Positions 1 through 64,000 of a stretch of DNA of 64,000 nucleotides are shown here, piece by piece. This stretch comes from a virus (Duplodnaviria > Heunggongvirae > Uroviricota > Caudoviricetes). How positions within the stretch are numbered: position 1 is the stretch's first letter; the number at the start of each line of letters is the position of its first letter. The notes beneath the pieces were generated by a model that was not told the DNA's origin, searched no databases, and worked only from the letters and a program-made list of their open reading frames with translations. Location of the stretch: IMG/VR virus record IMGVR_UViG_3300005613_000043, one strand, 5' to 3'. The position numbers and the translations under genes were made by a program.

Positions 1-10
1 TAAATTTTTA

Positions 11-346
11 TTGGTAATCATGTATTTTTTTTTAGGAATCACTTTAGTCTATTCCATTCATACTACTGATGTAGTTCCAATAGGAAACGATACCTATGAC
101 TTGGGAAACTCTACAGATATGTATCGTGACCTGTGGATTTCAAGAAACGCATATATAGGCGGGACTCTTGAAGTGAGGGGAGTTTCTGAGTTTTATGATA
201 ATATGTCTTTATTTGGAAGCTTCAATGCTTCTGAAAACATAACTGTTGGAGAGGATATAAATTTAAATAGTTCAATTAGGGGTATTCATTCAAAGACTTT
301 TATTGAATATGATGAAAATGGTGCTCTTGTGATTCATATAGAATGA
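11..346 (+). CDS. hypothetical protein, sequon-rich (NDT, NST, NMS, NAS, NIT, NSS); possibly the 3' part of a gene starting before the window
   Basis: ORF track; composition resembles the downstream fibre-like genes; several N-x-S/T sequons. Confidence 0.3.
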   Translation: MVIMYFFLGITLVYSIHTTDVVPIGNDTYDLGNSTDMYRDLWISRNAYIGGTLEVRGVSEFYDNMSLFGSFNASENITVGEDINLNSSIRGIHSKTFIEYDENGALVIHIE

Positions 347-511
347 AAATTAAGGTAAAAGAGGAAAGTTAAATGAATAAAAAGGAAATTATAATAATTT
401 TTGTAATGCTAATGGCTTTTTTAAGTCGTTTTCTTAGAATTAATTGGTTTTGGATACTCTTTAAATCATTATATTTATTGATAAGTTTTTTAAGGTGAAA
501 ATAAATAAATA

Positions 512-1381
512 TTGGAGATAGAAATGAAAATAAAAATAAATAAAAAAACAATGGCTATTGGAATATTAGCGATAATATTTGGGATGGTATTCGCAAAAGC
601 AGCAATTCCAGATGCAGTGACTTTTAAGATAGAAAATAGCACGGGAACAGTATTCACAGTGGATAAGGTAGGTCATTTAAATGCTACAGGGAACATACAA
701 GCTGGATGGGATTTATATGTGGAAGGGACAATACATGCTGGAGCAGACAAGCTGGCTGAATCTATAATAGACTTTGATACATCATGTGGGACAGGGAATC
801 ATTTATACGTGAATGGAAATAATTTAGCTTGCGAAGCAGACGATGATACACCAGATTCAGATGCAGAAGTCCCTGACGCAATCACAGTAGACGGCGGGGT
901 AATAAACCTAACGACTAACGTGTTTGGAGGAACTCTTGGCGGGGATAACATAACAGATGGAACTATTGACGAATCAGAACTTGCAGACGATTCTGTTAAA
1001 GTGGGGGAGCTTGATGTATCAGATGTTTCTGACGACATCGCTGCAGACATAGCAGAAGGCGAACTTGCAGATAGCATAATACTCAGTACAGACATCAAAG
1101 ACGGAGTAATAAACGCATCTGATTTAGTAGCTGACCTTGATTTGCATTACAACAATCTTACAGCATGTACAGGGACAGAAATTTTGAAAATGTCTGGTGG
1201 GGCATGGGTATGTGCAGAAGATGTTTCAGGTGCGGTGGATTCGTATGTCAATACAACAGGAGACACAATGACAGGAAATTTAACTATGCAGAACCCAAAT
1301 ACAGCGATTGTAACTAACGACACGCATTCGTATATCTATTTTGATAGTGCTGGCGCAGTTATAGTTCGCCTCGAAGCTTAA
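512..1381 (+). CDS. fibre/adhesin-like protein with N-terminal signal peptide or TM anchor, acidic D/E repeat region, C-terminal GDTMTGNLT tail-fibre-type motif
   Basis: N-terminus MKIKINKKTMAIGILAIIFGMVFAKAA is hydrophobic; about 9 N-x-S/T sequons; motif GDTMTGNLTM shared with the next ORF; GGAG 9 nt upstream of ATG. Confidence 0.5.
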   Translation: MEIEMKIKINKKTMAIGILAIIFGMVFAKAAIPDAVTFKIENSTGTVFTVDKVGHLNATGNIQAGWDLYVEGTIHAGADKLAESIIDFDTSCGTGNHLYVNGNNLACEADDDTPDSDAEVPDAITVDGGVINLTTNVFGGTLGGDNITDGTIDESELADDSVKVGELDVSDVSDDIAADIAEGELADSIILSTDIKDGVINASDLVADLDLHYNNLTACTGTEILKMSGGAWVCAEDVSGAVDSYVNTTGDTMTGNLTMQNPNTAIVTNDTHSYIYFDSAGAVIVRLEA

Positions 1382-1384
1382 GAG

Positions 1385-1741
1385 TTGATAAAGATGAAAC
1401 TCAGAAAGTGGATTTGTTTAGTTATTGTTTTAGGAGTTTTTGTTACTGTTAAAGCCACACAATTTAAAATAGAAGACGCTACTAGCAATATAGTTGCTTG
1501 GTTTAATAATACTGGTTCTTTAAACATCACTGAAGATTTAATCTGCCCTGCTTGTATTAATCCAGAGGATGTTAATGATATTGATGATGAGGATATTGAA
1601 ACTGATTTGAACACTTATGTTGATATTGCTGGAGACACGATGAATGGAAATCTCACTATGAATGAAAATGCTATTAAAATTGGGAATTGGTGTATTTTGA
1701 ATTCCACTTCAACTAATTTAATAATTACAAATTCATGTTGA
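1385..1741 (+). CDS. small secreted fibre-associated protein sharing the GDTM(N/T)GNLTM motif
   Basis: signal peptide MIKMKLRKWICLVIVLGVFVTVKA; motif GDTMNGNLTMNEN paralogous to the C-terminus of the 512..1381 product. Confidence 0.45.
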   Translation: MIKMKLRKWICLVIVLGVFVTVKATQFKIEDATSNIVAWFNNTGSLNITEDLICPACINPEDVNDIDDEDIETDLNTYVDIAGDTMNGNLTMNENAIKIGNWCILNSTSTNLIITNSC

Positions 1742-3369
1742 TATGGATGGACAGGAAAGGCATAATAAAGAAAATAGGAATGTTGGTATTTTTGGTAGTG
1801 ATGGGAATAGAGTTTTCTTTGTTGTATCCAGAAGAAGTCAAAACACAAGAAAAAATAAAACAAATAGAAATCAAATCAACTTATACTCCAACTACTGAAA
1901 CACATTGTAATGATGGAAAGTGTACATTAACTCTTTACTCTGGTTATGCTCCTCATATGTGGGATAAGTTCAAGAATATGAGTTCTCTAAAAGATTATTT
2001 TAATGTAGTTTATTTGAAAAAAGATAAAAGATATAATTTGGAAGTAGAGGATTTTAATTATACTCATATTAAACTTAAACCTATTGTTAAAGATAATAAA
2101 GAATTGAATAAGTTAGTTCCTATAAAAACTGAAGGAAAGGTTCATTTTCATACTTTTAAAAATTTAAATGAAAGACCAACCGTTTTCTTTCAGATGGGTA
2201 ATGTTCTTGCTCATAATTATAGTTTTGGAGAACATTCTACGACTATTATGTTGCAAGAAGCTAATACAGAAAATTTAGATGATAATTATGTTCGTATAGA
2301 AGAAACAACTGATTACAGTGATACAGCATACTTACAGGATTCGTGGGACACAGGTGATGATGAATGGGAATACAGTTCATTTTTCAAATTTGATATAAGT
2401 TCATTGCCCAATGGTGCAACAATAGATAGTTCAGATTTTTATCAGTATTTTTATTACGAATCTCTTGACTCAGGTGAAAGTCTTTATTTGGGAGCATATC
2501 ATGTCTATGATGTTAACTCTTACAACATTTCAGGAGCTGAATGGGCAGAAGATACAATAGATGGAACGAATTATCCAGACGCTTCTGACGAATACAATAC
2601 GACTTATGAATCAACAAACACAATTTCAAATGGAGACTCTGATGCTTGGTATGGGTGGAGCGTAACTAACATGATTGTTAATGAATACAATAAAGCAAAT
2701 AATAATGTTTCGATTTGGATACTTCCCTATGACAAAGGAGGAAGTCCAACTCTTGTTGATTATGTTCGATTTTATTCAAAAGAATATACAACAGACACAA
2801 CACTCCGTCCCTATTTGAACATTACATATTCAACACCCGATACAGAATATCCTCAATACTCATTAAACTCAACAAACTCAACATATGCTGGAAAAATAAT
2901 AACCCATTCTTTATACTGGGAAGACAATGTTGACTTGGATTATACTGATGTTTATTTGGATAATTGTTCGGGTAGTTTGGATTTACTCACAACTGCTTAT
3001 CATGGTGGTGCATCCCCTGCTTGGGTCAATTTTACTGTTGGAATAAATGACACAGTAGGATGTACTGTAAGGTGGTGTGAAGAAACCAATGATACTGCTG
3101 GGAATAAAAACACCACATCTTGTAACAATCCGTTTTCTTATATAACGACATCACCAGACACATGCACTTATTCATCAGGAGATTGGGAAATAGACTGTAA
3201 TGACAATTGCGATGAAACAGGAATAAACATAACAGGGGATTTGAAGATTTATTCAACTGCTTCTGGAACAGTAAATCTAACTAATGTTAACTTTTCAACT
3301 TTTCAAGTCAATGCTACAGATGTTTGTACTATAACTTTAGGAAATCCGTGGAATGCTATGGGATGGTAA
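1735..3369 (+). CDS. secreted protein with DNRLRE-like (disaggregatase-related / carbohydrate-binding-like) domain and a Cys-rich C-terminus
   Basis: N-terminal hydrophobic segment; segment DDNYVRIEETTDYSDTAYLQDS...FFKFDISSLPNGATIDSSDF...WILPYDKGG resembles the DNRLRE-domain pattern; many N-x-S/T sequons. Confidence 0.45.
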   Translation: MLIWMDRKGIIKKIGMLVFLVVMGIEFSLLYPEEVKTQEKIKQIEIKSTYTPTTETHCNDGKCTLTLYSGYAPHMWDKFKNMSSLKDYFNVVYLKKDKRYNLEVEDFNYTHIKLKPIVKDNKELNKLVPIKTEGKVHFHTFKNLNERPTVFFQMGNVLAHNYSFGEHSTTIMLQEANTENLDDNYVRIEETTDYSDTAYLQDSWDTGDDEWEYSSFFKFDISSLPNGATIDSSDFYQYFYYESLDSGESLYLGAYHVYDVNSYNISGAEWAEDTIDGTNYPDASDEYNTTYESTNTISNGDSDAWYGWSVTNMIVNEYNKANNNVSIWILPYDKGGSPTLVDYVRFYSKEYTTDTTLRPYLNITYSTPDTEYPQYSLNSTNSTYAGKIITHSLYWEDNVDLDYTDVYLDNCSGSLDLLTTAYHGGASPAWVNFTVGINDTVGCTVRWCEETNDTAGNKNTTSCNNPFSYITTSPDTCTYSSGDWEIDCNDNCDETGINITGDLKIYSTASGTVNLTNVNFSTFQVNATDVCTITLGNPWNAMGW

Positions 3370-3417
3370 ACAGAAATATTTAACTACATTAAAACATAAT
3401 TAAATAAGGTTGATAAA

Positions 3418-3768
3418 ATGGAAAAAAAAGATTATTCAATGGTTGTTTTATCAACGGTTTTATTGGTAAGTTTAGGATTAAATGTGATGCCAGAACCCAC
3501 ACATTATTGTGATTCCAGAGAACTAAAAGCATATTGTTTTAGCCTTAGCGAGACATTAAAAACATGCTATACACTTCCTAATAATAAAGGAGGCAAGAGA
3601 TGTTCAGAGGGATGGAAAGAACTTATAATTGCTCCAGAAGGAGTGGAAACAGTTCAGGTAGATGCTAATGGAAAAATATGGGAATGTGAGATAAAGGAAG
3701 GAAAGATAAATAAGTATTCAAATTGTTTTTCAGGAAAATATCACGGATACCTTGGGGAATTTATCTAA
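3418..3768 (+). CDS. small secreted cysteine-rich protein
   Basis: signal peptide MVVLSTVLLVSLGLNV; 8 Cys in 116 aa. Confidence 0.35.
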   Translation: MEKKDYSMVVLSTVLLVSLGLNVMPEPTHYCDSRELKAYCFSLSETLKTCYTLPNNKGGKRCSEGWKELIIAPEGVETVQVDANGKIWECEIKEGKINKYSNCFSGKYHGYLGEFI

Positions 3769-3795
3769 TAAAAAAAATAAAATAATTAGACCGAT

Positions 3796-3972
3796 TCATT
3801 CTTCCAATTTTCTAATTACTACTTCTACTTTTTCTCCTTTCTTAAGTTTCAGTTTTCTCGCAGTTGTTCCAGTTTTAGAAAAACTCATTTCTGCTTGATT
3901 TCTTCCAAAATCAAGATGAATTTCAGAGCCGAAACCCATATCAACTTTAGCTTTTAAGATTGCTTCAACCAT
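3796..3972 (-). CDS. 58-aa protein (MVEAILKAKVDMGFGSEIHLDFGRNQAEMSFSKTGTTARKLKLKKGEKVEVVIRKLEE), possible AbrB/SpoVT-like small DNA-binding regulator
   Basis: Below the 60-aa track cut-off; perfect SD AAGGAGGTGA 8 nt upstream of ATG on the minus strand; KxGxxVEV-type C-terminus. Confidence 0.35.
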   Translation of the reverse strand: MVEAILKAKVDMGFGSEIHLDFGRNQAEMSFSKTGTTARKLKLKKGEKVEVVIRKLEE

Positions 3973-4612
3973 TTTTTTTCACCTCCTTATATCCTAATTG
4001 CCGACCTCGAAAGCTTAGGCGATGAATCCTCCGAGCAAAGAGAGAATGACATGGCGCATTCTGACAAAGGGGATAACCCTGCTCTGCAATTTTTTGCCTT
4101 GGTTTTTCGACACTTCATTTGTTAGCCATGCTTGATTAGATGCTTTCTACTTCAGGTCTTTAGCAAGGCTTTAAGATTACTTTCACTTTTTTAGTTCCTA
4201 ACATTGTTCCTATTACCTTTGGAACATAGATGTATTTTTTCTTATCACCAGTGATATTAGTGATAAAGATGAATTCTTTCTCGTCTAATTTTAATATTTC
4301 ATATTTAGTCAAAGGGATAAGACCACCTTTCTTGTTTCTTTTCTTTGGTTTCGAACATACACTTCGGGCAGTAAAACAATTCTGCTATTTTATTCCACTT
4401 CATGTAAGTTTGACATCGTTGGCACTTCATTTAATCAGCAATTTTCTTCCAGATTAAATTATTCCCAAATCTTTTTGCGAAATCCACTACTTCTAACCAT
4501 TCATTAAATTTCATGTCTGTGTCTATTTCGATTTTCATAATCTTATTCTAACTTTTAAGTATATATTCTTTTCTATACCAATTAATTTAAATTCTCGAAT
4601 CATAATTAACTT

Positions 4613-6007
4613 ATGCGAACCGTTAAAGAAATCCTCGATGGGATGAATCAGATTGATTTCGATTTGATAGCATCCCGTGACCCAGTGTTTTTCGGAAGGA
4701 GGGTATTAGGACTAATCATTAAACCGTTCCATGAGGAGTGGATTGATATGTTTATGAATAGTAATTTGACTTGTATCGTTGCTCCAACTGGGCACGGTAA
4801 AACGAATCTAATGGGAATAATGATGTCTTTATGGATAGCGCAGTATCAGCATAACAAAGAAATATTAATTGTATCGAATACGATGGAGCAATCGACTAAG
4901 ATATTAGACAGGATTAAGGATATGATTAGGGATAATGAAATGCTTCAGAATTTGATACCAATAAAGCAACAGGAAAAAACTTGGTCTAAAACCGAAATAC
5001 ACCTTAGAACTGGATGTAAAATTTACTGCAAACCATGCAACCAAAATATTCGAAGTTACCACGTAAACTACCTTTTAGCAGATGAAGTGGCTCAGTATCG
5101 AGACCACCAGGTATTCTTTAAGTGGATTATGACACGTGTTACGTCTAAAATGGGAAAATTAGTTGCAATCACTACTTTTATAGATGAGATGGACCTAGCT
5201 CATAAATTAGTTGGGAAAGAAGGAGAGAAAAGAGGATTTGCATCAAAAGTATATAAAGCAATTGACAAAGAAGGCAATCCATTTTTTCCTGAACTTTACT
5301 CCAAGGAAAGATTACAGGAGATTAAAGAGTCAATTGGCAGTCTGGCATTTGACCGAGAATACCTTAGCAATACTTTATCTATTGAAGACGCATTGTTTCC
5401 GCCTCAGATGGTTGCTTCTTGTTTTAACGAGGAATTAGGCTTCAGCATGAAAGAGGGCGAATACACAGTAATGGGAATTGATATAGCGGTAAGCGCTGGA
5501 GCTACTGCAGATTATTCAGTATTTACTATAGTCGAAAATATAGGCAGGAAGACTTACATAAGGAGAATTGAAAGATACAGGGGAATGCCAATATCTTTTC
5601 AAATTGACAGGATAATCGAACTTCAAAATATTTTCAAGTGCAAGCATATTTATTTAGATTCTAGTTCAATGGGGGAAACATTCGTGCAGGAGCTTAGGCA
5701 GAAAGGTTTGCCAATTACGCCTTGTGATTTCTCATACAAAAATAGAAATGATTACCTGATTAACTTAAGGAGATATATGGATGAAAAAAGGTTAGTAATT
5801 CCTCGAAAATTTGAAGACTCTAAATGCATAACAATGGGAGATATTTTATACGGAGAATTAATCTCATTTGTTGTTACAAAAACTCCAAGCGGGATGGTTA
5901 CTTATAAGACAACCTCTAAACATGATGACTCGGTTTTTAGCCTCGCCCTTGCTATCAAAGGGGCAAGTTCACAGAAAAAATTTATCGACACTTTTTTCGC
6001 TGAGTAG
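4613..6007 (+). CDS. terL: terminase large subunit
   Basis: Walker A IVAPTGHGKT, Walker B LLADEVAQ, C-terminal RNaseH-like nuclease motifs MGIDIAVSAGATADYSVFTIVE and KHDDSVFSLALAI; sits upstream of portal. Confidence 0.88.
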   Translation: MRTVKEILDGMNQIDFDLIASRDPVFFGRRVLGLIIKPFHEEWIDMFMNSNLTCIVAPTGHGKTNLMGIMMSLWIAQYQHNKEILIVSNTMEQSTKILDRIKDMIRDNEMLQNLIPIKQQEKTWSKTEIHLRTGCKIYCKPCNQNIRSYHVNYLLADEVAQYRDHQVFFKWIMTRVTSKMGKLVAITTFIDEMDLAHKLVGKEGEKRGFASKVYKAIDKEGNPFFPELYSKERLQEIKESIGSLAFDREYLSNTLSIEDALFPPQMVASCFNEELGFSMKEGEYTVMGIDIAVSAGATADYSVFTIVENIGRKTYIRRIERYRGMPISFQIDRIIELQNIFKCKHIYLDSSSMGETFVQELRQKGLPITPCDFSYKNRNDYLINLRRYMDEKRLVIPRKFEDSKCITMGDILYGELISFVVTKTPSGMVTYKTTSKHDDSVFSLALAIKGASSQKKFIDTFFAE

Positions 6008-6044
6008 ATAAATTTATTTATACTACTAAGTATAAATTCAATTC

Positions 6045-6431
6045 ATGAAAATAAAATCTATTTTAATTCAAGCTTTAATTTTTCTGAAAGAATTTTTAAA
6101 TAAGGTTTTAGATTTTCTAAAAGAGTCGTTTGTTAAGATTACAAAATCATTTGAAAGATTTAAAAAACAAATCAAAAGAAGGAAAAATAGAATTAAAAAT
6201 AATTTCTCAAAAAAAATAATTAAGGTTAAACTAATACTTGGAAAAATAAAATATGTCCCTTTGCTTCATTTTTTCTTGTTTGTTTTTTCTTATGGTCTGC
6301 TGATTAATTATGTTATTAAAATTCTTTTGAATTTTAAATTTACAATTTTCACCGTGCCTGCGTGGGGAATATTTTATTACTTTATCCGAGAGGAATTGGT
6401 AGGCATAATTAGAAAAATAAAAGGGAGATAA
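6045..6431 (+). CDS. hypothetical basic/hydrophobic small protein
   Basis: ORF track; Lys-rich N-terminus and hydrophobic C-terminus between terL and portal. Confidence 0.3.
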   Translation: MKIKSILIQALIFLKEFLNKVLDFLKESFVKITKSFERFKKQIKRRKNRIKNNFSKKIIKVKLILGKIKYVPLLHFFLFVFSYGLLINYVIKILLNFKFTIFTVPAWGIFYYFIREELVGIIRKIKGR

Positions 6432-7685
6432 ATGAAATTAATATCAGAAACACTTGGTTTGGATAAGGTCTTCTTCTTGGAAGAAGTAGGAGGAGAATCT
6501 GGAGTTCCAGTATCAGTGAAAACTACTCCAGAATTAGTTCGGGTTGAGAAAAAATTCCTTGAGCACATGTATATCGACAATCCTGTAGTTTTCAATTCAA
6601 TAAATAAAACTGTCCAGCTAATAATGTCCGCAGGGCATAAGATAATCGCTAAAGACCCAAAAGTTCAGGCTTTCTATGATGGTTTCATATCTAATATAGG
6701 TTACATGGGGGGAGAGAAGTATTGGGAAGAATTAGTAGAGGGGATGTTCAAGTCCCAAACAATTTTTGGTGACTGTTGGATTGAGAAAATTTTCAATACT
6801 AAGGGGAATAAAATAGTCGACTTAGACGCAATCGACCCAAAGAAGATGGATTATGCCAAAAATGGGATGCAAAAGATAGCTCTTGATAAATTTGGAAACC
6901 CGATTGGATATGCCCAAACGATTCCATACTCAGCGTCTTCACAGATTTCAAAGGTAATCAATCCGCCAAAAAATTCAAATATTCTCTTAATGGGAAACCA
7001 AATCTTCATACCGCCAGAACGGGTTGCCCACTTTAAGCTTTATACTGTCGGTGATGGATTCTACGGGATAGGATTAATCGAGCCTATTTATAAAATTTCA
7101 TCAAGTAAAATTGAAATGGAAAGGGCATTGGTGAATACGGCTTGGAGGGTTCTTTCGCCAACGCCAGTAGCAAAGGTTGGAGACAAAGACCATGAACCAA
7201 GCCCTAATCAGGTTAAAAATATTTTCGATAAGATTAAGAACATGAACTACAAATATGGATTCTCTTTTCCGTATTACAACGATATTCAGTTCTTGGAAGC
7301 CAAGCACCCTGAAAAAGCAAAGGAGCAGTTGACCTATTGGATAGACCAAGAAGTCACTGGAATGGGACTTCCTAAAGCAATTTCTACAGGAAGCGGGGCT
7401 ACTACATCCCGTTCAATCCTTGCAAAACAAATCTTCGTTTCCAAACTTACCTTAAAAGATATAGTCAAGCGGACAATCAGAGGGATAGAGAGTAAAATTT
7501 TCAAGCACGTTTCAAAATTAGAAGGATTCAAAGAAGTTCCAAGGATTGAATGGGGAGAATTAGCATTGGAGGAACTTGATGCTAAAATAAACAGGATTAT
7601 AGGGCTTAAGAAACAAGAACTAATCACTTCTGATGAAAACTTGGAGAACTACTTGAGGAAACTCGAAAACCTGCCAACTAAGTGA
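6432..7685 (+). CDS. portal protein (putative)
   Basis: 417 aa immediately downstream of terL and upstream of head-morphogenesis genes; GGGAG SD; size and position typical. Confidence 0.6.
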   Translation: MKLISETLGLDKVFFLEEVGGESGVPVSVKTTPELVRVEKKFLEHMYIDNPVVFNSINKTVQLIMSAGHKIIAKDPKVQAFYDGFISNIGYMGGEKYWEELVEGMFKSQTIFGDCWIEKIFNTKGNKIVDLDAIDPKKMDYAKNGMQKIALDKFGNPIGYAQTIPYSASSQISKVINPPKNSNILLMGNQIFIPPERVAHFKLYTVGDGFYGIGLIEPIYKISSSKIEMERALVNTAWRVLSPTPVAKVGDKDHEPSPNQVKNIFDKIKNMNYKYGFSFPYYNDIQFLEAKHPEKAKEQLTYWIDQEVTGMGLPKAISTGSGATTSRSILAKQIFVSKLTLKDIVKRTIRGIESKIFKHVSKLEGFKEVPRIEWGELALEELDAKINRIIGLKKQELITSDENLENYLRKLENLPTK

Positions 7686-9457
7686 GTTTCATGGTTAAAA
7701 TAATTGAAAATCTAACGGAGTTTAAAGAGGGAATATACATTTCTGAACCTTTAGGTAGATTGATTGCCGAGGGCGAGAAAACATTAATCGTCAAGAAAAA
7801 GAAATTCTCTTGGGAGAATAAGTTAAAGTATCTAGTATCTGGAGATAAGTGCTACGGGATTATTCAGATTAAGAAGATTTATCCTATAGATATTGATAAG
7901 TTCAGGGAGCTTGAAGATAGACATAAAGTTTCAGAAATTGAGAGGTCAAGATGGTTTCCTAATATTCAGATGTTGTTTGCTTATGATTTTGAAATAGTGG
8001 AGAAATACAAAGAGCCTAAAAAGATTGAATTGCCGAAGGATGTTAAAACTGATATTAAAAATGTGAAATTTTTATCAAAAATTACTTACGAAGAAGAAAG
8101 CAAAATAATTAATGAAAATAAAAAGAAACCAGAAGCATCCAAGCCGCATAAGTTTAAACCCGCTGAGTGGACTCACAAGAATGGTCATCCAAGATGTTTA
8201 ATTTGCGGCGATGAAGAATTAACAGAGGAAGCTTGTAAAGAATTTAACATACCAAAAGGATGGTGTAGGGGGATAGAAAAAGAAATTTTATCCGAAGAAT
8301 ATTCTCCTATTGGTATTTCAGACGACCATGACAAAGGAAGAGCGGTTAAGTGGGAAGAGGTGACCAAATACTGGAAAAAACCAATCAAGCTCGTGGAGGG
8401 GTTCATTCAGTTAATAGGAGGAGTTCCCTCTCATAAAGATGGCTCAACTGGTGACATTGACATATTGATTAGGAAACCCGAACCAAAGGGTTCAGAAGAT
8501 ATGCCTGTTAAGTTCAGGCTGTTCAGGTCATTGCCTCGTGAGTTGGGAAATAGGCTTCATTTTGTTTATGACAAGTTTCACGGACCAATTACTGATAATG
8601 TAAAAGTTTATGATTTAGTCCTGATGCCTATTGAATTGAAAGTTGAGAAGATGGAGATAAATGATTTGAATCAAGAGTCATCTAAAAAGTTAAGATTCGT
8701 TATACAATCACATTTTCGTGGGAAAAGTGAACATTTAGACTTTCGTTTTGAAATGAATGGTCATCTTGAGGGGTGGACGGTTGATGATTTAGTTAAAGGG
8801 GTTATAAAAGAACCAGTCTTAACAGTCGAAGAAGGTAAAAGAATATGTTCGAATAAACAAGCTTCAAAGATTGATTGGGATAAGGGTGAAACAAAAAAAT
8901 TACCTTCTGGTCAACACATGAAGATTTTAACCCAACCTAAGAAAAAACACCCAAAAGATTGGTTAAAAGTTAAAGGAATAGTTCCTATAGGTGAACCTGG
9001 CTCTACTAAACAATATCCAGGTGTGTTTATTATTAGGGATTCAGGGTGGTGGGAAGAAGGAGTTAGAAAACCTGATGTTTACGAATATTTCATTCATGGT
9101 AACAAGCTAAAAGGAATTTATATTTTTATAAAAATATCGACTAAAGGATTGAAGCCGAGAGAAGAGCCATTAAAGGATTCTATGGTATGGTTCTTTTGGA
9201 AGAAAGCTGAACAAGTTCCTTATATGCTTAGTTCAAGAAGTTTGAAAACAAAAACAATTCCACCAATTGGGGTATCATGGCTGCCGAAGAAAATAGAAAA
9301 CTTAATTCCTAAAGATTTGAGGTATTGGATTCCTAATTTATCAATGGAAGACCGATTGAAACGATTGGAAGGAGCGATAGATTTTTGGAAAGGAAGAGAA
9401 ATTGAAATGAGCCATGAATTGGACAAGGTTAAATTTTTAAAAGGGCTTGAGGCATGA
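7682..9457 (+). CDS. multidomain protein: N-terminal ASCH/PUA-like region, pol-beta-type nucleotidyltransferase motif, C-terminal LigD-like 3'-phosphoesterase (PE) domain
   Basis: GGVPSHKDGSTGDIDILIRKPE matches the hG[GS]x(9-13)DhD NTase signature; RFVIQSHFRGKSEHLDFRFEMNGHLEGWTV matches the LigD-PE core FVIQ.H.....H.DFR.E....L.sWAV; ATGA start overlap with the next gene. Confidence 0.5.
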   Translation: MSFMVKIIENLTEFKEGIYISEPLGRLIAEGEKTLIVKKKKFSWENKLKYLVSGDKCYGIIQIKKIYPIDIDKFRELEDRHKVSEIERSRWFPNIQMLFAYDFEIVEKYKEPKKIELPKDVKTDIKNVKFLSKITYEEESKIINENKKKPEASKPHKFKPAEWTHKNGHPRCLICGDEELTEEACKEFNIPKGWCRGIEKEILSEEYSPIGISDDHDKGRAVKWEEVTKYWKKPIKLVEGFIQLIGGVPSHKDGSTGDIDILIRKPEPKGSEDMPVKFRLFRSLPRELGNRLHFVYDKFHGPITDNVKVYDLVLMPIELKVEKMEINDLNQESSKKLRFVIQSHFRGKSEHLDFRFEMNGHLEGWTVDDLVKGVIKEPVLTVEEGKRICSNKQASKIDWDKGETKKLPSGQHMKILTQPKKKHPKDWLKVKGIVPIGEPGSTKQYPGVFIIRDSGWWEEGVRKPDVYEYFIHGNKLKGIYIFIKISTKGLKPREEPLKDSMVWFFWKKAEQVPYMLSSRSLKTKTIPPIGVSWLPKKIENLIPKDLRYWIPNLSMEDRLKRLEGAIDFWKGREIEMSHELDKVKFLKGLEA

Positions 9458-10071
9458 CTGTTAAATTCTACTTATACAGACACTGGTGGAGAGGTGTTGT
9501 ATTGCCTAAACAATCAATTTCTCATTATGATTTAAGGTTTGACGAAGATAGACCCATCCACAGGTATTTTAGGTTAGATAAAGACCCTATGTATTTTACC
9601 AAGAATATAATCAGCGTTGAGGACAAATGCGATGATGAGAGGTGGCTGACTTTTGAGGGGATAATAGAGCCAAAAGATAAAGAAACGAGAAAGTGGCTGA
9701 TTGGGGGGAATCCAAATAAGAAAATAGTTGCTCATGTGGACTTGATTGATTCAGGAAAAGTGAATATACTTTCTGACACTCCGATGTTTATCTCGTTCAT
9801 TTTTTCTGGAAAGGAAATAAAGGGGTATTGGGTAATGAGAGGAGCATCCCCTGAAGAAAAGGTATGGGTTTTTGAGAAGAGCAAACTGCCCAAGAGTTAT
9901 AAGGGAAAAAACTTAGAAGATAAAAGAAACCTTCAGAAAATCCCTCCTGAAATAGAAAAAGAAATAATCAAACTAACCAAAGAAGGAAAATCAAGACCTG
10001 ATATTTCAAAAATAACAAGCACATGCCAAGCTACAGTTTATTACTACCAAAAACAATACGGATTAGTGTGA
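9454..10071 (+). CDS. LigD-PE-like phosphoesterase domain protein with C-terminal helix-turn-helix
   Basis: SISHYDLRFDEDRPIHRYF and ISVEDKCDDERWLTFEGIIEP align to the LigD-PE motifs HYDLRLE and VEDHPLDY.DFEG.IP; C-terminus KLTKEGKSRPDISKITSTCQATVYYY is HTH-like. Confidence 0.5.
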   Translation: MTVKFYLYRHWWRGVVLPKQSISHYDLRFDEDRPIHRYFRLDKDPMYFTKNIISVEDKCDDERWLTFEGIIEPKDKETRKWLIGGNPNKKIVAHVDLIDSGKVNILSDTPMFISFIFSGKEIKGYWVMRGASPEEKVWVFEKSKLPKSYKGKNLEDKRNLQKIPPEIEKEIIKLTKEGKSRPDISKITSTCQATVYYYQKQYGLV

Positions 10072-10090
10072 CTTAGCATATAACGAAACA

Positions 10091-10112
10091 CTTATAAGTT
10101 CAACCCTTATGT
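10091..10112 (+). repeat. 22-bp element cttataagttcaacccttatgt (copy 1) containing the palindrome CTTATAAG and a 5-bp stem / 7-nt loop hairpin
   Basis: identical 22-mer at 22744..22765; TTATAA lies 25-28 nt upstream of the SD-less ATG at 10123. Confidence 0.6.
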
Positions 10113-10122
10113 TTTAATATCT

Positions 10123-11247
10123 ATGTTTGATAAACTCGATATTGGGGAAGTTTCTGGCGATAATATTCTGGATTATCCAGTAGATGAAAAATTAGCGGAA
10201 TCCGTATTTAATTTCGGAATACCGCTTCCATATGTAATTAAAAACGCAATTTTAATTTCTCCTGGAACTTGGAATAAATTTTATTATAATAAAGATTCAA
10301 TCAAAAAAGCCCATCGGATGACCGATTGGGAGGACAAATCAATTAAAAATCTTTATTTAGACCATGCGGATGACAAGACATCCCAATGGGTAGGTAATGT
10401 TTCTAACCTTAAGTGTATTAACGGCACAGAATACGGCGACCTTAACATCTTTGACCCGATTACTGCGGTCAAAATGGCTAAAGGAAAACCCAAATTCGGA
10501 ATAAGCCCACGGGTTAGAGGGCGGGCTGAAGAAGGAATTATGAAAGAGTTTACATTTGAGAACTTCAGCTTTGTAATTAATCCTGCCGTTAAGACAACTT
10601 ATATTAACAATATGGAGGTAAAAACAATGGAATTCAAACTTCAAGAGGAAGGTGAAGCCAAAGTCGAAACCCCAAAACCAGAAGAAGAAACAAAAGAAGA
10701 AGCAAAAGAAGAATTAGCAAAGAAAAAGGAAGAGCCAAAAGAAGAAGAGATGAAAAAAAAGAAAGAACCAGAAGAAGAAGAAATGAAGAAAAAGAAAGAC
10801 TATGGATATCCAAAAGAAGAACTCTCTGAATGGAGCGACAAGATTAAAAAATGGTGCAAAGCACATCCAGGAAAAGGAGTCAAAGAAGCAATAGCGGCAA
10901 TTAAAAAAGAGATGGAAGAAGTCGAAATGGCTTCTGAAGACAAAAGATTCAAAGAAATACTTCAGGAAGTCTTAGAGATAATGAAAAAGAAAACAAAAGA
11001 AGAAGAGCCAGACGAGTATCCATACAAAAAGAAATTATCAGAAATGCAAGAGGAACTCGCAAGCAGAGATAAAGCAATAGAAGAACTTAAAGAACAGACA
11101 ATGAAACTTGAACAAAGGTTAAACAAACCAGCAGAGAGAATAACGGTTAAATCTGAAGAGCCAACAACTCAAATGTTGTCTTATTCAGATGAAAATTTCC
11201 TTGAGTTCTTAAGAGAAGACGGTCAAGGAAAAGCGGAGATGGTATAA
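10123..11247 (+). CDS. head scaffolding protein, possibly fused to an N-terminal prohead-protease-like domain
   Basis: C-terminal half is an E/K-rich predicted coiled coil (EEEMKKKKEPEEEEMKKKK); lies directly upstream of the capsid gene; no SD, TTATAA box 25-28 nt upstream, so possibly leaderless. Confidence 0.5.
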   Translation: MFDKLDIGEVSGDNILDYPVDEKLAESVFNFGIPLPYVIKNAILISPGTWNKFYYNKDSIKKAHRMTDWEDKSIKNLYLDHADDKTSQWVGNVSNLKCINGTEYGDLNIFDPITAVKMAKGKPKFGISPRVRGRAEEGIMKEFTFENFSFVINPAVKTTYINNMEVKTMEFKLQEEGEAKVETPKPEEETKEEAKEELAKKKEEPKEEEMKKKKEPEEEEMKKKKDYGYPKEELSEWSDKIKKWCKAHPGKGVKEAIAAIKKEMEEVEMASEDKRFKEILQEVLEIMKKKTKEEEPDEYPYKKKLSEMQEELASRDKAIEELKEQTMKLEQRLNKPAERITVKSEEPTTQMLSYSDENFLEFLREDGQGKAEMV

Positions 11248-12411
11248 ATGGTTTCATTCAACTTAGAATATAAAGAGGAAAAAAACAAATTCCCTTGGAA
11301 GAGCTATAACTTAGCCACAACTGTTACAGCAGCAAGTACAACAAGAGGTTCATCAAGCGAAACAGTTTATGGTTTGCAACCAATGGGCTTTCTTAAAAAG
11401 TCAATTGACGCAGCAAGAGAAAACATGAGATTCATGGAAGTCGTAAGGCAAGAAGTAATGCCGCCTGGATTCAAAGATTGGGCAATCCCAAAAAGGAAAA
11501 CCTATCTTGCGGATTCGAGCTGGGAAACTTCAGCATCAGAATACGCAGCCCACACAGCATCAGCAGCCACAGGAGAAATAATATGGACAAACATAGACAC
11601 AATGGACAGTGTAATCGTAACTCCTACCAGATATAACTACGGAGTCGCATTAACTAACGATGCAATCAGAAAACATTTACTTAACTTAGTCAATTATGCG
11701 AACGAGGAATTGTCTTACAAATACGAAAACTCAATTGACAATGCAATTAGAGACGCAATATTCGGAACATGCACAACTGGAACAGCAACAGAGCCAACAC
11801 CAATGAGTGATTCAGTTAATGGAGCTCAGACAATTTTCGGCGGAGACGCAACAGATGCCAGTGATAACTTAGATACAGGGGACATATTAACGCCTGAGAT
11901 GATAAAGAAAGCTAAAAGACTTCTAATGAGTACAAAAGGTTACTACTGGGATAGCAATACTCATACAGTTTCATCCACAGCTAAAAATGCTTGGTCGCCA
12001 ACTGATGCAGAGCCATTCGTTCTTTTCGTTGCTCCTGAGCAAATGGAAAGTTTGATGAATGATTCTCAATTCACAAATGCGGCTGAGTTCGGAAGTCAAG
12101 AGCCAGTTTTAACAGGACAGGTAGCAAAATACTGCGGAATTAGGATAATCGAAACTACAAAAGTTCCATCATTTACAGACAACGACAACATAGATGTGCA
12201 AGCATCAAACTTAACAATGGATTTAGATGGTCATATCTGTGCACTGGTTAAGGCACAAAGATGTGGAGCAATGGTTTGGGGACAAAAGGCAGAATTTAAG
12301 ACATTTGACTGGCCTATAGGAGACCAGAAAAGAATGACTTTGAGCATGTCTTATGGAGTAGGCACGATTCACCCCGATGGGATAGTTCGACTAGTCGTAG
12401 CAGATGCTTAG
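11248..12411 (+). CDS. major capsid protein (HK97-fold, putative)
   Basis: 387 aa, follows the scaffold with a TAAATG junction; followed by a T7 tract and hairpins; order terL-portal-scaffold-MCP. Confidence 0.62.
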   Translation: MVSFNLEYKEEKNKFPWKSYNLATTVTAASTTRGSSSETVYGLQPMGFLKKSIDAARENMRFMEVVRQEVMPPGFKDWAIPKRKTYLADSSWETSASEYAAHTASAATGEIIWTNIDTMDSVIVTPTRYNYGVALTNDAIRKHLLNLVNYANEELSYKYENSIDNAIRDAIFGTCTTGTATEPTPMSDSVNGAQTIFGGDATDASDNLDTGDILTPEMIKKAKRLLMSTKGYYWDSNTHTVSSTAKNAWSPTDAEPFVLFVAPEQMESLMNDSQFTNAAEFGSQEPVLTGQVAKYCGIRIIETTKVPSFTDNDNIDVQASNLTMDLDGHICALVKAQRCGAMVWGQKAEFKTFDWPIGDQKRMTLSMSYGVGTIHPDGIVRLVVADA

Positions 12412-12463
12412 ACTTAGGTTTCAACCAAAAGGAATTTAAAGGCAAACTTTAGTGGTAGCTTGA

Positions 12464-12470
12464 TTTTTTT
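12464..12470 (+). terminator. T7 tract downstream of the capsid gene (archaeal-type oligo-T terminator candidate)
   Basis: gattttttt 50 nt after the MCP stop. Confidence 0.25.
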
Positions 12471-12495
12471 GGCTATCGTATTATATTTACAATGT

Positions 12496-12529
12496 GACCC
12501 GTAGGGTCAATAAGTGGCTCGAAAGAGCC
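12496..12529 (+). other. two adjacent short hairpins (gacccgtagggtc; ggctcgaaagagcc with a GNRA-like loop) in the MCP/fibre intergenic leader
   Basis: perfect 5-bp stems read directly from the sequence. Confidence 0.4.
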
Positions 12530-12558
12530 CTTTACAATAAATATGGAGGAAAAAAAAT

Positions 12559-15501
12559 ATGGCAATTAGAACATCTTACATAAAATGTCATAGAACAGAC
12601 AAAACTTCGACACTTTCTGGAAATTTAGCAGTAACGGGAACTTCAGCATTTACTGGAAATGTAACCTTAACAGGAGACTTAACAATAGGCGGAAGTATGA
12701 CTTTTGGCGATGCTTCTGTAGATACGTTAACTGTCAATGGAACAGCGAGTTTTAATACAAATGCAACATTTACTCTAAGCGATGCAGAAACAGTTACTAT
12801 TGCAGGAACAACAACTGATGACGCTTTGTTGATTTCGGCAGTTGCGACAGATTCTGCAATTGAGGTGAGTAGCGCCAATGCTTATGGGTTAAAACTCAGT
12901 GGAGCAAACACTACAGCAGCGATTGCAATTACTGGAACGAACACAGGAAGAGCTTTAAGAATAGGAACAAAAGAAAGTGCAGCAACTTCACTAACTATTT
13001 CTTCGGGTAAAAGCGTTGATGCAGAACCAGCAAATAACTATTTATTCGGTTTGTTTACAAAAGTAGCAAGCGATGAATCAGCAATAACAGATGAGTTAAG
13101 AAGTGCTTGGATTAGAACAAGAGTCAATGAGGGATGTCATGTAGGTCAAAGTGCTGGATATGGATACGGAGTTTGCGGTGCTGAAATTCAGCTTAAAATA
13201 TATGCTGATGGAGCGGCAACAAATTTGTATTCTTGGCAGAACTCAGCAGTATGGGCACAGTTAGAAACACAAGGAGCTTCAGGGGTAGTATTCAAAGATG
13301 GAAGCAATGTTCAAGCGATTTTAGCTAATGTGGGAATGACAAGTACAACAACAATTAATGATGGAGCAATCGTATCAGGAGTTCTAATCAATACGAACAC
13401 ATCAACAAGTGATGTTACAATAGATTCTGGAGGGCTTTATTACGGTTTATTTGTAACTGATGTAAGTCCTTCTCATTTAGACTTTACAGCAGGAGTAGTG
13501 ATAGACGATGATGTAGCAACTACAGGCATGCAAATCGGAAATTGTACAACAGGAATCAAATTAGATGGAACATTTACGGATGGTATTAGGATGATGGGTG
13601 ACGAAGCTTATAATCCGATACACATTGGTACAAAAGCGAATACAGCAACTGGCGGGCTTAATATGAATGGACAAGATTCATATGATGAGCATGGAGGAAT
13701 AATGATATTTGGCGATGATGGAGGAGTTGCTTTGGCAACTACATATACAACATCATTATTTTGGTCAAGATATCTAATAACAGCAAACCAAACAAGCAAC
13801 ACAGCTACAGGAGCATATCTACAGATGAAGCTTAAAAAAGCTTCAGGAAGTTTGGACCTTACAACTGTTGATTATTCAGCAGCAAAAACATACATTGAAA
13901 CAGACTGTGCGGTTGATGTAAAAAGCGGGGGTTTATTTGTAATAAACTCTACACTTGAAATGGGAGATGACCTTACAAATACAGCAGGAATAGTAGCAGG
14001 AATTAATGTAGAGCTTAATGATGGAACAAATACTCTTACAGATACAGCAGTAAATAGTTCTGGTATTCTTATCAGAAAGAATGCTAGTTCAACAGCTGGA
14101 TGGCCAGTAGGATTAAATATAGAAGCTAGTGGAGCCACAACAGGAATTAAAATTGGAACTTGTACCACTGGAATTAGCATTGGTAATGCACCAACTGGAA
14201 TTACATTTACAGATGTAGGTGCGGCAACAGAACATTTAATTGATGTAGTAGACGCATACACAGGAATGGTAATAGAAACAGGAACATACCAAAGTTCAGC
14301 AGATGGAGGAGTAATATTATCTGATACAAATACGAGACCAGTTAGTTTCTTGTTTGATGATAGTGCAGCCGCATTAACAGGAAATAATAGAGCAGTATTA
14401 TCAAGGATATATCTTGCTGAAAGTCAAGGAAGCGGTGGAACAATTGTTTCAATACAAGGTCAGCTAAAAATTGCTGATGACAAGGATTTCAGTGCTGGAA
14501 GATTCTGTGGAGTTGATGGCTACATGGAATTTGGAGGTACTACGGATATAAATAGCGGTGCTTATGTATCTGCTATAAATGCTAGAATTGATGTACCAGC
14601 AAGTGAAACTGTTGAGGTAAAAACTGGTGGATATTTATGTGGAATACATATACATACAACTGGAACAGGAACATTAACTTCAAGTGGAAATAGTTATGGT
14701 ATTTACATAAATGACCAAGGCACAGTAGACGACTGGGAATATGGTATTAGTGTCAATAACTCTGCAACAGGAATTGAAATCGCTACTTGTGCAACAGATG
14801 GTCTTAGTTTCCCAACAGGAAGTACATATGGAACATCAGCAATTAACATGGGTACTTTCGCAGCACCGATAAGTTATGCTACAACTGGAAAAAAATTGGT
14901 TCAGATGTATGGAGCATATACGGGAACAAGCGGTTCATTTACTGGATTCAGAATGAGAGCAAGAGGAAACAGTGCAAGTGGAACAGCAAGTATAACAAGT
15001 GCTTTGATACAAGCGGATGTTATAGCGAGTAAATATGCACAGGATTGCATCGGATTGAATGTTGAAACAATCGCAAAAGATAGTGCAACATTAGCTTCAG
15101 GAGGATGGTTTAGTGCAGGACAATTTAAAGTAGAAGATGAATATGCAACAGGCGGTTCAGGAAGCGCACCTACTTTTGGCGGGCACGTAGCATGCTTGAG
15201 ATTGATGGGAAACATAAGTGCTAATCCAACTAATACATATACAGCTATATTCATTGATTGTCAATCAGGTACAGGTGGACAAGAAGCTTTTGATAGTTTA
15301 ATCCATGTTCAAGCTTCAGGGCAAAACTCAGCGATAGAACATTTCTTAACAACTGGAGATAGTTATGCAACTTTGTATACAGCAAGCAAGTGGATAGTAA
15401 ATGAAACACCAGATGATGCATTAGGAAGTGCGGCAGGATGTTTAAGGATTGATTTAAATGGAACAGACTATTACATACCATTTTTCGATTCAGTAACATA
15501 A
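12559..15501 (+). CDS. 980-aa Thr/Gly/Ala-rich beta-helical repeat structural protein (head fibre / decoration or fibre protein)
   Basis: No signal peptide; repeated Cys-containing motif IG.CTTGI (QIGNCTTGIKLDG, KIGTCTTGISIGN, EIATCATDGLSF); strong GGAGG SD; 10-bp perfect hairpin 11 nt after the stop. Confidence 0.5.
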   Translation: MAIRTSYIKCHRTDKTSTLSGNLAVTGTSAFTGNVTLTGDLTIGGSMTFGDASVDTLTVNGTASFNTNATFTLSDAETVTIAGTTTDDALLISAVATDSAIEVSSANAYGLKLSGANTTAAIAITGTNTGRALRIGTKESAATSLTISSGKSVDAEPANNYLFGLFTKVASDESAITDELRSAWIRTRVNEGCHVGQSAGYGYGVCGAEIQLKIYADGAATNLYSWQNSAVWAQLETQGASGVVFKDGSNVQAILANVGMTSTTTINDGAIVSGVLINTNTSTSDVTIDSGGLYYGLFVTDVSPSHLDFTAGVVIDDDVATTGMQIGNCTTGIKLDGTFTDGIRMMGDEAYNPIHIGTKANTATGGLNMNGQDSYDEHGGIMIFGDDGGVALATTYTTSLFWSRYLITANQTSNTATGAYLQMKLKKASGSLDLTTVDYSAAKTYIETDCAVDVKSGGLFVINSTLEMGDDLTNTAGIVAGINVELNDGTNTLTDTAVNSSGILIRKNASSTAGWPVGLNIEASGATTGIKIGTCTTGISIGNAPTGITFTDVGAATEHLIDVVDAYTGMVIETGTYQSSADGGVILSDTNTRPVSFLFDDSAAALTGNNRAVLSRIYLAESQGSGGTIVSIQGQLKIADDKDFSAGRFCGVDGYMEFGGTTDINSGAYVSAINARIDVPASETVEVKTGGYLCGIHIHTTGTGTLTSSGNSYGIYINDQGTVDDWEYGISVNNSATGIEIATCATDGLSFPTGSTYGTSAINMGTFAAPISYATTGKKLVQMYGAYTGTSGSFTGFRMRARGNSASGTASITSALIQADVIASKYAQDCIGLNVETIAKDSATLASGGWFSAGQFKVEDEYATGGSGSAPTFGGHVACLRLMGNISANPTNTYTAIFIDCQSGTGGQEAFDSLIHVQASGQNSAIEHFLTTGDSYATLYTASKWIVNETPDDALGSAAGCLRIDLNGTDYYIPFFDSVT

Positions 15502-15511
15502 GAAATTCATT

Positions 15512-15535
15512 TCTTTCTTTTTTTTAAAAGAAAGA
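15512..15535 (+). terminator. perfect 10-bp AT hairpin tctttctttt-tttt-aaaagaaaga after the 980-aa gene
   Basis: palindrome verified by eye; 11 nt after the stop codon. Confidence 0.4.
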
Positions 15536-15588
15536 TTAAAAAAGACAGAAATTCAATATTAAACAGAAAGGTTTAGAGGTGAAACGAA

Positions 15589-15915
15589 ATGAGAAAAATC
15601 AATCTAACAAACTATATGGTTCAAGTTAGAACTCAAGAAGGAATAACAGAAATACCTTATGATGTGAAGGAAGCTTTAAGCAATATTATTTTCCATCCCG
15701 AATTAAAACTCGGTGGAAGGGAAATAATCTTAAGGGGCAAACTCGGTGAGAAAATCGACAAAGCAGACAAGGAAATCATTTTAGAAGAAACAGAATATAA
15801 TAAGATAAAACAGGCATTTGAAACAGTAAAGGGATTCGGAAAGAATGAACTTGAATTATGTAAAAGAGTCTTGGAAGCAGAACTGATAGAAGTCGAAGAA
15901 AAGAAGAAAAAATGA
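15589..15915 (+). CDS. hypothetical protein
   Basis: ORF track; SD GAGGTGA upstream. Confidence 0.4.
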   Translation: MRKINLTNYMVQVRTQEGITEIPYDVKEALSNIIFHPELKLGGREIILRGKLGEKIDKADKEIILEETEYNKIKQAFETVKGFGKNELELCKRVLEAELIEVEEKKKK

Positions 15916-16002
15916 CATCTAAATTAGGCTTGATTTAATTTCAAGGAGTAAATTATTTAACTCCTTTACTTAGTATTTAGTATAAAATAAGAAGGTGAAA
16001 AT

Positions 16003-16179
16003 ATGGGAACAGATGAAAGATTAGTCGCACCACCCCAACTAAGGGTAATAAAAGTATTGCCTCCTTTAGGAACAGCCCAAATAGGTGAGATGTTCCTTTT
16101 GATTGACGGTGGAGCCGACAATAATAAAATCCATGTTAGGACAGTATCTGGATGGATAAAAACAGCCGCATTATCTTAG
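16003..16179 (+). CDS. 58-aa hypothetical protein (MGTDERLVAPPQLRVIKVLPPLGTAQIGEMFLLIDGG...)
   Basis: unannotated small ORF with SD AAGGTGA 6 nt upstream. Confidence 0.3.
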   Translation: MGTDERLVAPPQLRVIKVLPPLGTAQIGEMFLLIDGGADNNKIHVRTVSGWIKTAALS

Positions 16180-16527
16180 GTGATGAAATTGGTTACGATT
16201 AAAGGCGGAATTAAGTTTAAAAGAGGAAAACCCCTTCCAGAGAAATTCGTAAAAGCAATTGGCGGGACTATTTTACCGTTTAAGGCGAGAGGATGGAAAT
16301 CCACTAAAGGAATGGACGCAATACCTGACGATTTCAAGAAAAAAGAAACTTTAGTTGAAAAGGTTATCAAGAAGGTCAAAAAAGAAGAACCATTCGCTTA
16401 TACTGAAAAATCACTTAGAGAAATGAAATTCAAAGATTTAAGAGAATTTGCAAAAGGATTCGGAGTAAAGGCAAGAAGCAGGGATGAGTTTATTAGAGAA
16501 TTAAAAGAAAAGGGAGTTGTTGGATAA
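16180..16527 (+). CDS. hypothetical Lys-rich protein
   Basis: ORF track; AGGTGATG start context. Confidence 0.35.
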   Translation: MMKLVTIKGGIKFKRGKPLPEKFVKAIGGTILPFKARGWKSTKGMDAIPDDFKKKETLVEKVIKKVKKEEPFAYTEKSLREMKFKDLREFAKGFGVKARSRDEFIRELKEKGVVG

Positions 16528-16820
16528 TGACTGTGAGCACGACAGATTATGGAACTATAATAGCTCATTTAGGGACATTTGCTGAGGTAATGGCAGCATT
16601 GACAGGCGTTCCATCAACAAAAATAATTGCCGTTTATTATGATGCAGGAGCTTCTAAAACTGTGGGGATACAAAAGAGCTGATATAATGGAAGAATTTAA
16701 AGGGCATAATTTAGAAGGAACTGATTTGGAAGAAGTCTTAGATAAGATATTCTCAAATGGAGTAACACCAGGACAAATAATTGGGATAGTAATTAAAGGA
16801 AAAATTTACCATGTGGCTTA

Positions 16821-17123
16821 TTGGACATACGAATAGGTGAATGGATGAAAATGGATTGGGTTAAGATTATTGGAAACAGTGGAATATCGTTTTTTTCCAC
16901 ACTTGTTTCGTTGTTAACTTTTGACGCTTTGGCAAATGTAGAAATGCCGATTCAAGCGTTTATATGTATTGCATTTTTCGTTTCGTTTATTCAGGGCGGG
17001 TTGACATTCTGCAAAGAGGTCGTAAAAAATAGGAATGGAATAGGAACTAAGGGGTATTCGAGAATGAAAGCTTCGAAAGCGAAAAAGACTTATACGTTAC
17101 TGGATAAAATTACATTATTTTGA
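16821..17123 (+). CDS. small membrane protein with two TM helices (holin-like candidate)
   Basis: two hydrophobic segments followed by a basic C-terminal tail. Confidence 0.3.
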   Translation: MDIRIGEWMKMDWVKIIGNSGISFFSTLVSLLTFDALANVEMPIQAFICIAFFVSFIQGGLTFCKEVVKNRNGIGTKGYSRMKASKAKKTYTLLDKITLF

Positions 17124-17145
17124 AACGATAGAATTGGTGAAATGA

Positions 17146-18438
17146 TTGAGATTGGGAATATGTATACCTTTATATAAAACAGTCAGTGCTAAGTTTTTTT
17201 CTAACTTCATCACTCGATTAATGGAATTGTTCAAGCACCCTAATCTTAAGATTGATGTAATTATGGTTACTTCTACCATAGTAGATGAAGCGAGAAATAA
17301 ACTAATTGAACAGGCATTAGATAGAAAATGTGATTTAATTTGGATGATAGATTCAGACTCTATGATTCAAAAAGGCACTTTTGAAAAATTATTAAAACAT
17401 GATGCTGATTTTGTCTCAGGGTTATACTTCTCAAAAGGGTATCCTTTTCATCCTATAGTTAGGGTTGAAAAAGATGGCATGTCTACTTACCTACATGATA
17501 TTGAGTTTGGAAAGGTTTACGAGGTTCAGGGAGTCGGGCTCGGATGCGCATTAGTTAAAACGAGTATATTTGACGGTCTTGAAAAGCCTTATTTTAAATT
17601 TGAATATAAACGGCTTGAGAATGGAATGCTTGATAAGGTTTCTGAAGATATCTACCTATGCAATTCATTAAGAAAGAAAGGAGTTAAGATACTACTTGAT
17701 ACAAACATAATTATAGGGCATGAGGGAGGCACTATCACTGATTTTGAATACAGGGCTAACAAACCATTTTTGGTTAAGATTTCAAAGATGCGAGACCAAG
17801 CATTGGAGGATTATTCAGAATTTGCTAAAATTTCGCTTAAACAAGCATGGGACAATTTCAGATTCGGGCTCTACCTATACGCCGATGAGTTTAATTTATT
17901 CTTTAAGGATAAAAAAATAACTAATGAGAATCTAATAAAATTCTACAAGACGGCTAAATATTCTATTCCTGACTTGCTTTATTGGCATCTTGGAAGCGAG
18001 AAAAAAATGTTTGATACCCAACTGGTTAATTACCTTAAAAATAAATACGATAAAAACATTGAAATTTTAGATTTTGGGTGCGGAGCTGGAATCAATGCTT
18101 CGCAACTATCACAAGAAGGGTTTAAAGTAACTGGAGCTGACCTTGACGGAAAAATGCTCAATTTCTTCAAGTTTAGGTGCAAAAAACATAATATTAAAAT
18201 GAATTTTATCGAACTTCCATTTAAAAAACCAATTAAGAAAAAGTTTGATGTAATTTTAGCCCTAGATGTATTAGAGCATATTCATGACAGCGAGTTTGAA
18301 AACACGATTAACCTTATTAAATCCCTTAAGAAACCAAATGGTGAAGTAATCGTAACCGCTCCATTTGGAAAGACAAGCATTCATCCTATGCATTTTGAGA
18401 ACTCATCAGAAAAAGAAAAAATGATTAGGGAATTATGA
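17146..18438 (+). CDS. bifunctional family-2 glycosyltransferase / class I SAM-dependent methyltransferase
   Basis: N-terminal GT-A features (IPLYK..., DSD DxD motif, LYFSKGYPFHP); C-terminal motif I LDFGCGAGINA and motif DVILALDVLEHI. Confidence 0.7.
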   Translation: MRLGICIPLYKTVSAKFFSNFITRLMELFKHPNLKIDVIMVTSTIVDEARNKLIEQALDRKCDLIWMIDSDSMIQKGTFEKLLKHDADFVSGLYFSKGYPFHPIVRVEKDGMSTYLHDIEFGKVYEVQGVGLGCALVKTSIFDGLEKPYFKFEYKRLENGMLDKVSEDIYLCNSLRKKGVKILLDTNIIIGHEGGTITDFEYRANKPFLVKISKMRDQALEDYSEFAKISLKQAWDNFRFGLYLYADEFNLFFKDKKITNENLIKFYKTAKYSIPDLLYWHLGSEKKMFDTQLVNYLKNKYDKNIEILDFGCGAGINASQLSQEGFKVTGADLDGKMLNFFKFRCKKHNIKMNFIELPFKKPIKKKFDVILALDVLEHIHDSEFENTINLIKSLKKPNGEVIVTAPFGKTSIHPMHFENSSEKEKMIREL

Positions 18439-18696
18439 TTTATTTTTAAATTTTTCAAGTTTCTTTTCACATTCTTCTTTTGTTCCTACAAATAATATCT
18501 GGTCAATCCCATCGTAATCCGCTTCTATTGGGCTTCCATCACAAAACCCGCAAATTGGAATTAAACAAACATTGGGTCGATTTTTGATAATTGCTATATC
18601 CCACATATATGCGAGAACATTTTCAATCCAATACCCCTCTTTTTCATTCTCAGAATTCTTCCAGATGGCATAGGTGTTTTGATTTGCTAGTATCAC
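18433..18696 (-). CDS. hypothetical protein
   Basis: ORF track. Confidence 0.3.
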   Translation of the reverse strand: MILANQNTYAIWKNSENEKEGYWIENVLAYMWDIAIIKNRPNVCLIPICGFCDGSPIEADYDGIDQILFVGTKEECEKKLEKFKNKS

Positions 18697-18916
18697 ACCA
18701 TACTAAGATTCAATACCAAAATTTTCATATTTCATTTTATCCAACCTCCTTTTTTTAAAAATATTTTTATCATTTTTTTTTGTTATCATTAAGTAAGTAT
18801 AATTAAGGGATAGATGGGATAGATATTTATCATACTACTCCTTTTAATTTTAATATCCATTTTTTAATTCAGATAGTATATTCGTAATCTATGACATCTA
18901 TACCTGTGTATATATA

Positions 18917-20446
18917 TTATAATCTATGTTGTTCATTTACGGACTCTTTAAAATCAACCCCCTTATACGCTGGTAATCCATTTTTTTTACAAGTTCCACA
19001 TCCAGTTGTTTGTAAAAATATTCTTCCAAACAATATTTGGTTCTCTTCTGATGATTCATTCATTTTACAATAATCCTTATATTTGCTCCACACTTCCCTT
19101 TTAGTGAGTGAGCTATATTCATCTGTAAGAATTATTTCTTCTTCAATAAAAGCATCGATTGAATTTGAGTGTTTTTCCCATAATTTCTTAATATCATGCT
19201 TAGTGAATGGATAATTGCTAAATCCTTTATTTTTTAAAAGGCGTTCTAAACCATCAACAGACCATTTAAATATGCCATCAATTTCTTCGACTAATTCTTC
19301 TTCAAGATTTGGTTTTATTTCTTCTGGTGTCAAAACCTTATTAAATTCAATGTAAATCCATCTTCTGTAGAACTCAAGACCTTTTCGTGGTGTTCTCGGT
19401 AATTTGTTACAACTAAATATTAGTTTGCACATATTTTTGAAAGTAATTTCTGGATGGTTTTTTTTTGCACCTCCACCGTATTTATCACCAGTCATTGAAA
19501 GAAATTTTCCAACATTTTTTAGACCTGAAGCGTCTAAATCAGGGCATATATTGGCGAGTATGTTTTGAAGGTATGCTGATGCGAATGTGTTTTTTGTGAT
19601 ATGTTGGAGTGACATTGTTTTGATATTCCTTTCTCCAAGCATTGTTGATAAGATAGATAACAATGTTGATTTTCCAGTGTTCTCTTTTCCTCTGAGCATT
19701 AAAGCCATTTGAAAACGAATATCTTTTAAAAGACAATATCCAAAAAACTCTTGGATTGTGTCAATCTTCCACTCATCCCCTTCCTTTTCAACAACTCTAT
19801 TTTTTAACCACTCTAAAAATTTTGGACATTCTGCGTCTGAATTGTAGTTTACTGGTAACTTATATGTAAAAAAATACTTTGGGTTGTGGGGAATTATTCC
19901 CAATGTCTCTAAATCTAAAATACCGTTTTCTACAGGGATTTTATTAACTTCGTTATTAATTTCATCTCTATCAATGAACGTTGTATCCCTCACAAAACCA
20001 ACGGTTTCACCAACATGATAATTTTTTGTCTTTTCTCCCAATATCCCTCTAACAGATTGTTTAATCAAATGTTTTCCAAGAACATAGATTCCGTTTTTAT
20101 AAACATGAATTTCTTCCGTATCAGATGGTGTCTTAAAAATATATTTTTCTTTAATTTCATCAGCCATTCGTTTGGGAATGAATCCTTTTAGAGTTTCTTC
20201 ATTCTCAAAATAAATCCCTATATTTTTATTAGGTCTAAGTTCATAGACCACATCTTTAGAATTAAAGACTAAAATATCATCAAGAATTTTTGACACCTCT
20301 AAAGCATCAAACTTCTTTTCTTCTACAAATTCCTTAATCACGTAATCTTTGTCTTTGATTGTATAATACTGTCTCTCCATCATCCATTTAACTAATGAAT
20401 CTTTAATGTTTGTAGTTTCGAGTGGTAGAGTAGTTAATGAACTCAT
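18917..20446 (-). CDS. DNA primase/helicase, D5/P4-type (SF3 NTPase C-terminal domain)
   Basis: Walker A LMLRGKENTGKSTLLSILSTMLGERN followed by IFSCNKLP motif-C-like segment; overall architecture of phage/plasmid primase P4 C-terminal family. Confidence 0.62.
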   Translation of the reverse strand: MSSLTTLPLETTNIKDSLVKWMMERQYYTIKDKDYVIKEFVEEKKFDALEVSKILDDILVFNSKDVVYELRPNKNIGIYFENEETLKGFIPKRMADEIKEKYIFKTPSDTEEIHVYKNGIYVLGKHLIKQSVRGILGEKTKNYHVGETVGFVRDTTFIDRDEINNEVNKIPVENGILDLETLGIIPHNPKYFFTYKLPVNYNSDAECPKFLEWLKNRVVEKEGDEWKIDTIQEFFGYCLLKDIRFQMALMLRGKENTGKSTLLSILSTMLGERNIKTMSLQHITKNTFASAYLQNILANICPDLDASGLKNVGKFLSMTGDKYGGGAKKNHPEITFKNMCKLIFSCNKLPRTPRKGLEFYRRWIYIEFNKVLTPEEIKPNLEEELVEEIDGIFKWSVDGLERLLKNKGFSNYPFTKHDIKKLWEKHSNSIDAFIEEEIILTDEYSSLTKREVWSKYKDYCKMNESSEENQILFGRIFLQTTGCGTCKKNGLPAYKGVDFKESVNEQHRL

Positions 20447-20640
20447 CTGAATGACCTCCTCACATTCATTATATCACTTAGAGAAATCGCAATAACACCA
20501 ATTTTTTTATCATCTAATGACAAAAAATTTTCATCAAAATCCAACAATCTGCCTTCGTATTTAAAACCATTTTTCAGGATTATAAATAACCTTTCATTTT
20601 TGTTAATTTTTAGAACATCATACACTATATTTTTTTTCAT
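20443..20640 (-). CDS. Sm-like (LSm/Hfq-fold) small protein
   Basis: FIILKNGFKYEGRLLDFDENFLSLDD...IAISLSDIMNV fits the Sm1/Sm2 pattern; ATGA-coupled to the primase gene. Confidence 0.4.
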   Translation of the reverse strand: MKKNIVYDVLKINKNERLFIILKNGFKYEGRLLDFDENFLSLDDKKIGVIAISLSDIMNVRRSFR

Positions 20641-20907
20641 CGCATCCCATCTTTGCTCGTTTTACTTCTTATTCAAAACTTTATCCCTCTCAAATTTTTC
20701 AAGAATAGCTTGCTCCACAAATGGGCTCATTGTAATGAATTGCTCTCTCTTTTGTTTTCTTAACTTTTCGTATGTTTCTGGAGTAAGGCAGAAATTTCTT
20801 GTTATTTTCTTTTTCATATACTTCTATCTGTTATTAGTTATTAAATCAATTTGTATTCTTGAACAAACAATTAAATTTATTTATACTACTTTATCAATAT
20901 TTAATCA

Positions 20908-21574
20908 GGTGATTTTAATTTCATATTGTTCAGTTAGCGATATTAAGAAAATTGTGTCATTTCCAGATAACATAACCGACCAAGCAATCTCGGATTTAAT
21001 CCCTCTATGTACCGCTGAACTCAATGCTGATATTAATATCTTAGTGGTCAGGGAACCAGTTGATTATATAGACGAAACACGGGACAATTACATTGACAGC
21101 TCAAACACAGACTATTACATCAAAGAATGGAAACATTATTATATTGGAGACTCCTCTAACAACGGAACGGTGGACACTTCTGATGTAACCGTAACAGCGG
21201 TTGACTCAGATGGAACTGAAACTGAACCTACCATTTCATCTATCACCCATGACGAAGGGAAAATCGTTATGGAAGAAGCTCCAGAAAGCGGGCTTGATTT
21301 ATACATCACATATTCTCGTGCTCCGATTGACGAATCTACACCCCATTCCTTGATTAAAATCGCTATGGCTCAGTTAGTCGGGGCATATTCTTTCCTAAGA
21401 GTAGACGCTAAACTAATCGAAAGATTTAGGATAGGGAAAGTATCGGTAGGCAAGCAATCAGGAGGGTTTGATAAATTATACAATGCATATAGGAGAACAA
21501 TTAATCGAATCCTTAAAGACACAATTGAAGCTGGTGAAGGGACAATAGTAATAACTAAGCGAGGCGAGGTCTAA
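20908..21574 (+). CDS. hypothetical structural (head-tail joining region) protein; start uncertain
   Basis: Track ORF 20600..21574 has a low-complexity N-terminus overlapping the minus-strand gene; plausible GTG start at 20908 after AGGTGA. Confidence 0.35.
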
Positions 21575-21916
21575 TTGTCAAGATTTTCAATTAAATCTAT
21601 AATAGAGCAGGATGAAATAGGGGAAGATTTAACCTTAGTGGATGTAAGTAGGACTTACAACGACAGGGGAGATGCCATCGAAAATACAACTGACCTTACA
21701 ATTACAGGGTATGTTGATGAATTGTCAGGGGATGAAGAGATAGTAACTGAAGGAATCCTAAAAAGAGGAGATATTATCGTTTATATAGATGAAGATGAAA
21801 ATAACGTTGCTTATTTGAAAAACGGCAATAGATTCGTTAGAAATTCTATTAATTACGAAATTAAAAATCCTATTCATAACCCAGGGCATTGGGAAATATA
21901 TGCTTCGAGGATTTAG
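21575..21916 (+). CDS. hypothetical protein
   Basis: ORF track; 1-nt gap after the preceding gene. Confidence 0.4.
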   Translation: MSRFSIKSIIEQDEIGEDLTLVDVSRTYNDRGDAIENTTDLTITGYVDELSGDEEIVTEGILKRGDIIVYIDEDENNVAYLKNGNRFVRNSINYEIKNPIHNPGHWEIYASRI

Positions 21917-22740
21917 TTTTTTTCCATTTCATTACGATATAATTGGTAAATTTCTTTTTGTTTTTCAATATTTTTTTCTTTCTTCGCATTAATTATTTGA
22001 AGTACCAAATCTGCTCGTTTTTGTTTTACAATTAATTTATTATAAAGTAAAATAAGAATTTGTTCAATTACTTTTTGGTTATTAACGCACCAACGATATA
22101 ATTTCCTATATTGTCTATGTTTTGGGTTCGGTTTAATTTTGAATATAGAACCCCACCTAAAAAAATTTTTGATTTCTTTTATTACTTGCTTATTTGTATT
22201 ACAAGCTGTAAGTTGTGATGAAAAATATGGCTTGCCCTTATACCATTTAGGAAATGATTTTATTACAGAAATACCTCCATCAGCATCAATAAAACCTGCA
22301 ATATAAAACAACTTAGGATTTAAAGGATTCATCTTCTTTAAGAAAGTGATACAAGAATCAGGACAGGGTTCTCTATTTGCTTTAGTTTGTTTATATAAGC
22401 TTCCCGGAGAAATATTATATTTATTCAGAATCTCTTTAATTGATATTCCAGAAAAATAATCATTTCGTAATTTTTTAATTATTTCTTTAGTCATATCTTT
22501 CCTTCTTCGCCTTGGAAGTAATTTTCTGCTTGTTACTGCTCCTATTTTATATTTTTTTCGAATATCTTTAATTTTCATTCCATTTTCAAAATCTGTTTTG
22601 ATATTATTCAAATCTTCTTTGGTTAATTCTGTCTTTTGAAATCTTCCCTTTCCGTCTCTTATGCTCATAATTAACCTAGACATTTTGAACTTATATAATT
22701 TGCTATCAGAATTAAAAAAAAAGAGAGAGAGAAAAAGCAA
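21913..22740 (-). CDS. free-standing LAGLIDADG homing endonuclease with N-terminal HTH repeats
   Basis: single motif KLFYIAGFIDADGGISV; two N-terminal HTH-like repeats (IKDIRKKYKIGAVTSRKL; ISIKEILNKYNISPGSLYK). Confidence 0.72.
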   Translation of the reverse strand: MLFLSLFFFNSDSKLYKFKMSRLIMSIRDGKGRFQKTELTKEDLNNIKTDFENGMKIKDIRKKYKIGAVTSRKLLPRRRRKDMTKEIIKKLRNDYFSGISIKEILNKYNISPGSLYKQTKANREPCPDSCITFLKKMNPLNPKLFYIAGFIDADGGISVIKSFPKWYKGKPYFSSQLTACNTNKQVIKEIKNFFRWGSIFKIKPNPKHRQYRKLYRWCVNNQKVIEQILILLYNKLIVKQKRADLVLQIINAKKEKNIEKQKEIYQLYRNEMEKN

Positions 22741-22743
22741 ATC

Positions 22744-22765
22744 CTTATAAGTTCAACCCTTATGT
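22744..22765 (+). repeat. 22-bp element cttataagttcaacccttatgt (copy 2)
   Basis: identical to 10091..10112; just downstream of the LAGLIDADG gene start and upstream of the tail-module run. Confidence 0.6.
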
Positions 22766-22844
22766 ATTTCTACCTGTAGCGTAGTTGGTTTATGCCAACC
22801 CTACATCTATAGTCTGAGATTATAGATAAGTTGCTGAGCAACAG

Positions 22845-23312
22845 GTGATTGAAATTTCAGAAACAGTTTTATATTCCTCGATATTTACTGCGAGTTGGAA
22901 TAACATCTATTCTATTCTTAAGACTATCAATGACCCAGAAGCAAGGGATAATGTCAAATGGATATTCTCAGCTTATCCAGATAAACTTTTTGATGATAAG
23001 GATGCTTACCCAATTATGGTAATCCATCCATTTGACATGAGCGGGTATGATGTTTGGACAATGGGAACAACCCCTGAGAAACAAACAACCCTCCCTGTTC
23101 AGATTGATATTTTCACTCTTAAGGCTCTCCAAATTGATGAAATCATGGATGATGTATTTAAAAAGTTTGAAGATAGCGAGGGCACTTTTCATACCTATAA
23201 GATGAAAAATATGGGAGTTCTACGTTCCAGTTATTCAAATTTCGAGAGAGGAGGAATGAAAGTTCACTTTAAGTCTATCTCTTATGGGTTTAAATTTAAC
23301 TTCAGTGTTTAG
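22845..23312 (+). CDS. hypothetical neck/tail-completion candidate (GTG start)
   Basis: ORF track; first gene of the tail-module run; TATA-like ttatagataag about 25 nt upstream. Confidence 0.35.
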   Translation: MIEISETVLYSSIFTASWNNIYSILKTINDPEARDNVKWIFSAYPDKLFDDKDAYPIMVIHPFDMSGYDVWTMGTTPEKQTTLPVQIDIFTLKALQIDEIMDDVFKKFEDSEGTFHTYKMKNMGVLRSSYSNFERGGMKVHFKSISYGFKFNFSV

Positions 23313-23313
23313 T

Positions 23314-23817
23314 ATGGTTCGAGGATTAGAAATTAAAATGGATACGAAAGGCTTAGTCGAACTAAGGGACACCTTAGGCAAATACGCAACTAAACTTCCT
23401 AAAGCTATGAATACCGATATTAAAACCATAGCTGAAGATTATGCTTTCGAGATGGCATTTGAATTAGGTGTTCAGCGATTAAGATGGAAAGGTAAATTAA
23501 TAAGCAGTTGTGTTGCAAAAGAAATAGAAAAAGATACTTATGCTATCGCAATACCAGAATATGGATTCTACCTCGATAGGCGAATATCCACCAAGCCAGT
23601 TCCATTATGGAAAGCTTCCAAAAAAACTGGGCAACAACTTGGTGATTGGGCTACTGACCCTAGCAAGATTGGACTTCCAAAAGATAGATTGCCAAGTCAT
23701 ATGGTAGTTCATAAACACCCTTGGATGAAACAATCATTTAGAAGGGCTAGAGCTAAAATAGAAAGAAGACTTGAAAGGGGAGAGTTTCATAAAACAATAG
23801 AAAGAAAAGGGAGGTAA
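23314..23817 (+). CDS. hypothetical structural protein
   Basis: ORF track (23284 start trimmed to the first ATG after the upstream stop). Confidence 0.35.
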   Translation: MVRGLEIKMDTKGLVELRDTLGKYATKLPKAMNTDIKTIAEDYAFEMAFELGVQRLRWKGKLISSCVAKEIEKDTYAIAIPEYGFYLDRRISTKPVPLWKASKKTGQQLGDWATDPSKIGLPKDRLPSHMVVHKHPWMKQSFRRARAKIERRLERGEFHKTIERKGR

Positions 23818-23821
23818 TTAA

Positions 23822-24199
23822 ATGAAATACAGATATTTAGGGAGAAGTGGAATTTTTATTGAAGGGAAGCATTATCATACTCATGATATTGTAGAAACGA
23901 ATAAAAAAATTGAAGATTTAGATGTAGACCCTTTGCTCTTTTCAGAAGTAAAAGGGATGAAAGAAAAGTTGAAACTACAGGGGCAGATTGGATTGATTAA
24001 AGAGGAATACGATAAATTAAAAATTCAAGCGAAAAAAGAAGTAGCAACATTAAAAAATGCTTTTGATGTTAGAATTTCTCATTTAGAAAACAAAATAAAA
24101 AAGAAACAAAGGATTTTCAGGGAGGTATATGAGCCTAAAATGAAGCCAGTAAAAAAGGAAAAGGTTGAAAAGAAAAAAATTAAGGAGGTTGGTAAATAA
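23822..24199 (+). CDS. Lys-rich coiled-coil protein
   Basis: ORF track; heptad-like KxxK pattern. Confidence 0.35.
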   Translation: MKYRYLGRSGIFIEGKHYHTHDIVETNKKIEDLDVDPLLFSEVKGMKEKLKLQGQIGLIKEEYDKLKIQAKKEVATLKNAFDVRISHLENKIKKKQRIFREVYEPKMKPVKKEKVEKKKIKEVGK

Positions 24200-24717
24200 T
24201 GGCACTAACAGATAGTTTAAGTGGTAAAGTAAAAGGAGAATTAGACATTGATTTGGTCAGGACAGGAGAAGGCGGACACACAGGAGTAGATAAATTGAAT
24301 AAGAAATTATCTTTGATACTAACAGACGGGTCAAGTTCAGACCAAGGGACTGGATTCTTTTCCGAGTCATTTTCAATGACAACAGGAGGAATTACAATTT
24401 CATTAGGAGAAGCAACCACGCCAATAGCAGGTGCTGACTGCAACCCTACAGAAGACCCAGACGGTAAGGATTTAAGAGCTATTTTAATTCACAACGAAGA
24501 CGATACAAATTATGTAACGGTAGGATTAGGAACAAACGCATTAACAGGATGGTTGGGAGGAACAACTCCAACAGTTAGAATAAATGCTGGAGGGTTTTTG
24601 CTTCAAACTTTTCCGTCAGACCAATGCACACTAGATGCAACAGGGGACGCTGATGAGATTAAAATCACAGCCGATACCGCAGCTTGCATATGCACGGTAG
24701 CGTATATTTTCGGATAG
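24199..24717 (+). CDS. tail structural protein (putative)
   Basis: Gly/Thr-rich 172-aa protein ahead of the tail tube/chaperone/TMP run. Confidence 0.4.
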   Translation: MALTDSLSGKVKGELDIDLVRTGEGGHTGVDKLNKKLSLILTDGSSSDQGTGFFSESFSMTTGGITISLGEATTPIAGADCNPTEDPDGKDLRAILIHNEDDTNYVTVGLGTNALTGWLGGTTPTVRINAGGFLLQTFPSDQCTLDATGDADEIKITADTAACICTVAYIFG

Positions 24718-24766
24718 GTTGAAACGAAATTTAAGTCGAAATGAGCTGGAAGCATATAAAATATAA

Positions 24767-25279
24767 ATGGAGGTAAAAAATATGACAACATGGTTTGCAC
24801 GAGAAACAGTATTGAGGCACGCTGCAGCTATAACAGTTAATACAACAGAAGCTTTAGACACTCAGGTAGCAGCAACAGCATTTGAAACAAACGCAAAGAA
24901 TGTAACAATAGTAGAACCTGAAGGAGCTATTGATAAAATAGACTTGTTAGGGGAAACAAGCGGATTCCAAAATGCAGAGTTGGACTTTAAGCCTTTCGGA
25001 TTAGCAAGCATATCTGGAACTTTAATCTTAAGGGGAGATGAAGTCTTAGAGGCAAGGGCATCTGGCTCAGGTTACGATTGGGGAACGCACACAAGACATC
25101 AAGCGGGGGATTCAACAGCAGGAAAGACAAGAGTCGCATCAGCGTTTTTAGTCAATCTTGACGATTCAACTGATGAAGTAAACATACTCTTGAACAATGC
25201 ATGGGTAACTAAAATGGGAGACAAGAGAATCAGTGGTGCGGACGGGCATTGGGAAATGGAAGGTTTAATCTGTAACTAG
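24767..25279 (+). CDS. major tail (tube) protein, putative
   Basis: 170 aa; SD GGAGGT; position two genes upstream of the chaperone pair and TMP. Confidence 0.42.
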   Translation: MEVKNMTTWFARETVLRHAAAITVNTTEALDTQVAATAFETNAKNVTIVEPEGAIDKIDLLGETSGFQNAELDFKPFGLASISGTLILRGDEVLEARASGSGYDWGTHTRHQAGDSTAGKTRVASAFLVNLDDSTDEVNILLNNAWVTKMGDKRISGADGHWEMEGLICN

Positions 25280-25428
25280 GATTTGCCTGTTTAAACTTCA
25301 ATGCGGTCTGTTTACCAAAGGATTATTTCGTTGAATATAAAGATTAGTGTAGCAATTAATGTATAGATAAGAATTAGAAATTGTTTTTTTTATTTTTTTT
25401 ATTTTTAAAAAAAAATGGAAGTGATTGA

Positions 25429-25704
25429 ATGGTGAAAATAAAAGAATTTGGAAACGAGAAAAGAGATTCGCTTACTATATCAGCAAATTCCTTTCCTTTT
25501 AAGCTTTGGAATGAATGGGATTCCGACTGTATTGAAACTTTCGGAAACTGCAGGTGGATGAAGATGTGGCATGACCACTTAGCTTCTAAACAGCTTGATG
25601 TTTTTAGGGTATTAATGGAACAGGTTGAAGAATTAAAATTTAGATTAGATAAACTTGAAGAGAAACCAGTCAAGAAACAAACCTTGACACTGGGAAAAGA
25701 ATAG
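25429..25704 (+). CDS. hypothetical protein
   Basis: ORF track. Confidence 0.35.
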   Translation: MVKIKEFGNEKRDSLTISANSFPFKLWNEWDSDCIETFGNCRWMKMWHDHLASKQLDVFRVLMEQVEELKFRLDKLEEKPVKKQTLTLGKE

Positions 25705-25707
25705 GAG

Positions 25708-26052
25708 GTGAAATTTTTGAAAGAAGTTAAATTTGAAGGTCTAAGCAAGAAGATTAAAACAATTGAAATAGATGGGGAAAATCTAAAGATAAAGCCTAAG
25801 AGAAAAGACGTTGAGATGTTTGCTACTTTAAGCAGGGAAAAGTTCAGTAAGGAAGATTCTGCAAACATTACTGAGATTATGATTAACATGGTATCGAGAG
25901 CGAATCCAGAAGCAAACAAGGAAGACATTGAGGCTTACGTGGTTGAACACTACGGGCAGTTAATCTTGAAACTTGCTACTATATTTAGGTTTGCAACAGA
26001 AGAAAAAGTCAAGAAAGAAGTGGATAAATTTCGGGAAAAAAAATCTGACTAA
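25708..26052 (+). CDS. tail assembly chaperone (G-like)
   Basis: small acidic protein immediately upstream of the TMP; overlapped by an ORF in another frame; A8 run at its 3' end. Confidence 0.5.
   Translation: MKFLKEVKFEGLSKKIKTIEIDGENLKIKPKRKDVEMFATLSREKFSKEDSANITEIMINMVSRANPEANKEDIEAYVVEHYGQLILKLATIFRFATEEKVKKEVDKFREKKSD
26036..26043 (+). promoter_or_regulatory. A8 slippery run at the 3' end of the tail chaperone gene (candidate +1 frameshift / transcriptional-slippage site)
   Basis: gggaaaaaaaatc; skipping one nucleotide (or losing one A) joins the 25708 frame to the 25973..26281 frame. Confidence 0.45.
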
Positions 26053-26281
26053 GGAGCAAAAACTTAGAAGATTCCGACTTAGAATGAAAAGAAAGGCGGC
26101 TAAAGCTGACCTTGAAAGGAATTTAATTAACGAAACCATCGCAATCGCTCAGGCGATGCATTGGAATTTAGAATATGTGCTTAACATGGGAATTGACGCT
26201 TACTTTTACGTAGCGGACTTTTTAGTAGAGCAGGCTAAAAGGTCTGAACCAAGCGGTCAATTACCGACTACATTAAGATGA
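26045..26281 (+). CDS. frameshift extension (GT-like) of the tail assembly chaperone
   Basis: ORF 25973..26281 overlaps the chaperone by 80 nt in the +1 frame; its N-terminal 24 aa are low-complexity. Confidence 0.4.
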   Translation: MTKEQKLRRFRLRMKRKAAKADLERNLINETIAIAQAMHWNLEYVLNMGIDAYFYVADFLVEQAKRSEPSGQLPTTLR

Positions 26282-26285
26282 GAAT

Positions 26286-28115
26286 ATGGAAGAAATAGCA
26301 GTTATGACAAGATTGATAGACGTAAATCTCAAAAGTGGTTTACAAGGTATTCAGAAAGTGGTAACGAGGACGCAGAGCATAATGGGTGGAATGACAGAAG
26401 TAACAAAAACACAAGGAAGAATGTGGGATATTGTAGCCAGTAAATTGGCACATCAATATGGTCTGAATATTGATATGGCTTATTCAGTTGCGAATCTCAA
26501 TGCTACGAAAAAAGAAACAGTTGATATTGTTTATGATACGCTTCGAAGTTTGCGAGATGAGACCAGAGCTAGGGGTGAACTATTAGGTTTATCAAAAGAA
26601 ACAATCGCAGGAATGACATCCCAATTTGACCTTACCAAAAAAGATATTGCTGGTTGGGGAAGTAGAGAGGAAATTATGAATAAGATGATGACAACACAGA
26701 AAAAAACTACAAAAGGTTCTCAGAAATTCCGAATGGAATTATTGTCTGTAATGTTTTTTGGTCAAGCTTTGAAACAAACATTTATGGGTTTGCTCAAGCC
26801 TGCTTTGGAAGTTACTGGTATTTTTGACTTATTGACTGCGACTTTAAAAGTCGTATTTTTACCTATAGCTATGGTACTATTAAAACTCCTGCTTCCAATT
26901 TTTAAATGGTTTATGAATCTATCAAAAGGAGTAAAATTATTTTTAGGGTCGCTTGCGGTTGCTGGAATTATTCTTGGAACAATTTTAATGTTAATAGGAA
27001 CTTTAGGATTAGGGTTAGCAGGGTTAGCAGCAGCATTTGGAAGTTTAGTGCTTTTCTTACCTGTGATTGGAAAATTAGCTTTAGTTTTCGCTGGTCTAAC
27101 TGCTGGAATAATGGCAACGGCAACTGCGGTCTCAGCTCAGGGTGGAGCGGTTTCAAGTTTGCGTGATATTTGGGAAATGCTTCTCTCAAAAATTAAAGGG
27201 ATTCCAATAATTGGCGAAATGGTGGAAGGAATTAGTTATCTAATTACCAGTTGGAGGGAGGGGACACTTTCTTTAGGGGATATCATTTCAGGGGTCTTAA
27301 AAGCAGTCGTTACTAAAATAAAAGAAATTCTTATTTCTGGATTTAAAATGGTTTTTGCATCTCTTAAAGACCTGCCAATAATTGGTAATGTGATTGAATT
27401 ATTTGAAAAAGTTTGGAATGCTATAACTGATTGGATACAAGAAGCGAGGCAAATTGATTCTATTCAAAGTGCATTTAATTTTATCTTAGAAACAATGGGT
27501 GTGCCATCAGGAATAATTACCTTTATCGATAAAGTATGGAATAAGTTAAGAGGATGGATTGACTTAGTTGGGAAAGGCAAATTATTTGATGCTTTTGCTG
27601 ATATTTTAGAAACTTTAGGAGTTCCGCCAGAAATAATCACTTTCTTAACGAAGTTATGGGATAATGTTACATCTTTTATACAGGAAGCAAAACAAATTGA
27701 TAGTTTGACCAAAGCACTTGATGCCATAATTCATGGAATTACTAAATTTGGAGAATGGGGATTTTATATAGCTGGTGAAATTGCTAAAGGGATTATAGAT
27801 GGGCTTAAAGAAAAATTAAAAGACAAAATAAGCATTAGACCGAGTATTTCCCCAAGTGCGGGGGCTATGATGGGAGGAGCAATGATGGGAGGTGGTATGA
27901 GAGATTTCATATGGAGACCAGGGTTTGCTCCAGTTCCATTTTCACCTTCAGATACTTTAGTTGGAACTAAAAGTGGAGGAGGAACTTCTACAGTTATCAA
28001 TGCCAATACTACTTTTAATATATCAGCCACCATATCTTCTGGTATGGATGTGGAAGAATTGGCTAATGATTTAAATGCTCGGTTTGAGGAAACTGTGAGA
28101 ACGCTTATCAGGTAA
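26286..28115 (+). CDS. tail tape measure protein
   Basis: 609 aa, alpha-helical with a central cluster of hydrophobic TM-like segments, G/M-rich C-terminal region; follows the chaperone pair. Confidence 0.62.
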   Translation: MEEIAVMTRLIDVNLKSGLQGIQKVVTRTQSIMGGMTEVTKTQGRMWDIVASKLAHQYGLNIDMAYSVANLNATKKETVDIVYDTLRSLRDETRARGELLGLSKETIAGMTSQFDLTKKDIAGWGSREEIMNKMMTTQKKTTKGSQKFRMELLSVMFFGQALKQTFMGLLKPALEVTGIFDLLTATLKVVFLPIAMVLLKLLLPIFKWFMNLSKGVKLFLGSLAVAGIILGTILMLIGTLGLGLAGLAAAFGSLVLFLPVIGKLALVFAGLTAGIMATATAVSAQGGAVSSLRDIWEMLLSKIKGIPIIGEMVEGISYLITSWREGTLSLGDIISGVLKAVVTKIKEILISGFKMVFASLKDLPIIGNVIELFEKVWNAITDWIQEARQIDSIQSAFNFILETMGVPSGIITFIDKVWNKLRGWIDLVGKGKLFDAFADILETLGVPPEIITFLTKLWDNVTSFIQEAKQIDSLTKALDAIIHGITKFGEWGFYIAGEIAKGIIDGLKEKLKDKISIRPSISPSAGAMMGGAMMGGGMRDFIWRPGFAPVPFSPSDTLVGTKSGGGTSTVINANTTFNISATISSGMDVEELANDLNARFEETVRTLIR

Positions 28116-28121
28116 TTAAAT

Positions 28122-28646
28122 ATGACACAAGCCGCAACTTTAACAAAAGGTTCTATTTCGGTAGAGATAGGTTCAGCTAAAATTGAGCATGACATACAGA
28201 ATACCCTTATTAAATTTGCTATTCCAGTCATAGACGACCAAGATACTACAGTTCCTACTGTTTTTGTCGAAGATATTAAACGATTCATCCAATTGATTAC
28301 AATCACTGGGTATTTATTAAGTGATTCAGCTTCGAGCGCACTTGCCAAAAAACAAGCATTAATCAGCCCATCTACTTTAGGCGCTACTCATCCATTAGCT
28401 GCAAGTTCGATAGGAGCGGTTTGGAAAAGCGGTTCTTTTACTCTTACTTGGCGGAGTGAAACATATACTGTTTATGTTGACAAGATTAAAATTACGGATG
28501 ACTCAGGAAGAAAAGACAAGACTGCTTATTGTACGGATTCACAATATACCACTCAAGGCACTTGTGAAGGTGCAGGAGAAGTTTGGTTTCCATTAGGGGT
28601 GGATAAATATCAAATAATAATTACTCTTACGGTGCAACCTTCATGA
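28122..28646 (+). CDS. distal tail protein candidate
   Basis: position immediately after the TMP. Confidence 0.3.
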   Translation: MTQAATLTKGSISVEIGSAKIEHDIQNTLIKFAIPVIDDQDTTVPTVFVEDIKRFIQLITITGYLLSDSASSALAKKQALISPSTLGATHPLAASSIGAVWKSGSFTLTWRSETYTVYVDKIKITDDSGRKDKTAYCTDSQYTTQGTCEGAGEVWFPLGVDKYQIIITLTVQPS

Positions 28647-28745
28647 TTAGGTAGATAATATGGAAAAGAAAAAAATAATTGTTGGAATTTTAGTATTGCT
28701 AATATCCGCTGGTTCGGTTTATATCACTATGTCCAATCAGGTTAA

Positions 28746-29570
28746 GTGGTTTTAATGGTAAGAAAAAAATGTAAGCAGTGTAAAGAAGAATTTAGTAGTT
28801 ATGGAAGTAGGAATAGGAAATTTTGTTCTCGGGAATGCTATAATAAGCATAGAAATGTTGGAAGAATAAAAAAGAAATGTAAAAAATGTGGAAAAGAATT
28901 CTATGTTAAGTATAGTAGGAAAGATAAAGCTAAGTTTTGTTCTCAAAATTGTTATAAGATTTATTGGAAAAAAGAAAAATATTGTAGACACTTTAAAAAA
29001 CACACTAAAGAGACTAAAAGAAACATACGTGTAGCTTTGAATAAATTATATCAATCTGGAAAGAAAGTTGCTTGGAACAAAGGTAAAAAGATGCCTTCTA
29101 TTACTGGAGAGAATAGTCATTTTTGGAAAGGTGGAAAAATAATTAAAAAATGTAAATATTGTAATCAAGAATTTAAGTCATTTCCTTCTGATAATCGTAT
29201 TTATTGTTCTTTAATATGTAATTGGAAAGGCATAGTAGGATTACGTGTTAGAGAAAAACATCATAATTGGAAACATAATAGAAAATTAAAAGAACATATT
29301 AGAGAAGGTTTTAAATATATAAATTGGAGAAATTCAATTTTTAAAAGAGATAATTACACATGCCAAGAATGTGGAATAAGAAGTGGAAACGGTAAAAAAG
29401 TTATTTTAAATGCTCATCATGTAAAACCATTTTATAAAATTATTGATGAAAACAATATATCTACCTTAGAAGAGGCAGATAAATGTAATGAGTTATGGGA
29501 TTTAAATAATGGTTTAACTTTATGTCAGCAATGTCATATTAAAACTGACAATTTTGGTGGTAATGCGTAA
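28746..29570 (+). CDS. HNH homing endonuclease with three zinc-finger repeats and NUMOD-like motifs
   Basis: three C-x2-C...FCS..C repeats; C-terminal LNAHHVKP...N...LTLCQQCH (H-N-H). Confidence 0.75.
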   Translation: MVLMVRKKCKQCKEEFSSYGSRNRKFCSRECYNKHRNVGRIKKKCKKCGKEFYVKYSRKDKAKFCSQNCYKIYWKKEKYCRHFKKHTKETKRNIRVALNKLYQSGKKVAWNKGKKMPSITGENSHFWKGGKIIKKCKYCNQEFKSFPSDNRIYCSLICNWKGIVGLRVREKHHNWKHNRKLKEHIREGFKYINWRNSIFKRDNYTCQECGIRSGNGKKVILNAHHVKPFYKIIDENNISTLEEADKCNELWDLNNGLTLCQQCHIKTDNFGGNA

Positions 29571-30226
29571 TGAAAACTAAAAATAAAATCATTGTTGGTT
29601 TTTTGGTAATAATTTTATCTACTACAGGATGGGTTTCCATTACTATGAATAATGTTAGGATAATAGTAAGAAAAGATGAGACAACTTTTAAAGTGCCACG
29701 TGAAGACATAACTTGGTTTTGGATGGTGAGTGGTCGTGAGCTTTATCCTAAACTCTTTGACGGCACAAGCCAGATGAATCGTAATCGTTCTGGAATCAAA
29801 GTAGAAACTTTCACTAATGGAATGGAAGTAACCATAATAAGAACCACTCCTTATATCCGTGGTCCAGTAATAATTGACACTTACAAATTCAGGGGGGATG
29901 TTAAAGATGTTGAATTATTTCCCATGTCGCATACAGTCGAAATATTCAACGCAAAGGGGAAGTTCTATCGTTATGAAGTCAGGGACTTAATTTATGACGG
30001 AGATACTTATAAACTAAACGGAGAGACTGAATTAACCTTTGGAAGAAACATGAAAGTAACTTTACATCCTAATTACAGATGGGCATGGATATATAAAACA
30101 AAATTAATTAAAGCACAATATAATATAAATAGTAATTATGAGAAATATAATTTAAGGTTGTTTGACCCAGCTTCAAATGTAGTTTCAGTAGATGAGAATG
30201 TGTTAATATCGCCAAGTGGTGTTTAA
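29570..30226 (+). CDS. membrane-anchored hypothetical protein
   Basis: N-terminal TM segment IIVGFLVIILSTTGWVSI. Confidence 0.35.
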   Translation: MKTKNKIIVGFLVIILSTTGWVSITMNNVRIIVRKDETTFKVPREDITWFWMVSGRELYPKLFDGTSQMNRNRSGIKVETFTNGMEVTIIRTTPYIRGPVIIDTYKFRGDVKDVELFPMSHTVEIFNAKGKFYRYEVRDLIYDGDTYKLNGETELTFGRNMKVTLHPNYRWAWIYKTKLIKAQYNINSNYEKYNLRLFDPASNVVSVDENVLISPSGV

Positions 30227-32293
30227 ATGAATAAATCAAGATTAATCCAATGGGGGCTTCTTTTTATAGTAATTTTTATCACATTAGGTTTTTCTTCCGA
30301 AACATTGATTAGAGATACTTATGTTAAAACAGATGATTCCAACACTACTAATATCTATACAACTAATCTATACGCTACAAACTTAGAACAAGATTTAGAC
30401 GGAACAGGATTTGATTTAAAAATAGATGATTTAAACATAACTGGAAATGTAAAGAATACTGCAACTTGTGTTGTAGACTTAGATGGTTATGGTGATTATA
30501 CAGATATTCAGAGTTGTATTGATTCTATATCAAATGGAACTGTATATGTTAAGGATAATTTATTTTCAATATCAGACACAATTGAATTGAAGTCAAAAAT
30601 AGCCTTACATTGTGATGCAGGAACAATATTACAGTTAGCAGTTAGTACAGATAAGGATATGTTCAACACAACAAACGGTGCAACAGAAGTAAAAATAATA
30701 GGATGCAATATAGATGCAAATGATGATGGACAAGGGGATAGTTCTTATGCTATCAAATTTTATAATACTACAAATTCATTGGTGCAGAATTGTAACATAA
30801 CAGATTCAAGGGATGGTGGTATTTTTATTTCAGGTATTGATTCAGAGAAAAATGTTATAGACAACAACTGGATTCATTATGACTTCTCAGGAGGTGGTGT
30901 ATTAGTTGATGGCTCTGACAACAAAATCACGAATAATCATATAAGGAATGATAAAATAACCTTGGGTGCAGGGTATTGTATATATGTGAGACAAGCCAAT
31001 AGTACTCTTGTTGATGGTAATTATATGTACGGTGGAGAAATGGGGGTCGGATTAGCAGAGGTAGCAGACGAAGAAAATATAGTGACTAACAATTTTGCTT
31101 TTAATACATTTGACGCAGGATATAAAATTTCAGGTTCGGTTAGAGGTATAATATCTAACAACTGGGCTATAAATTGTACCTATGGGTTTGATGTTTCAGG
31201 AGCAGGAACAAACGACATAACATTAAGTAATAACTATGCTTATGAAAGTGGTGCATGGGGGTTTTATGTTGGTGTGAATAATTCAATAATAATAGGAAAC
31301 ACTGCAAAAAACAGTGGCCAAACTACTGATGCCAGAGCAGGGTTGACTCTTGTAAACGCTTACAACAATACAGTTATAGGTAATCTATTTTACGATGACC
31401 AAGCATCATCAACACAAGATTATGGGATTCTTGAATCAAGCGGTTCAGATGAAAATATATACATAGGAAATAAACTGCGAAACAATAATGTTTCAGACAT
31501 GACTTTAGTTGGAACACATAATATAGTTGTTCAGGATAGCATATCGGGTATGAGCCATTTAAATGCGACAAGAGGTTATGTAACAAATTGGAATGTTTCA
31601 GGAACTCTTACGGTTGGTACTGTTTCAGCTGATTCCATAGAAGGGGTTAATAGTTTGTATTACGCAGAGCCAATCCTTAATCTTCAAATGAATAGGAATA
31701 GTTCTTCTACTATTTACGATTATTCAAAATTTGATAATGATGGAACTTTATCCGGTGGAACTTGGGTATCAAATTGTAAATATGGTGGAGCTTATGATTT
31801 TGATGGAACTGATGATGAAATTACAGTCAGTGCGTCAAGTGAACTAAATATTTCAGAAAGTATAACAGTTATGTGTTTTGTGAAATATGATTATAGCGGT
31901 GCTGTTAAAGGTATAATAGATAAAAGAGCAGGTTCTGGTGTGATTAATTACAGAATAATTGAATCAGCAGACGGAAGTTTGGCTTGTGATTTTTATGATG
32001 GAACTTCTGAAATAATACCTGCTTCTGGAACTGCTTATAATGATGATATATGGCATCATGTAGCTTGTGTTAGAAATGCCGATACCAATAGAGCATTAAT
32101 TTATGTTGATGGAATTTTGGAAGATAATGATACTGACACAACGGTAGGTGTAAACCTCCTCGCAGCGGGGGGATTAACAATAGGAGACACAGGCGAAAGT
32201 GGTAAGAATTTCAATGGAACAATAGATGAAGTCAGACTTTATGATAGAGCATTAACTACAAACGAAATAAAAGCTTTAGCTGTAGGATGTTGA
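30227..32293 (+). CDS. secreted parallel beta-helix (pectin-lyase-like) protein with C-terminal LamG/ConA-like lectin domain; receptor-binding / depolymerase candidate
   Basis: signal peptide; PbH1-type repeats (NCNITDSRDGGIFISG, NNWIHYDFSGGG, NNHIRND, NNFAFNTFDAG, NNWAINCTYGFD, NNYAYESGAWGF); C-terminal ...GKNFNGTIDEVRLYDRALTTNEIKAL is the LamG_3 hallmark. Confidence 0.7.
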   Translation: MNKSRLIQWGLLFIVIFITLGFSSETLIRDTYVKTDDSNTTNIYTTNLYATNLEQDLDGTGFDLKIDDLNITGNVKNTATCVVDLDGYGDYTDIQSCIDSISNGTVYVKDNLFSISDTIELKSKIALHCDAGTILQLAVSTDKDMFNTTNGATEVKIIGCNIDANDDGQGDSSYAIKFYNTTNSLVQNCNITDSRDGGIFISGIDSEKNVIDNNWIHYDFSGGGVLVDGSDNKITNNHIRNDKITLGAGYCIYVRQANSTLVDGNYMYGGEMGVGLAEVADEENIVTNNFAFNTFDAGYKISGSVRGIISNNWAINCTYGFDVSGAGTNDITLSNNYAYESGAWGFYVGVNNSIIIGNTAKNSGQTTDARAGLTLVNAYNNTVIGNLFYDDQASSTQDYGILESSGSDENIYIGNKLRNNNVSDMTLVGTHNIVVQDSISGMSHLNATRGYVTNWNVSGTLTVGTVSADSIEGVNSLYYAEPILNLQMNRNSSSTIYDYSKFDNDGTLSGGTWVSNCKYGGAYDFDGTDDEITVSASSELNISESITVMCFVKYDYSGAVKGIIDKRAGSGVINYRIIESADGSLACDFYDGTSEIIPASGTAYNDDIWHHVACVRNADTNRALIYVDGILEDNDTDTTVGVNLLAAGGLTIGDTGESGKNFNGTIDEVRLYDRALTTNEIKALAVGC

Positions 32294-32296
32294 GAG

Positions 32297-35200
32297 TTGA
32301 AAAGATATGAATATAGTAAAAAAAAAAACTTAATTTTATTTAGTATAGTCATTTTATTTTCTATCTATCTTGTTAATGCAACTATTTATTATAAGTTTCC
32401 TTCTGAAAAGAATTTCACTGAGATTATAGTCTATCCTACTGGAGCCAAATTCAACACCACTAATTTCACTATCATTCCATCTAGTGGGGAAGTGAATGTG
32501 ACTATTATCAATGTGACTGAAACACACTCGTTCTTCAATATAACTGGGGAGAACCAATTAGTTAATATGATATTTCAGAATAGGACTTCGACAGATTTCC
32601 TCTGGGATTTGACAAACCATAACATCACGAAAAAGACAGATTTAGACACTTCCAATTCAACTGTAGTTGCAACTTCGACTCCAAGAATGTTTGTTCTTCT
32701 CAGCGGGCAGTTCAATCTAACAGAAGGCTCTAAAACAAAACTATATGATACTTCTAATAATCTGATAGATGATGAAGTCCCAATTACTATTAAAACCGCT
32801 ACTAATTCCTCTATTCTGATTAATTCGACTTACGACTTTGACGAGATTGACCTTAGGGTAAATGTTACTTCAGTTTCTAATATGACTAATGTAACTTGGT
32901 ATTATAAAGGATTTGACTATGCTATCGCAATAGCAGTTGAAACAGCTAATGTAACTTACGGAAACGGGTTAGTCTTCGACTTAAAAGGAATCAATATCAG
33001 CTCAACTGGGGATAATGAACTAACTTATGTGAATACTACTCTTTGGAATGTGAGCGAGCCAGTTTGGAAATTATATCCCCTTGAGGACTCATATATAAAT
33101 TCAAAATACCCAACTGCTTCGTTTTATGATTACACAAGATTAGAATCAGGGGCTTTATTAAGGAATTACAACTCATGGGCTTGGCTAAAATTTGACAAGT
33201 CATCAGTTAATTACTGCGACAAGGCATACCTCTGCATGTATAGGTATCATGCATATTTATTATCAGACCAAGATTTCAAGCTTTACTATTCGCATAATCA
33301 GACTTGGACAGAAGGGGAATTGACTTGGAATGTAAAACCAGAATGGAATGATGCTCATGTTTCTAACTTAACTATGACTTCTGGAAGTTCAGATGATGAA
33401 TATTACTGCTGGGATATAGCAGACGCTTACTGCGATAATGTAAACGACAACGCAACTTACATGCTAAGAGTAAAGATTGAGACTTTTGACACTGGAACAG
33501 AACATGCAAATTATACAACTGAATCTATAGGAGCTAAGAGGAGTTATGACCTATATGTAGACGAGGCAAACTCAACTGGCAATTTCAACGATTCGGCTGT
33601 GATTGAGCTTTTAAATGTTACTGGAGCTTCAAGGTGGGGTTATCTGGAAATTGCTCCTTCTTCCATTTACTTCCCAGGGTCGAGAGTAAACAATGCAACC
33701 CTTTACATGTATGTCCCAGGAGGGTGCAACCAGTCCCTTAATGTATCAGTCTATAGGACTTACGAAGAAAATACAACTGATACCATGACTTGGGATTCTA
33801 AACCTAAAATAGACACTTCTGACTTGGGAAAAATAGACGAGATAAATATGACAACAACTGGTTGGAAGACGCTTAATATCACCGATATGGTTCAAAGGTC
33901 TGCCTTAAGCGGGGGATGGTTCACTTCTAACATATCTTTAAGGTTCGCTCCAACTACTGAAGGTGGAGACACAACTACAATTCTTGACGGTGGGGAAACA
34001 ACTAAGAGGTTTAACTTTACTACTAATGGAAATAAAACCGATTACATTAAGATTCCAAAATATGTAAATGTGACTTCTGCTTATATTAATTTAACTGGTA
34101 AAACAACTTGGATTGATACAAAATGGAATAATACTCTTCCAGACCCAACCGTTCATCATGTAGTCATTAGCCCGGGAGGTGATGGAGATTATACATGCAC
34201 CGATACTCATGCTGGAATTGGAGATTTTACTCATGCTTCCAGCACTCCTTATGCTAATGCTAATTTCGCATGGAATGTATCGAGTTGGAATACAGCTTGG
34301 TTTAACTGGACTGCTGTATACGGATACGCAAATGTTGAAGGTAGTGGAGTAGGTGGCGGGGATGAATCATACTATATTAGAGGTGGTGATACATGCACTG
34401 AAACTTTGGCTGATATTTGTGCTGAAAGAGAAGATGGTGACAATGCAATTCCAGAATGTACTGAATGGACAGAAAACTCGACAAGCCCTCCAGGGGATTT
34501 CGCTAAAAAAAGCATTTTTAAAGTAACCGCTCCTACTAAAGGAGATGTAATCGCATTAGGGGCTTTTGCTGGGTCTACAGCTGGGCTTAATTTGAAGGTA
34601 GGAATTAAATGGGAAGGAGATTCTTACTTAAAGATTACAATGGAAAATAGAACTTGCGACTTCCCTGAAAATGTTTCAATAGATTTCAACAACGATGGAG
34701 ACTATGATTGGATAAATTCTGGCAATTTAACCACCACAAATAGAACCATTGATTTCGCTTCGGATATTAATACATTTTTAACTACCTGTTCTCCAGATGC
34801 GAATGGATTATGTTCATTCCCGATTGTCATTCATGCAGATGTAAATGGTACAGTTATTCTTGATGATATTGAAATCAATTATACTGGCTCTTGTTTTGCC
34901 TCATGCGAATACGATTCATACGACCCTATAGTTGAGATTGGATTCACATACACCACTAAAGACGCTTACGCTTACTTCAACAGTTCAAATACTTCAGGAA
35001 CAGCTTACGACCCATACTTAGTGGCTAATATTAGCTGGGGTTTAAATGCAACAAGCAACAATGGAACATTTGAGCCATTCGGACAGACAGACACCCAATG
35101 GATTCATAAGGTCTGCTCTGACCCTGAATCTAACGGACCAATTGATATTTACCTTAACTTAACCGATATAGTGAACTCAACAGGAGACAGTTTAACTGAG

Positions 35201-35428
35201 TTACCAGCATGCGTAACAAGTTTCTATCATTACGGAAATTCAACCAATGTTGACTCGGCTTGCGAGGAGAATATAACAGGAAATACAGCCGTTAAAGTCC
35301 TTGATGGGCTAAAGAATGGAACATGCGCTTATATATGGGAGAATCTTACGTTTTCCGATTGTACCGTGGGTGATGCATTTTCGTTCAATTTTTCTTGGTC
35401 TGCAACGACTGAATCATTTGGAGGATAA
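32297..35428 (+). CDS. 1043-aa secreted, extremely sequon-rich adhesin-like protein with DNRLRE/CBM-like domain
   Basis: signal peptide; roughly 55-60 N-x-S/T sequons by hand count; segment YPLEDSYINSKYP...NYNSWAWLKFDKSS...ELTWNVKPEW matches the DNRLRE-type pattern. Confidence 0.5.
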   Translation: MKRYEYSKKKNLILFSIVILFSIYLVNATIYYKFPSEKNFTEIIVYPTGAKFNTTNFTIIPSSGEVNVTIINVTETHSFFNITGENQLVNMIFQNRTSTDFLWDLTNHNITKKTDLDTSNSTVVATSTPRMFVLLSGQFNLTEGSKTKLYDTSNNLIDDEVPITIKTATNSSILINSTYDFDEIDLRVNVTSVSNMTNVTWYYKGFDYAIAIAVETANVTYGNGLVFDLKGINISSTGDNELTYVNTTLWNVSEPVWKLYPLEDSYINSKYPTASFYDYTRLESGALLRNYNSWAWLKFDKSSVNYCDKAYLCMYRYHAYLLSDQDFKLYYSHNQTWTEGELTWNVKPEWNDAHVSNLTMTSGSSDDEYYCWDIADAYCDNVNDNATYMLRVKIETFDTGTEHANYTTESIGAKRSYDLYVDEANSTGNFNDSAVIELLNVTGASRWGYLEIAPSSIYFPGSRVNNATLYMYVPGGCNQSLNVSVYRTYEENTTDTMTWDSKPKIDTSDLGKIDEINMTTTGWKTLNITDMVQRSALSGGWFTSNISLRFAPTTEGGDTTTILDGGETTKRFNFTTNGNKTDYIKIPKYVNVTSAYINLTGKTTWIDTKWNNTLPDPTVHHVVISPGGDGDYTCTDTHAGIGDFTHASSTPYANANFAWNVSSWNTAWFNWTAVYGYANVEGSGVGGGDESYYIRGGDTCTETLADICAEREDGDNAIPECTEWTENSTSPPGDFAKKSIFKVTAPTKGDVIALGAFAGSTAGLNLKVGIKWEGDSYLKITMENRTCDFPENVSIDFNNDGDYDWINSGNLTTTNRTIDFASDINTFLTTCSPDANGLCSFPIVIHADVNGTVILDDIEINYTGSCFASCEYDSYDPIVEIGFTYTTKDAYAYFNSSNTSGTAYDPYLVANISWGLNATSNNGTFEPFGQTDTQWIHKVCSDPESNGPIDIYLNLTDIVNSTGDSLTELPACVTSFYHYGNSTNVDSACEENITGNTAVKVLDGLKNGTCAYIWENLTFSDCTVGDAFSFNFSWSATTESFGG

Positions 35429-35438
35429 TGGTGATGAA

Positions 35439-37442
35439 ATGCCTAAAGTTGTAATCCCCCCATCATCCACAATTCCTTCTTTTCCACCTGCAAGTGTGGA
35501 TGTAGTTTATGGGAAACCGAAAAAAACATCTGTTTATTTTAAAGACGCAAGCAGTGGTTCTGAAAAATCATTTTCTGACTTTTTAATCTTCTGGGACTAT
35601 ATAGTCGAGTTGAATAAACTCAAATCATGCAAATTAACTTTAGTTGGTCTATCAGCAAGTGATTTTACAACTTACGTTAAAAAGAAAAATACATTTAAGT
35701 TATTCTCCGAAGAGCATTTCGCAGGAAAGTTTAAAATAGAGGAAGTCAAGAGAAAAGAGGATTACACAATAGAAGTCAAGGGAATAGGCATGGGAATCAC
35801 CCTACAGGAAGCTGTAACTGACCAGTCAACATATAATTATTATTCCGAGGATACCCCGACTATAGTAACCGAGATATGCACTGAAATGAACATTAATGAG
35901 AATCAGGATTTAGGAAATGTAACTGGCTCGTTCTCATGGCAGGATAAGTTAAGCGCTTTGTTTACTATCTCAAATTATTTCCAAGCCGACTGGTGGGTTG
36001 ACCAAGTATTCCCATTCGATACCGACAGGTTCAATATTAAGCAAAGAAGAGGCAGTGTTCCAGTTGTGAGAAATTACTATGATGACGGCTCTAATAGAAA
36101 TGCAAACATAACTAAAAGAATCAATACTGAATTTCATGTAAATGATATCAGCCTAAGAGGTAAAAATGATGCGGATGTATTCCCAATAGGTCATGCGACC
36201 GTTACAGATGTTGTTGCCGATTCTATTGTTACTTCTTTTCCAATTTATAAGTCAACTTATAAAACAGTTAGAGAGTCTAATTTCGTAATTAGTACAGTAT
36301 TGTGTACAGAAGAGCCTCAATGGGTTCAGCTTCAGGTTTATGACGGGAATGATTGGCATAACTACCGAGAATTAACAGTCAAAGCTAACAGGGTTTCCTC
36401 TTATACTTTAGATGTGAGGAATGTGTCATTAAATGGAATCTGGATGAGACCTTTAGGGTGGAGAATAAGGCTTGTAACCCACGCAAGCAATACATGCGAT
36501 GTTACGATTAGTTTTGCGAGGACTATCCCATTAAGGGTGAGAATGTATATGGTGAATGACTATTATTCTAAACTTGACGCAGATTTTACTGTATCTGAAG
36601 GAGTTCCTTTTGATATTGCATGCCAAGACTCGGTTAGTTTTCCAGATAAGGGGATTGTTAAAATAGGCAACGACTCTATTGGTTATCTTGACAATGAAGG
36701 AAATGTATTAGCTAACTGCATAGCTGACGTATACGCAGGAGCATTAGAAAAGCATAGGGCTGGGATTATAATCTACCCTGTTTATGATGCCGAAGGCAAG
36801 GCTGATACATTCTTAACTGCTAACGTTAGCGCTGGGGTATCGACTTATACAGTAAACGATACAACTGGTTTTCCAAGTTCAGGAAGCATTATCATATCTG
36901 ACCAAGTAATCGACTATACAGGTAAAACATCAAGTTCCTTTACTGGTTGCACTAATAACGAGCCAACCGACTGGACAAGTATTGAAGTTCCCCATTCGCA
37001 ATATACAAGAGTATTTGAATACGACTCGACCAAACATTATCTCCCATCCGCTCCCAAAACAGGAAGCTTGGTTCAATCAGAGAGTTTGAAATCAGGAAAG
37101 TATTTTGACAGTTCGTTGGATGACGAGACAACTGCTGAAGTATTAGCTTCGGCTATAATGGAGGCTAATTTAGACTCTAACGTAATAGCTGAGGGGGGTC
37201 TAATCACCATAGATATAGAAGTCGACCATCCTTGGCTGGAGATGGGAAAGGTAAATTTAGGGGATACAATCTACGTTAATTCTATCTCAACAAGGGCTAA
37301 CATAGACGGAAATTATAGGGTGAAGAAAATTCACTGGTATTTCAACTCTAAATATGGTCACAGGATGATAATAGAAGCGGGTAGCAAGAAGAATTTATTT
37401 GTTGAGAAGTTAATGTCCAAATGGAAGCAATTGGCTGATTAG
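35439..37442 (+). CDS. large hypothetical tail/baseplate-associated protein (no signal peptide)
   Basis: track ORF 35316..37442 trimmed to ATG 35439 just after the upstream stop and GGAGGA/GGTGA; 667 aa. Confidence 0.4.
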   Translation: MPKVVIPPSSTIPSFPPASVDVVYGKPKKTSVYFKDASSGSEKSFSDFLIFWDYIVELNKLKSCKLTLVGLSASDFTTYVKKKNTFKLFSEEHFAGKFKIEEVKRKEDYTIEVKGIGMGITLQEAVTDQSTYNYYSEDTPTIVTEICTEMNINENQDLGNVTGSFSWQDKLSALFTISNYFQADWWVDQVFPFDTDRFNIKQRRGSVPVVRNYYDDGSNRNANITKRINTEFHVNDISLRGKNDADVFPIGHATVTDVVADSIVTSFPIYKSTYKTVRESNFVISTVLCTEEPQWVQLQVYDGNDWHNYRELTVKANRVSSYTLDVRNVSLNGIWMRPLGWRIRLVTHASNTCDVTISFARTIPLRVRMYMVNDYYSKLDADFTVSEGVPFDIACQDSVSFPDKGIVKIGNDSIGYLDNEGNVLANCIADVYAGALEKHRAGIIIYPVYDAEGKADTFLTANVSAGVSTYTVNDTTGFPSSGSIIISDQVIDYTGKTSSSFTGCTNNEPTDWTSIEVPHSQYTRVFEYDSTKHYLPSAPKTGSLVQSESLKSGKYFDSSLDDETTAEVLASAIMEANLDSNVIAEGGLITIDIEVDHPWLEMGKVNLGDTIYVNSISTRANIDGNYRVKKIHWYFNSKYGHRMIIEAGSKKNLFVEKLMSKWKQLAD

Positions 37443-37599
37443 ATTTCCATCCAATTTTTGATTTCTTCAGGGCTTTCTATGACAATATCATCAGATTCAT
37501 CTTTTTTCTTAGGAATGACTTTTGGTCTCTTCTCTTTTAATATTTCAAATTCTAATAATGTCCGCTGGGGGTTCTTGTCATTCCGATAAGGGTGTTTTT

Positions 37600-37848
37600 T
37601 CATTTAATCCTTTTCCAAATTAATTCATTTAAATCGCATTTAATACATCTTAATCGTTTTTCCTGTAGTTTGCCGTTCCAAATCGAAGAACATAAACAGT
37701 CCGACATAATTAAGAAGCTTTGGTTAATTGTTCCGCATTTAGGACAGGTGAATCTCCCATTAAACCACTCGGTGAATGACTGGTAGGGGTTTCTGCATTT
37801 GACTATCCTCTTCCACAGTTTCATTTCAATCATCTTTTCTAAGCCCAA
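37600..37848 (-). CDS. zinc-finger protein
   Basis: CPKCG...CIKCD motifs. Confidence 0.35.
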   Translation of the reverse strand: MGLEKMIEMKLWKRIVKCRNPYQSFTEWFNGRFTCPKCGTINQSFLIMSDCLCSSIWNGKLQEKRLRCIKCDLNELIWKRIK

Positions 37849-38202
37849 TTCTAAATGTTAATTTGAAAGTATTCGGTTTAATATTATCAAACACCCTTAT
37901 TTCTGACAGTTCCTCATTAAATTTTGGAAATTTTGGGATTATCGCATCAATCCTCCCGTCAACAATCTCCACTTTATCCACTTTGCCGTGTTTTTCTACA
38001 AACTTAATTATTTCTTTTAATTGTTTCTCATATAATTTCATTTCATCACCTCTTCCAAATTAATTCAAAAGTCTTATAATGTTTTCCTGACATGATAATC
38101 TTATTCCCATTCTTAAGGATAATTTCAGCAACACTGTTGTCTGGAATGTTCATAACGTCTTTATTTTTTTTAATGTCTATTTCTTTCATTCCTTTCACCC
38201 AA

Positions 38203-38397
38203 TCACCTCCCAATTAATTTTCCCAGTTTATCTCTAACTTCATCTTTAGTCAAGTGGTAATCATCAATCAATCCCCAGATTTCTTTTCTTGTTAAGGTTA
38301 CTTTGAATGGCTTATCTGGACATTCTTCCTGATTCACTCCTTCTTCATCTGGTAAATCGCAACCACAATATTTACATTTCACCCAATCACCTCGCAT
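38203..38397 (-). CDS. zinc-ribbon small protein
   Basis: CKYCGC...EEC. Confidence 0.35.
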   Translation of the reverse strand: MRGDWVKCKYCGCDLPDEEGVNQEECPDKPFKVTLTRKEIWGLIDDYHLTKDEVRDKLGKLIGR

Positions 38398-39706
38398 AAT
38401 TCACCCACAGCCCCAGCATAGAAACAATCCTCTAAAACATTAACCATACCTGAAATGTTTCTTTCATAATCCCTGTTAACATAGTCGCATACATCATAAG
38501 TTGTGTCCATCTTTTTCGATAAAGGTAAAGGATATTTGTCATACAATACTTTAAAAATAATTAAAATAAAACTAACTATAATGACTAAAATCGAAATAAA
38601 AATTTGAATGGTAATAAAACTTTCTTCTTTCATTTCTTAACCTCTTTTAAATTTAATAATACATCCAAATCCTTTACTTCTAGAACAAAATATTCATTGA
38701 CATTATATCCTTTCTTATTACAATCTTCTATTGCCTTCTTAAGCATTGGATTCTCTCTAATTTGTTTTTTCGTGAATAATTTTTTAGTTATCATTTTAAA
38801 TCATCTTTTTTAGGAAACCATATTATATTTGCATTGTTATGACCACAAGTAAATTCAACAGCAGTTCCCCCATAAACTTTTTTCAAAGGTTTTCCACAAA
38901 CGCTGCATTTTGGATATTTCATAATTTCTTCGATATTCATTTTAATTCCTCTCTTGTTAAATTGAAAAAATATGTAAGTAATGCTAACATACCATATTCT
39001 GCTCCATATCTGAACATTTCATTATTCCAAAATCTTTTCGCTATCTTGCCACGACAATCGATGGGAAACGAATCCAATATGAATGGAACGACTGTATTTG
39101 AACTTTGTATATTTTTAATCCAACATCCAATAACATCTTTCATGGCTGTTCTGTAAGCTAAGATTGTCGCCTTATCACTAATAGTTAAATTTTTCAATTT
39201 CTTTTGTATGTCCTTTTCTAATTCTAATTTCATAGTTCAATCACCTCTGGTTTTCTCCTTTTAGAGCATTGATGCTTTTTAGCATCGTCTTTATTTGGCA
39301 AATATGTATGACATGTTTTGCAATACCAAATCTTAATCACCTTATTTTACGAATTTTTTGATTAATCCAATCAATTCCTTCCCACATTTAAGACAAAATT
39401 CATTTGAGCATACTTCTCTACTTTCATAACGATGTCCTTTCTTTGGGTTTTTAAATTCCTCGATTGTTAAATTCATTCTTGAAGGTTCAATTTCCTTTCT
39501 ACACTTATCGCATACTTTCATTTTCTCACCTTAATATTTCACCCTAAAGTCCTTGTATTTTTTAATATTCTCATAACCACAACTATTACAAACAAAACCA
39601 TATTCATAGTTCCCATCTTTTGGGATTAATAATGGCTTCAACTTGACTGAGTTACAGACTGGACAATGCTTTCTGCCTCCTCTTTTTGAAAATATTTTTG
39701 CATTTT

Positions 39707-39895
39707 TCATGATTTATTCCTTTTCCTCAATAATCTAAGTTCATCCTCTTTTTCAATTGCTTCTTCCATGTCTTTTGCGAACCATAACGAACACCCCATT
39801 AATGTTCCATGTACTCTTGTTTTACATGTCTTTATCCTGAAACATTCGGAACATGGCTTGATTTCTGAATTCATTTTTTTACCCAATACAACCAT
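39707..39895 (-). CDS. zinc-ribbon small protein
   Basis: PCSECF...CKT...GC. Confidence 0.35.
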   Translation of the reverse strand: MVVLGKKMNSEIKPCSECFRIKTCKTRVHGTLMGCSLWFAKDMEEAIEKEDELRLLRKRNKS

Positions 39896-40065
39896 CTTCC
39901 TTTAGCGATTCTTTTGACCAATCCTCTTTTTTCCAATTCGTACAATACATGCTTGACGATGTAATAGTCTATACCTAAAAATCTGGCTATTAATGTGGTT
40001 GGTGTCCTTTCTCTGCCTGATAGAAAAGCAAGGATTTTCTCTTCTTGTTTTTTAAATTCATACAT
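39871..40065 (-). CDS. winged-helix transcriptional regulator (MarR/TrmB-like)
   Basis: EKILAFLSGRERTPTTLIARFLGIDYYIVKHVLYELEKRGLVKR is a classic wHTH; first gene after a 425-bp divergent intergenic region. Confidence 0.5.
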   Translation of the reverse strand: MYEFKKQEEKILAFLSGRERTPTTLIARFLGIDYYIVKHVLYELEKRGLVKRIAKGRWLYWVKK

Positions 40066-40490
40066 ATGTTAATATTATTAGAAATAATAATATAAATAAA
40101 TTTCTATGTTCTAAAAAATATAATTTCATTAATAATTATCATTGAATGAGGTCTCCATTTAATTTGTAATTAAATTATTCTTTTGGTAATACTAAACGAA
40201 TCAAACTTATATCAAGAACACACATGACTCGTTAGCTAAGAGATGGAGTTCAGGAGGATAGACTTAATTATTTCCTGATTCATAGATGATATTCAGTTAT
40301 CCTGTCGTAAGACTCATTCAGGAGTTTTAGAAACAATTCTCTATTTGTTCTGACTTTCAGTAAATGACGCAAAGTTTTGACTTTTTTCATTTCTTCTTTT
40401 GTTAATTTATGGGCTGCAAATAACATTTCCAATATATAAACCTTAAATTATTTAAGTCAGGAATCTAAATTGACTCAGAGGTAAAAATAT
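40066..40490. other. 425-bp AT-rich divergent intergenic region containing GACTCGTTAG / GACTCATTCAGGAG motifs (regulatory hub or origin candidate)
   Basis: no ORF over 40 aa; divergent promoters; GACTCR core shared with the 36-bp repeat arrays at 53.6-55.0 kb. Confidence 0.3.
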
Positions 40491-40727
40491 ATGGCTAAAA
40501 CAGAAAGTTTTGACAATCTTTGGACAAAACTACATCTTGGTAGTTTAAGAGGCAACCCAATATTCAGGGCAGTTTGGAGAGCAGTTAAAGTAGGAGCAGT
40601 TACAGGGGCTTTGTTCTTTTTGGACAAATACGCAGGAATCATACCAGCTAATCTTCAGGTATTGATACCATTGATTGCAACAGCATTAGAGAAAATGTCC
40701 AGAACATTGTATCTTGAAAAGAAATAA
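40491..40727 (+). CDS. small membrane protein
   Basis: ORF track; two hydrophobic segments. Confidence 0.35.
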   Translation: MAKTESFDNLWTKLHLGSLRGNPIFRAVWRAVKVGAVTGALFFLDKYAGIIPANLQVLIPLIATALEKMSRTLYLEKK

Positions 40728-40800
40728 TCAGAACCATACAAACTCAGAGTAAGTAATTATTCAGTTTGGTGGATATTTTTATTATTTCTATCAAACTGAT

Positions 40801-41658
40801 TTATTTAGCTTTAGCATTGAAGAAATTATCTAATCTCTTAGGAACTTTATTTAATCTTTCACGGGCAATATCACAATAATTTTCATTTATTTCGATGCCT
40901 ATGTATCTTCTGTTTAGTTTTTTACATGCTACTGCTGTTGTTCCACTTCCCATGAATGGGTCGAGGATAATATCGTTTTTGTTACTTGAAATTTCAATTA
41001 ATTCTTTTATTAACCATTCTGGTTTTTGTGTTCTATGTTCAGTTCTTTCATTTCCTTGACATATTCCACCTTCAAATAAATTATGTTTTACATAGTTTGT
41101 ATTGAAAAAATATTTTGAAGATTTAGTAGCAAAAGTAAAAAACTCACAACTTGAAACAAAACCTTTTGTAAATAATCTTGGCATTGGGTTAGTTTTATGC
41201 CATACACAAGTAGAACGAACTTTAAACCCACTCTCTTCTAAAATATCTTCAAGATAATTTATTAGATTCCTTGAAAAGAAACAATATAAAGAACCATTTG
41301 GCTTTAATTTATCATAACACAACTTTGTCCATTTTCTATTGAAATCTAAGTATTCTTCTTTCGTTTCAAAAAAATCCCATTTACCAAAATTAAATTTAAC
41401 TGTCTTACTTCTTTTTCCAACTCTTCTCATAGCAGGGTTTCTTACATTTATTCGTTTGACATTCTTTTTTTGACTAATATTATAAGGTGGGTCAGTTAAA
41501 ACCAAATCAATAGAATTATCTTTAAAATGTTTTAATGCCTCAATACAATCAGCATTATAGATAACATTTTCTTCAACTCCTTTCTCTTTTAAATCCTCAA
41601 TTGTTCTTATCAAATTTCTTCCTCCTCTTTTCCAATCAAGTCCATGATTGAAATACAA
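40801..41658 (-). CDS. DNA methyltransferase (N6-adenine/N4-cytosine, beta-class), orphan
   Basis: motif IV LVLTDPPYN precedes motif I FMGSGTTAVA; no cognate nuclease adjacent. Confidence 0.85.
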   Translation of the reverse strand: MYFNHGLDWKRGGRNLIRTIEDLKEKGVEENVIYNADCIEALKHFKDNSIDLVLTDPPYNISQKKNVKRINVRNPAMRRVGKRSKTVKFNFGKWDFFETKEEYLDFNRKWTKLCYDKLKPNGSLYCFFSRNLINYLEDILEESGFKVRSTCVWHKTNPMPRLFTKGFVSSCEFFTFATKSSKYFFNTNYVKHNLFEGGICQGNERTEHRTQKPEWLIKELIEISSNKNDIILDPFMGSGTTAVACKKLNRRYIGIEINENYCDIARERLNKVPKRLDNFFNAKAK

Positions 41659-41904
41659 TCTCTAAGGGCAACCCTGTGCTTTTCCTTTAACTTTCTCATT
41701 TTCTTATCGGCGTATATGGAATCTTTCCCTGTCGCTAATTCATTGATATGCTCAATCATTTTGCTTATTTTCTCATCTACCCTTAAGTTTTCAAATTCTG
41801 AAATTTTGAACCCGCAAATTTTACAATGCAATTTACCACCTCGAAATTTATTTAAGTTACATTATTTATTCTATAATTAATTAAATTTTAATTTGAAGTA
41901 ATTT

Positions 41905-42624
41905 ATGAGGTGTATTGAGGCGAAATACGAACTTTATGAAGATTCTGTAAAATCCCGAATAGTAGAGCTTAGAGCTAAAGGGGATAGCTTTCAGACAATC
42001 GCCAATAAGATTAAAAAAGAATATAACTTTAATTTCTTAGTGGACAAATCAGCCATTTGGAGGGTGCATAACATAGCCATGAAAGATGCGATGGCTGGGG
42101 ACAAGTCTGAAATCATCGCAGGGGGAAAGTCAAAGGCAATGGAGCAAAGGGACAAGACATTCCAGCAAATACGAGGACAGCTCACTAAGATTAATTCCCT
42201 TTTATGGAAACATTTAAACCAGCTTGAAAAAGCCCAAAACATATTAGGCGATGAGTTGAAGAAATGGCTTGAGCAGGCAAAAGACGCCAAAAAAATTGAC
42301 AAGGATTTAATCCACCAGATTCGGACAGGAATATCCCATGATATAGCTAACATTTCAACTATCAGTTCTCAGATAATAAAACAACTTGAAACTCAGGCGA
42401 GGTTAGTTGGGCTACTTACCAAGCCAGCTGAGATTAGAGTGTCGAGAATAGATGTTATTAATCAGATTAACCAATCGTTTAAGAATATTCATAATGAAGG
42501 ATATTTTATGATTAAATGCCTTGATTCCGAATCCAAAAGAAAATTCAGCCTTAAATTCGAGAACAAATCCGCTAAGGATATATTCGATGAATTAATCCGA
42601 ATCGGAATGCTGAAACAATATTAA
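41905..42624 (+). CDS. HTH plus coiled-coil protein (regulator or small-terminase-like), function unknown
   Basis: N-terminal HTH GDSFQTIANKI; long predicted coiled coil. Confidence 0.35.
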   Translation: MRCIEAKYELYEDSVKSRIVELRAKGDSFQTIANKIKKEYNFNFLVDKSAIWRVHNIAMKDAMAGDKSEIIAGGKSKAMEQRDKTFQQIRGQLTKINSLLWKHLNQLEKAQNILGDELKKWLEQAKDAKKIDKDLIHQIRTGISHDIANISTISSQIIKQLETQARLVGLLTKPAEIRVSRIDVINQINQSFKNIHNEGYFMIKCLDSESKRKFSLKFENKSAKDIFDELIRIGMLKQY

Positions 42625-42769
42625 TTCCTTTTAGATAATGTAAAGGTTACCGTATTCGGTGATTTTGATATTACTTCCATATTAGAGTCTAATCCTATTG
42701 AAACTCTCACTTCTTTCACATCAAATTCTTTCATAGTATTTACAAAACTTTTCATCCATATTTCCAATT

Positions 42770-43078
42770 TCATTCTAATCCCCCCTTAACTAATTTTTTA
42801 AAGTCTTTTAGTTTCATCATAATTACATTCGTATGTTGCCCTTTCTTTCTGAATATAAACATTGGTATCTTCTTTTCTTTTTTTGCTTTCTCAACAGTAT
42901 CCATGAATGTGTTCCAAAAAGGTATCTTGCTTCTCATCTTGACTTCGATATAATACTTGTCATGTAGTGTATCTGATTCTGTGTGCCTGCTTAGACTTCC
43001 TGATAACGGTGTTCTAAAAGTTTTAAACTCTTTAGCTATTTTCCGTTCATACGCCTTCCATGTTCCTCTTGAAGTCAT
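42770..43078 (-). CDS. Holliday-junction-resolvase-like PD-(D/E)xK nuclease (Hjc-like)
   Basis: WKAYERKIAKEF...SGSLSRHTESDTLHDKYYIEVKMRSK...MFIFRKKG parallels the Hjc pattern G..ERel...Sg...DliA...iEvK. Confidence 0.5.
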   Translation of the reverse strand: MTSRGTWKAYERKIAKEFKTFRTPLSGSLSRHTESDTLHDKYYIEVKMRSKIPFWNTFMDTVEKAKKEKKIPMFIFRKKGQHTNVIMMKLKDFKKLVKGGLE

Positions 43079-43135
43079 TAAATCATCTTTTCATATTATG
43101 CATTGTCCATCACAACAACCAATAATAAAAAAAAA

Positions 43136-43993
43136 TTATTGTATTTGTAAAAATGGTATTACTCCTCCTGTATATGTTGGCATTTTTCCATCCCATTTTT
43201 GTATTGCTTTTATTTGTGCTTCTACTTTTGCTTTTTCTACTTCAATTTGTCTTAGTTTTATTAAGTCTTCAGTTACTTCTTGTTTTTGTAATCTTAATGA
43301 TTCTGCTTCTGCTTTAGCCTTTTCTATGTTTTGTTGAGCTTCAAACTTAACTCTTTCCAAATTCCATTTCTCTTCTAATGCTCGTTGTTCAGCAGTTACC
43401 TTAGCTTCTATTGCATTATCAAATTCTTCTGAAAATTTAAAATTCACTATATTCACTTCTTCTACCATAATACCGCTATTTGACATATCGCCAAGCTTTG
43501 CAACTAATAATTCTGTCATTGAATCTCTTGTTTGCTTTCTGTTGGTTATTAATTCTTCTGCTGTAAATTTAGCTGTTGATGCTTTCACACTTTCTTCTAT
43601 TGCTGGGTCTATTATCATTTCTTCAATTTCCCTATTTGTTCCTATTGTTTGATAGAGGTAATTAACTTTTCTTGGGTCAAGACGATAGTTTAAAGCTATC
43701 GTTGACATAATGGATTGCAAATCTTTTGAAGCCGAGTCAGCGTCTGTTTGGTATTTCGTAGTTCTGACACTCATTTTTATTATTTTTTCCATTATTGGTA
43801 TTCTAAAATATGGTCCTCCTTCAGATAAAACTTTGTCTTGTACTGCTCCCCATCTCGTCACTACACCCCTATGCCCTGCTGGTATCGTCACTAATGGAAA
43901 ATTAAAAACAACTATCACAAAAACAAGAATAAGTATGCCATATTTCCAAACATATTTCAATAATCTATTCATTTCTATTTCACCTCCTTTCAT
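43136..43993 (-). CDS. SPFH/band-7 (stomatin/prohibitin-like) membrane protein
   Basis: N-terminal TM, HRGVVTRWGAV...EGGPYFRIP core, C-terminal coiled coil AKAEAESLRLQKQ. Confidence 0.8.
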   Translation of the reverse strand: MKGGEIEMNRLLKYVWKYGILILVFVIVVFNFPLVTIPAGHRGVVTRWGAVQDKVLSEGGPYFRIPIMEKIIKMSVRTTKYQTDADSASKDLQSIMSTIALNYRLDPRKVNYLYQTIGTNREIEEMIIDPAIEESVKASTAKFTAEELITNRKQTRDSMTELLVAKLGDMSNSGIMVEEVNIVNFKFSEEFDNAIEAKVTAEQRALEEKWNLERVKFEAQQNIEKAKAEAESLRLQKQEVTEDLIKLRQIEVEKAKVEAQIKAIQKWDGKMPTYTGGVIPFLQIQ

Positions 43994-44025
43994 TTCAAAA
44001 CATTTCCTTAAGTCTGAATTCTTTA

Positions 44026-44226
44026 TTACTTCCCCCCAATTATTCCTAAACTTATGAAGAGGATAATTACAATCGGTATAAAAAATACTAAATCACCAAT
44101 ATTACTAAAACCAAATACAGCTATTATAAACTGCGCCCACAACCAAAATAATCCGATTATAAATGAAAAAACAAGAACAATTATCAAGGTTGCAATAATT
44201 GCAAACTCATAATCAAATTTAACCAT
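44026..44226 (-). CDS. small polytopic membrane protein (NfeD-like partner of SPFH)
   Basis: 66 aa, almost entirely hydrophobic, immediately upstream of the SPFH gene. Confidence 0.4.
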   Translation of the reverse strand: MVKFDYEFAIIATLIIVLVFSFIIGLFWLWAQFIIAVFGFSNIGDLVFFIPIVIILFISLGIIGGK

Positions 44227-45412
44227 CTTTAATCACCCCCTTAGTCTTTTTTCTAATGGAATCACCTCTAATCATATTTTTTATTCTTTATTTGTAGTGA
44301 ACCAATCAATATACTCATCATCTGATTCAATAACCATTATCTGTCCCGATTTAAATAAAATAACACATCCTTGTGGTCCTTCTCCACAAAAATCTCCAAT
44401 AATATTTCCACCAATACCCTTATCTATTTCATAGACTTCTTTTATTTTACCAAATTCTTTTTCCTGTGCCTTGAAAAAGATATTATCTAATTCCATTTCA
44501 TCTACAGTGCCATATCCTGTTAGTTTTATCTTTTTCTTGACATATTCTTTCCAATCCATTAAATCACCTCAATCATATTTTTTATTCTTTATCCTGCGTT
44601 AAATGAAGAAACTACTACTCCTTTTTTCATGCCTTGTTTTGCTTCTCCAATTTCTTCAACTTTTATTTTATCTATACCTTGAAACAGAACCCATGAGGAT
44701 AACCTATCAATATTTTCTGATTCATATTCTTTTCCATGAAGTTCGGGTTTGTCTGGACAATCGTATGTTCCAAACCATTTGCCATCACGGGAATGGGTAA
44801 CATATTTAGAAGGATGAATTTTTCTTGCTTCATTTTCGTTTTCTGCGATAACGACACAACTATCATAAGTATCGTAACCATTTACTATATCTTGGCTTAA
44901 TTTAAATATTTTCATTTTAATCATACTTACCATCTTTAATCTGCCTATACATTCTGTTGTAACACACATCGCACATCCTATGCCCTGCTGGAGTTAGATA
45001 CCTGACTCTTTTCTTTTCCTTCCACTTACCGCATGAGCTACAAAATCTTTGATTTGGCAAACCAATTGGAGTGTCAAATGGCATTACTAATTTTTTCTCT
45101 TTCAATTTCTTGACTCTTTTTACTCCCCTTCCAGCTAACCAGTAGAAGAATGTAAAAACTGATGCCACTATAAAACCTATTCCTATAACAATCAAATCAC
45201 CAGATGTAAAATTCATATTTCCTCCCTCTCCAAACTTTCTAAGATAGCTCCTTCCACTTTTTTAAGGTTAAAAGGAACAGTATTGTAAAAGCTAATTGAC
45301 TTTGATTCGGTGAACTTGCCATTATCCACCAATGACAGCTGAATCTTTAGCCTATATCTTGGTTTTCTCATCATCCTCATAGATATTACTTAGATATTTT
45401 AAGTATTTATAG

Positions 45413-45943
45413 TTACTCAGCTCCTGTTATTGCTATTCCCTTTCCATTTATGTTATGATATTTTATATCTCCGCACATTATCCAATCTAATCCGTAATCC
45501 TGCATAACGGCAATTTTTCCAGAACAAAATGCTGTTGCATTGATTTGCTCAACTGTTTTCTCAAGCATCGCTAATCTGATTTGAGTATCTCTTAATTCCT
45601 TCTGGTATTCAACCCTTGGCAAAAACCAAGCATTAAGGGCATTGCCTATCCTGTAATGCCATTCTGAGCAGTGTTTTTTAGTTCCTAACATACAATTAAC
45701 TGTATTTTCTATATGTTTTACCATATCCCAAACATTGAAACGATTAAGACCTGAGATTTTTTCATCAACATAATCGGGATAGTAACTTCCATCAAGCATG
45801 TAATTGCATGTTCCGTTTGTATAGCAGTTTGCCCAGAAGTTCACATCTTGGTTTGTAATCACATCTATTTGTATGTCAGTATCTGCCAATACGCATTGTC
45901 CGATTAGGAAAATTGTGGTTATTAACAATACTATTTTTTTCAT
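45413..45943 (-). CDS. secreted Cys-rich protein
   Basis: signal peptide MKKIVLLITTIFLIGQCVLA. Confidence 0.4.
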   Translation of the reverse strand: MKKIVLLITTIFLIGQCVLADTDIQIDVITNQDVNFWANCYTNGTCNYMLDGSYYPDYVDEKISGLNRFNVWDMVKHIENTVNCMLGTKKHCSEWHYRIGNALNAWFLPRVEYQKELRDTQIRLAMLEKTVEQINATAFCSGKIAVMQDYGLDWIMCGDIKYHNINGKGIAITGAE

Positions 45944-46740
45944 GGTTTAATCCCCTCCATTATTTTCTTAATCATTTTTTCTTCGTCTTTTAATTCTTCT
46001 TGCCATAAAACCAAACTTTTCCAACCATATCTATTAAAATATTTTATTCTCTGTTTTTCATATTCTTGCCAAGAGTGATAACTTCTACCTTTTCTTTTTA
46101 TTGACTTCTCAACTTTATTACAAACTTCTATGCAAATCTTTTTTCCATTACTTTCAACAAAATCTGGATTCTTAAATCCAATCAATAAAGAACCATCACC
46201 ACAATAATTAAATGAAATTTTATGTTTCTTAAAAAAATTAATAAATTTTTGTTCAAGTTTGGTCGGTCTTTTCATCAAGGCTTTTAAGCTATTTTTGATT
46301 CTTCTTTCTTGAATTTCTTTATTGTGATAATGAGAGTGTGGGTCTTGGAATTCTTTCTTTTTTGTAATTCTAATTCTTTCTTTTACTTCTTTAGCTCGTT
46401 TCTTTCCAAATATATCTTCATATGTTTTCCCCTTTTTAGGTGATAGTTTATTTTTATGAGACAAATATAATTTCTTCTTCAGAATCTTAGCTCGTTCCTG
46501 TCCGTAAAACTCTTCATAAGTTTTGCCTTTTCTAGATGATTTCTTCCCTTTATGTGATAATCTTAATTTTATCTTTGTTTCTTCTCTACAAGGTATTCCC
46601 TTGTTCCATGCTTTTAATTTTCCCTTAGTTCCTTTATTCCACGGAATATGTCCTTTCTTAAATTCTGTCGAAGGATGAATCCCTCTTTTAAATTCTGTTG
46701 GTGAATGATAATTCTTTTGAATTCCTTTTCCAAATGCCAT
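45940..46740 (-). CDS. homing endonuclease with NUMOD3 repeats and C-terminal Vsr/DUF559-like PD-(D/E)xK domain
   Basis: FKKGHIPWNKGTKG and AWNKGIP NUMOD3 motifs; C-terminus NPDFVESNGKKICIEVCN...KYFNRYGWKSLVLW. Confidence 0.6.
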   Translation of the reverse strand: MAFGKGIQKNYHSPTEFKRGIHPSTEFKKGHIPWNKGTKGKLKAWNKGIPCREETKIKLRLSHKGKKSSRKGKTYEEFYGQERAKILKKKLYLSHKNKLSPKKGKTYEDIFGKKRAKEVKERIRITKKKEFQDPHSHYHNKEIQERRIKNSLKALMKRPTKLEQKFINFFKKHKISFNYCGDGSLLIGFKNPDFVESNGKKICIEVCNKVEKSIKRKGRSYHSWQEYEKQRIKYFNRYGWKSLVLWQEELKDEEKMIKKIMEGIKP

Positions 46741-46794
46741 ATCTTCACCTCATTATCGAAAAAATTGCGGGCATCTCAGCCCTAAAAATCAATT

Positions 46795-47568
46795 CTATTG
46801 TTTTTCTATTGTGAATCCAACAGGCATATAATCGTGGTTAAAATGCCAAGTTCCACCATAATCTATACCATAATCCACATCATGGAAACTTCCACTAAAA
46901 TCAATGTGTGTTCCTTCTCGTGTTCCTACATCCACTTCATTAGCTAATGTTGGATTAAAACCGAACATACCATTGGCTGAAGCATCTAGCAATAAACCAT
47001 TGACATCGGTTGTAAAGCTTGATGATGCATAGACATTCAAATCATCTGCACCACCGGCAGAACCAAAATCAACTTTTGGTGTAGACTTGTAAGTTTGGAT
47101 TTCATCCATTAATCCACCACTTGTTGTATGTGTGAATCCATAGTTGTATGAAGCCCCGTCATCAATTGAACTAACAAATGTTGATGGGAATCTTCCTATT
47201 CTTGTTTGAATAAATGAATTACCATCGTAGTTTTGTGTTATCCATGATTCACCATGATTAACATGTCCGCTTGTATATGTTGATGATATGTAGTTGTAAT
47301 GTGTTACACCATCTGAATGTACTGTATCAAATTCCACTTGATTGCTATACGGATAAGGTTCTACATAATTCATATCCACTCTTCTATCAATTGTGCTATC
47401 TGCGATGCTTGCGTCTACATCAAAATGATATGAATTTATGGACATTACATCATCAAAATTTGGTGTGTGGGTTTTTACTATAAATACCCCAGAACCTTCT
47501 CCATCGATTGTCAATGCCATTACTGAACTAATCGCTAATAGTATTCCTAATATTGCTAATATTTTCAT
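46795..47568 (-). CDS. secreted hypothetical protein
   Basis: signal peptide MKILAILGILLAISSVMA. Confidence 0.4.
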   Translation of the reverse strand: MKILAILGILLAISSVMALTIDGEGSGVFIVKTHTPNFDDVMSINSYHFDVDASIADSTIDRRVDMNYVEPYPYSNQVEFDTVHSDGVTHYNYISSTYTSGHVNHGESWITQNYDGNSFIQTRIGRFPSTFVSSIDDGASYNYGFTHTTSGGLMDEIQTYKSTPKVDFGSAGGADDLNVYASSSFTTDVNGLLLDASANGMFGFNPTLANEVDVGTREGTHIDFSGSFHDVDYGIDYGGTWHFNHDYMPVGFTIEKQ

Positions 47569-49610
47569 ATTTTTACCTCCGTTTTATATTTATCGAAAAT
47601 TTTTACATTTAAATCTCTATTCTTTTTAAAATTTATATCTAAAATACTTCAGAAATATCATTAATATTGTAATTTTTAGCAGATACTTTAATTATTTTCA
47701 ACCCTTCTGGATATTTTTTAATTTTCTGTTTAAATAATTTTTCAGTTTCAGTGTGGAGTATTTCAATGGCAGTTGCTGAGTCAGTAACAAAAACATCTAT
47801 TATATTTTTGAGATTCTTTAAACGGCACTCGGTCAGGAATTCCTTATTCGCTTTTAAAAGTGAATAGCATATCTCAGCCTTGGTCATCTCATGCTCTATT
47901 GAATTATGGACATTGAACCTGATATGATTACGGTATGTTCCATCCATTATGTCAATATACTTTCTCACATTGTCGTTTCTTGTTGTTTGTAGTTCCCTGT
48001 TCATTCTACTCCACCAGCTTCCACAAAATGCCTTTATTATAGATGAAGACATTGTTGTCTTTAACTTCCACATCATCAAAAAACTCGAAGCCAGTGCTTT
48101 TAGATGGAAAGTATCTCAAATAATGAACCCCGACCTTTTTTAATTTTGGAATTCTTTTGTCTTTTTTAACCATCTATTTCACTCCATGCTTTTTCTTTAA
48201 TTGTTTGTAACCTTCATAACGACTATCTATGTAAATCATCTTGTTATCCATTAACATCTTATCAATATCATCAAATATCTTTTTTGAGCATTCTTGGATT
48301 TCCTGTTCAACAAATTCAATTACTCCTTTTTCTGGTATTGGTTCTCCTTCAACATATTCATGTGGATATTCTATTTGCATAAACTCATTCCAATCCTTTT
48401 TGATTTTCTCTTTAATGTTATTGGTCATTTGGATTCCACCACTTCTTCTAAGTCTTCTTTATAGTTTTGCATAAATGTACAATCAAATAATTCTATATCA
48501 AATTCCTTATATGAACCCTTAATGAATTCCAATTCCTCCTTGGCGAGTTCTATTAGTTTATGTCTTACACTAACTAATGTTTCTCTTTTAAATTTATGGT
48601 CTTCTTTTGTATGTTGAGTAAATGGACAATTATCTATTCCATCTATTGCTTTTTCAATCCAATCATATAGTTCTTTTATTGCTGTCATTTTAATTCACTT
48701 CTTTTAGTTCTTCTTCTAAGTCTATATAGTCTCCATCAGAATCATTGAAAGATATCAATGCTTGTATTCCGCATTTTTTACACTCTAAAAGAGCATGTGG
48801 AATATTATCTATCCACTCTATATGATTCGGCTCTTCCATTAAACTGACACATTTCGGACATCTCATTCCGATTTCATATAATTTTATTTTTTTCATTCAA
48901 TCACCTTTCTTTTAAACCATTCCTTATCACAAATCGGACATGGTCTTACAGCGTCATGCTTTAAGCATAAAGGCATACAAATTACATCTTTGGTCATTTT
49001 ATTTCACTTCTTAGTTTTTCAAGCACTTCTATTTTGCCTCTATCATGCCATGTCTGAACAGTATTGGGGTCACCATATTCATTTATTCTTTCTTGTGATT
49101 CTTGGATTAAAGTTTTTATCAATTCATTCAGGTCTGAGAGTTTGATTACTTCTACTAATCTTAATTCTTGGTTTGGTAATTCTCTTTCTAAAGTTACTTT
49201 GTCTAACAAATCTTCCCATACTTTGTAAGTTTTGATAAAACTTTTCCTAAAAGTTTTTTTCTTAACCATGTTTAATCAGCTCCTTATTATTAATCTTTCT
49301 CAGTTTGTATGGAGGCACATTCCACTTTCATCCCATGTATACAAGCAATATAATAAAAGGAAGCACAGCTTTGTCTATTATTTTTCTCGTATGATTCTTG
49401 TAAAGTTTTTACATAGGGATAATCAACATTGACTGTGTTCCATAGTCTTACTGATTCTTTTAGACATTTTTCCTTTCTTATTTCCATATAATAAAACCTA
49501 AAAATCGGAAATAAAATTAAAAACACAACTATTCCAGTTAGCAGATATGTTATTAGTTTTTTAATGTCTTGTTTTTCTCTTAATATATATTTTGTTTTAA
49601 CCATGTTTAA

Positions 49611-49811
49611 TTACCTCACTGTTCTTTCAACAGCGTCTCTGACTTCTTGGAAATTACAATCCACTGAATCACAAATCATTTGCAAAACATCCCAAGCGCT
49701 CTTATTCTCTACATTCATTAAACAATGCTTTAATCTTAGGTAGCCTGTTTTAGCAAATTTTCTTTTTGTTTTAAAATTCTCTTCAATTAATTCGATTTCT
49801 TCAATTTTCAT
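49611..49811 (-). CDS. 66-aa Cys-containing protein, paralog of 59932..60132
   Basis: about 70% aa identity (MKIEEIELIEENFKTKRKFAKTGYLRLKH... versus MKIEQIELIEEEHKTKRKFAKTGYLRLKH...). Confidence 0.5.
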   Translation of the reverse strand: MKIEEIELIEENFKTKRKFAKTGYLRLKHCLMNVENKSAWDVLQMICDSVDCNFQEVRDAVERTVR

Positions 49812-50136
49812 TCAATCTCCTCCAATTCAATTAAAGGAACACTCTTCTGCTCTCCCCATCCCCAATTAAGGTTTGTTCCGTTTAAGTATTGGTCAACTGT
49901 AGTTTTATAACTCTTATCGCCGTTTAAGTTCTTCTCCACTATTACTATCTCGCTTATATCATGTTCTTTTAAAAAAATAAGTATTTCTAACTCAATCGGG
50001 TAGCCTTCGCCTATTCTATACCAGTGTTTTGGCTTATATCTCGGGGTGTAGTAGGTCATATTCTGAATGTATCCGCACTTGCGTTTCTTCTTGTCTAAGC
50101 CTTCTAAGATTATCCAGTTGTCAATTATTTTTAATG

Positions 50137-50811
50137 TCATTTCACCAACCTCTTATATCTGTAAAAACTCCTGCGGGAAAGTCCGCTTTCTTCTACAAAA
50201 ATTCTAATTTGTTCTTTAATTGATTTTCCCGAACTAATTAATTCCTGAACTAATAATTTATTCTTATCTACTTGAAGTAAAGGCAATACTAAATTTTTAA
50301 AATCCTTCCCATGCTCACGGGCATATAGGTAACAACTCTCAGCCTTTGCCTGAAGCCTTAAATTAAGATTCTTCGTGCTTGGGCTTGTTTGCTTCTGTAT
50401 ATACTTGAACACTTCAAACCTCTCATCCCTTGTTAGGTTCGGATGATTCACCTTGCAAATCTCAGCCATGATTTTAATGATAGTCTTATAGTCGAATTTA
50501 ATCTCATGAACTAAACACCTGCTTAAGATAGCTTTGAATATCGGGTCTTTTGGTATTTGATTTAATGTAAATATTATCTTGCTCGAAAAAGAAAACTTAG
50601 GCGGGACATTAATCTTGGGACTGCTCGTAAACCAGCTGACCGTTCTAACACCTGTAGTAGACCAAAGTGCTGGTAATAATAAACTATTATGAGAAAGAAC
50701 CCCATTTTCGAGTATAAAATTATGATTATCTTCTACTTCAATATCATACATCGGTATTTTCATTTCGGTTCTTTCTATTTTCAAAATAGATAATTTCTTT
50801 AATTTCATCAT
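50137..50811 (-). CDS. C-terminal fragment gene of the fractured clamp-loader-family AAA+ ATPase: C-split intein (about 42 aa) plus C-extein with sensor-1 and SRC motif
   Basis: starts MYDIEVEDNHNFILENGVLSHN|S (intein blocks F/G); extein KIIFTLNQIPKDPIFKAILSRCLVHEIKF matches the RFC-box pattern fILscN....IiepiqSRC. Confidence 0.7.
   Translation of the reverse strand: MMKLKKLSILKIERTEMKIPMYDIEVEDNHNFILENGVLSHNSLLLPALWSTTGVRTVSWFTSSPKINVPPKFSFSSKIIFTLNQIPKDPIFKAILSRCLVHEIKFDYKTIIKIMAEICKVNHPNLTRDERFEVFKYIQKQTSPSTKNLNLRLQAKAESCYLYAREHGKDFKNLVLPLLQVDKNKLLVQELISSGKSIKEQIRIFVEESGLSRRSFYRYKRLVK
50686..50811 (-). mobile_element. C-terminal half of a split intein
   Basis: block F/G VLSHN followed by the nucleophile Ser. 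Confidence 0.65.
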
Positions 50812-51628
50812 TCTCCTTCACCTCTATCAGACATATATTAATGCCCTGGCTCAATAGGGCAAGCAAATTTTTAGTTTGAATGAAACTAAAATTATCACTC
50901 TCTTTTTTTACTTCTCCTAAATAAAAAATCCCATTTTTAATCAGAATAAAATCGAAAAAACTAATTTTTTCAATTTCAGCAAATCGAATCGGGCAGTTCT
51001 TACAGATATTTAGTGGATAAGTAGGAGGTTTTAAAAGACAAAGATTGGCACAATGGAACGCTTTATGATTTGGTAGTTGGTTAAAATATTCAATTATTTT
51101 AGCATCGGATTTGGCTTGATGTGTTTTTCTATATTTATTCATACCTGGAGGTAATCCTGTTCCTTTTAGGATTTTATAAAGTTTATGAATGCCACATTTA
51201 TATTCAATTCTTAATCGAGTTAGAGTCATTCCTGCCTTAAATTTTTGAATAATTTCAGATGCTGGTAAGGATGGTCTTCTGATTTTATGATATTTGATTC
51301 TACGATGAATAGTCTGTTCACAAACTCCCAATTTTATTGCTATTTGTTTTTGTGAAATGCCTGAAAGATATAAATCTTTTATTTTTTTAATATTAATTTT
51401 AATCCAATTTGGATGATTTTTACCCTCCCAATTAATATATCCACATGAATGAAGAAATTTCATTTCACACGAACGATTGCAAAAATGATGTTTATAAGGT
51501 CGATATTTTCCTTTGGTAATCTTTCCACTTCGTCTTACTGGTAGATTCTTTCCACACCAATCACATTTTAGCCCGTGAATTCTTTTGGCATGTCCCCTAT
51601 GTGATAGTTTTAAATTATTTGAGTTCAT
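50744..51628 (-). CDS. free-standing PD-(D/E)xK-type homing endonuclease inserted between the split-intein halves (third reading frame)
   Basis: N-terminal C4 zinc finger and HTH (ISQKQIAIKLGVCEQTIHRRIK), NUMOD-like GKNHPNW, C-terminal FFDFILIKNGIFYLGEVKK (D...E-V-K); overlaps the upstream gene by 14 nt and the downstream gene by 68 nt. Confidence 0.6.
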   Translation of the reverse strand: MNSNNLKLSHRGHAKRIHGLKCDWCGKNLPVRRSGKITKGKYRPYKHHFCNRSCEMKFLHSCGYINWEGKNHPNWIKINIKKIKDLYLSGISQKQIAIKLGVCEQTIHRRIKYHKIRRPSLPASEIIQKFKAGMTLTRLRIEYKCGIHKLYKILKGTGLPPGMNKYRKTHQAKSDAKIIEYFNQLPNHKAFHCANLCLLKPPTYPLNICKNCPIRFAEIEKISFFDFILIKNGIFYLGEVKKESDNFSFIQTKNLLALLSQGINICLIEVKENDEIKEIIYFENRKNRNENTDV

Positions 51629-53609
51629 TCATATCAATATATATTATATGGTCATCATCATTTAAATCTTTTGCTCTTTTTAATTCAATCAAATCATTTT
51701 TCTTGACAAACCATCGATGTTCGGGAGAACATTCAATTATTCCTTTTTTCGTATGAATTCTAATTACGGGTTTCAAACCTACATGTTTACTTTTAAATGG
51801 TTTTAATTCGATTTTCTTTAATCTAAAATTATATGAAGGAAGATATTCATCTCCCAGTAAATCAGATATTTCTTTTATTCCTTTTGAGGTAATAATTTTT
51901 GTATAAAATGGGAGACAGACGGCTTCTTTGGAATGGACAATTTCTGTAGTGTCATCGAAAAAAAGGACATAGCCGTCTTTATGTTGGTATAGGAACTCAA
52001 ATAGCCTCAGTGGTGTTCGATGTCCTGAGTGGTAGATATAAGGCATTTTTGACTTCTCCAAGATGTTTAATATCTGAAAAGTATTATGAATAAAAATATC
52101 ATTTGCAACGAAATTATGGAAAGCTTTTAATACTGTAAAATCATAAACTTTAAACTTTCCTGTTTTCTTCTTGATTGAAACAATTTTGTCCCAAAAAATT
52201 TCCGAATGTTTTAAATCAGTATCTTGAATTGATTTTCTGGTAAAATGTCCCCCACGTGAAGGGTCCCTAATTATGGGTATAATATCAACATTAGTGTTTG
52301 ATTTTTTGGTCTTATAAGACTCAACCATTTTTCCTAATTTGAGAAACTTTCTTCGTAATGGAATTCTGATATTTTCATAAAATTTGATAATATTATCTTT
52401 TCCAAGTACTGATGTAGTCCAATATATTTGGTTATATTTTTTGTTTAACTTCCCGAACACAGTAGATAAAATTCCAAATCTTAACAAAAGATGTTGAATT
52501 TGTCTTGCCAACAATCTTGACTTAGACGTATATTCGACTTTCCCTTTTCCGATATAACCATCTCCCGCATAAAGATAACCAAGGAATTCTGAAACTTGAA
52601 ATAGATTTAATGTCATTATCTCGTTTGGAATAAATTTTTCTCCTGATAATTTCTTTGCTAAATTTAATTTCCTGAGATATTTTCCTACTGCATTTGAACC
52701 TGTTTTTTCTTTCTTTTTGGCAATATGATAAGAATATTTTTTCATTTTTCTAAGTCGTAAATGTTTATCAAATCGCTTGACTAAACACTCAAATTCCTTA
52801 AGAAGCTCTGGTTCACTTGTAGAAAAAAGAAAGTGTCCCGATTTCGACATACACCCTTCAGAAATCATAAGTGCAAGAAGTTTTACCTTATGTTCGCTAA
52901 GAACTCGTTTGGGGTTAATATGATAAATTCTGGGTGTTGCGATAAATCCACCTTCTTTTAAAGTATCGGCTTGTTTCCAGCCATCAATGGTAAAAAATGG
53001 ATGTTCTGGCGTAACGGATATATCCCTTCCACTTCGTAAGGTGAATTTTAAAATTTCATTTGATTCTAATTCCTTCATATCGGTTATTCGAGTTTTTTTA
53101 ATCTTTAATTTTGTATTCAAACCAAAAAGTTGAGATTTTCTTTTCTTTTTGAAGATATTTAAATCCTTTTCAAATATTAATCTTCCATCTCCTCCAACTA
53201 AAAATGTATCTTTATCGAAGAATATGCACTTCCCAATGCCGACTTGACCAAAAACAATCATTGAATTAGTGAATCCCTCAACCACCATCTGGGTGTATTC
53301 ATGTAAAATTTTGTAGAACCTTTCAATCTTAGGCGTCATGGATTCTTCTATTAACCTGATTGATTCTTTCTGGGTGAGTTCCAATGATTCCTGCTCTTTC
53401 TTGAAACACTCTTGTATCTCAGATTGAATCTTCCCCATGTCTAATTTCTCTTTAAATGCTTCTGGGTATTTCCCCTTTATTGTTGAAAGGTTACTCGCAA
53501 TTGGTAGGTTTGAGTCCCAATTATCTGAAAAGGGAAACTTATCGAATGATTCTGGATTCTTCAGCATTTTCTTTAATATGTTTTCTGAAAATGAACTATA
53601 GCTAACCAT
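51615..53609 (-). CDS. N-terminal fragment gene of the fractured clamp-loader-family AAA+ ATPase: N-extein, complete LAGLIDADG intein in the P-loop, Walker B segment, then N-split intein
   Basis: VFGQVGIGK|C...FIHN|TFQILN: Walker A interrupted by a 382-aa intein; YVLFFDD Walker B; C-terminal 100 aa CLPFYTKIITSKG...ECSPEHRWF are intein blocks A/B ending at the stop. Confidence 0.75.
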   Translation of the reverse strand: MVSYSSFSENILKKMLKNPESFDKFPFSDNWDSNLPIASNLSTIKGKYPEAFKEKLDMGKIQSEIQECFKKEQESLELTQKESIRLIEESMTPKIERFYKILHEYTQMVVEGFTNSMIVFGQVGIGKCIFFDKDTFLVGGDGRLIFEKDLNIFKKKRKSQLFGLNTKLKIKKTRITDMKELESNEILKFTLRSGRDISVTPEHPFFTIDGWKQADTLKEGGFIATPRIYHINPKRVLSEHKVKLLALMISEGCMSKSGHFLFSTSEPELLKEFECLVKRFDKHLRLRKMKKYSYHIAKKKEKTGSNAVGKYLRKLNLAKKLSGEKFIPNEIMTLNLFQVSEFLGYLYAGDGYIGKGKVEYTSKSRLLARQIQHLLLRFGILSTVFGKLNKKYNQIYWTTSVLGKDNIIKFYENIRIPLRRKFLKLGKMVESYKTKKSNTNVDIIPIIRDPSRGGHFTRKSIQDTDLKHSEIFWDKIVSIKKKTGKFKVYDFTVLKAFHNFVANDIFIHNTFQILNILEKSKMPYIYHSGHRTPLRLFEFLYQHKDGYVLFFDDTTEIVHSKEAVCLPFYTKIITSKGIKEISDLLGDEYLPSYNFRLKKIELKPFKSKHVGLKPVIRIHTKKGIIECSPEHRWFVKKNDLIELKRAKDLNDDDHIIYIDMNELK
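51618..51917 (-). mobile_element. N-terminal half of a split intein (about 100 aa) at the 3' end of the upstream fragment gene
   Basis: begins at Cys after ...VHSKEAV; blocks A and B present; the ORF stops with no C-terminal splice block. Confidence 0.65.
52083..53228 (-). mobile_element. complete intein with LAGLIDADG endonuclease domain inserted after GK of the Walker A motif
   Basis: starts Cys, block B SVTPEHPFF, LAGLIDADG motifs LLALMISEGCM and LGYLYAGDGYI, block F/G VYDFTV...HNFVANDIFIHN followed by Thr. Confidence 0.8.
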
Positions 53610-53663
53610 AATTTAACCTCATTATTAAAATCGTAATTTGTTTTCGGTTTTTATTTCTATACT

Positions 53664-53845
53664 GACTCGTATGCTTATCATGAGTTTTACAATAGGCAAT
53701 GACTCGCAATTATCAAATGTTCTATTCTTGTTTTGGCTCGCAGACACAGTTTGGTTTTTCACTTGAACTTTGGCTCGTAATCGTCTAATGGATTTTATTC
53801 ACCTGGCGACTCGTAATTTTCTATTGGTTTTCATCCTAACCTTGA
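53664..53845. repeat. array of five roughly 36-bp degenerate direct repeats with core GRCTCG(Y)AA
   Basis: units start at 53664, 53701, 53735, 53772 and 53808 (gactcgtatg..., gactcgcaatt..., ggctcgcagac..., ggctcgtaatc..., gactcgtaattt...). Confidence 0.7.
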
Positions 53846-53846
53846 C

Positions 53847-54743
53847 TTACTTTTTGTCAACCCAATCCAAGTATTCAACCCCTTCTGGAGTCTCAATGAA
53901 TGGAGGCTCAATGTCGTGCCCCATCAATCCTGGATACGGGTCAGTAATGGGTAGATTGTTTAATTTTCTGAACACCTTCCAGTAGTTAGTTAGGAATATT
54001 CTCATTGTCATATTCTTAGCGGTCAGATGGACTTTAAGTTTCTTTGTTCCCTTTTCTGGTTCAGGGCATCTCTCATCGTATTCCCTTTTCTTCCTCAGGT
54101 AGGTAGCATAGTATTGCCCTTTAGCTTTCATTAGCTGGGTCAATATCTTAAACATCAATGTTTTCAGTCTTGGGTTGAAATGAGTCGCTTCTCCTCTTTT
54201 GAGTCTTGAATCGGGTATTATACCGCAGTATTTGTGAAGCTTGCTCGGATTTGTAGCTACTGTCATTACAGGAAAATATTTTACCCTTATCCATCTGTCT
54301 TTTAAGTTTTCTTCAACCACTTCTCCATATTCTGGTATTTCAAGCGAAATCGTTTCGTTCTTTTTCTTCTGTTTGTAAACATCATCTTTTACTTTTTTAG
54401 TTATCCCTTGTATCTTAAATTCTCTCGGCTTTGCCAGCCAAGCCAATAGATACCCTGACATTATTGGTCCTATTCCCTTTATTTTCTTAAGATATTTAAC
54501 GTATATTTCTTCCTTTTTTACTTCCTTTCCGATTTCTTTGCTTAACATAACTTCCAGTCCCTGCTCTTTTGCCTCTAATTCCCTGAAGAATGCTTCGTTC
54601 TTAAGCTCCTCTGGCAAACTTAGAAGCCTGTTCCCGCTTCTAATTCTGTCCTTCTGATAGTCCACTAAACTCTCCACTAAAAATCTTAGTTTATCCATAG
54701 TATCACCTCTGATTATTTTAAAAAAAACATGACGTATTTTCAA
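53847..54743 (-). CDS. IS110-family C-terminal (Transposase_20 / HhH) domain protein lacking the N-terminal DEDD/RuvC-like catalytic domain
   Basis: coiled-coil LVESLVDYQKDRIRSGNRLLSL; HhH KIKGIGPIMSGYLLAWLAKPREFK; KYCGIIPDSRLKRGEATHFNPRLKTLMFKI...YYATYLRKKRE...KVHLTAKNMTMRIFLTNYW parallels the Pfam Transposase_20 consensus; only about 85 aa precede the HhH. Confidence 0.5.
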   Translation of the reverse strand: MKIRHVFFKIIRGDTMDKLRFLVESLVDYQKDRIRSGNRLLSLPEELKNEAFFRELEAKEQGLEVMLSKEIGKEVKKEEIYVKYLKKIKGIGPIMSGYLLAWLAKPREFKIQGITKKVKDDVYKQKKKNETISLEIPEYGEVVEENLKDRWIRVKYFPVMTVATNPSKLHKYCGIIPDSRLKRGEATHFNPRLKTLMFKILTQLMKAKGQYYATYLRKKREYDERCPEPEKGTKKLKVHLTAKNMTMRIFLTNYWKVFRKLNNLPITDPYPGLMGHDIEPPFIETPEGVEYLDWVDKK

Positions 54744-54764
54744 TTTGGTTTATAAAATTGTTGT

Positions 54765-54960
54765 GACTCGTAAATTTCTAAATGGTTTTTATTCAACTAT
54801 TGACTCGCAAATTATAGTTGAACTATATTTTACTTTTTGGCTCGTAAATCTCTTCTGGATTATATTCATACTACGACTCATATCTATTACATGAGTTTTA
54901 AAGTTTCATTGATTCGCAACCTTCTTTTGTATTTTACACAATATTTGGCTATCGCATAAG
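54765..54960. repeat. array of six roughly 36-bp degenerate direct repeats, same family and orientation as 53664..53845
   Basis: units start at 54765, 54802, 54839, 54875, 54911 and 54947; unit 54875 (gactcatatctattacatgagtttta) closely resembles unit 53664 (gactcgtatgcttatcatgagtttta). Confidence 0.7.
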
Positions 54961-54980
54961 AAAAAAATAAAAAGAAGGCT

Positions 54981-55463
54981 CTAATATTCCAAAATAATCT
55001 TAACAAACAAATCAGTAAGAGCCTTTACTCCATCAGCTATTCCTTCTTTACTATAGGTCTGACCCATTAATTTGCCTTCGGAATCGGTATAAGTGTTCTC
55101 TATCTCCCATTGCTTTAGGAAACAATCAGTAGCTTTTTTGAACGCCTCTAAACGAACATTCAATCCCTCTGCTTGCTTGTAATACTGGCTTGCTGGCGGG
55201 AATGAATCATCGACTTTACTTTGAACTTGTTCTGTTTCTTTTATCACTTCAACCACTCCCTTGACATTGTGAAAATTCCCTTTCTCTACTCCCTCGAACT
55301 TGACCATGTCATCTTTTACAGCAGTTGTAACTCCGAACCCGTTCCACCATGTATTTCCTATTTTAATCCCGTAGGTTTTTTTAGGCACTCCTTCGACCAT
55401 TACCTCTCTCGGAGAAGATACAGCTTCTACTTTTCCTATTATTTCCATATTATCCCTCCTCAC
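54981..55463 (-). CDS. hypothetical protein (possible OB-fold)
   Basis: ORF track. Confidence 0.3.
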   Translation of the reverse strand: MRRDNMEIIGKVEAVSSPREVMVEGVPKKTYGIKIGNTWWNGFGVTTAVKDDMVKFEGVEKGNFHNVKGVVEVIKETEQVQSKVDDSFPPASQYYKQAEGLNVRLEAFKKATDCFLKQWEIENTYTDSEGKLMGQTYSKEGIADGVKALTDLFVKIILEY

Positions 55464-55963
55464 ATGAATTATAATCTATTATACTTTTCCAATCCTCTCA
55501 TTTTGTAATCTAATGATTTCTAATATAACCATTTTTTTTCCAATGTAGTCCAAATTTCCCTACGTTTGTTCTCTATATCCTCCATTTCAACAGAATATTT
55601 AAGGTATGTATCAGCCAATTTATTGTTTTCATCATTGAACTCTAAGAATGGTCCATTTGTAGCAATGATACCTCCTTCATCAAAATATTCAATGGCTATA
55701 TCTTGACTTTGAATTCTATTAGCATTTGTAAAACCAATCTTTTTAATTGTTGTGATTATCTTAGAGCCATCTCTACTACTGAATCCGATAATCTTCTTCC
55801 CTAAAAGAGCTTTCGCTTTCAAAAAATTATCTATAGTTTTTCTCGCTTGAATAACGGTATATACTCTTAATAAGGTTTCTTGAATTGTAAAACCAAATTG
55901 TCCTGCTCCATATTCTACATATTCTATCAAATATCCTTTATATGTTTCTTTCGTATTCTCACC

Positions 55964-56176
55964 TCAAACAGCATCAATCTTGCTAAATTCAGTTAGACAT
56001 TTGGGACACAATATACGCTCCTTATTGTTAAAATAAAATAAAAGATAGTCCTGGTTTTTTGAACCGCATTCTGGACATATCCTTTTGATTTTCACGAATT
56101 TCCAATCATCCCAATTACACTTTTTCGACTTTAATTTCGATTTCTGTGACATGAATTTCTCTATTTTCTTTTTCAA
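55964..56176 (-). CDS. zinc-ribbon small protein
   Basis: CPECGSKNQ...CPKCLTEF. Confidence 0.35.
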   Translation of the reverse strand: MKKKIEKFMSQKSKLKSKKCNWDDWKFVKIKRICPECGSKNQDYLLFYFNNKERILCPKCLTEFSKIDAV

Positions 56177-56438
56177 AGGAATTTGTCTTAATCTTCACAT
56201 CTGAAATCTTAGCCATTCCTTCTCTTTCTAAGATAGCAGCCACATCGCATGCCCTTGAAGTTGCCCTTCCCCTTGCGAGTATTGACACTTTTCCTTTATT
56301 TTTCGGGTCTTTTAACTGCCTAAGGGTTGCGAGCTGGTATACCGACAAATCCTTTCCTGTCATAGTTTTTGTTTCAGGGTCGAATCTCCGAGAGCTGATA
56401 TACACACAGCCATCTTTTAGTTTTCCTTTATTTTCCAT
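56115..56438 (-). CDS. albA: Alba-family DNA/RNA-binding protein
   Basis: GKVSILARGRATSRACDVAAILEREGMAKISDVKIKTNSFEKENREIHVTEIEIKVEK aligns to the Alba core eivIkArGraIskAVdvaEi....ikigte...g....vs.ieivl.k. Confidence 0.65.
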   Translation of the reverse strand: MENKGKLKDGCVYISSRRFDPETKTMTGKDLSVYQLATLRQLKDPKNKGKVSILARGRATSRACDVAAILEREGMAKISDVKIKTNSFEKENREIHVTEIEIKVEKV

Positions 56439-56451
56439 TGTTTTTACCTCC

Positions 56452-57285
56452 TTATATTACCTGTCCACTCATTGAATGAAATACATGTTCTGAGTCTGCT
56501 CTTATTTTATCTTGCCTCAATTTATTTGTTTCGGTTGTAGCTTTTGGTTTGAACTGAGAAGTGTAAACTGTTCCTTCCTCAGCTTTCTTAATCTTTTCAT
56601 CAAGCTTGTTTTCAATTTTTTTTAATTTTAATTGGTCTTTTTTTGTTAATCCTCTAAGAGTAGAATGTATAGCCTGATGACAATTTCTACATAAGACTAT
56701 CAAATTAGAAATAGAATTGTTTAAGTGATTATTATCTCTATGATGAATTTCTAAGGAGCTAATATACTTTTTATATCCACATAACATACATTCAACGCTT
56801 GGGGTAATCCTCAAAATTTGTTTCCTTTTTATTAATCCTTTTTTTTCGCTGATTTCATTTCTATGTTTTCTTGCCCATAATCTGCTTCTTTTTCTAATTC
56901 TTTCACTATGACGTTCTTTGTATTGTTTATAATATATTTTCCTTTTTTCAGGATTCTTTCTATACCATTCTTTAATATATTCTTTTCTGTATTTTTTTGA
57001 ATTAAATCTGTTACGTCTTTTACGAGGAATATTGTTTTTAGCTAATAGTTTTCTGATTGGTTCTTTTGTAACTCCATACTGCTCTCCAATTTCTCTTGTA
57101 TTAAATCCATCCACTGTATATCTTCTAATTATATCATTCGTAAAATCCTTTAATAATGGTTTTTTCAGACTCTTAGAATCAGGATACCTATGGCTAATAT
57201 AGAAACCACTAATTCCAAGAGTTTTCTGCACATTAGCCATAGATACCAAATTAGTATTGATTTCTGGATATATAAAACTTTTCAT
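56452..57285 (-). CDS. HNH homing endonuclease with N-terminal HTH repeats
   Basis: LEIHHRDNNHLNNSISNLIVLCRNCHQAIH. Confidence 0.75.
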   Translation of the reverse strand: MKSFIYPEINTNLVSMANVQKTLGISGFYISHRYPDSKSLKKPLLKDFTNDIIRRYTVDGFNTREIGEQYGVTKEPIRKLLAKNNIPRKRRNRFNSKKYRKEYIKEWYRKNPEKRKIYYKQYKERHSERIRKRSRLWARKHRNEISEKKGLIKRKQILRITPSVECMLCGYKKYISSLEIHHRDNNHLNNSISNLIVLCRNCHQAIHSTLRGLTKKDQLKLKKIENKLDEKIKKAEEGTVYTSQFKPKATTETNKLRQDKIRADSEHVFHSMSGQVI

Positions 57286-59931
57286 TACCCATTCCTCAGT
57301 TTTTCATCTCCTTATTTTTTATGTTTTATTATTATCTTCATCTTCTATTTTCTTAATTTTTGAATCAAGGGCATTTTGTATCATAGTAAATAATTTAGGA
57401 CATCTTGCCTCGAATAATGCTATCGCTATCCTTTCTATATGTTCTCCTCCATTTTGTGGTTCTTTTTTTAATATTGGTCTGTTAAGAGAATCTATTAAAC
57501 ATTCTTCCATTATATCATTCGATAATTTTCTATGGTCTGCTATTACCTGTGCTTCTTCTTCTGGTAGTAGGGTCATAAACTGCCATTTCCCTTTTATAAT
57601 ACATTTCTTGTAATACATTTTTTATCACCTCTCCAAAAATTATTTCTTTTCAAATGAATTACAAGCTGAACCATTTGGATTTACATTTATTCCCTTTAAA
57701 ATACACCAACCTGATTCATCCTTCCATCTGAAATTTTTACATTCTTTATGTATTGGCATTTATTCACCTATCAATAAACATCCTATGATAACAGATGTGA
57801 TTGATAATATTAGCCAAATGATACATCCTTTCTTCATGTATTTAGTATTATGATAAGTGTTGATAGACATCGGTATTCCGCCAATCCCGAAACTTAACAG
57901 AAAACAAATCAAGAATGTTTTAATCATATAGATTCCTCCTTAATTATCCGTATTTTTTTAACCATGTCTAAAGTTTCCTCAAATGAATTGGGTTCAGGTG
58001 CAAACTTAACGGATAAATCGCTAATAAATTTGGCTGTTTCTTCTTCCGAGCTAAACCTACATACGCCGTTTACTATTTTTCTAATGTGTTGAATTAATGG
58101 TTTATTCCAATTCTTTCGGTAAAATTCTAAAGAATATTTCATTCCAATTTAACTCCTTCTTTTATTCGCTTCTCCATTTCCTTTCTGATTTCAAATATCT
58201 TATCAATTTCTTTCTTCCAATCCTTATCGAAATCAAAATAGTGCTTACAATCAAAATATAAGTCTCCCTTTGCTGTTTCCTTTAATGTTATGCTATCTGG
58301 TCGATTACTAATAATATGAATCTCCTTGTCTTTTGGAATATATTCTTTCACCCCTGACATTGCGTCTTTCTTCTCAATTCCAAATCTTTCATAAATTTCC
58401 TCATTTGTTAATTTTGTCATAATTTCACCTCTTTTATTCCATCTCTCAATTTTGTTAATGTAAGCGTGTTAAGTCTGGTTAAAGCATTTTTGTCTATTCC
58501 ACCTTCTATGAGTGAGTCTATTTCGTTAATCAGGTCAATCCTTAATTTTCTTTTACTCTTCACATTTCCACCTTTCGATTAACCGCTCTTATTATTTCTT
58601 TTTGTTTCTTGCTCGTGAAGAAGAATCCGCATTCGTCACTAATTATTTCTAAAATTCTTTTAATTTCCTTTTCTTCCATTTTAATCGAGCTCCGAATAAT
58701 CCAATGGTTCTATCTGTTCTGGTTGATTAGCCATATGCTCTTGTATTTCATCTGCTACTAAGTCATCGAGATAATTCGCAACCTCTTTGATTCTTTGCGG
58801 GGTAATCGCTAACCATCCTTGAGTCATTTTGATTAATACTTCAGCCTCTTTTTCATACGGCATTTTATCTCCTCTTTTTAATCAATCTCTTCTAATTCTT
58901 CTAATGCTTCTAACATCCCTTTTTTCACTAATTCTAAATTTATCAAAGTTGTTGATAGAGACTTTTTTAGAATTTCTGATGTTATGTTTTCTTCGCCCAT
59001 TGTTGACAATTCCTTAACTAAGTTTTCCATCCTCTTTCCTATTTTCTTCATTACTTCTAATTCCATTTTTTTTTCACCTCTTTCTTTTAAAACTATTCCT
59101 TCAAGAAAATCCCATTCAATCTGGTCTTTCCAGACTTCTTCCAAAGTATAGATTTAATCACTCTCTAATTTTTTTAATCTTTTATCATAATCTTCAAGTT
59201 TAACATAAAGCCAAAAAACACAAAATACAGTTAATATCAATTTTGTAAGTCTCACAACTTCTAACGTGCCCATTCTAATCACCTCGTATTATGCAAAAAC
59301 ATCTTGAATTTCTTATACTGAATCGTTCTCCTAATCCTTTTAATATCAATTCCACTTTCATACAATCGGTCTAAAAATTCACTTACTTTAATTGCTTCTT
59401 GATGAGATACCATCTAATCACCCTGATTTATATCTCCAGAGTTTATCCAATTCAGGAAATAAAAACATTTCAATTATATCTTCTGATTCTTTCCCATTTT
59501 CCCAATTGTTAATATACCTCTTAACCCTTTCAATTGATACATTCGGATAGTCGCCTTTCATCTGTTTTACGAATTGCTTGGCTATTTTATCTTTCTCTTC
59601 GTTTGTAAATTTCATTTAATCACCAAATTTCAACCAAAAAACCATTCTTCCGAACTCATGTATGTCTCAAGTTTCATCTTCGGATTTTTCTTGATTTTAT
59701 CGCACCATTTCTTATGACCTATTTTTGCTTCTTCTTCTGATTCGTATGCTTCTACTCCTATCCAAGCTTTCCCTTTCGGCTGGATTCCCGTTTCCCATTT
59801 CTCTGTATCTGGGGCATAGCATGTGTCAATCGTAAAATTATTTATTTCATCAGTTAATGCTGTATCCCTCCATTCTTGGGTTTGGTTAGCTAGTATTCCC
59901 AAAAATCTCATAAAATTTCCACCCATTCTAA

Positions 59932-60132
59932 TCACCTCACCGTTCTGTTAATTGCATCTAAAACCTCTATGAAATTACAATCTACCTTATCGCAAATCAT
60001 ATCTAAAATTTCAAAAGCATTTTTATTGTCTACATTTAGTAGGGTATGTTTTAGTCTCAAATATCCTGTCTTTGCGAATTTTCTTTTAGTTTTATGTTCT
60101 TCTTCGATTAGTTCTATTTGTTCAATTTTCAT
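59932..60132 (-). CDS. 66-aa Cys-containing protein, paralog of 49611..49811
   Basis: protein and nucleotide similarity to the 49.6-kb copy. Confidence 0.5.
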   Translation of the reverse strand: MKIEQIELIEEEHKTKRKFAKTGYLRLKHTLLNVDNKNAFEILDMICDKVDCNFIEVLDAINRTVR

Positions 60133-60147
60133 TCAATCACCAAATTA

Positions 60148-60453
60148 TTATTTTTCTACGCTATCATCAAACACTTCCAATAAAACATTTAATCCAATTA
60201 CAAATTCCTTACCCTTGTCAGTTATGATAAACTTATTCTCAATATGCTCAATCAGTCCATGCTTAATCAGGACATTGGCGTGCTTATACAGTTCCGAACT
60301 GCCTATGACTACATTAAATTGCGATGCTATGTTCTTTATTGAGCCGTATCCCAAGAAGGGATTATCGCTTAATGCGTATAGGATTAAAATTCTCTTTTTA
60401 CTCGCACAAATATCAGCTATGTTTTTCAAATATTCAAATTCTTTATCATCCAT
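60148..60453 (-). CDS. winged-helix transcriptional regulator (ArsR/TrmB-like)
   Basis: ASKKRILILYALSDNPFLGYGSIKNIASQF...ELYKHANVLIKHGLIE. Confidence 0.55.
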   Translation of the reverse strand: MDDKEFEYLKNIADICASKKRILILYALSDNPFLGYGSIKNIASQFNVVIGSSELYKHANVLIKHGLIEHIENKFIITDKGKEFVIGLNVLLEVFDDSVEK

Positions 60454-60724
60454 CCAATCACCTGTTGTTTGTTATAAATAACCATAAAGTTGAAATTAGG
60501 AGGTAAATCAAACAAATCAGAAAGATTAAAATCTCATTTTTAACGCATTTTAAGGATATGATTGCTGTCATCCATAATCCTATCCAAATTAAATAACGCC
60601 TTAATTCATTCCAATAGAATTTCTTTCCCATCATGTTCCTCTTCCACATCTTCCTTATCCTGATTAAGTTCCACTTGAAGCGAACCCTTAACATGAATAA
60701 ATGTAGTTTATCCCGAATTTTCAT

Positions 60725-61171
60725 TTAATCAACTTTATTTTTCATTTCTTTTTCAACTGCCATCATATCACAAAAATGTAATTTAATTGCTAACTTAGTG
60801 TGTTCACCGTTGAATGGGGAAAACCCCCCATGATGGAATTGAATGGCATTTAATTCCTCTTCGGTTAATCTGATTCCATACTCATAAAGCATAACTATAG
60901 TATGGAAATGATGGTCAACATCTGGTTTTCTATGCTTAATCTCGTTTCCATCCCAATAATATCTTCTTGCCTTGCCTAAATCATGAATCAATGCCATGAA
61001 ATGCAACTGGTCATCATCTGGAAAATATTTCTTAGCAAAATATAATGTGTTTTCCATATGTTGAATCAGTCCCCATTTAATATTATTATGATGTTTTCTA
61101 CATGCTGGTAAATCAGATATTTCATCTTTAAAATGTTTTATTATTTTCCTTGCCGATTCTTCATTTCTCAT
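60725..61171 (-). CDS. HD-domain phosphohydrolase
   Basis: H...HMENTLY, ALIHDLGK (HD), additional downstream His/Asp residues. Confidence 0.68.
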   Translation of the reverse strand: MRNEESARKIIKHFKDEISDLPACRKHHNNIKWGLIQHMENTLYFAKKYFPDDDQLHFMALIHDLGKARRYYWDGNEIKHRKPDVDHHFHTIVMLYEYGIRLTEEELNAIQFHHGGFSPFNGEHTKLAIKLHFCDMMAVEKEMKNKVD

Positions 61172-61746
61172 TTTAAATCCTCCATGAATCTTTTAAGTCT
61201 TTCAAAACCATGCTCATAGTCAACTTCTGGGAGATAGTGTGTCGGGGCTAAATCATGCCTTTCTAAATCTATGTAATGTTCAAACTTATGCTTGAATCCG
61301 TCATCTTCCATTCTCCTTACATCGTCACGGCTAATTCTATACGGCATGTGAGCAAGTGTTTCCCCCATTTGAATCATATCGGAATTATAATTAGTTCTAT
61401 ATCCTGTCAACGACAAACCCTCCATGGATTTTAAATGGTCGGGCGGTATTGGCTGATGTGAACATAAGAGAAAAAACTCATCACCAGATAATTCTGACGC
61501 TTTTGAAACACTTTGCCTAAATGTTGGCTCCCTGTCCAAAAAATCATAATCAAACCCGACCAAGAAAGGGATTAATGCTTCTCTTAATTCTGGTCTTGTG
61601 ACTATCAATAAATCATAACCATGCAAGGAATCTAATGTATAACTTATTAATGGTCTTCCCCCTATTTCCATAAACATTTTTGGTTTCATCGGGTCAGTGA
61701 TTCCCATTCTTTTTCCAAATCCCCCTGCCATTACCGCAACTATCAT
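61168..61746 (-). CDS. nucleotidyltransferase (sugar-phosphate / MobA-like NTP-transferase fold)
   Basis: N-terminal IVAVMAGGFGKRMG glycine-rich loop; 4-nt overlap with the HD gene. Confidence 0.6.
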   Translation of the reverse strand: MIVAVMAGGFGKRMGITDPMKPKMFMEIGGRPLISYTLDSLHGYDLLIVTRPELREALIPFLVGFDYDFLDREPTFRQSVSKASELSGDEFFLLCSHQPIPPDHLKSMEGLSLTGYRTNYNSDMIQMGETLAHMPYRISRDDVRRMEDDGFKHKFEHYIDLERHDLAPTHYLPEVDYEHGFERLKRFMEDLK

Positions 61747-62456
61747 TCAAATCCCTTTAAATTCTCAATTCATATGTCAATTTATCAGCTTTTTCTCATT
61801 CTATTATTGAACCATCTCTTGAAAGATAGCCTGACATCGTATTCCTCATCAACATGTTTTATGATTATCTTCTCCAAGTTTCTAATCTTATTCGAGAGAA
61901 TGTCTAATTTTCTTTCAACATTTTTTAACCTAACATTAGCCTCTTTGCTTCTCAGTTCGTATTCCATCTGCTTCTTCTCTAACAACTGCCTTAAGGATAG
62001 CTTATTGTAGTCTTTGATTAATTCCTCGTCTGATTTAACCTTTCGCAACTTTTCAGGAACGCTCCAGATTGCCATTTAAACACCTGATTTTTCATATTTC
62101 TCGGTGAATTTTTTAAGCAGAAACGCTCTTAATTTCGCATATTTAAGATACTCAGTTGGATTTTTAATCGCCAAAACAATTTCCCCTTTGGCTTGATTTA
62201 AATGAGAATTTAGAGTATGCTTTATAAAGTCGTTTAATTCTTTTTCCTTTAAATTTAACATATCTTCACCTATAGTTAGAATAGTAGAATTGCTTTTGAA
62301 CCTTAGTAAGTTTACTCCACTTCTCGTAAGCGTCTTTTAATTTCTTTTCAGTATTAATCAAATCATCCTCTTCAAGAAAGCCAAGCTTGTCTAAAGTATC
62401 GAGGTCTGCGGTGTGAAACCACCTGTCCATTTCAACTTCTCTTATCCTCCTGTCCA

Positions 62457-62840
62457 TCAGCAATCCCTTCCATACTCTTTATATTTTTCCCCATAAGTTT
62501 CTTTGGGTATAACGATTCCTTTGGTTGATTCTACCATGATTTCTGGAAAGCCAGTAATTACAATCCAAGCGTGATTAGAGCCGTCGGTTTCGTTAAACTC
62601 TTCGTAATCCCCATGAACATAGCAGGACTTATACCCTGCTTCGTTAAGCCTTCTTTGCAGTTCCCAGCTGTAATGACGGCATACGTAGTCTTTACTTGGC
62701 GGGTGTTCTTCGAGCAGATTCTCAGCTATTAAGTTAAAGTTAAAAGGACTGTCTGGACACTCAATATGAGTAATAGCATAAAAATACATTAGGGTTATTC
62801 CTAATGCGAATCCAATTATAAAACCGATTGTAAATTTCAT
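62457..62840 (-). CDS. membrane-anchored transglutaminase-core-like cysteine peptidase candidate
   Basis: N-terminal TM; YVCRHYSWELQRRLNEAGYKSCYVHG...GSNHAWIV fits the Transglut_core pattern GvCrdfA.l...llRa.GIpAR.V.G.....HaWvev. Confidence 0.4.
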   Translation of the reverse strand: MKFTIGFIIGFALGITLMYFYAITHIECPDSPFNFNLIAENLLEEHPPSKDYVCRHYSWELQRRLNEAGYKSCYVHGDYEEFNETDGSNHAWIVITGFPEIMVESTKGIVIPKETYGEKYKEYGRDC

Positions 62841-64000
62841 ATAATCATAATAAATTAAAACAAAAAAACCTATTGCAGTTTTAATTTACTTTTTATTACC
62901 CCTGACCCATATTTTATTGCAAGTCCAGACTAATCCTACGCCCATACACCAGTATTGAACAAGTATTGACGCTCCTTGGATTATATCTGTTACCCCTTTA
63001 ACTAATTCATACACGCTTAGCAAATTATCACCTCCTTTAACTACCTCGACCACGACCTCGACCAACGCCCCTCACTCAAAAAACAAATATTCATAAAATC
63101 CTCTCTTTTATCTAACATATACAACTAAAACAGTCAAACTTATATATTTTAATCTATGTGTTTTAGAATCAGTAAACAAATAAGACAAGCTAAACCCAAA
63201 TAAACTGTCCAGAAGATGTCGTAAAATAACTGACTTGGAAAGGTCGGATAGAGCGGATGATAAGATTCAATACCAAATAGTTCAACTAAATGAAGGCTAA
63301 AGTCCCAAAATATCATTAATAAGACTACTGTTACAGTTCTTATTTTCATTTAATCACTTTAATTCTTTAAAAACAAAATGACCACAATGCAAACATTGGT
63401 ATACTTTATAATCGTTTATCCAAATATCCCATTTTATATTTTTCATTCTTTTTTTACAATTTGGGCATTTCATACACTCATCCAAACACTTTAATGTAAT
63501 TCTTACAAGCTTTAAAAGACTTTGATTTAAACATAACTGTATAGTTTTTAATCACTTCATAAATTGGATTTTTTCGCTTTAAAAGCCCTTCTGTTCTATT
63601 CCAATAGTATTCATTTACTATTATGCTAAATATCCCATTATCGAAAATTATTTTAAATCCCATTTAATCAAACTCTTTTAAGACGTCCAACAAAATAGCT
63701 CTTATTTCTTCTTTTTTGATTTTTTTTGCTACCCTACCTATTAGCTCTGTTGCCTCGTCTTCTAATTCTCTGTGTGTGTAAATTGTTATGTCTTTTTTGT
63801 GTGTATTATCTCTTTTCCAAACCATAATTACCACAACCTCCTTATTTCTTTCTCTAAATCAAACCTATTGATTTCTACACTTTCTTGGTCTATTATCCAT
63901 TGTTTTAATTTTTCTATCCTTGAAACCATCTGCCATAACCTCTTTAAGATAAATTCCGAACAAGACACGAACGCCCATGAACGAAATGAACGGCACGAGT

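Follow-up and report, generated by a model that had tools for sequence, protein, structure and literature searches.

Overview of the locus

The 64-kb stretch of DNA analysed here (the window) comes from a tailed virus of ~33% G+C that is probably archaeal. The region of interest holds a 283-aa gene (53847–54698, minus strand) lying between two non-coding repeat arrays, each with a period of ~36 bp. That a gene is bracketed by two repeat arrays was already recognized in the original prediction, which had their positions right, and direct reading shows units of 34–37 bp. Gene and arrays together very probably form a dual-repeat TIGR-TasA system. TIGR-Tas systems, which bind DNA under the guidance of RNA, were first reported in 2025 (Faure et al., Science 2025, PMC12045711), and the locus is a clear further example of a known system type; the element type is not new. 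Because it shows the defining features of TIGR-Tas, the earlier idea of a new kind of mobile cassette falls away. By analogy with studied relatives, its likely function is RNA-guided DNA binding, and since TasA is without a nuclease domain the outcome would be binding rather than cleavage.

The TasA protein

The gene and the features within it are as follows.

53847–54698, minus strand: tasA, encoding a 283-aa TIGR-associated protein with a coiled coil, helix-hairpin-helix and Nop domain, and no nuclease domain
54270–54431, minus strand: beta-rich insertion of ~55 aa (aa 90–143), between the helix-hairpin-helix and the remaining Nop domain
53916–53936, minus strand: codons of the Tyr255-His261 pair, putatively catalytic in pre-tigRNA processing

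The product had been read as 298 aa, but the most likely start is the ATG at 54698, which is preceded by a ribosome-binding site (GGTGA, 54703–54707) and is common to all homologues in the alignment; an identical protein of 283 aa exists in the database. The protein matches the NCBIfam family NF052498 (TIGR_Tas_endo) with E = 2.6e-28 and 99.5 bits, 0.5 bit short of the curated cut-off of 100 bits, the insertion in the Nop domain breaking the match into two parts. It also matches TasR of PDB 9mty (E = 9.5e-14 by sequence, 1.3e-22 by profile) and TasH (E = 2.4e-7). An AF2 model (pLDDT 90) opens with two long helices at the N terminus, after which come those of the Nop domain, and in a Foldseek search with this model TasR came first (E = 1.5e-9, TM 0.60), then TasH, then IS621, with the top ten matches consisting only of TasR or TasH (TM 0.55–0.60). 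The kinship with the C-terminal RNA-binding part of IS110 recombinases that had been proposed is thus real at the level of the fold. The more specific assignment to Transposase_20 holds in so far as this likeness of fold goes; as a domain match it does not, with Pfam PF02371 reaching only E = 0.049 and 14.5 bits (cut-off 21.3) and covering the helix-hairpin-helix alone.

It was also correctly noted that the whole DEDD/RuvC domain is missing. The protein begins at the coiled coil, has no match to PF01548, and aligns with TaTasR only from residue 120 of the latter, so that neither a RuvC nor an HNH domain is present; a Pfam scan of the protein found no nuclease domain. This nuclease-free architecture belongs to a large family, with 3162 cluster representatives at E ≤ 1e-3. 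In a profile alignment, Y255 corresponds to Y289 of SpTasH and H261 to H296, which in SpTasH are the catalytic residues of a metal-independent pre-tigRNA maturation (PMC13421893). Across the family the PY is invariant and the H nearly so, and the basic-aromatic pair of helix alpha-4 has its aligned counterparts in K179 and F183.

The sole extra element of the protein, according to the model, is the beta-rich insertion, with six strands at aa 92–141 where TaTasR has ~10 residues. It occurs in part of the family, at variable length, and is missing from minimal TasA proteins. In the literature, insertions in the Nop domain are assigned to stem-loop systems; the present locus is of the dual-repeat kind. 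In this clade of archaeal-virus TasA proteins the insertion may be a new functional module, for example a domain that binds nucleic acid or recruits a partner.

The two repeat arrays

Six units were found on either side of the gene. Their limits, taken from mid-edge to mid-edge in the upstream array, are listed with the arrays to which they belong.

54732–54960, minus strand: upstream TIGR array; degenerate first edge (54947–54960), units u1–u6, then a degenerate truncated edge TACGT and a T run
54950–54915, minus strand: unit u1
54914–54879, minus strand: unit u2
54878–54843, minus strand: unit u3, with spacers TAGTATGAA and GAAGAGATT; guide kept in an 88%-identical relative
54842–54806, minus strand: unit u4
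54805–54769, minus strand: unit u5
54768–54732, minus strand: unit u6
53631–53847, minus strand: downstream TIGR array, units d1–d6
53847–53812, minus strand: unit d1
53811–53776, minus strand: unit d2
53775–53739, minus strand: unit d3
53738–53705, minus strand: unit d4 (34 nt, degenerate loop)
53704–53668, minus strand: unit d5, with spacers (T)TGCCTATTG and TGATAAGCA; second kept guide, its array position differing in the relative
53667–53632, minus strand: unit d6

The count of five downstream and six upstream units given originally changes to six each, with degenerate units added at the outer ends (53632–53667 and 54732–54768), and what had been taken as a last unit at 54947 is only the degenerate first edge repeat. 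Read on the tas strand, a unit consists of an edge TRCGAGYCA (9 nt), a 9-nt spacer A, a loop TAAAAWCCA (9 nt) and a 9-nt spacer B. The first edge of the downstream array, at the tas stop codon, is cut short on its 5' side to AGTCA, and the last edge, short of its 3' part, reads TTACGA and precedes TTTT; beyond the array lie a ribosome-binding site and the ATG (53609) of the next gene. Both the plan of edge, spacer A, loop and spacer B and the truncated edges at the array ends are as published for TIGR arrays (PMC12045711). Conservation is concentrated in the repeats, at 1.53 bits per column for the edge and 1.06 for the loop, with 0.14 for spacer A and 0.23 for spacer B. Judged by the pattern of a 5' box D (UG in TasR), a 3' box C (CCA in TasR) and an A-rich loop interior, both repeats open with U-R and close with Y-C-A, UA being commoner than UG, and the interior of the loop is AAAA(W).

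All 12 units fall between 34 and 37 nt, those of unusual size or with a degenerate loop being d4, u4 and u1, and the loop variants include TAGAACA, ATATAGTTCA and TAAAATACA. Units at 53664 and 54875 had been described as cognate between the arrays; what they have in common is mainly the unusual loop-repeat variant TAAAACTCA, and not their spacers. The motif GRCTCGYAA has six copies in the 64-kb window, all within the two flanks, against 0.58 expected, and none of 100 shuffles reached six. The GACTCR motifs at 40.1–40.5 kb, formerly read as a recurrence of the repeat core, are not array units, and a position-weight scan gave no unit-like match there. Likewise, an apparent orphan unit at 12468–12503 was set aside: it is not 36-periodic and sits among small hairpins that are probably terminators.

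The use of a repeat finder, which had been recommended for defining the units, was successful only in part. Tandem Repeats Finder detected neither array, since conservation extends to no more than about half of each unit, and it was a repeat search together with direct reading that defined them. Rfam gave no match in 53400–55200. In a scan for bacterial-type promoters and terminators no hairpin terminators were found after the arrays, only T runs, which alone may suffice as a terminator if the host is archaeal. The promoter-like matches of the same scan are uninformative for a probable archaeal virus.

Predicted pairing of the tigRNA ends

Neighbouring edges covary. In all 12 units of the window (p = 0.002 by permutation) the Y of an edge forms a Watson-Crick match, U-A or C-G, with the R of the edge that follows, and with the 88%-identical relative added the count is 30 of 30, while control pairing within the same edge copy gave 11/26. 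Next to it, a G-to-C pair is kept in 10 of the window's 12 units. In a processed 36-nt tigRNA the two ends would be expected to join through just such a Y-R pair, and its presence in 12/12 units, with covariation, implies ongoing selection on the RNA. The corresponding box pair of the loop is Watson-Crick in only 3/9 window units and, given also the off-size and degenerate units, certain units may be inactive; the loop pair of the 88%-identical relative does covary (12/17, p = 0.003).

Covariation and truncated edges fit both strands equally, and the strand must therefore be judged from the order of the boxes (U-R to Y-C-A), from the A-richness of the loops, from the relatives and from the way in which the neighbouring genes point. 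From these we infer that the minus strand is transcribed.

Relatives and array turnover

Examination of related genomes, another of the checks originally recommended, found the same repeats beside tas. In the 88%-identical relative the locus is syntenic, with the same genes on its flanks, and the arrays have the same edge and loop; most spacers are different, whole units have been inserted or deleted, and two guides are kept. More generally, where TasA is identical or 88% identical, natural variants of the locus are set apart by whole 36-nt units and have only these two guides in common. Arrays of the same motifs lie beside tas in other relatives (TGCGAGCCA with TGAAACCCA, the former two reading as the edge/loop box pattern, and TACGAGTCA with TGAAAACCA), with unrelated spacers, and those of L006, L033 and L043 are near-perfect. 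The view that the flanking repeats belong with the gene is borne out.

One kept guide is that of u3, which differs from its counterparts in L003 and L002 by 0–1 mismatch over 18 spacer positions, most other units differing by at least 6. The other is d5, whose spacer B is identical, and whose spacer A has two differences, in the first downstream unit of L001 and L002. Written as 5'-spacer A plus the reverse complement of spacer B-3', the predicted composite targets are TAGTATGAAAATCTCTTC for u3 and TGCCTATTGTGCTTATCA for d5.

The relatives of this tas clade are archaeal (Bathyarchaeia, Desulfurococcaceae and Thermococcus). None were found in IMG/VR, and among GTDB species genomes there was one only, a Desulfurococcaceae MAG.

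Searches for targets

Self-targets in the window were sought with both spacer arrangements at up to three mismatches, giving one at two mismatches and 18 at three, where Markov controls gave 1.6 and 19.1. When the spacers were arranged as the published 8-nt 3' overhangs imply, with gaps of 0–2 nt, the window held seven matches against ~5 expected. The best of the window matches, that of guide d4 at 44169–44188 with one mismatch, has p ~0.08 and was dropped as a target. The conserved guides u3 and d5 were scanned for exactly in IMG/VR and gave 6 and 10 matches, amounting to 4–5 independent groups each; none of these is window-like, none is matched by a second guide, several lie in DNA of ~50% G+C, and their number is at chance level. 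Finally, 129 guides from 13 relatives gave one self-match in their own flanks of up to 10 kb per side (0.6 expected), and none matched the window.

As guides that have survived between diverged viruses, u3 and d5 may point to a natural target in a host or a rival virus. If so, this would be one of the earliest TIGR loci to which a biological target could be assigned. Both proposals, the insertion as a new module and, separately, these two guides as marks of a natural host or rival-virus target, we consider unlikely.

Discussion

The closest match in organization is the dual-repeat TIGR-TasA type represented by FpTasA of Flavonifractor plautii (PMC12045711), which likewise has a coiled coil and Nop domain only, with no nuclease, arrays both upstream and downstream made of 36-nt units with 9-nt spacers A and B, repeats that place box D first and box C last, truncated edges at the array ends, and a virus-borne location. 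The present locus differs in that its box D is mostly UA and not UG, its box C is UCA or CCA, its loops are unusually variable, its Nop domain carries the ~55-aa beta insertion, hairpin terminators are lacking, and the relatives of its clade are archaeal. The nearest solved structure, by sequence (E = 9.5e-14) and fold (TM 0.60), is TaTasR from a Thermoproteota archaeon (PDB 9mty). TaTasR has the same coiled coil, helix-hairpin-helix and Nop core, 9-nt spacers, and an edge G-C pair besides the box C/D pair, but it also has an N-terminal RuvC domain (residues 1 to about 119), cuts both strands, and has Trp in the place of Tyr255. SpTasH of Salicola phage CGphi29 (PDB 9w03, 9w04 and others) has in common the Nop fold and the C-terminal loop with Tyr289/His296, but bears an N-terminal HNH nuclease, uses 8-nt spacers, and is only ~17–18% identical to the present protein. 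As to function, the best analogy is with MbTasA and the dead TasR repressors (preprint 10.64898/2026.09.09.750476) and PlTasA (preprint 10.64898/2026.08.11.744272), which are nuclease-free and bind DNA under RNA guidance with repression. The tigRNAs of PlTasA and of the two dead TasR proteins studied, PateTasR and CsTasR, are of the stem-loop kind, and stem-loop Tas proteins are without the Tyr/His loop, whereas the present locus has dual repeats and keeps the loop.

Among other RNA-guided systems, CRISPR-Cas, which would have a single repeat of 25–36 nt, spacers of similar size and cas genes, is ruled out by the two different 9-nt repeats, the 9-nt spacers and the lack of any cas family (Pfam, seven ORFs scanned between 50.1 and 57.3 kb). 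The archaeal box C/D sRNPs (Nop5, fibrillarin, L7Ae) are also rejected: the RUGAUGA/CUGA K-turn boxes are absent from the units, there is no fibrillarin-binding domain N-terminal to the coiled coil, and the target expected here is DNA, not RNA.

Two further readings were already part of the original prediction. One takes the arrays for iterons of a replication origin or a partition site around the gene of an initiator or centromere-binding protein, as in P1 and F. In its favour, a gene flanked by two direct-repeat arrays of the same orientation is also seen in plasmid P1 (incC-repA-incA), and some TasA loci have been reported beside ParB-like genes (PMC12045711). Iterons, however, are near-identical protein-binding sites of 17–22 bp beside a Rep or ParB gene, while here two 9-nt blocks are conserved in each 36-nt unit and the 9-nt blocks between them are free to vary and turn over among close relatives. 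Covariation of Y with R between neighbouring edges would be meaningless for protein-bound DNA and is expected for RNA ends, the protein is an RNA-binding one with a Nop domain, nearest to TasR and TasH and not a winged-helix Rep or ParB, and no ParB or ParA adjoins the locus. An origin or centromere is, on this evidence, extremely improbable. We find it just as hard to credit that the locus is a decayed or non-canonical IS110 element which has lost its DEDD domain and multiplied its bridge-RNA-coding ends. Such an origin could explain the likeness of fold to the IS621 and ISCro4 recombinases (E about 1e-3), the weak Transposase_20 match over the helix-hairpin-helix and the label 'transposase' on PHROG 4285, and the notion of guide-RNA-coding ends expanded into repeats did point in the right direction, even though decay of an IS110 element fails as an account. 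The RNA-binding C-terminal domain is homologous and a two-part guide logic is common to both, but neither a DEDD/RuvC-like domain nor IS boundaries are present, PF02371 falls below its cut-off (14.5 versus 21.3), PF01548 is absent, NCBIfam transpos_IS110 scores 11.9 against 140, and the RNA units are tandem 36-nt guides in place of one two-loop bridge RNA. The nuclease-free family is large and intact (3162 representatives) with its residues conserved, which argues against decay, and synteny of the locus, with the same flanking genes, extends to the 88%-identical relative.

A different question is whether a true TIGR-TasA locus is here seen with arrays that are decaying and largely non-functional, the protein being kept for some other role or itself being lost. 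The units are more degenerate than those of the relatives (34–37 nt, with the loop variants given above), the loop box pair is Watson-Crick in 3/9 units where the arrays of L006, L033 and L043 are near-perfect, and the target searches came back blank. Set against this, the end pair is intact and covarying in 12/12 units, loop variation is equal in the 88%-identical relative, whose loop pair covaries, two guides have been conserved across that divergence, and the protein keeps its functional residues. We therefore think decay very unlikely.

How it might operate can be drawn from published work on relatives, which would cover transcription and processing of the arrays, dimer formation, DNA binding and repression. 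Transcription of both arrays would run along the minus strand, on which tasA and all its neighbours are also encoded. A TasA dimer would assemble on the precursor RNA, each Nop domain reading one repeat, with its initial U-R (box D) and terminal Y-C-A (box C), and the precursor would be cut within each edge repeat at about TACGA|GYCA, probably by the Tyr255/His261 pair. The predicted product is a 36-nt tigRNA made up of 5'-GYCA, spacer A (9 nt), UAAAAWCCA, spacer B (9 nt) and URCGA-3', the ends of which would pair through G1-C34 and Y2-R33. There would be 12 such tigRNAs, each guiding the dimer to an 18-bp DNA site of the form 5'-spacer A, 0–2 nt, reverse complement of spacer B-3', with spacer A pairing with one DNA strand and spacer B with the opposite strand. 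Nuclease-free TasA proteins have been described as carrying out RNA-guided DNA binding and repression of transcription (preprint 10.64898/2026.09.09.750476), and binding without cleavage would here most plausibly repress or block a target in the host or in a rival element.

The known mechanism of TIGR-Tas is unchanged by this locus. Since the protein falls 0.5 bit under the NCBIfam cut-off and the arrays are missed by tandem-repeat finders, standard annotation may overlook loci of this kind. To the TIGR-Tas systems known so far the locus adds a cleanly resolved viral example, in which the pairing of tigRNA ends is visible directly from sequence covariation in the arrays, and whose natural array variants bear on the turnover of arrays and on the question of which guides are important.

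Gene and repeat arrays

This is a new example of a kind of system already known, the dual-repeat TIGR-TasA system, and comprises:

54950-54732, minus strand: upstream array, six units (u1 to u6)
53847-54698, minus strand: tasA, ATG at 54698, 283 aa
53847-53632, minus strand: downstream array, six units (d1 to d6)

The original prediction was right in its anatomy, a gene between two repeat arrays, and its minus-strand gene is present, with the start moved. The region has a minus-strand ORF with a non-coding stretch on either side, the listed start being a TTG (298 aa). Because GGTGA lies 5' of the ATG at 54698, all homologues start at the corresponding Met-Asp-Lys-Leu-Arg in the alignment, and a database record of an identical 283-aa protein exists, the gene is taken as 53847-54698.

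The repeats flanking the gene are real: the window has six copies of the 9-base core GRCTCGYAA, always in the two tasA flanks, where chance would give 0.58, and no shuffle out of 100 had as many. Tandem Repeats Finder, proposed as a check, reported nothing in these flanks because the unit is conserved only in part. In the TIGR arrays described by Faure et al. (Science 2025, PMC12045711), box D (UG in TasR) opens both the edge and the loop repeat and box C (CCA) closes them; the loop is rich in A, and edges are truncated at the array start and end. Both flanks match this plan when the minus strand is read, with edge TRCGAGYCA, loop TAAAAWCCA and 9-nt spacers. The downstream array starts with AGTCA at the tas stop codon and ends with TTACGA then TTTT, after which come the next gene's ribosome-binding site and start codon. 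In 18 units that are exactly 36 nt long, from the window and an 88%-identical relative, information per column was 1.53 bits in the edge, 0.14 in spacer A, 1.06 in the loop and 0.23 in spacer B. At about 54719, a T/A run that separates the tas ribosome-binding site from the last upstream unit differs in length between the window and the ENA contig L009.

The strongest single result on the arrays is covariation between successive edges. The Y of an edge copy can form a Watson-Crick pair (U-A or C-G) with the R of the next copy in 12 of 12 window units (permutation p = 0.002) and, with the relative added, in 30 of 30, while positions paired inside the same edge copy, as a control, agreed in only 11 of 26. 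A tigRNA cut mid-edge is expected to have this pair between its 5' and 3' ends; the TasR structure has such an end pair, which its paper calls covariation-supported. Protein-binding iterons, as in the origin or centromere of the original prediction, would lack this edge-to-edge covariation, and neither that proposal nor those of a decayed IS110-like element or a new mobile cassette was right. Outside the arrays, the best unit-matrix match (12468-12503, minus strand) scored 14.8, against 22-29 for well-formed units, and was not 36-periodic. Its surroundings are intergenic and contain two small hairpins as well as edge-like CGAGCCA, CGGGTCA and CGATAGCCA motifs, likewise not 36-periodic; this hairpin-bearing stretch probably represents terminators.

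The TasA protein

In Pfam, the predicted Transposase_20 match was found over the helix-hairpin-helix, but only below threshold (E = 0.049, 14.5 bits, cut-off 21.3), and the PHROGs match is a 'transposase' family (1.2e-19). NCBIfam NF052498, 'TIGR-Tas system RNA-guided endonuclease' (TIGR_Tas_endo), gave E = 2.6e-28 and 99.5 bits, 0.5 bit short of its curated cut-off of 100. The solved structure closest in sequence was the TIGR-TasR complex 9mty (E = 9.5e-14; by profile, 1.3e-22), and TasH came next. An AlphaFold2 model built from 22 homologues was confident (pLDDT 90), and Foldseek placed TasR and TasH chains on top (E = 1e-9 to 1e-7, TM about 0.6), then the IS621 and ISCro4 bridge recombinases (E about 1e-3). 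The IS110 kinship that was proposed is right as a deep evolutionary relationship.

The protein lacks the RuvC domain, since the alignment begins at TaTasR residue 120, and has no HNH domain, which is the architecture of TasA. It retains two functional signatures: Tyr255 and His261 correspond in the alignment to SpTasH Tyr289 and His296, which cut pre-tigRNA (PMC13421893), and Lys179 and Phe183 to the basic-aromatic pair located where DNA unwinding begins at the junction. The model also has a beta-rich extra segment of ~55 aa (aa 90-143) between the helix-hairpin-helix and the remaining Nop domain, which some family members have and minimal TasA proteins lack. The family as a whole is large, with 3162 cluster representatives at E <= 1e-3. 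This insertion splits the NF052498 match and is probably the cause of the 0.5-bit shortfall.

Relatives and array turnover

The 22 close homologues are from metagenomes or archaeal MAGs (Bathyarchaeia, Thermococcus, a Desulfurococcaceae MAG). Their tas-adjacent arrays have the window's motifs, TGCGAGCCA with TGAAACCCA and TGTGAACCA with TTAAACACA, one locus having TACGAGTCA with TGAAAACCA, and their spacers are unrelated. In two more distant relatives (L010, 5700-6300; L011, 4160-4440), the upstream array is opposite to tas in orientation and the downstream array co-oriented. The 88%-identical relative is represented by three contigs with identical TasA and is syntenic with the window; it retains the edge and loop repeats, shares only guides u3 and d5 with the window, and differs by insertions and deletions of whole units. 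Two of these contigs (L001 and L002, TasA P0002) show natural polymorphism in array length: their downstream arrays, of 6 and 11 units, differ in the terminal units.

Viral context

Genes for a large terminase, Mu-type portal, D5-type primase-helicase and beta-helix fibre protein lie in the window, whose G+C is about 33%; the terminase has only about 25% identity to that of any isolate, archaeal viruses included. Near tasA lie:

56452-57285, minus strand: ORF with an HNH endonuclease domain and sigma-70 region-4-like HTH, 1.7 kb upstream of tasA
56115-56438, minus strand: Alba-like DNA/RNA-binding protein (NCBIfam E = 1.6e-11)
51615-53609, minus strand: P-loop ATPase gene, interrupted by an intein with a LAGLIDADG domain
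50744-51628, minus strand: HTH and zinc-finger ORF, between the ATPase gene and ORF 50137-50811

The Alba-like protein hints at an archaeal host, as do the archaeal affinities of the tas clade. The HNH ORF looks like a homing endonuclease and is not conserved beside tas in relatives. The C-terminal end of the ATPase has the apparent start of a second intein, with the last block in ORF 50137-50811, and the 50137-53609 region may hold inteins that are split or nested. Contig L009 is 99.97% identical to window 62618-48404 and diverges completely at about 48404; its divergent part (L009 14218-16550) carries a tyrosine-integrase ORF that the window lacks at that place. A variable region is one possible reading, an alternative junction another.

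Mechanism and targets

If the locus works as characterised systems do, its arrays would yield 36-nt tigRNAs guiding a TasA dimer to 18-bp sites, one spacer pairing with each strand. The published 8-nt 3' overhangs fix the target geometry: along one strand come spacer A, a gap of 0-2 nt, and spacer B as its reverse complement. Searches of the window, the relatives' flanks and, for the two conserved guides only, IMG/VR gave no matches above chance; according to the literature, natural targets are difficult to identify when spacers are short. The best self-target candidate, for guide d4 at 44169-44188 on the plus strand (1 mismatch, 2-nt gap), was not significant against shuffled guides (p ~0.08). 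That site falls within a small membrane-protein ORF (44226-44027, minus strand). For nuclease-free TasA, DNA binding and transcription repression have been demonstrated (preprint 10.64898/2026.09.09.750476).

For this known kind of system, the within-array covariation and the unit-level polymorphism of near-identical loci are worth recording, as are the Nop-domain beta insertion and the near-miss of the curated NCBIfam model. Annotation by threshold may leave the protein without a name.
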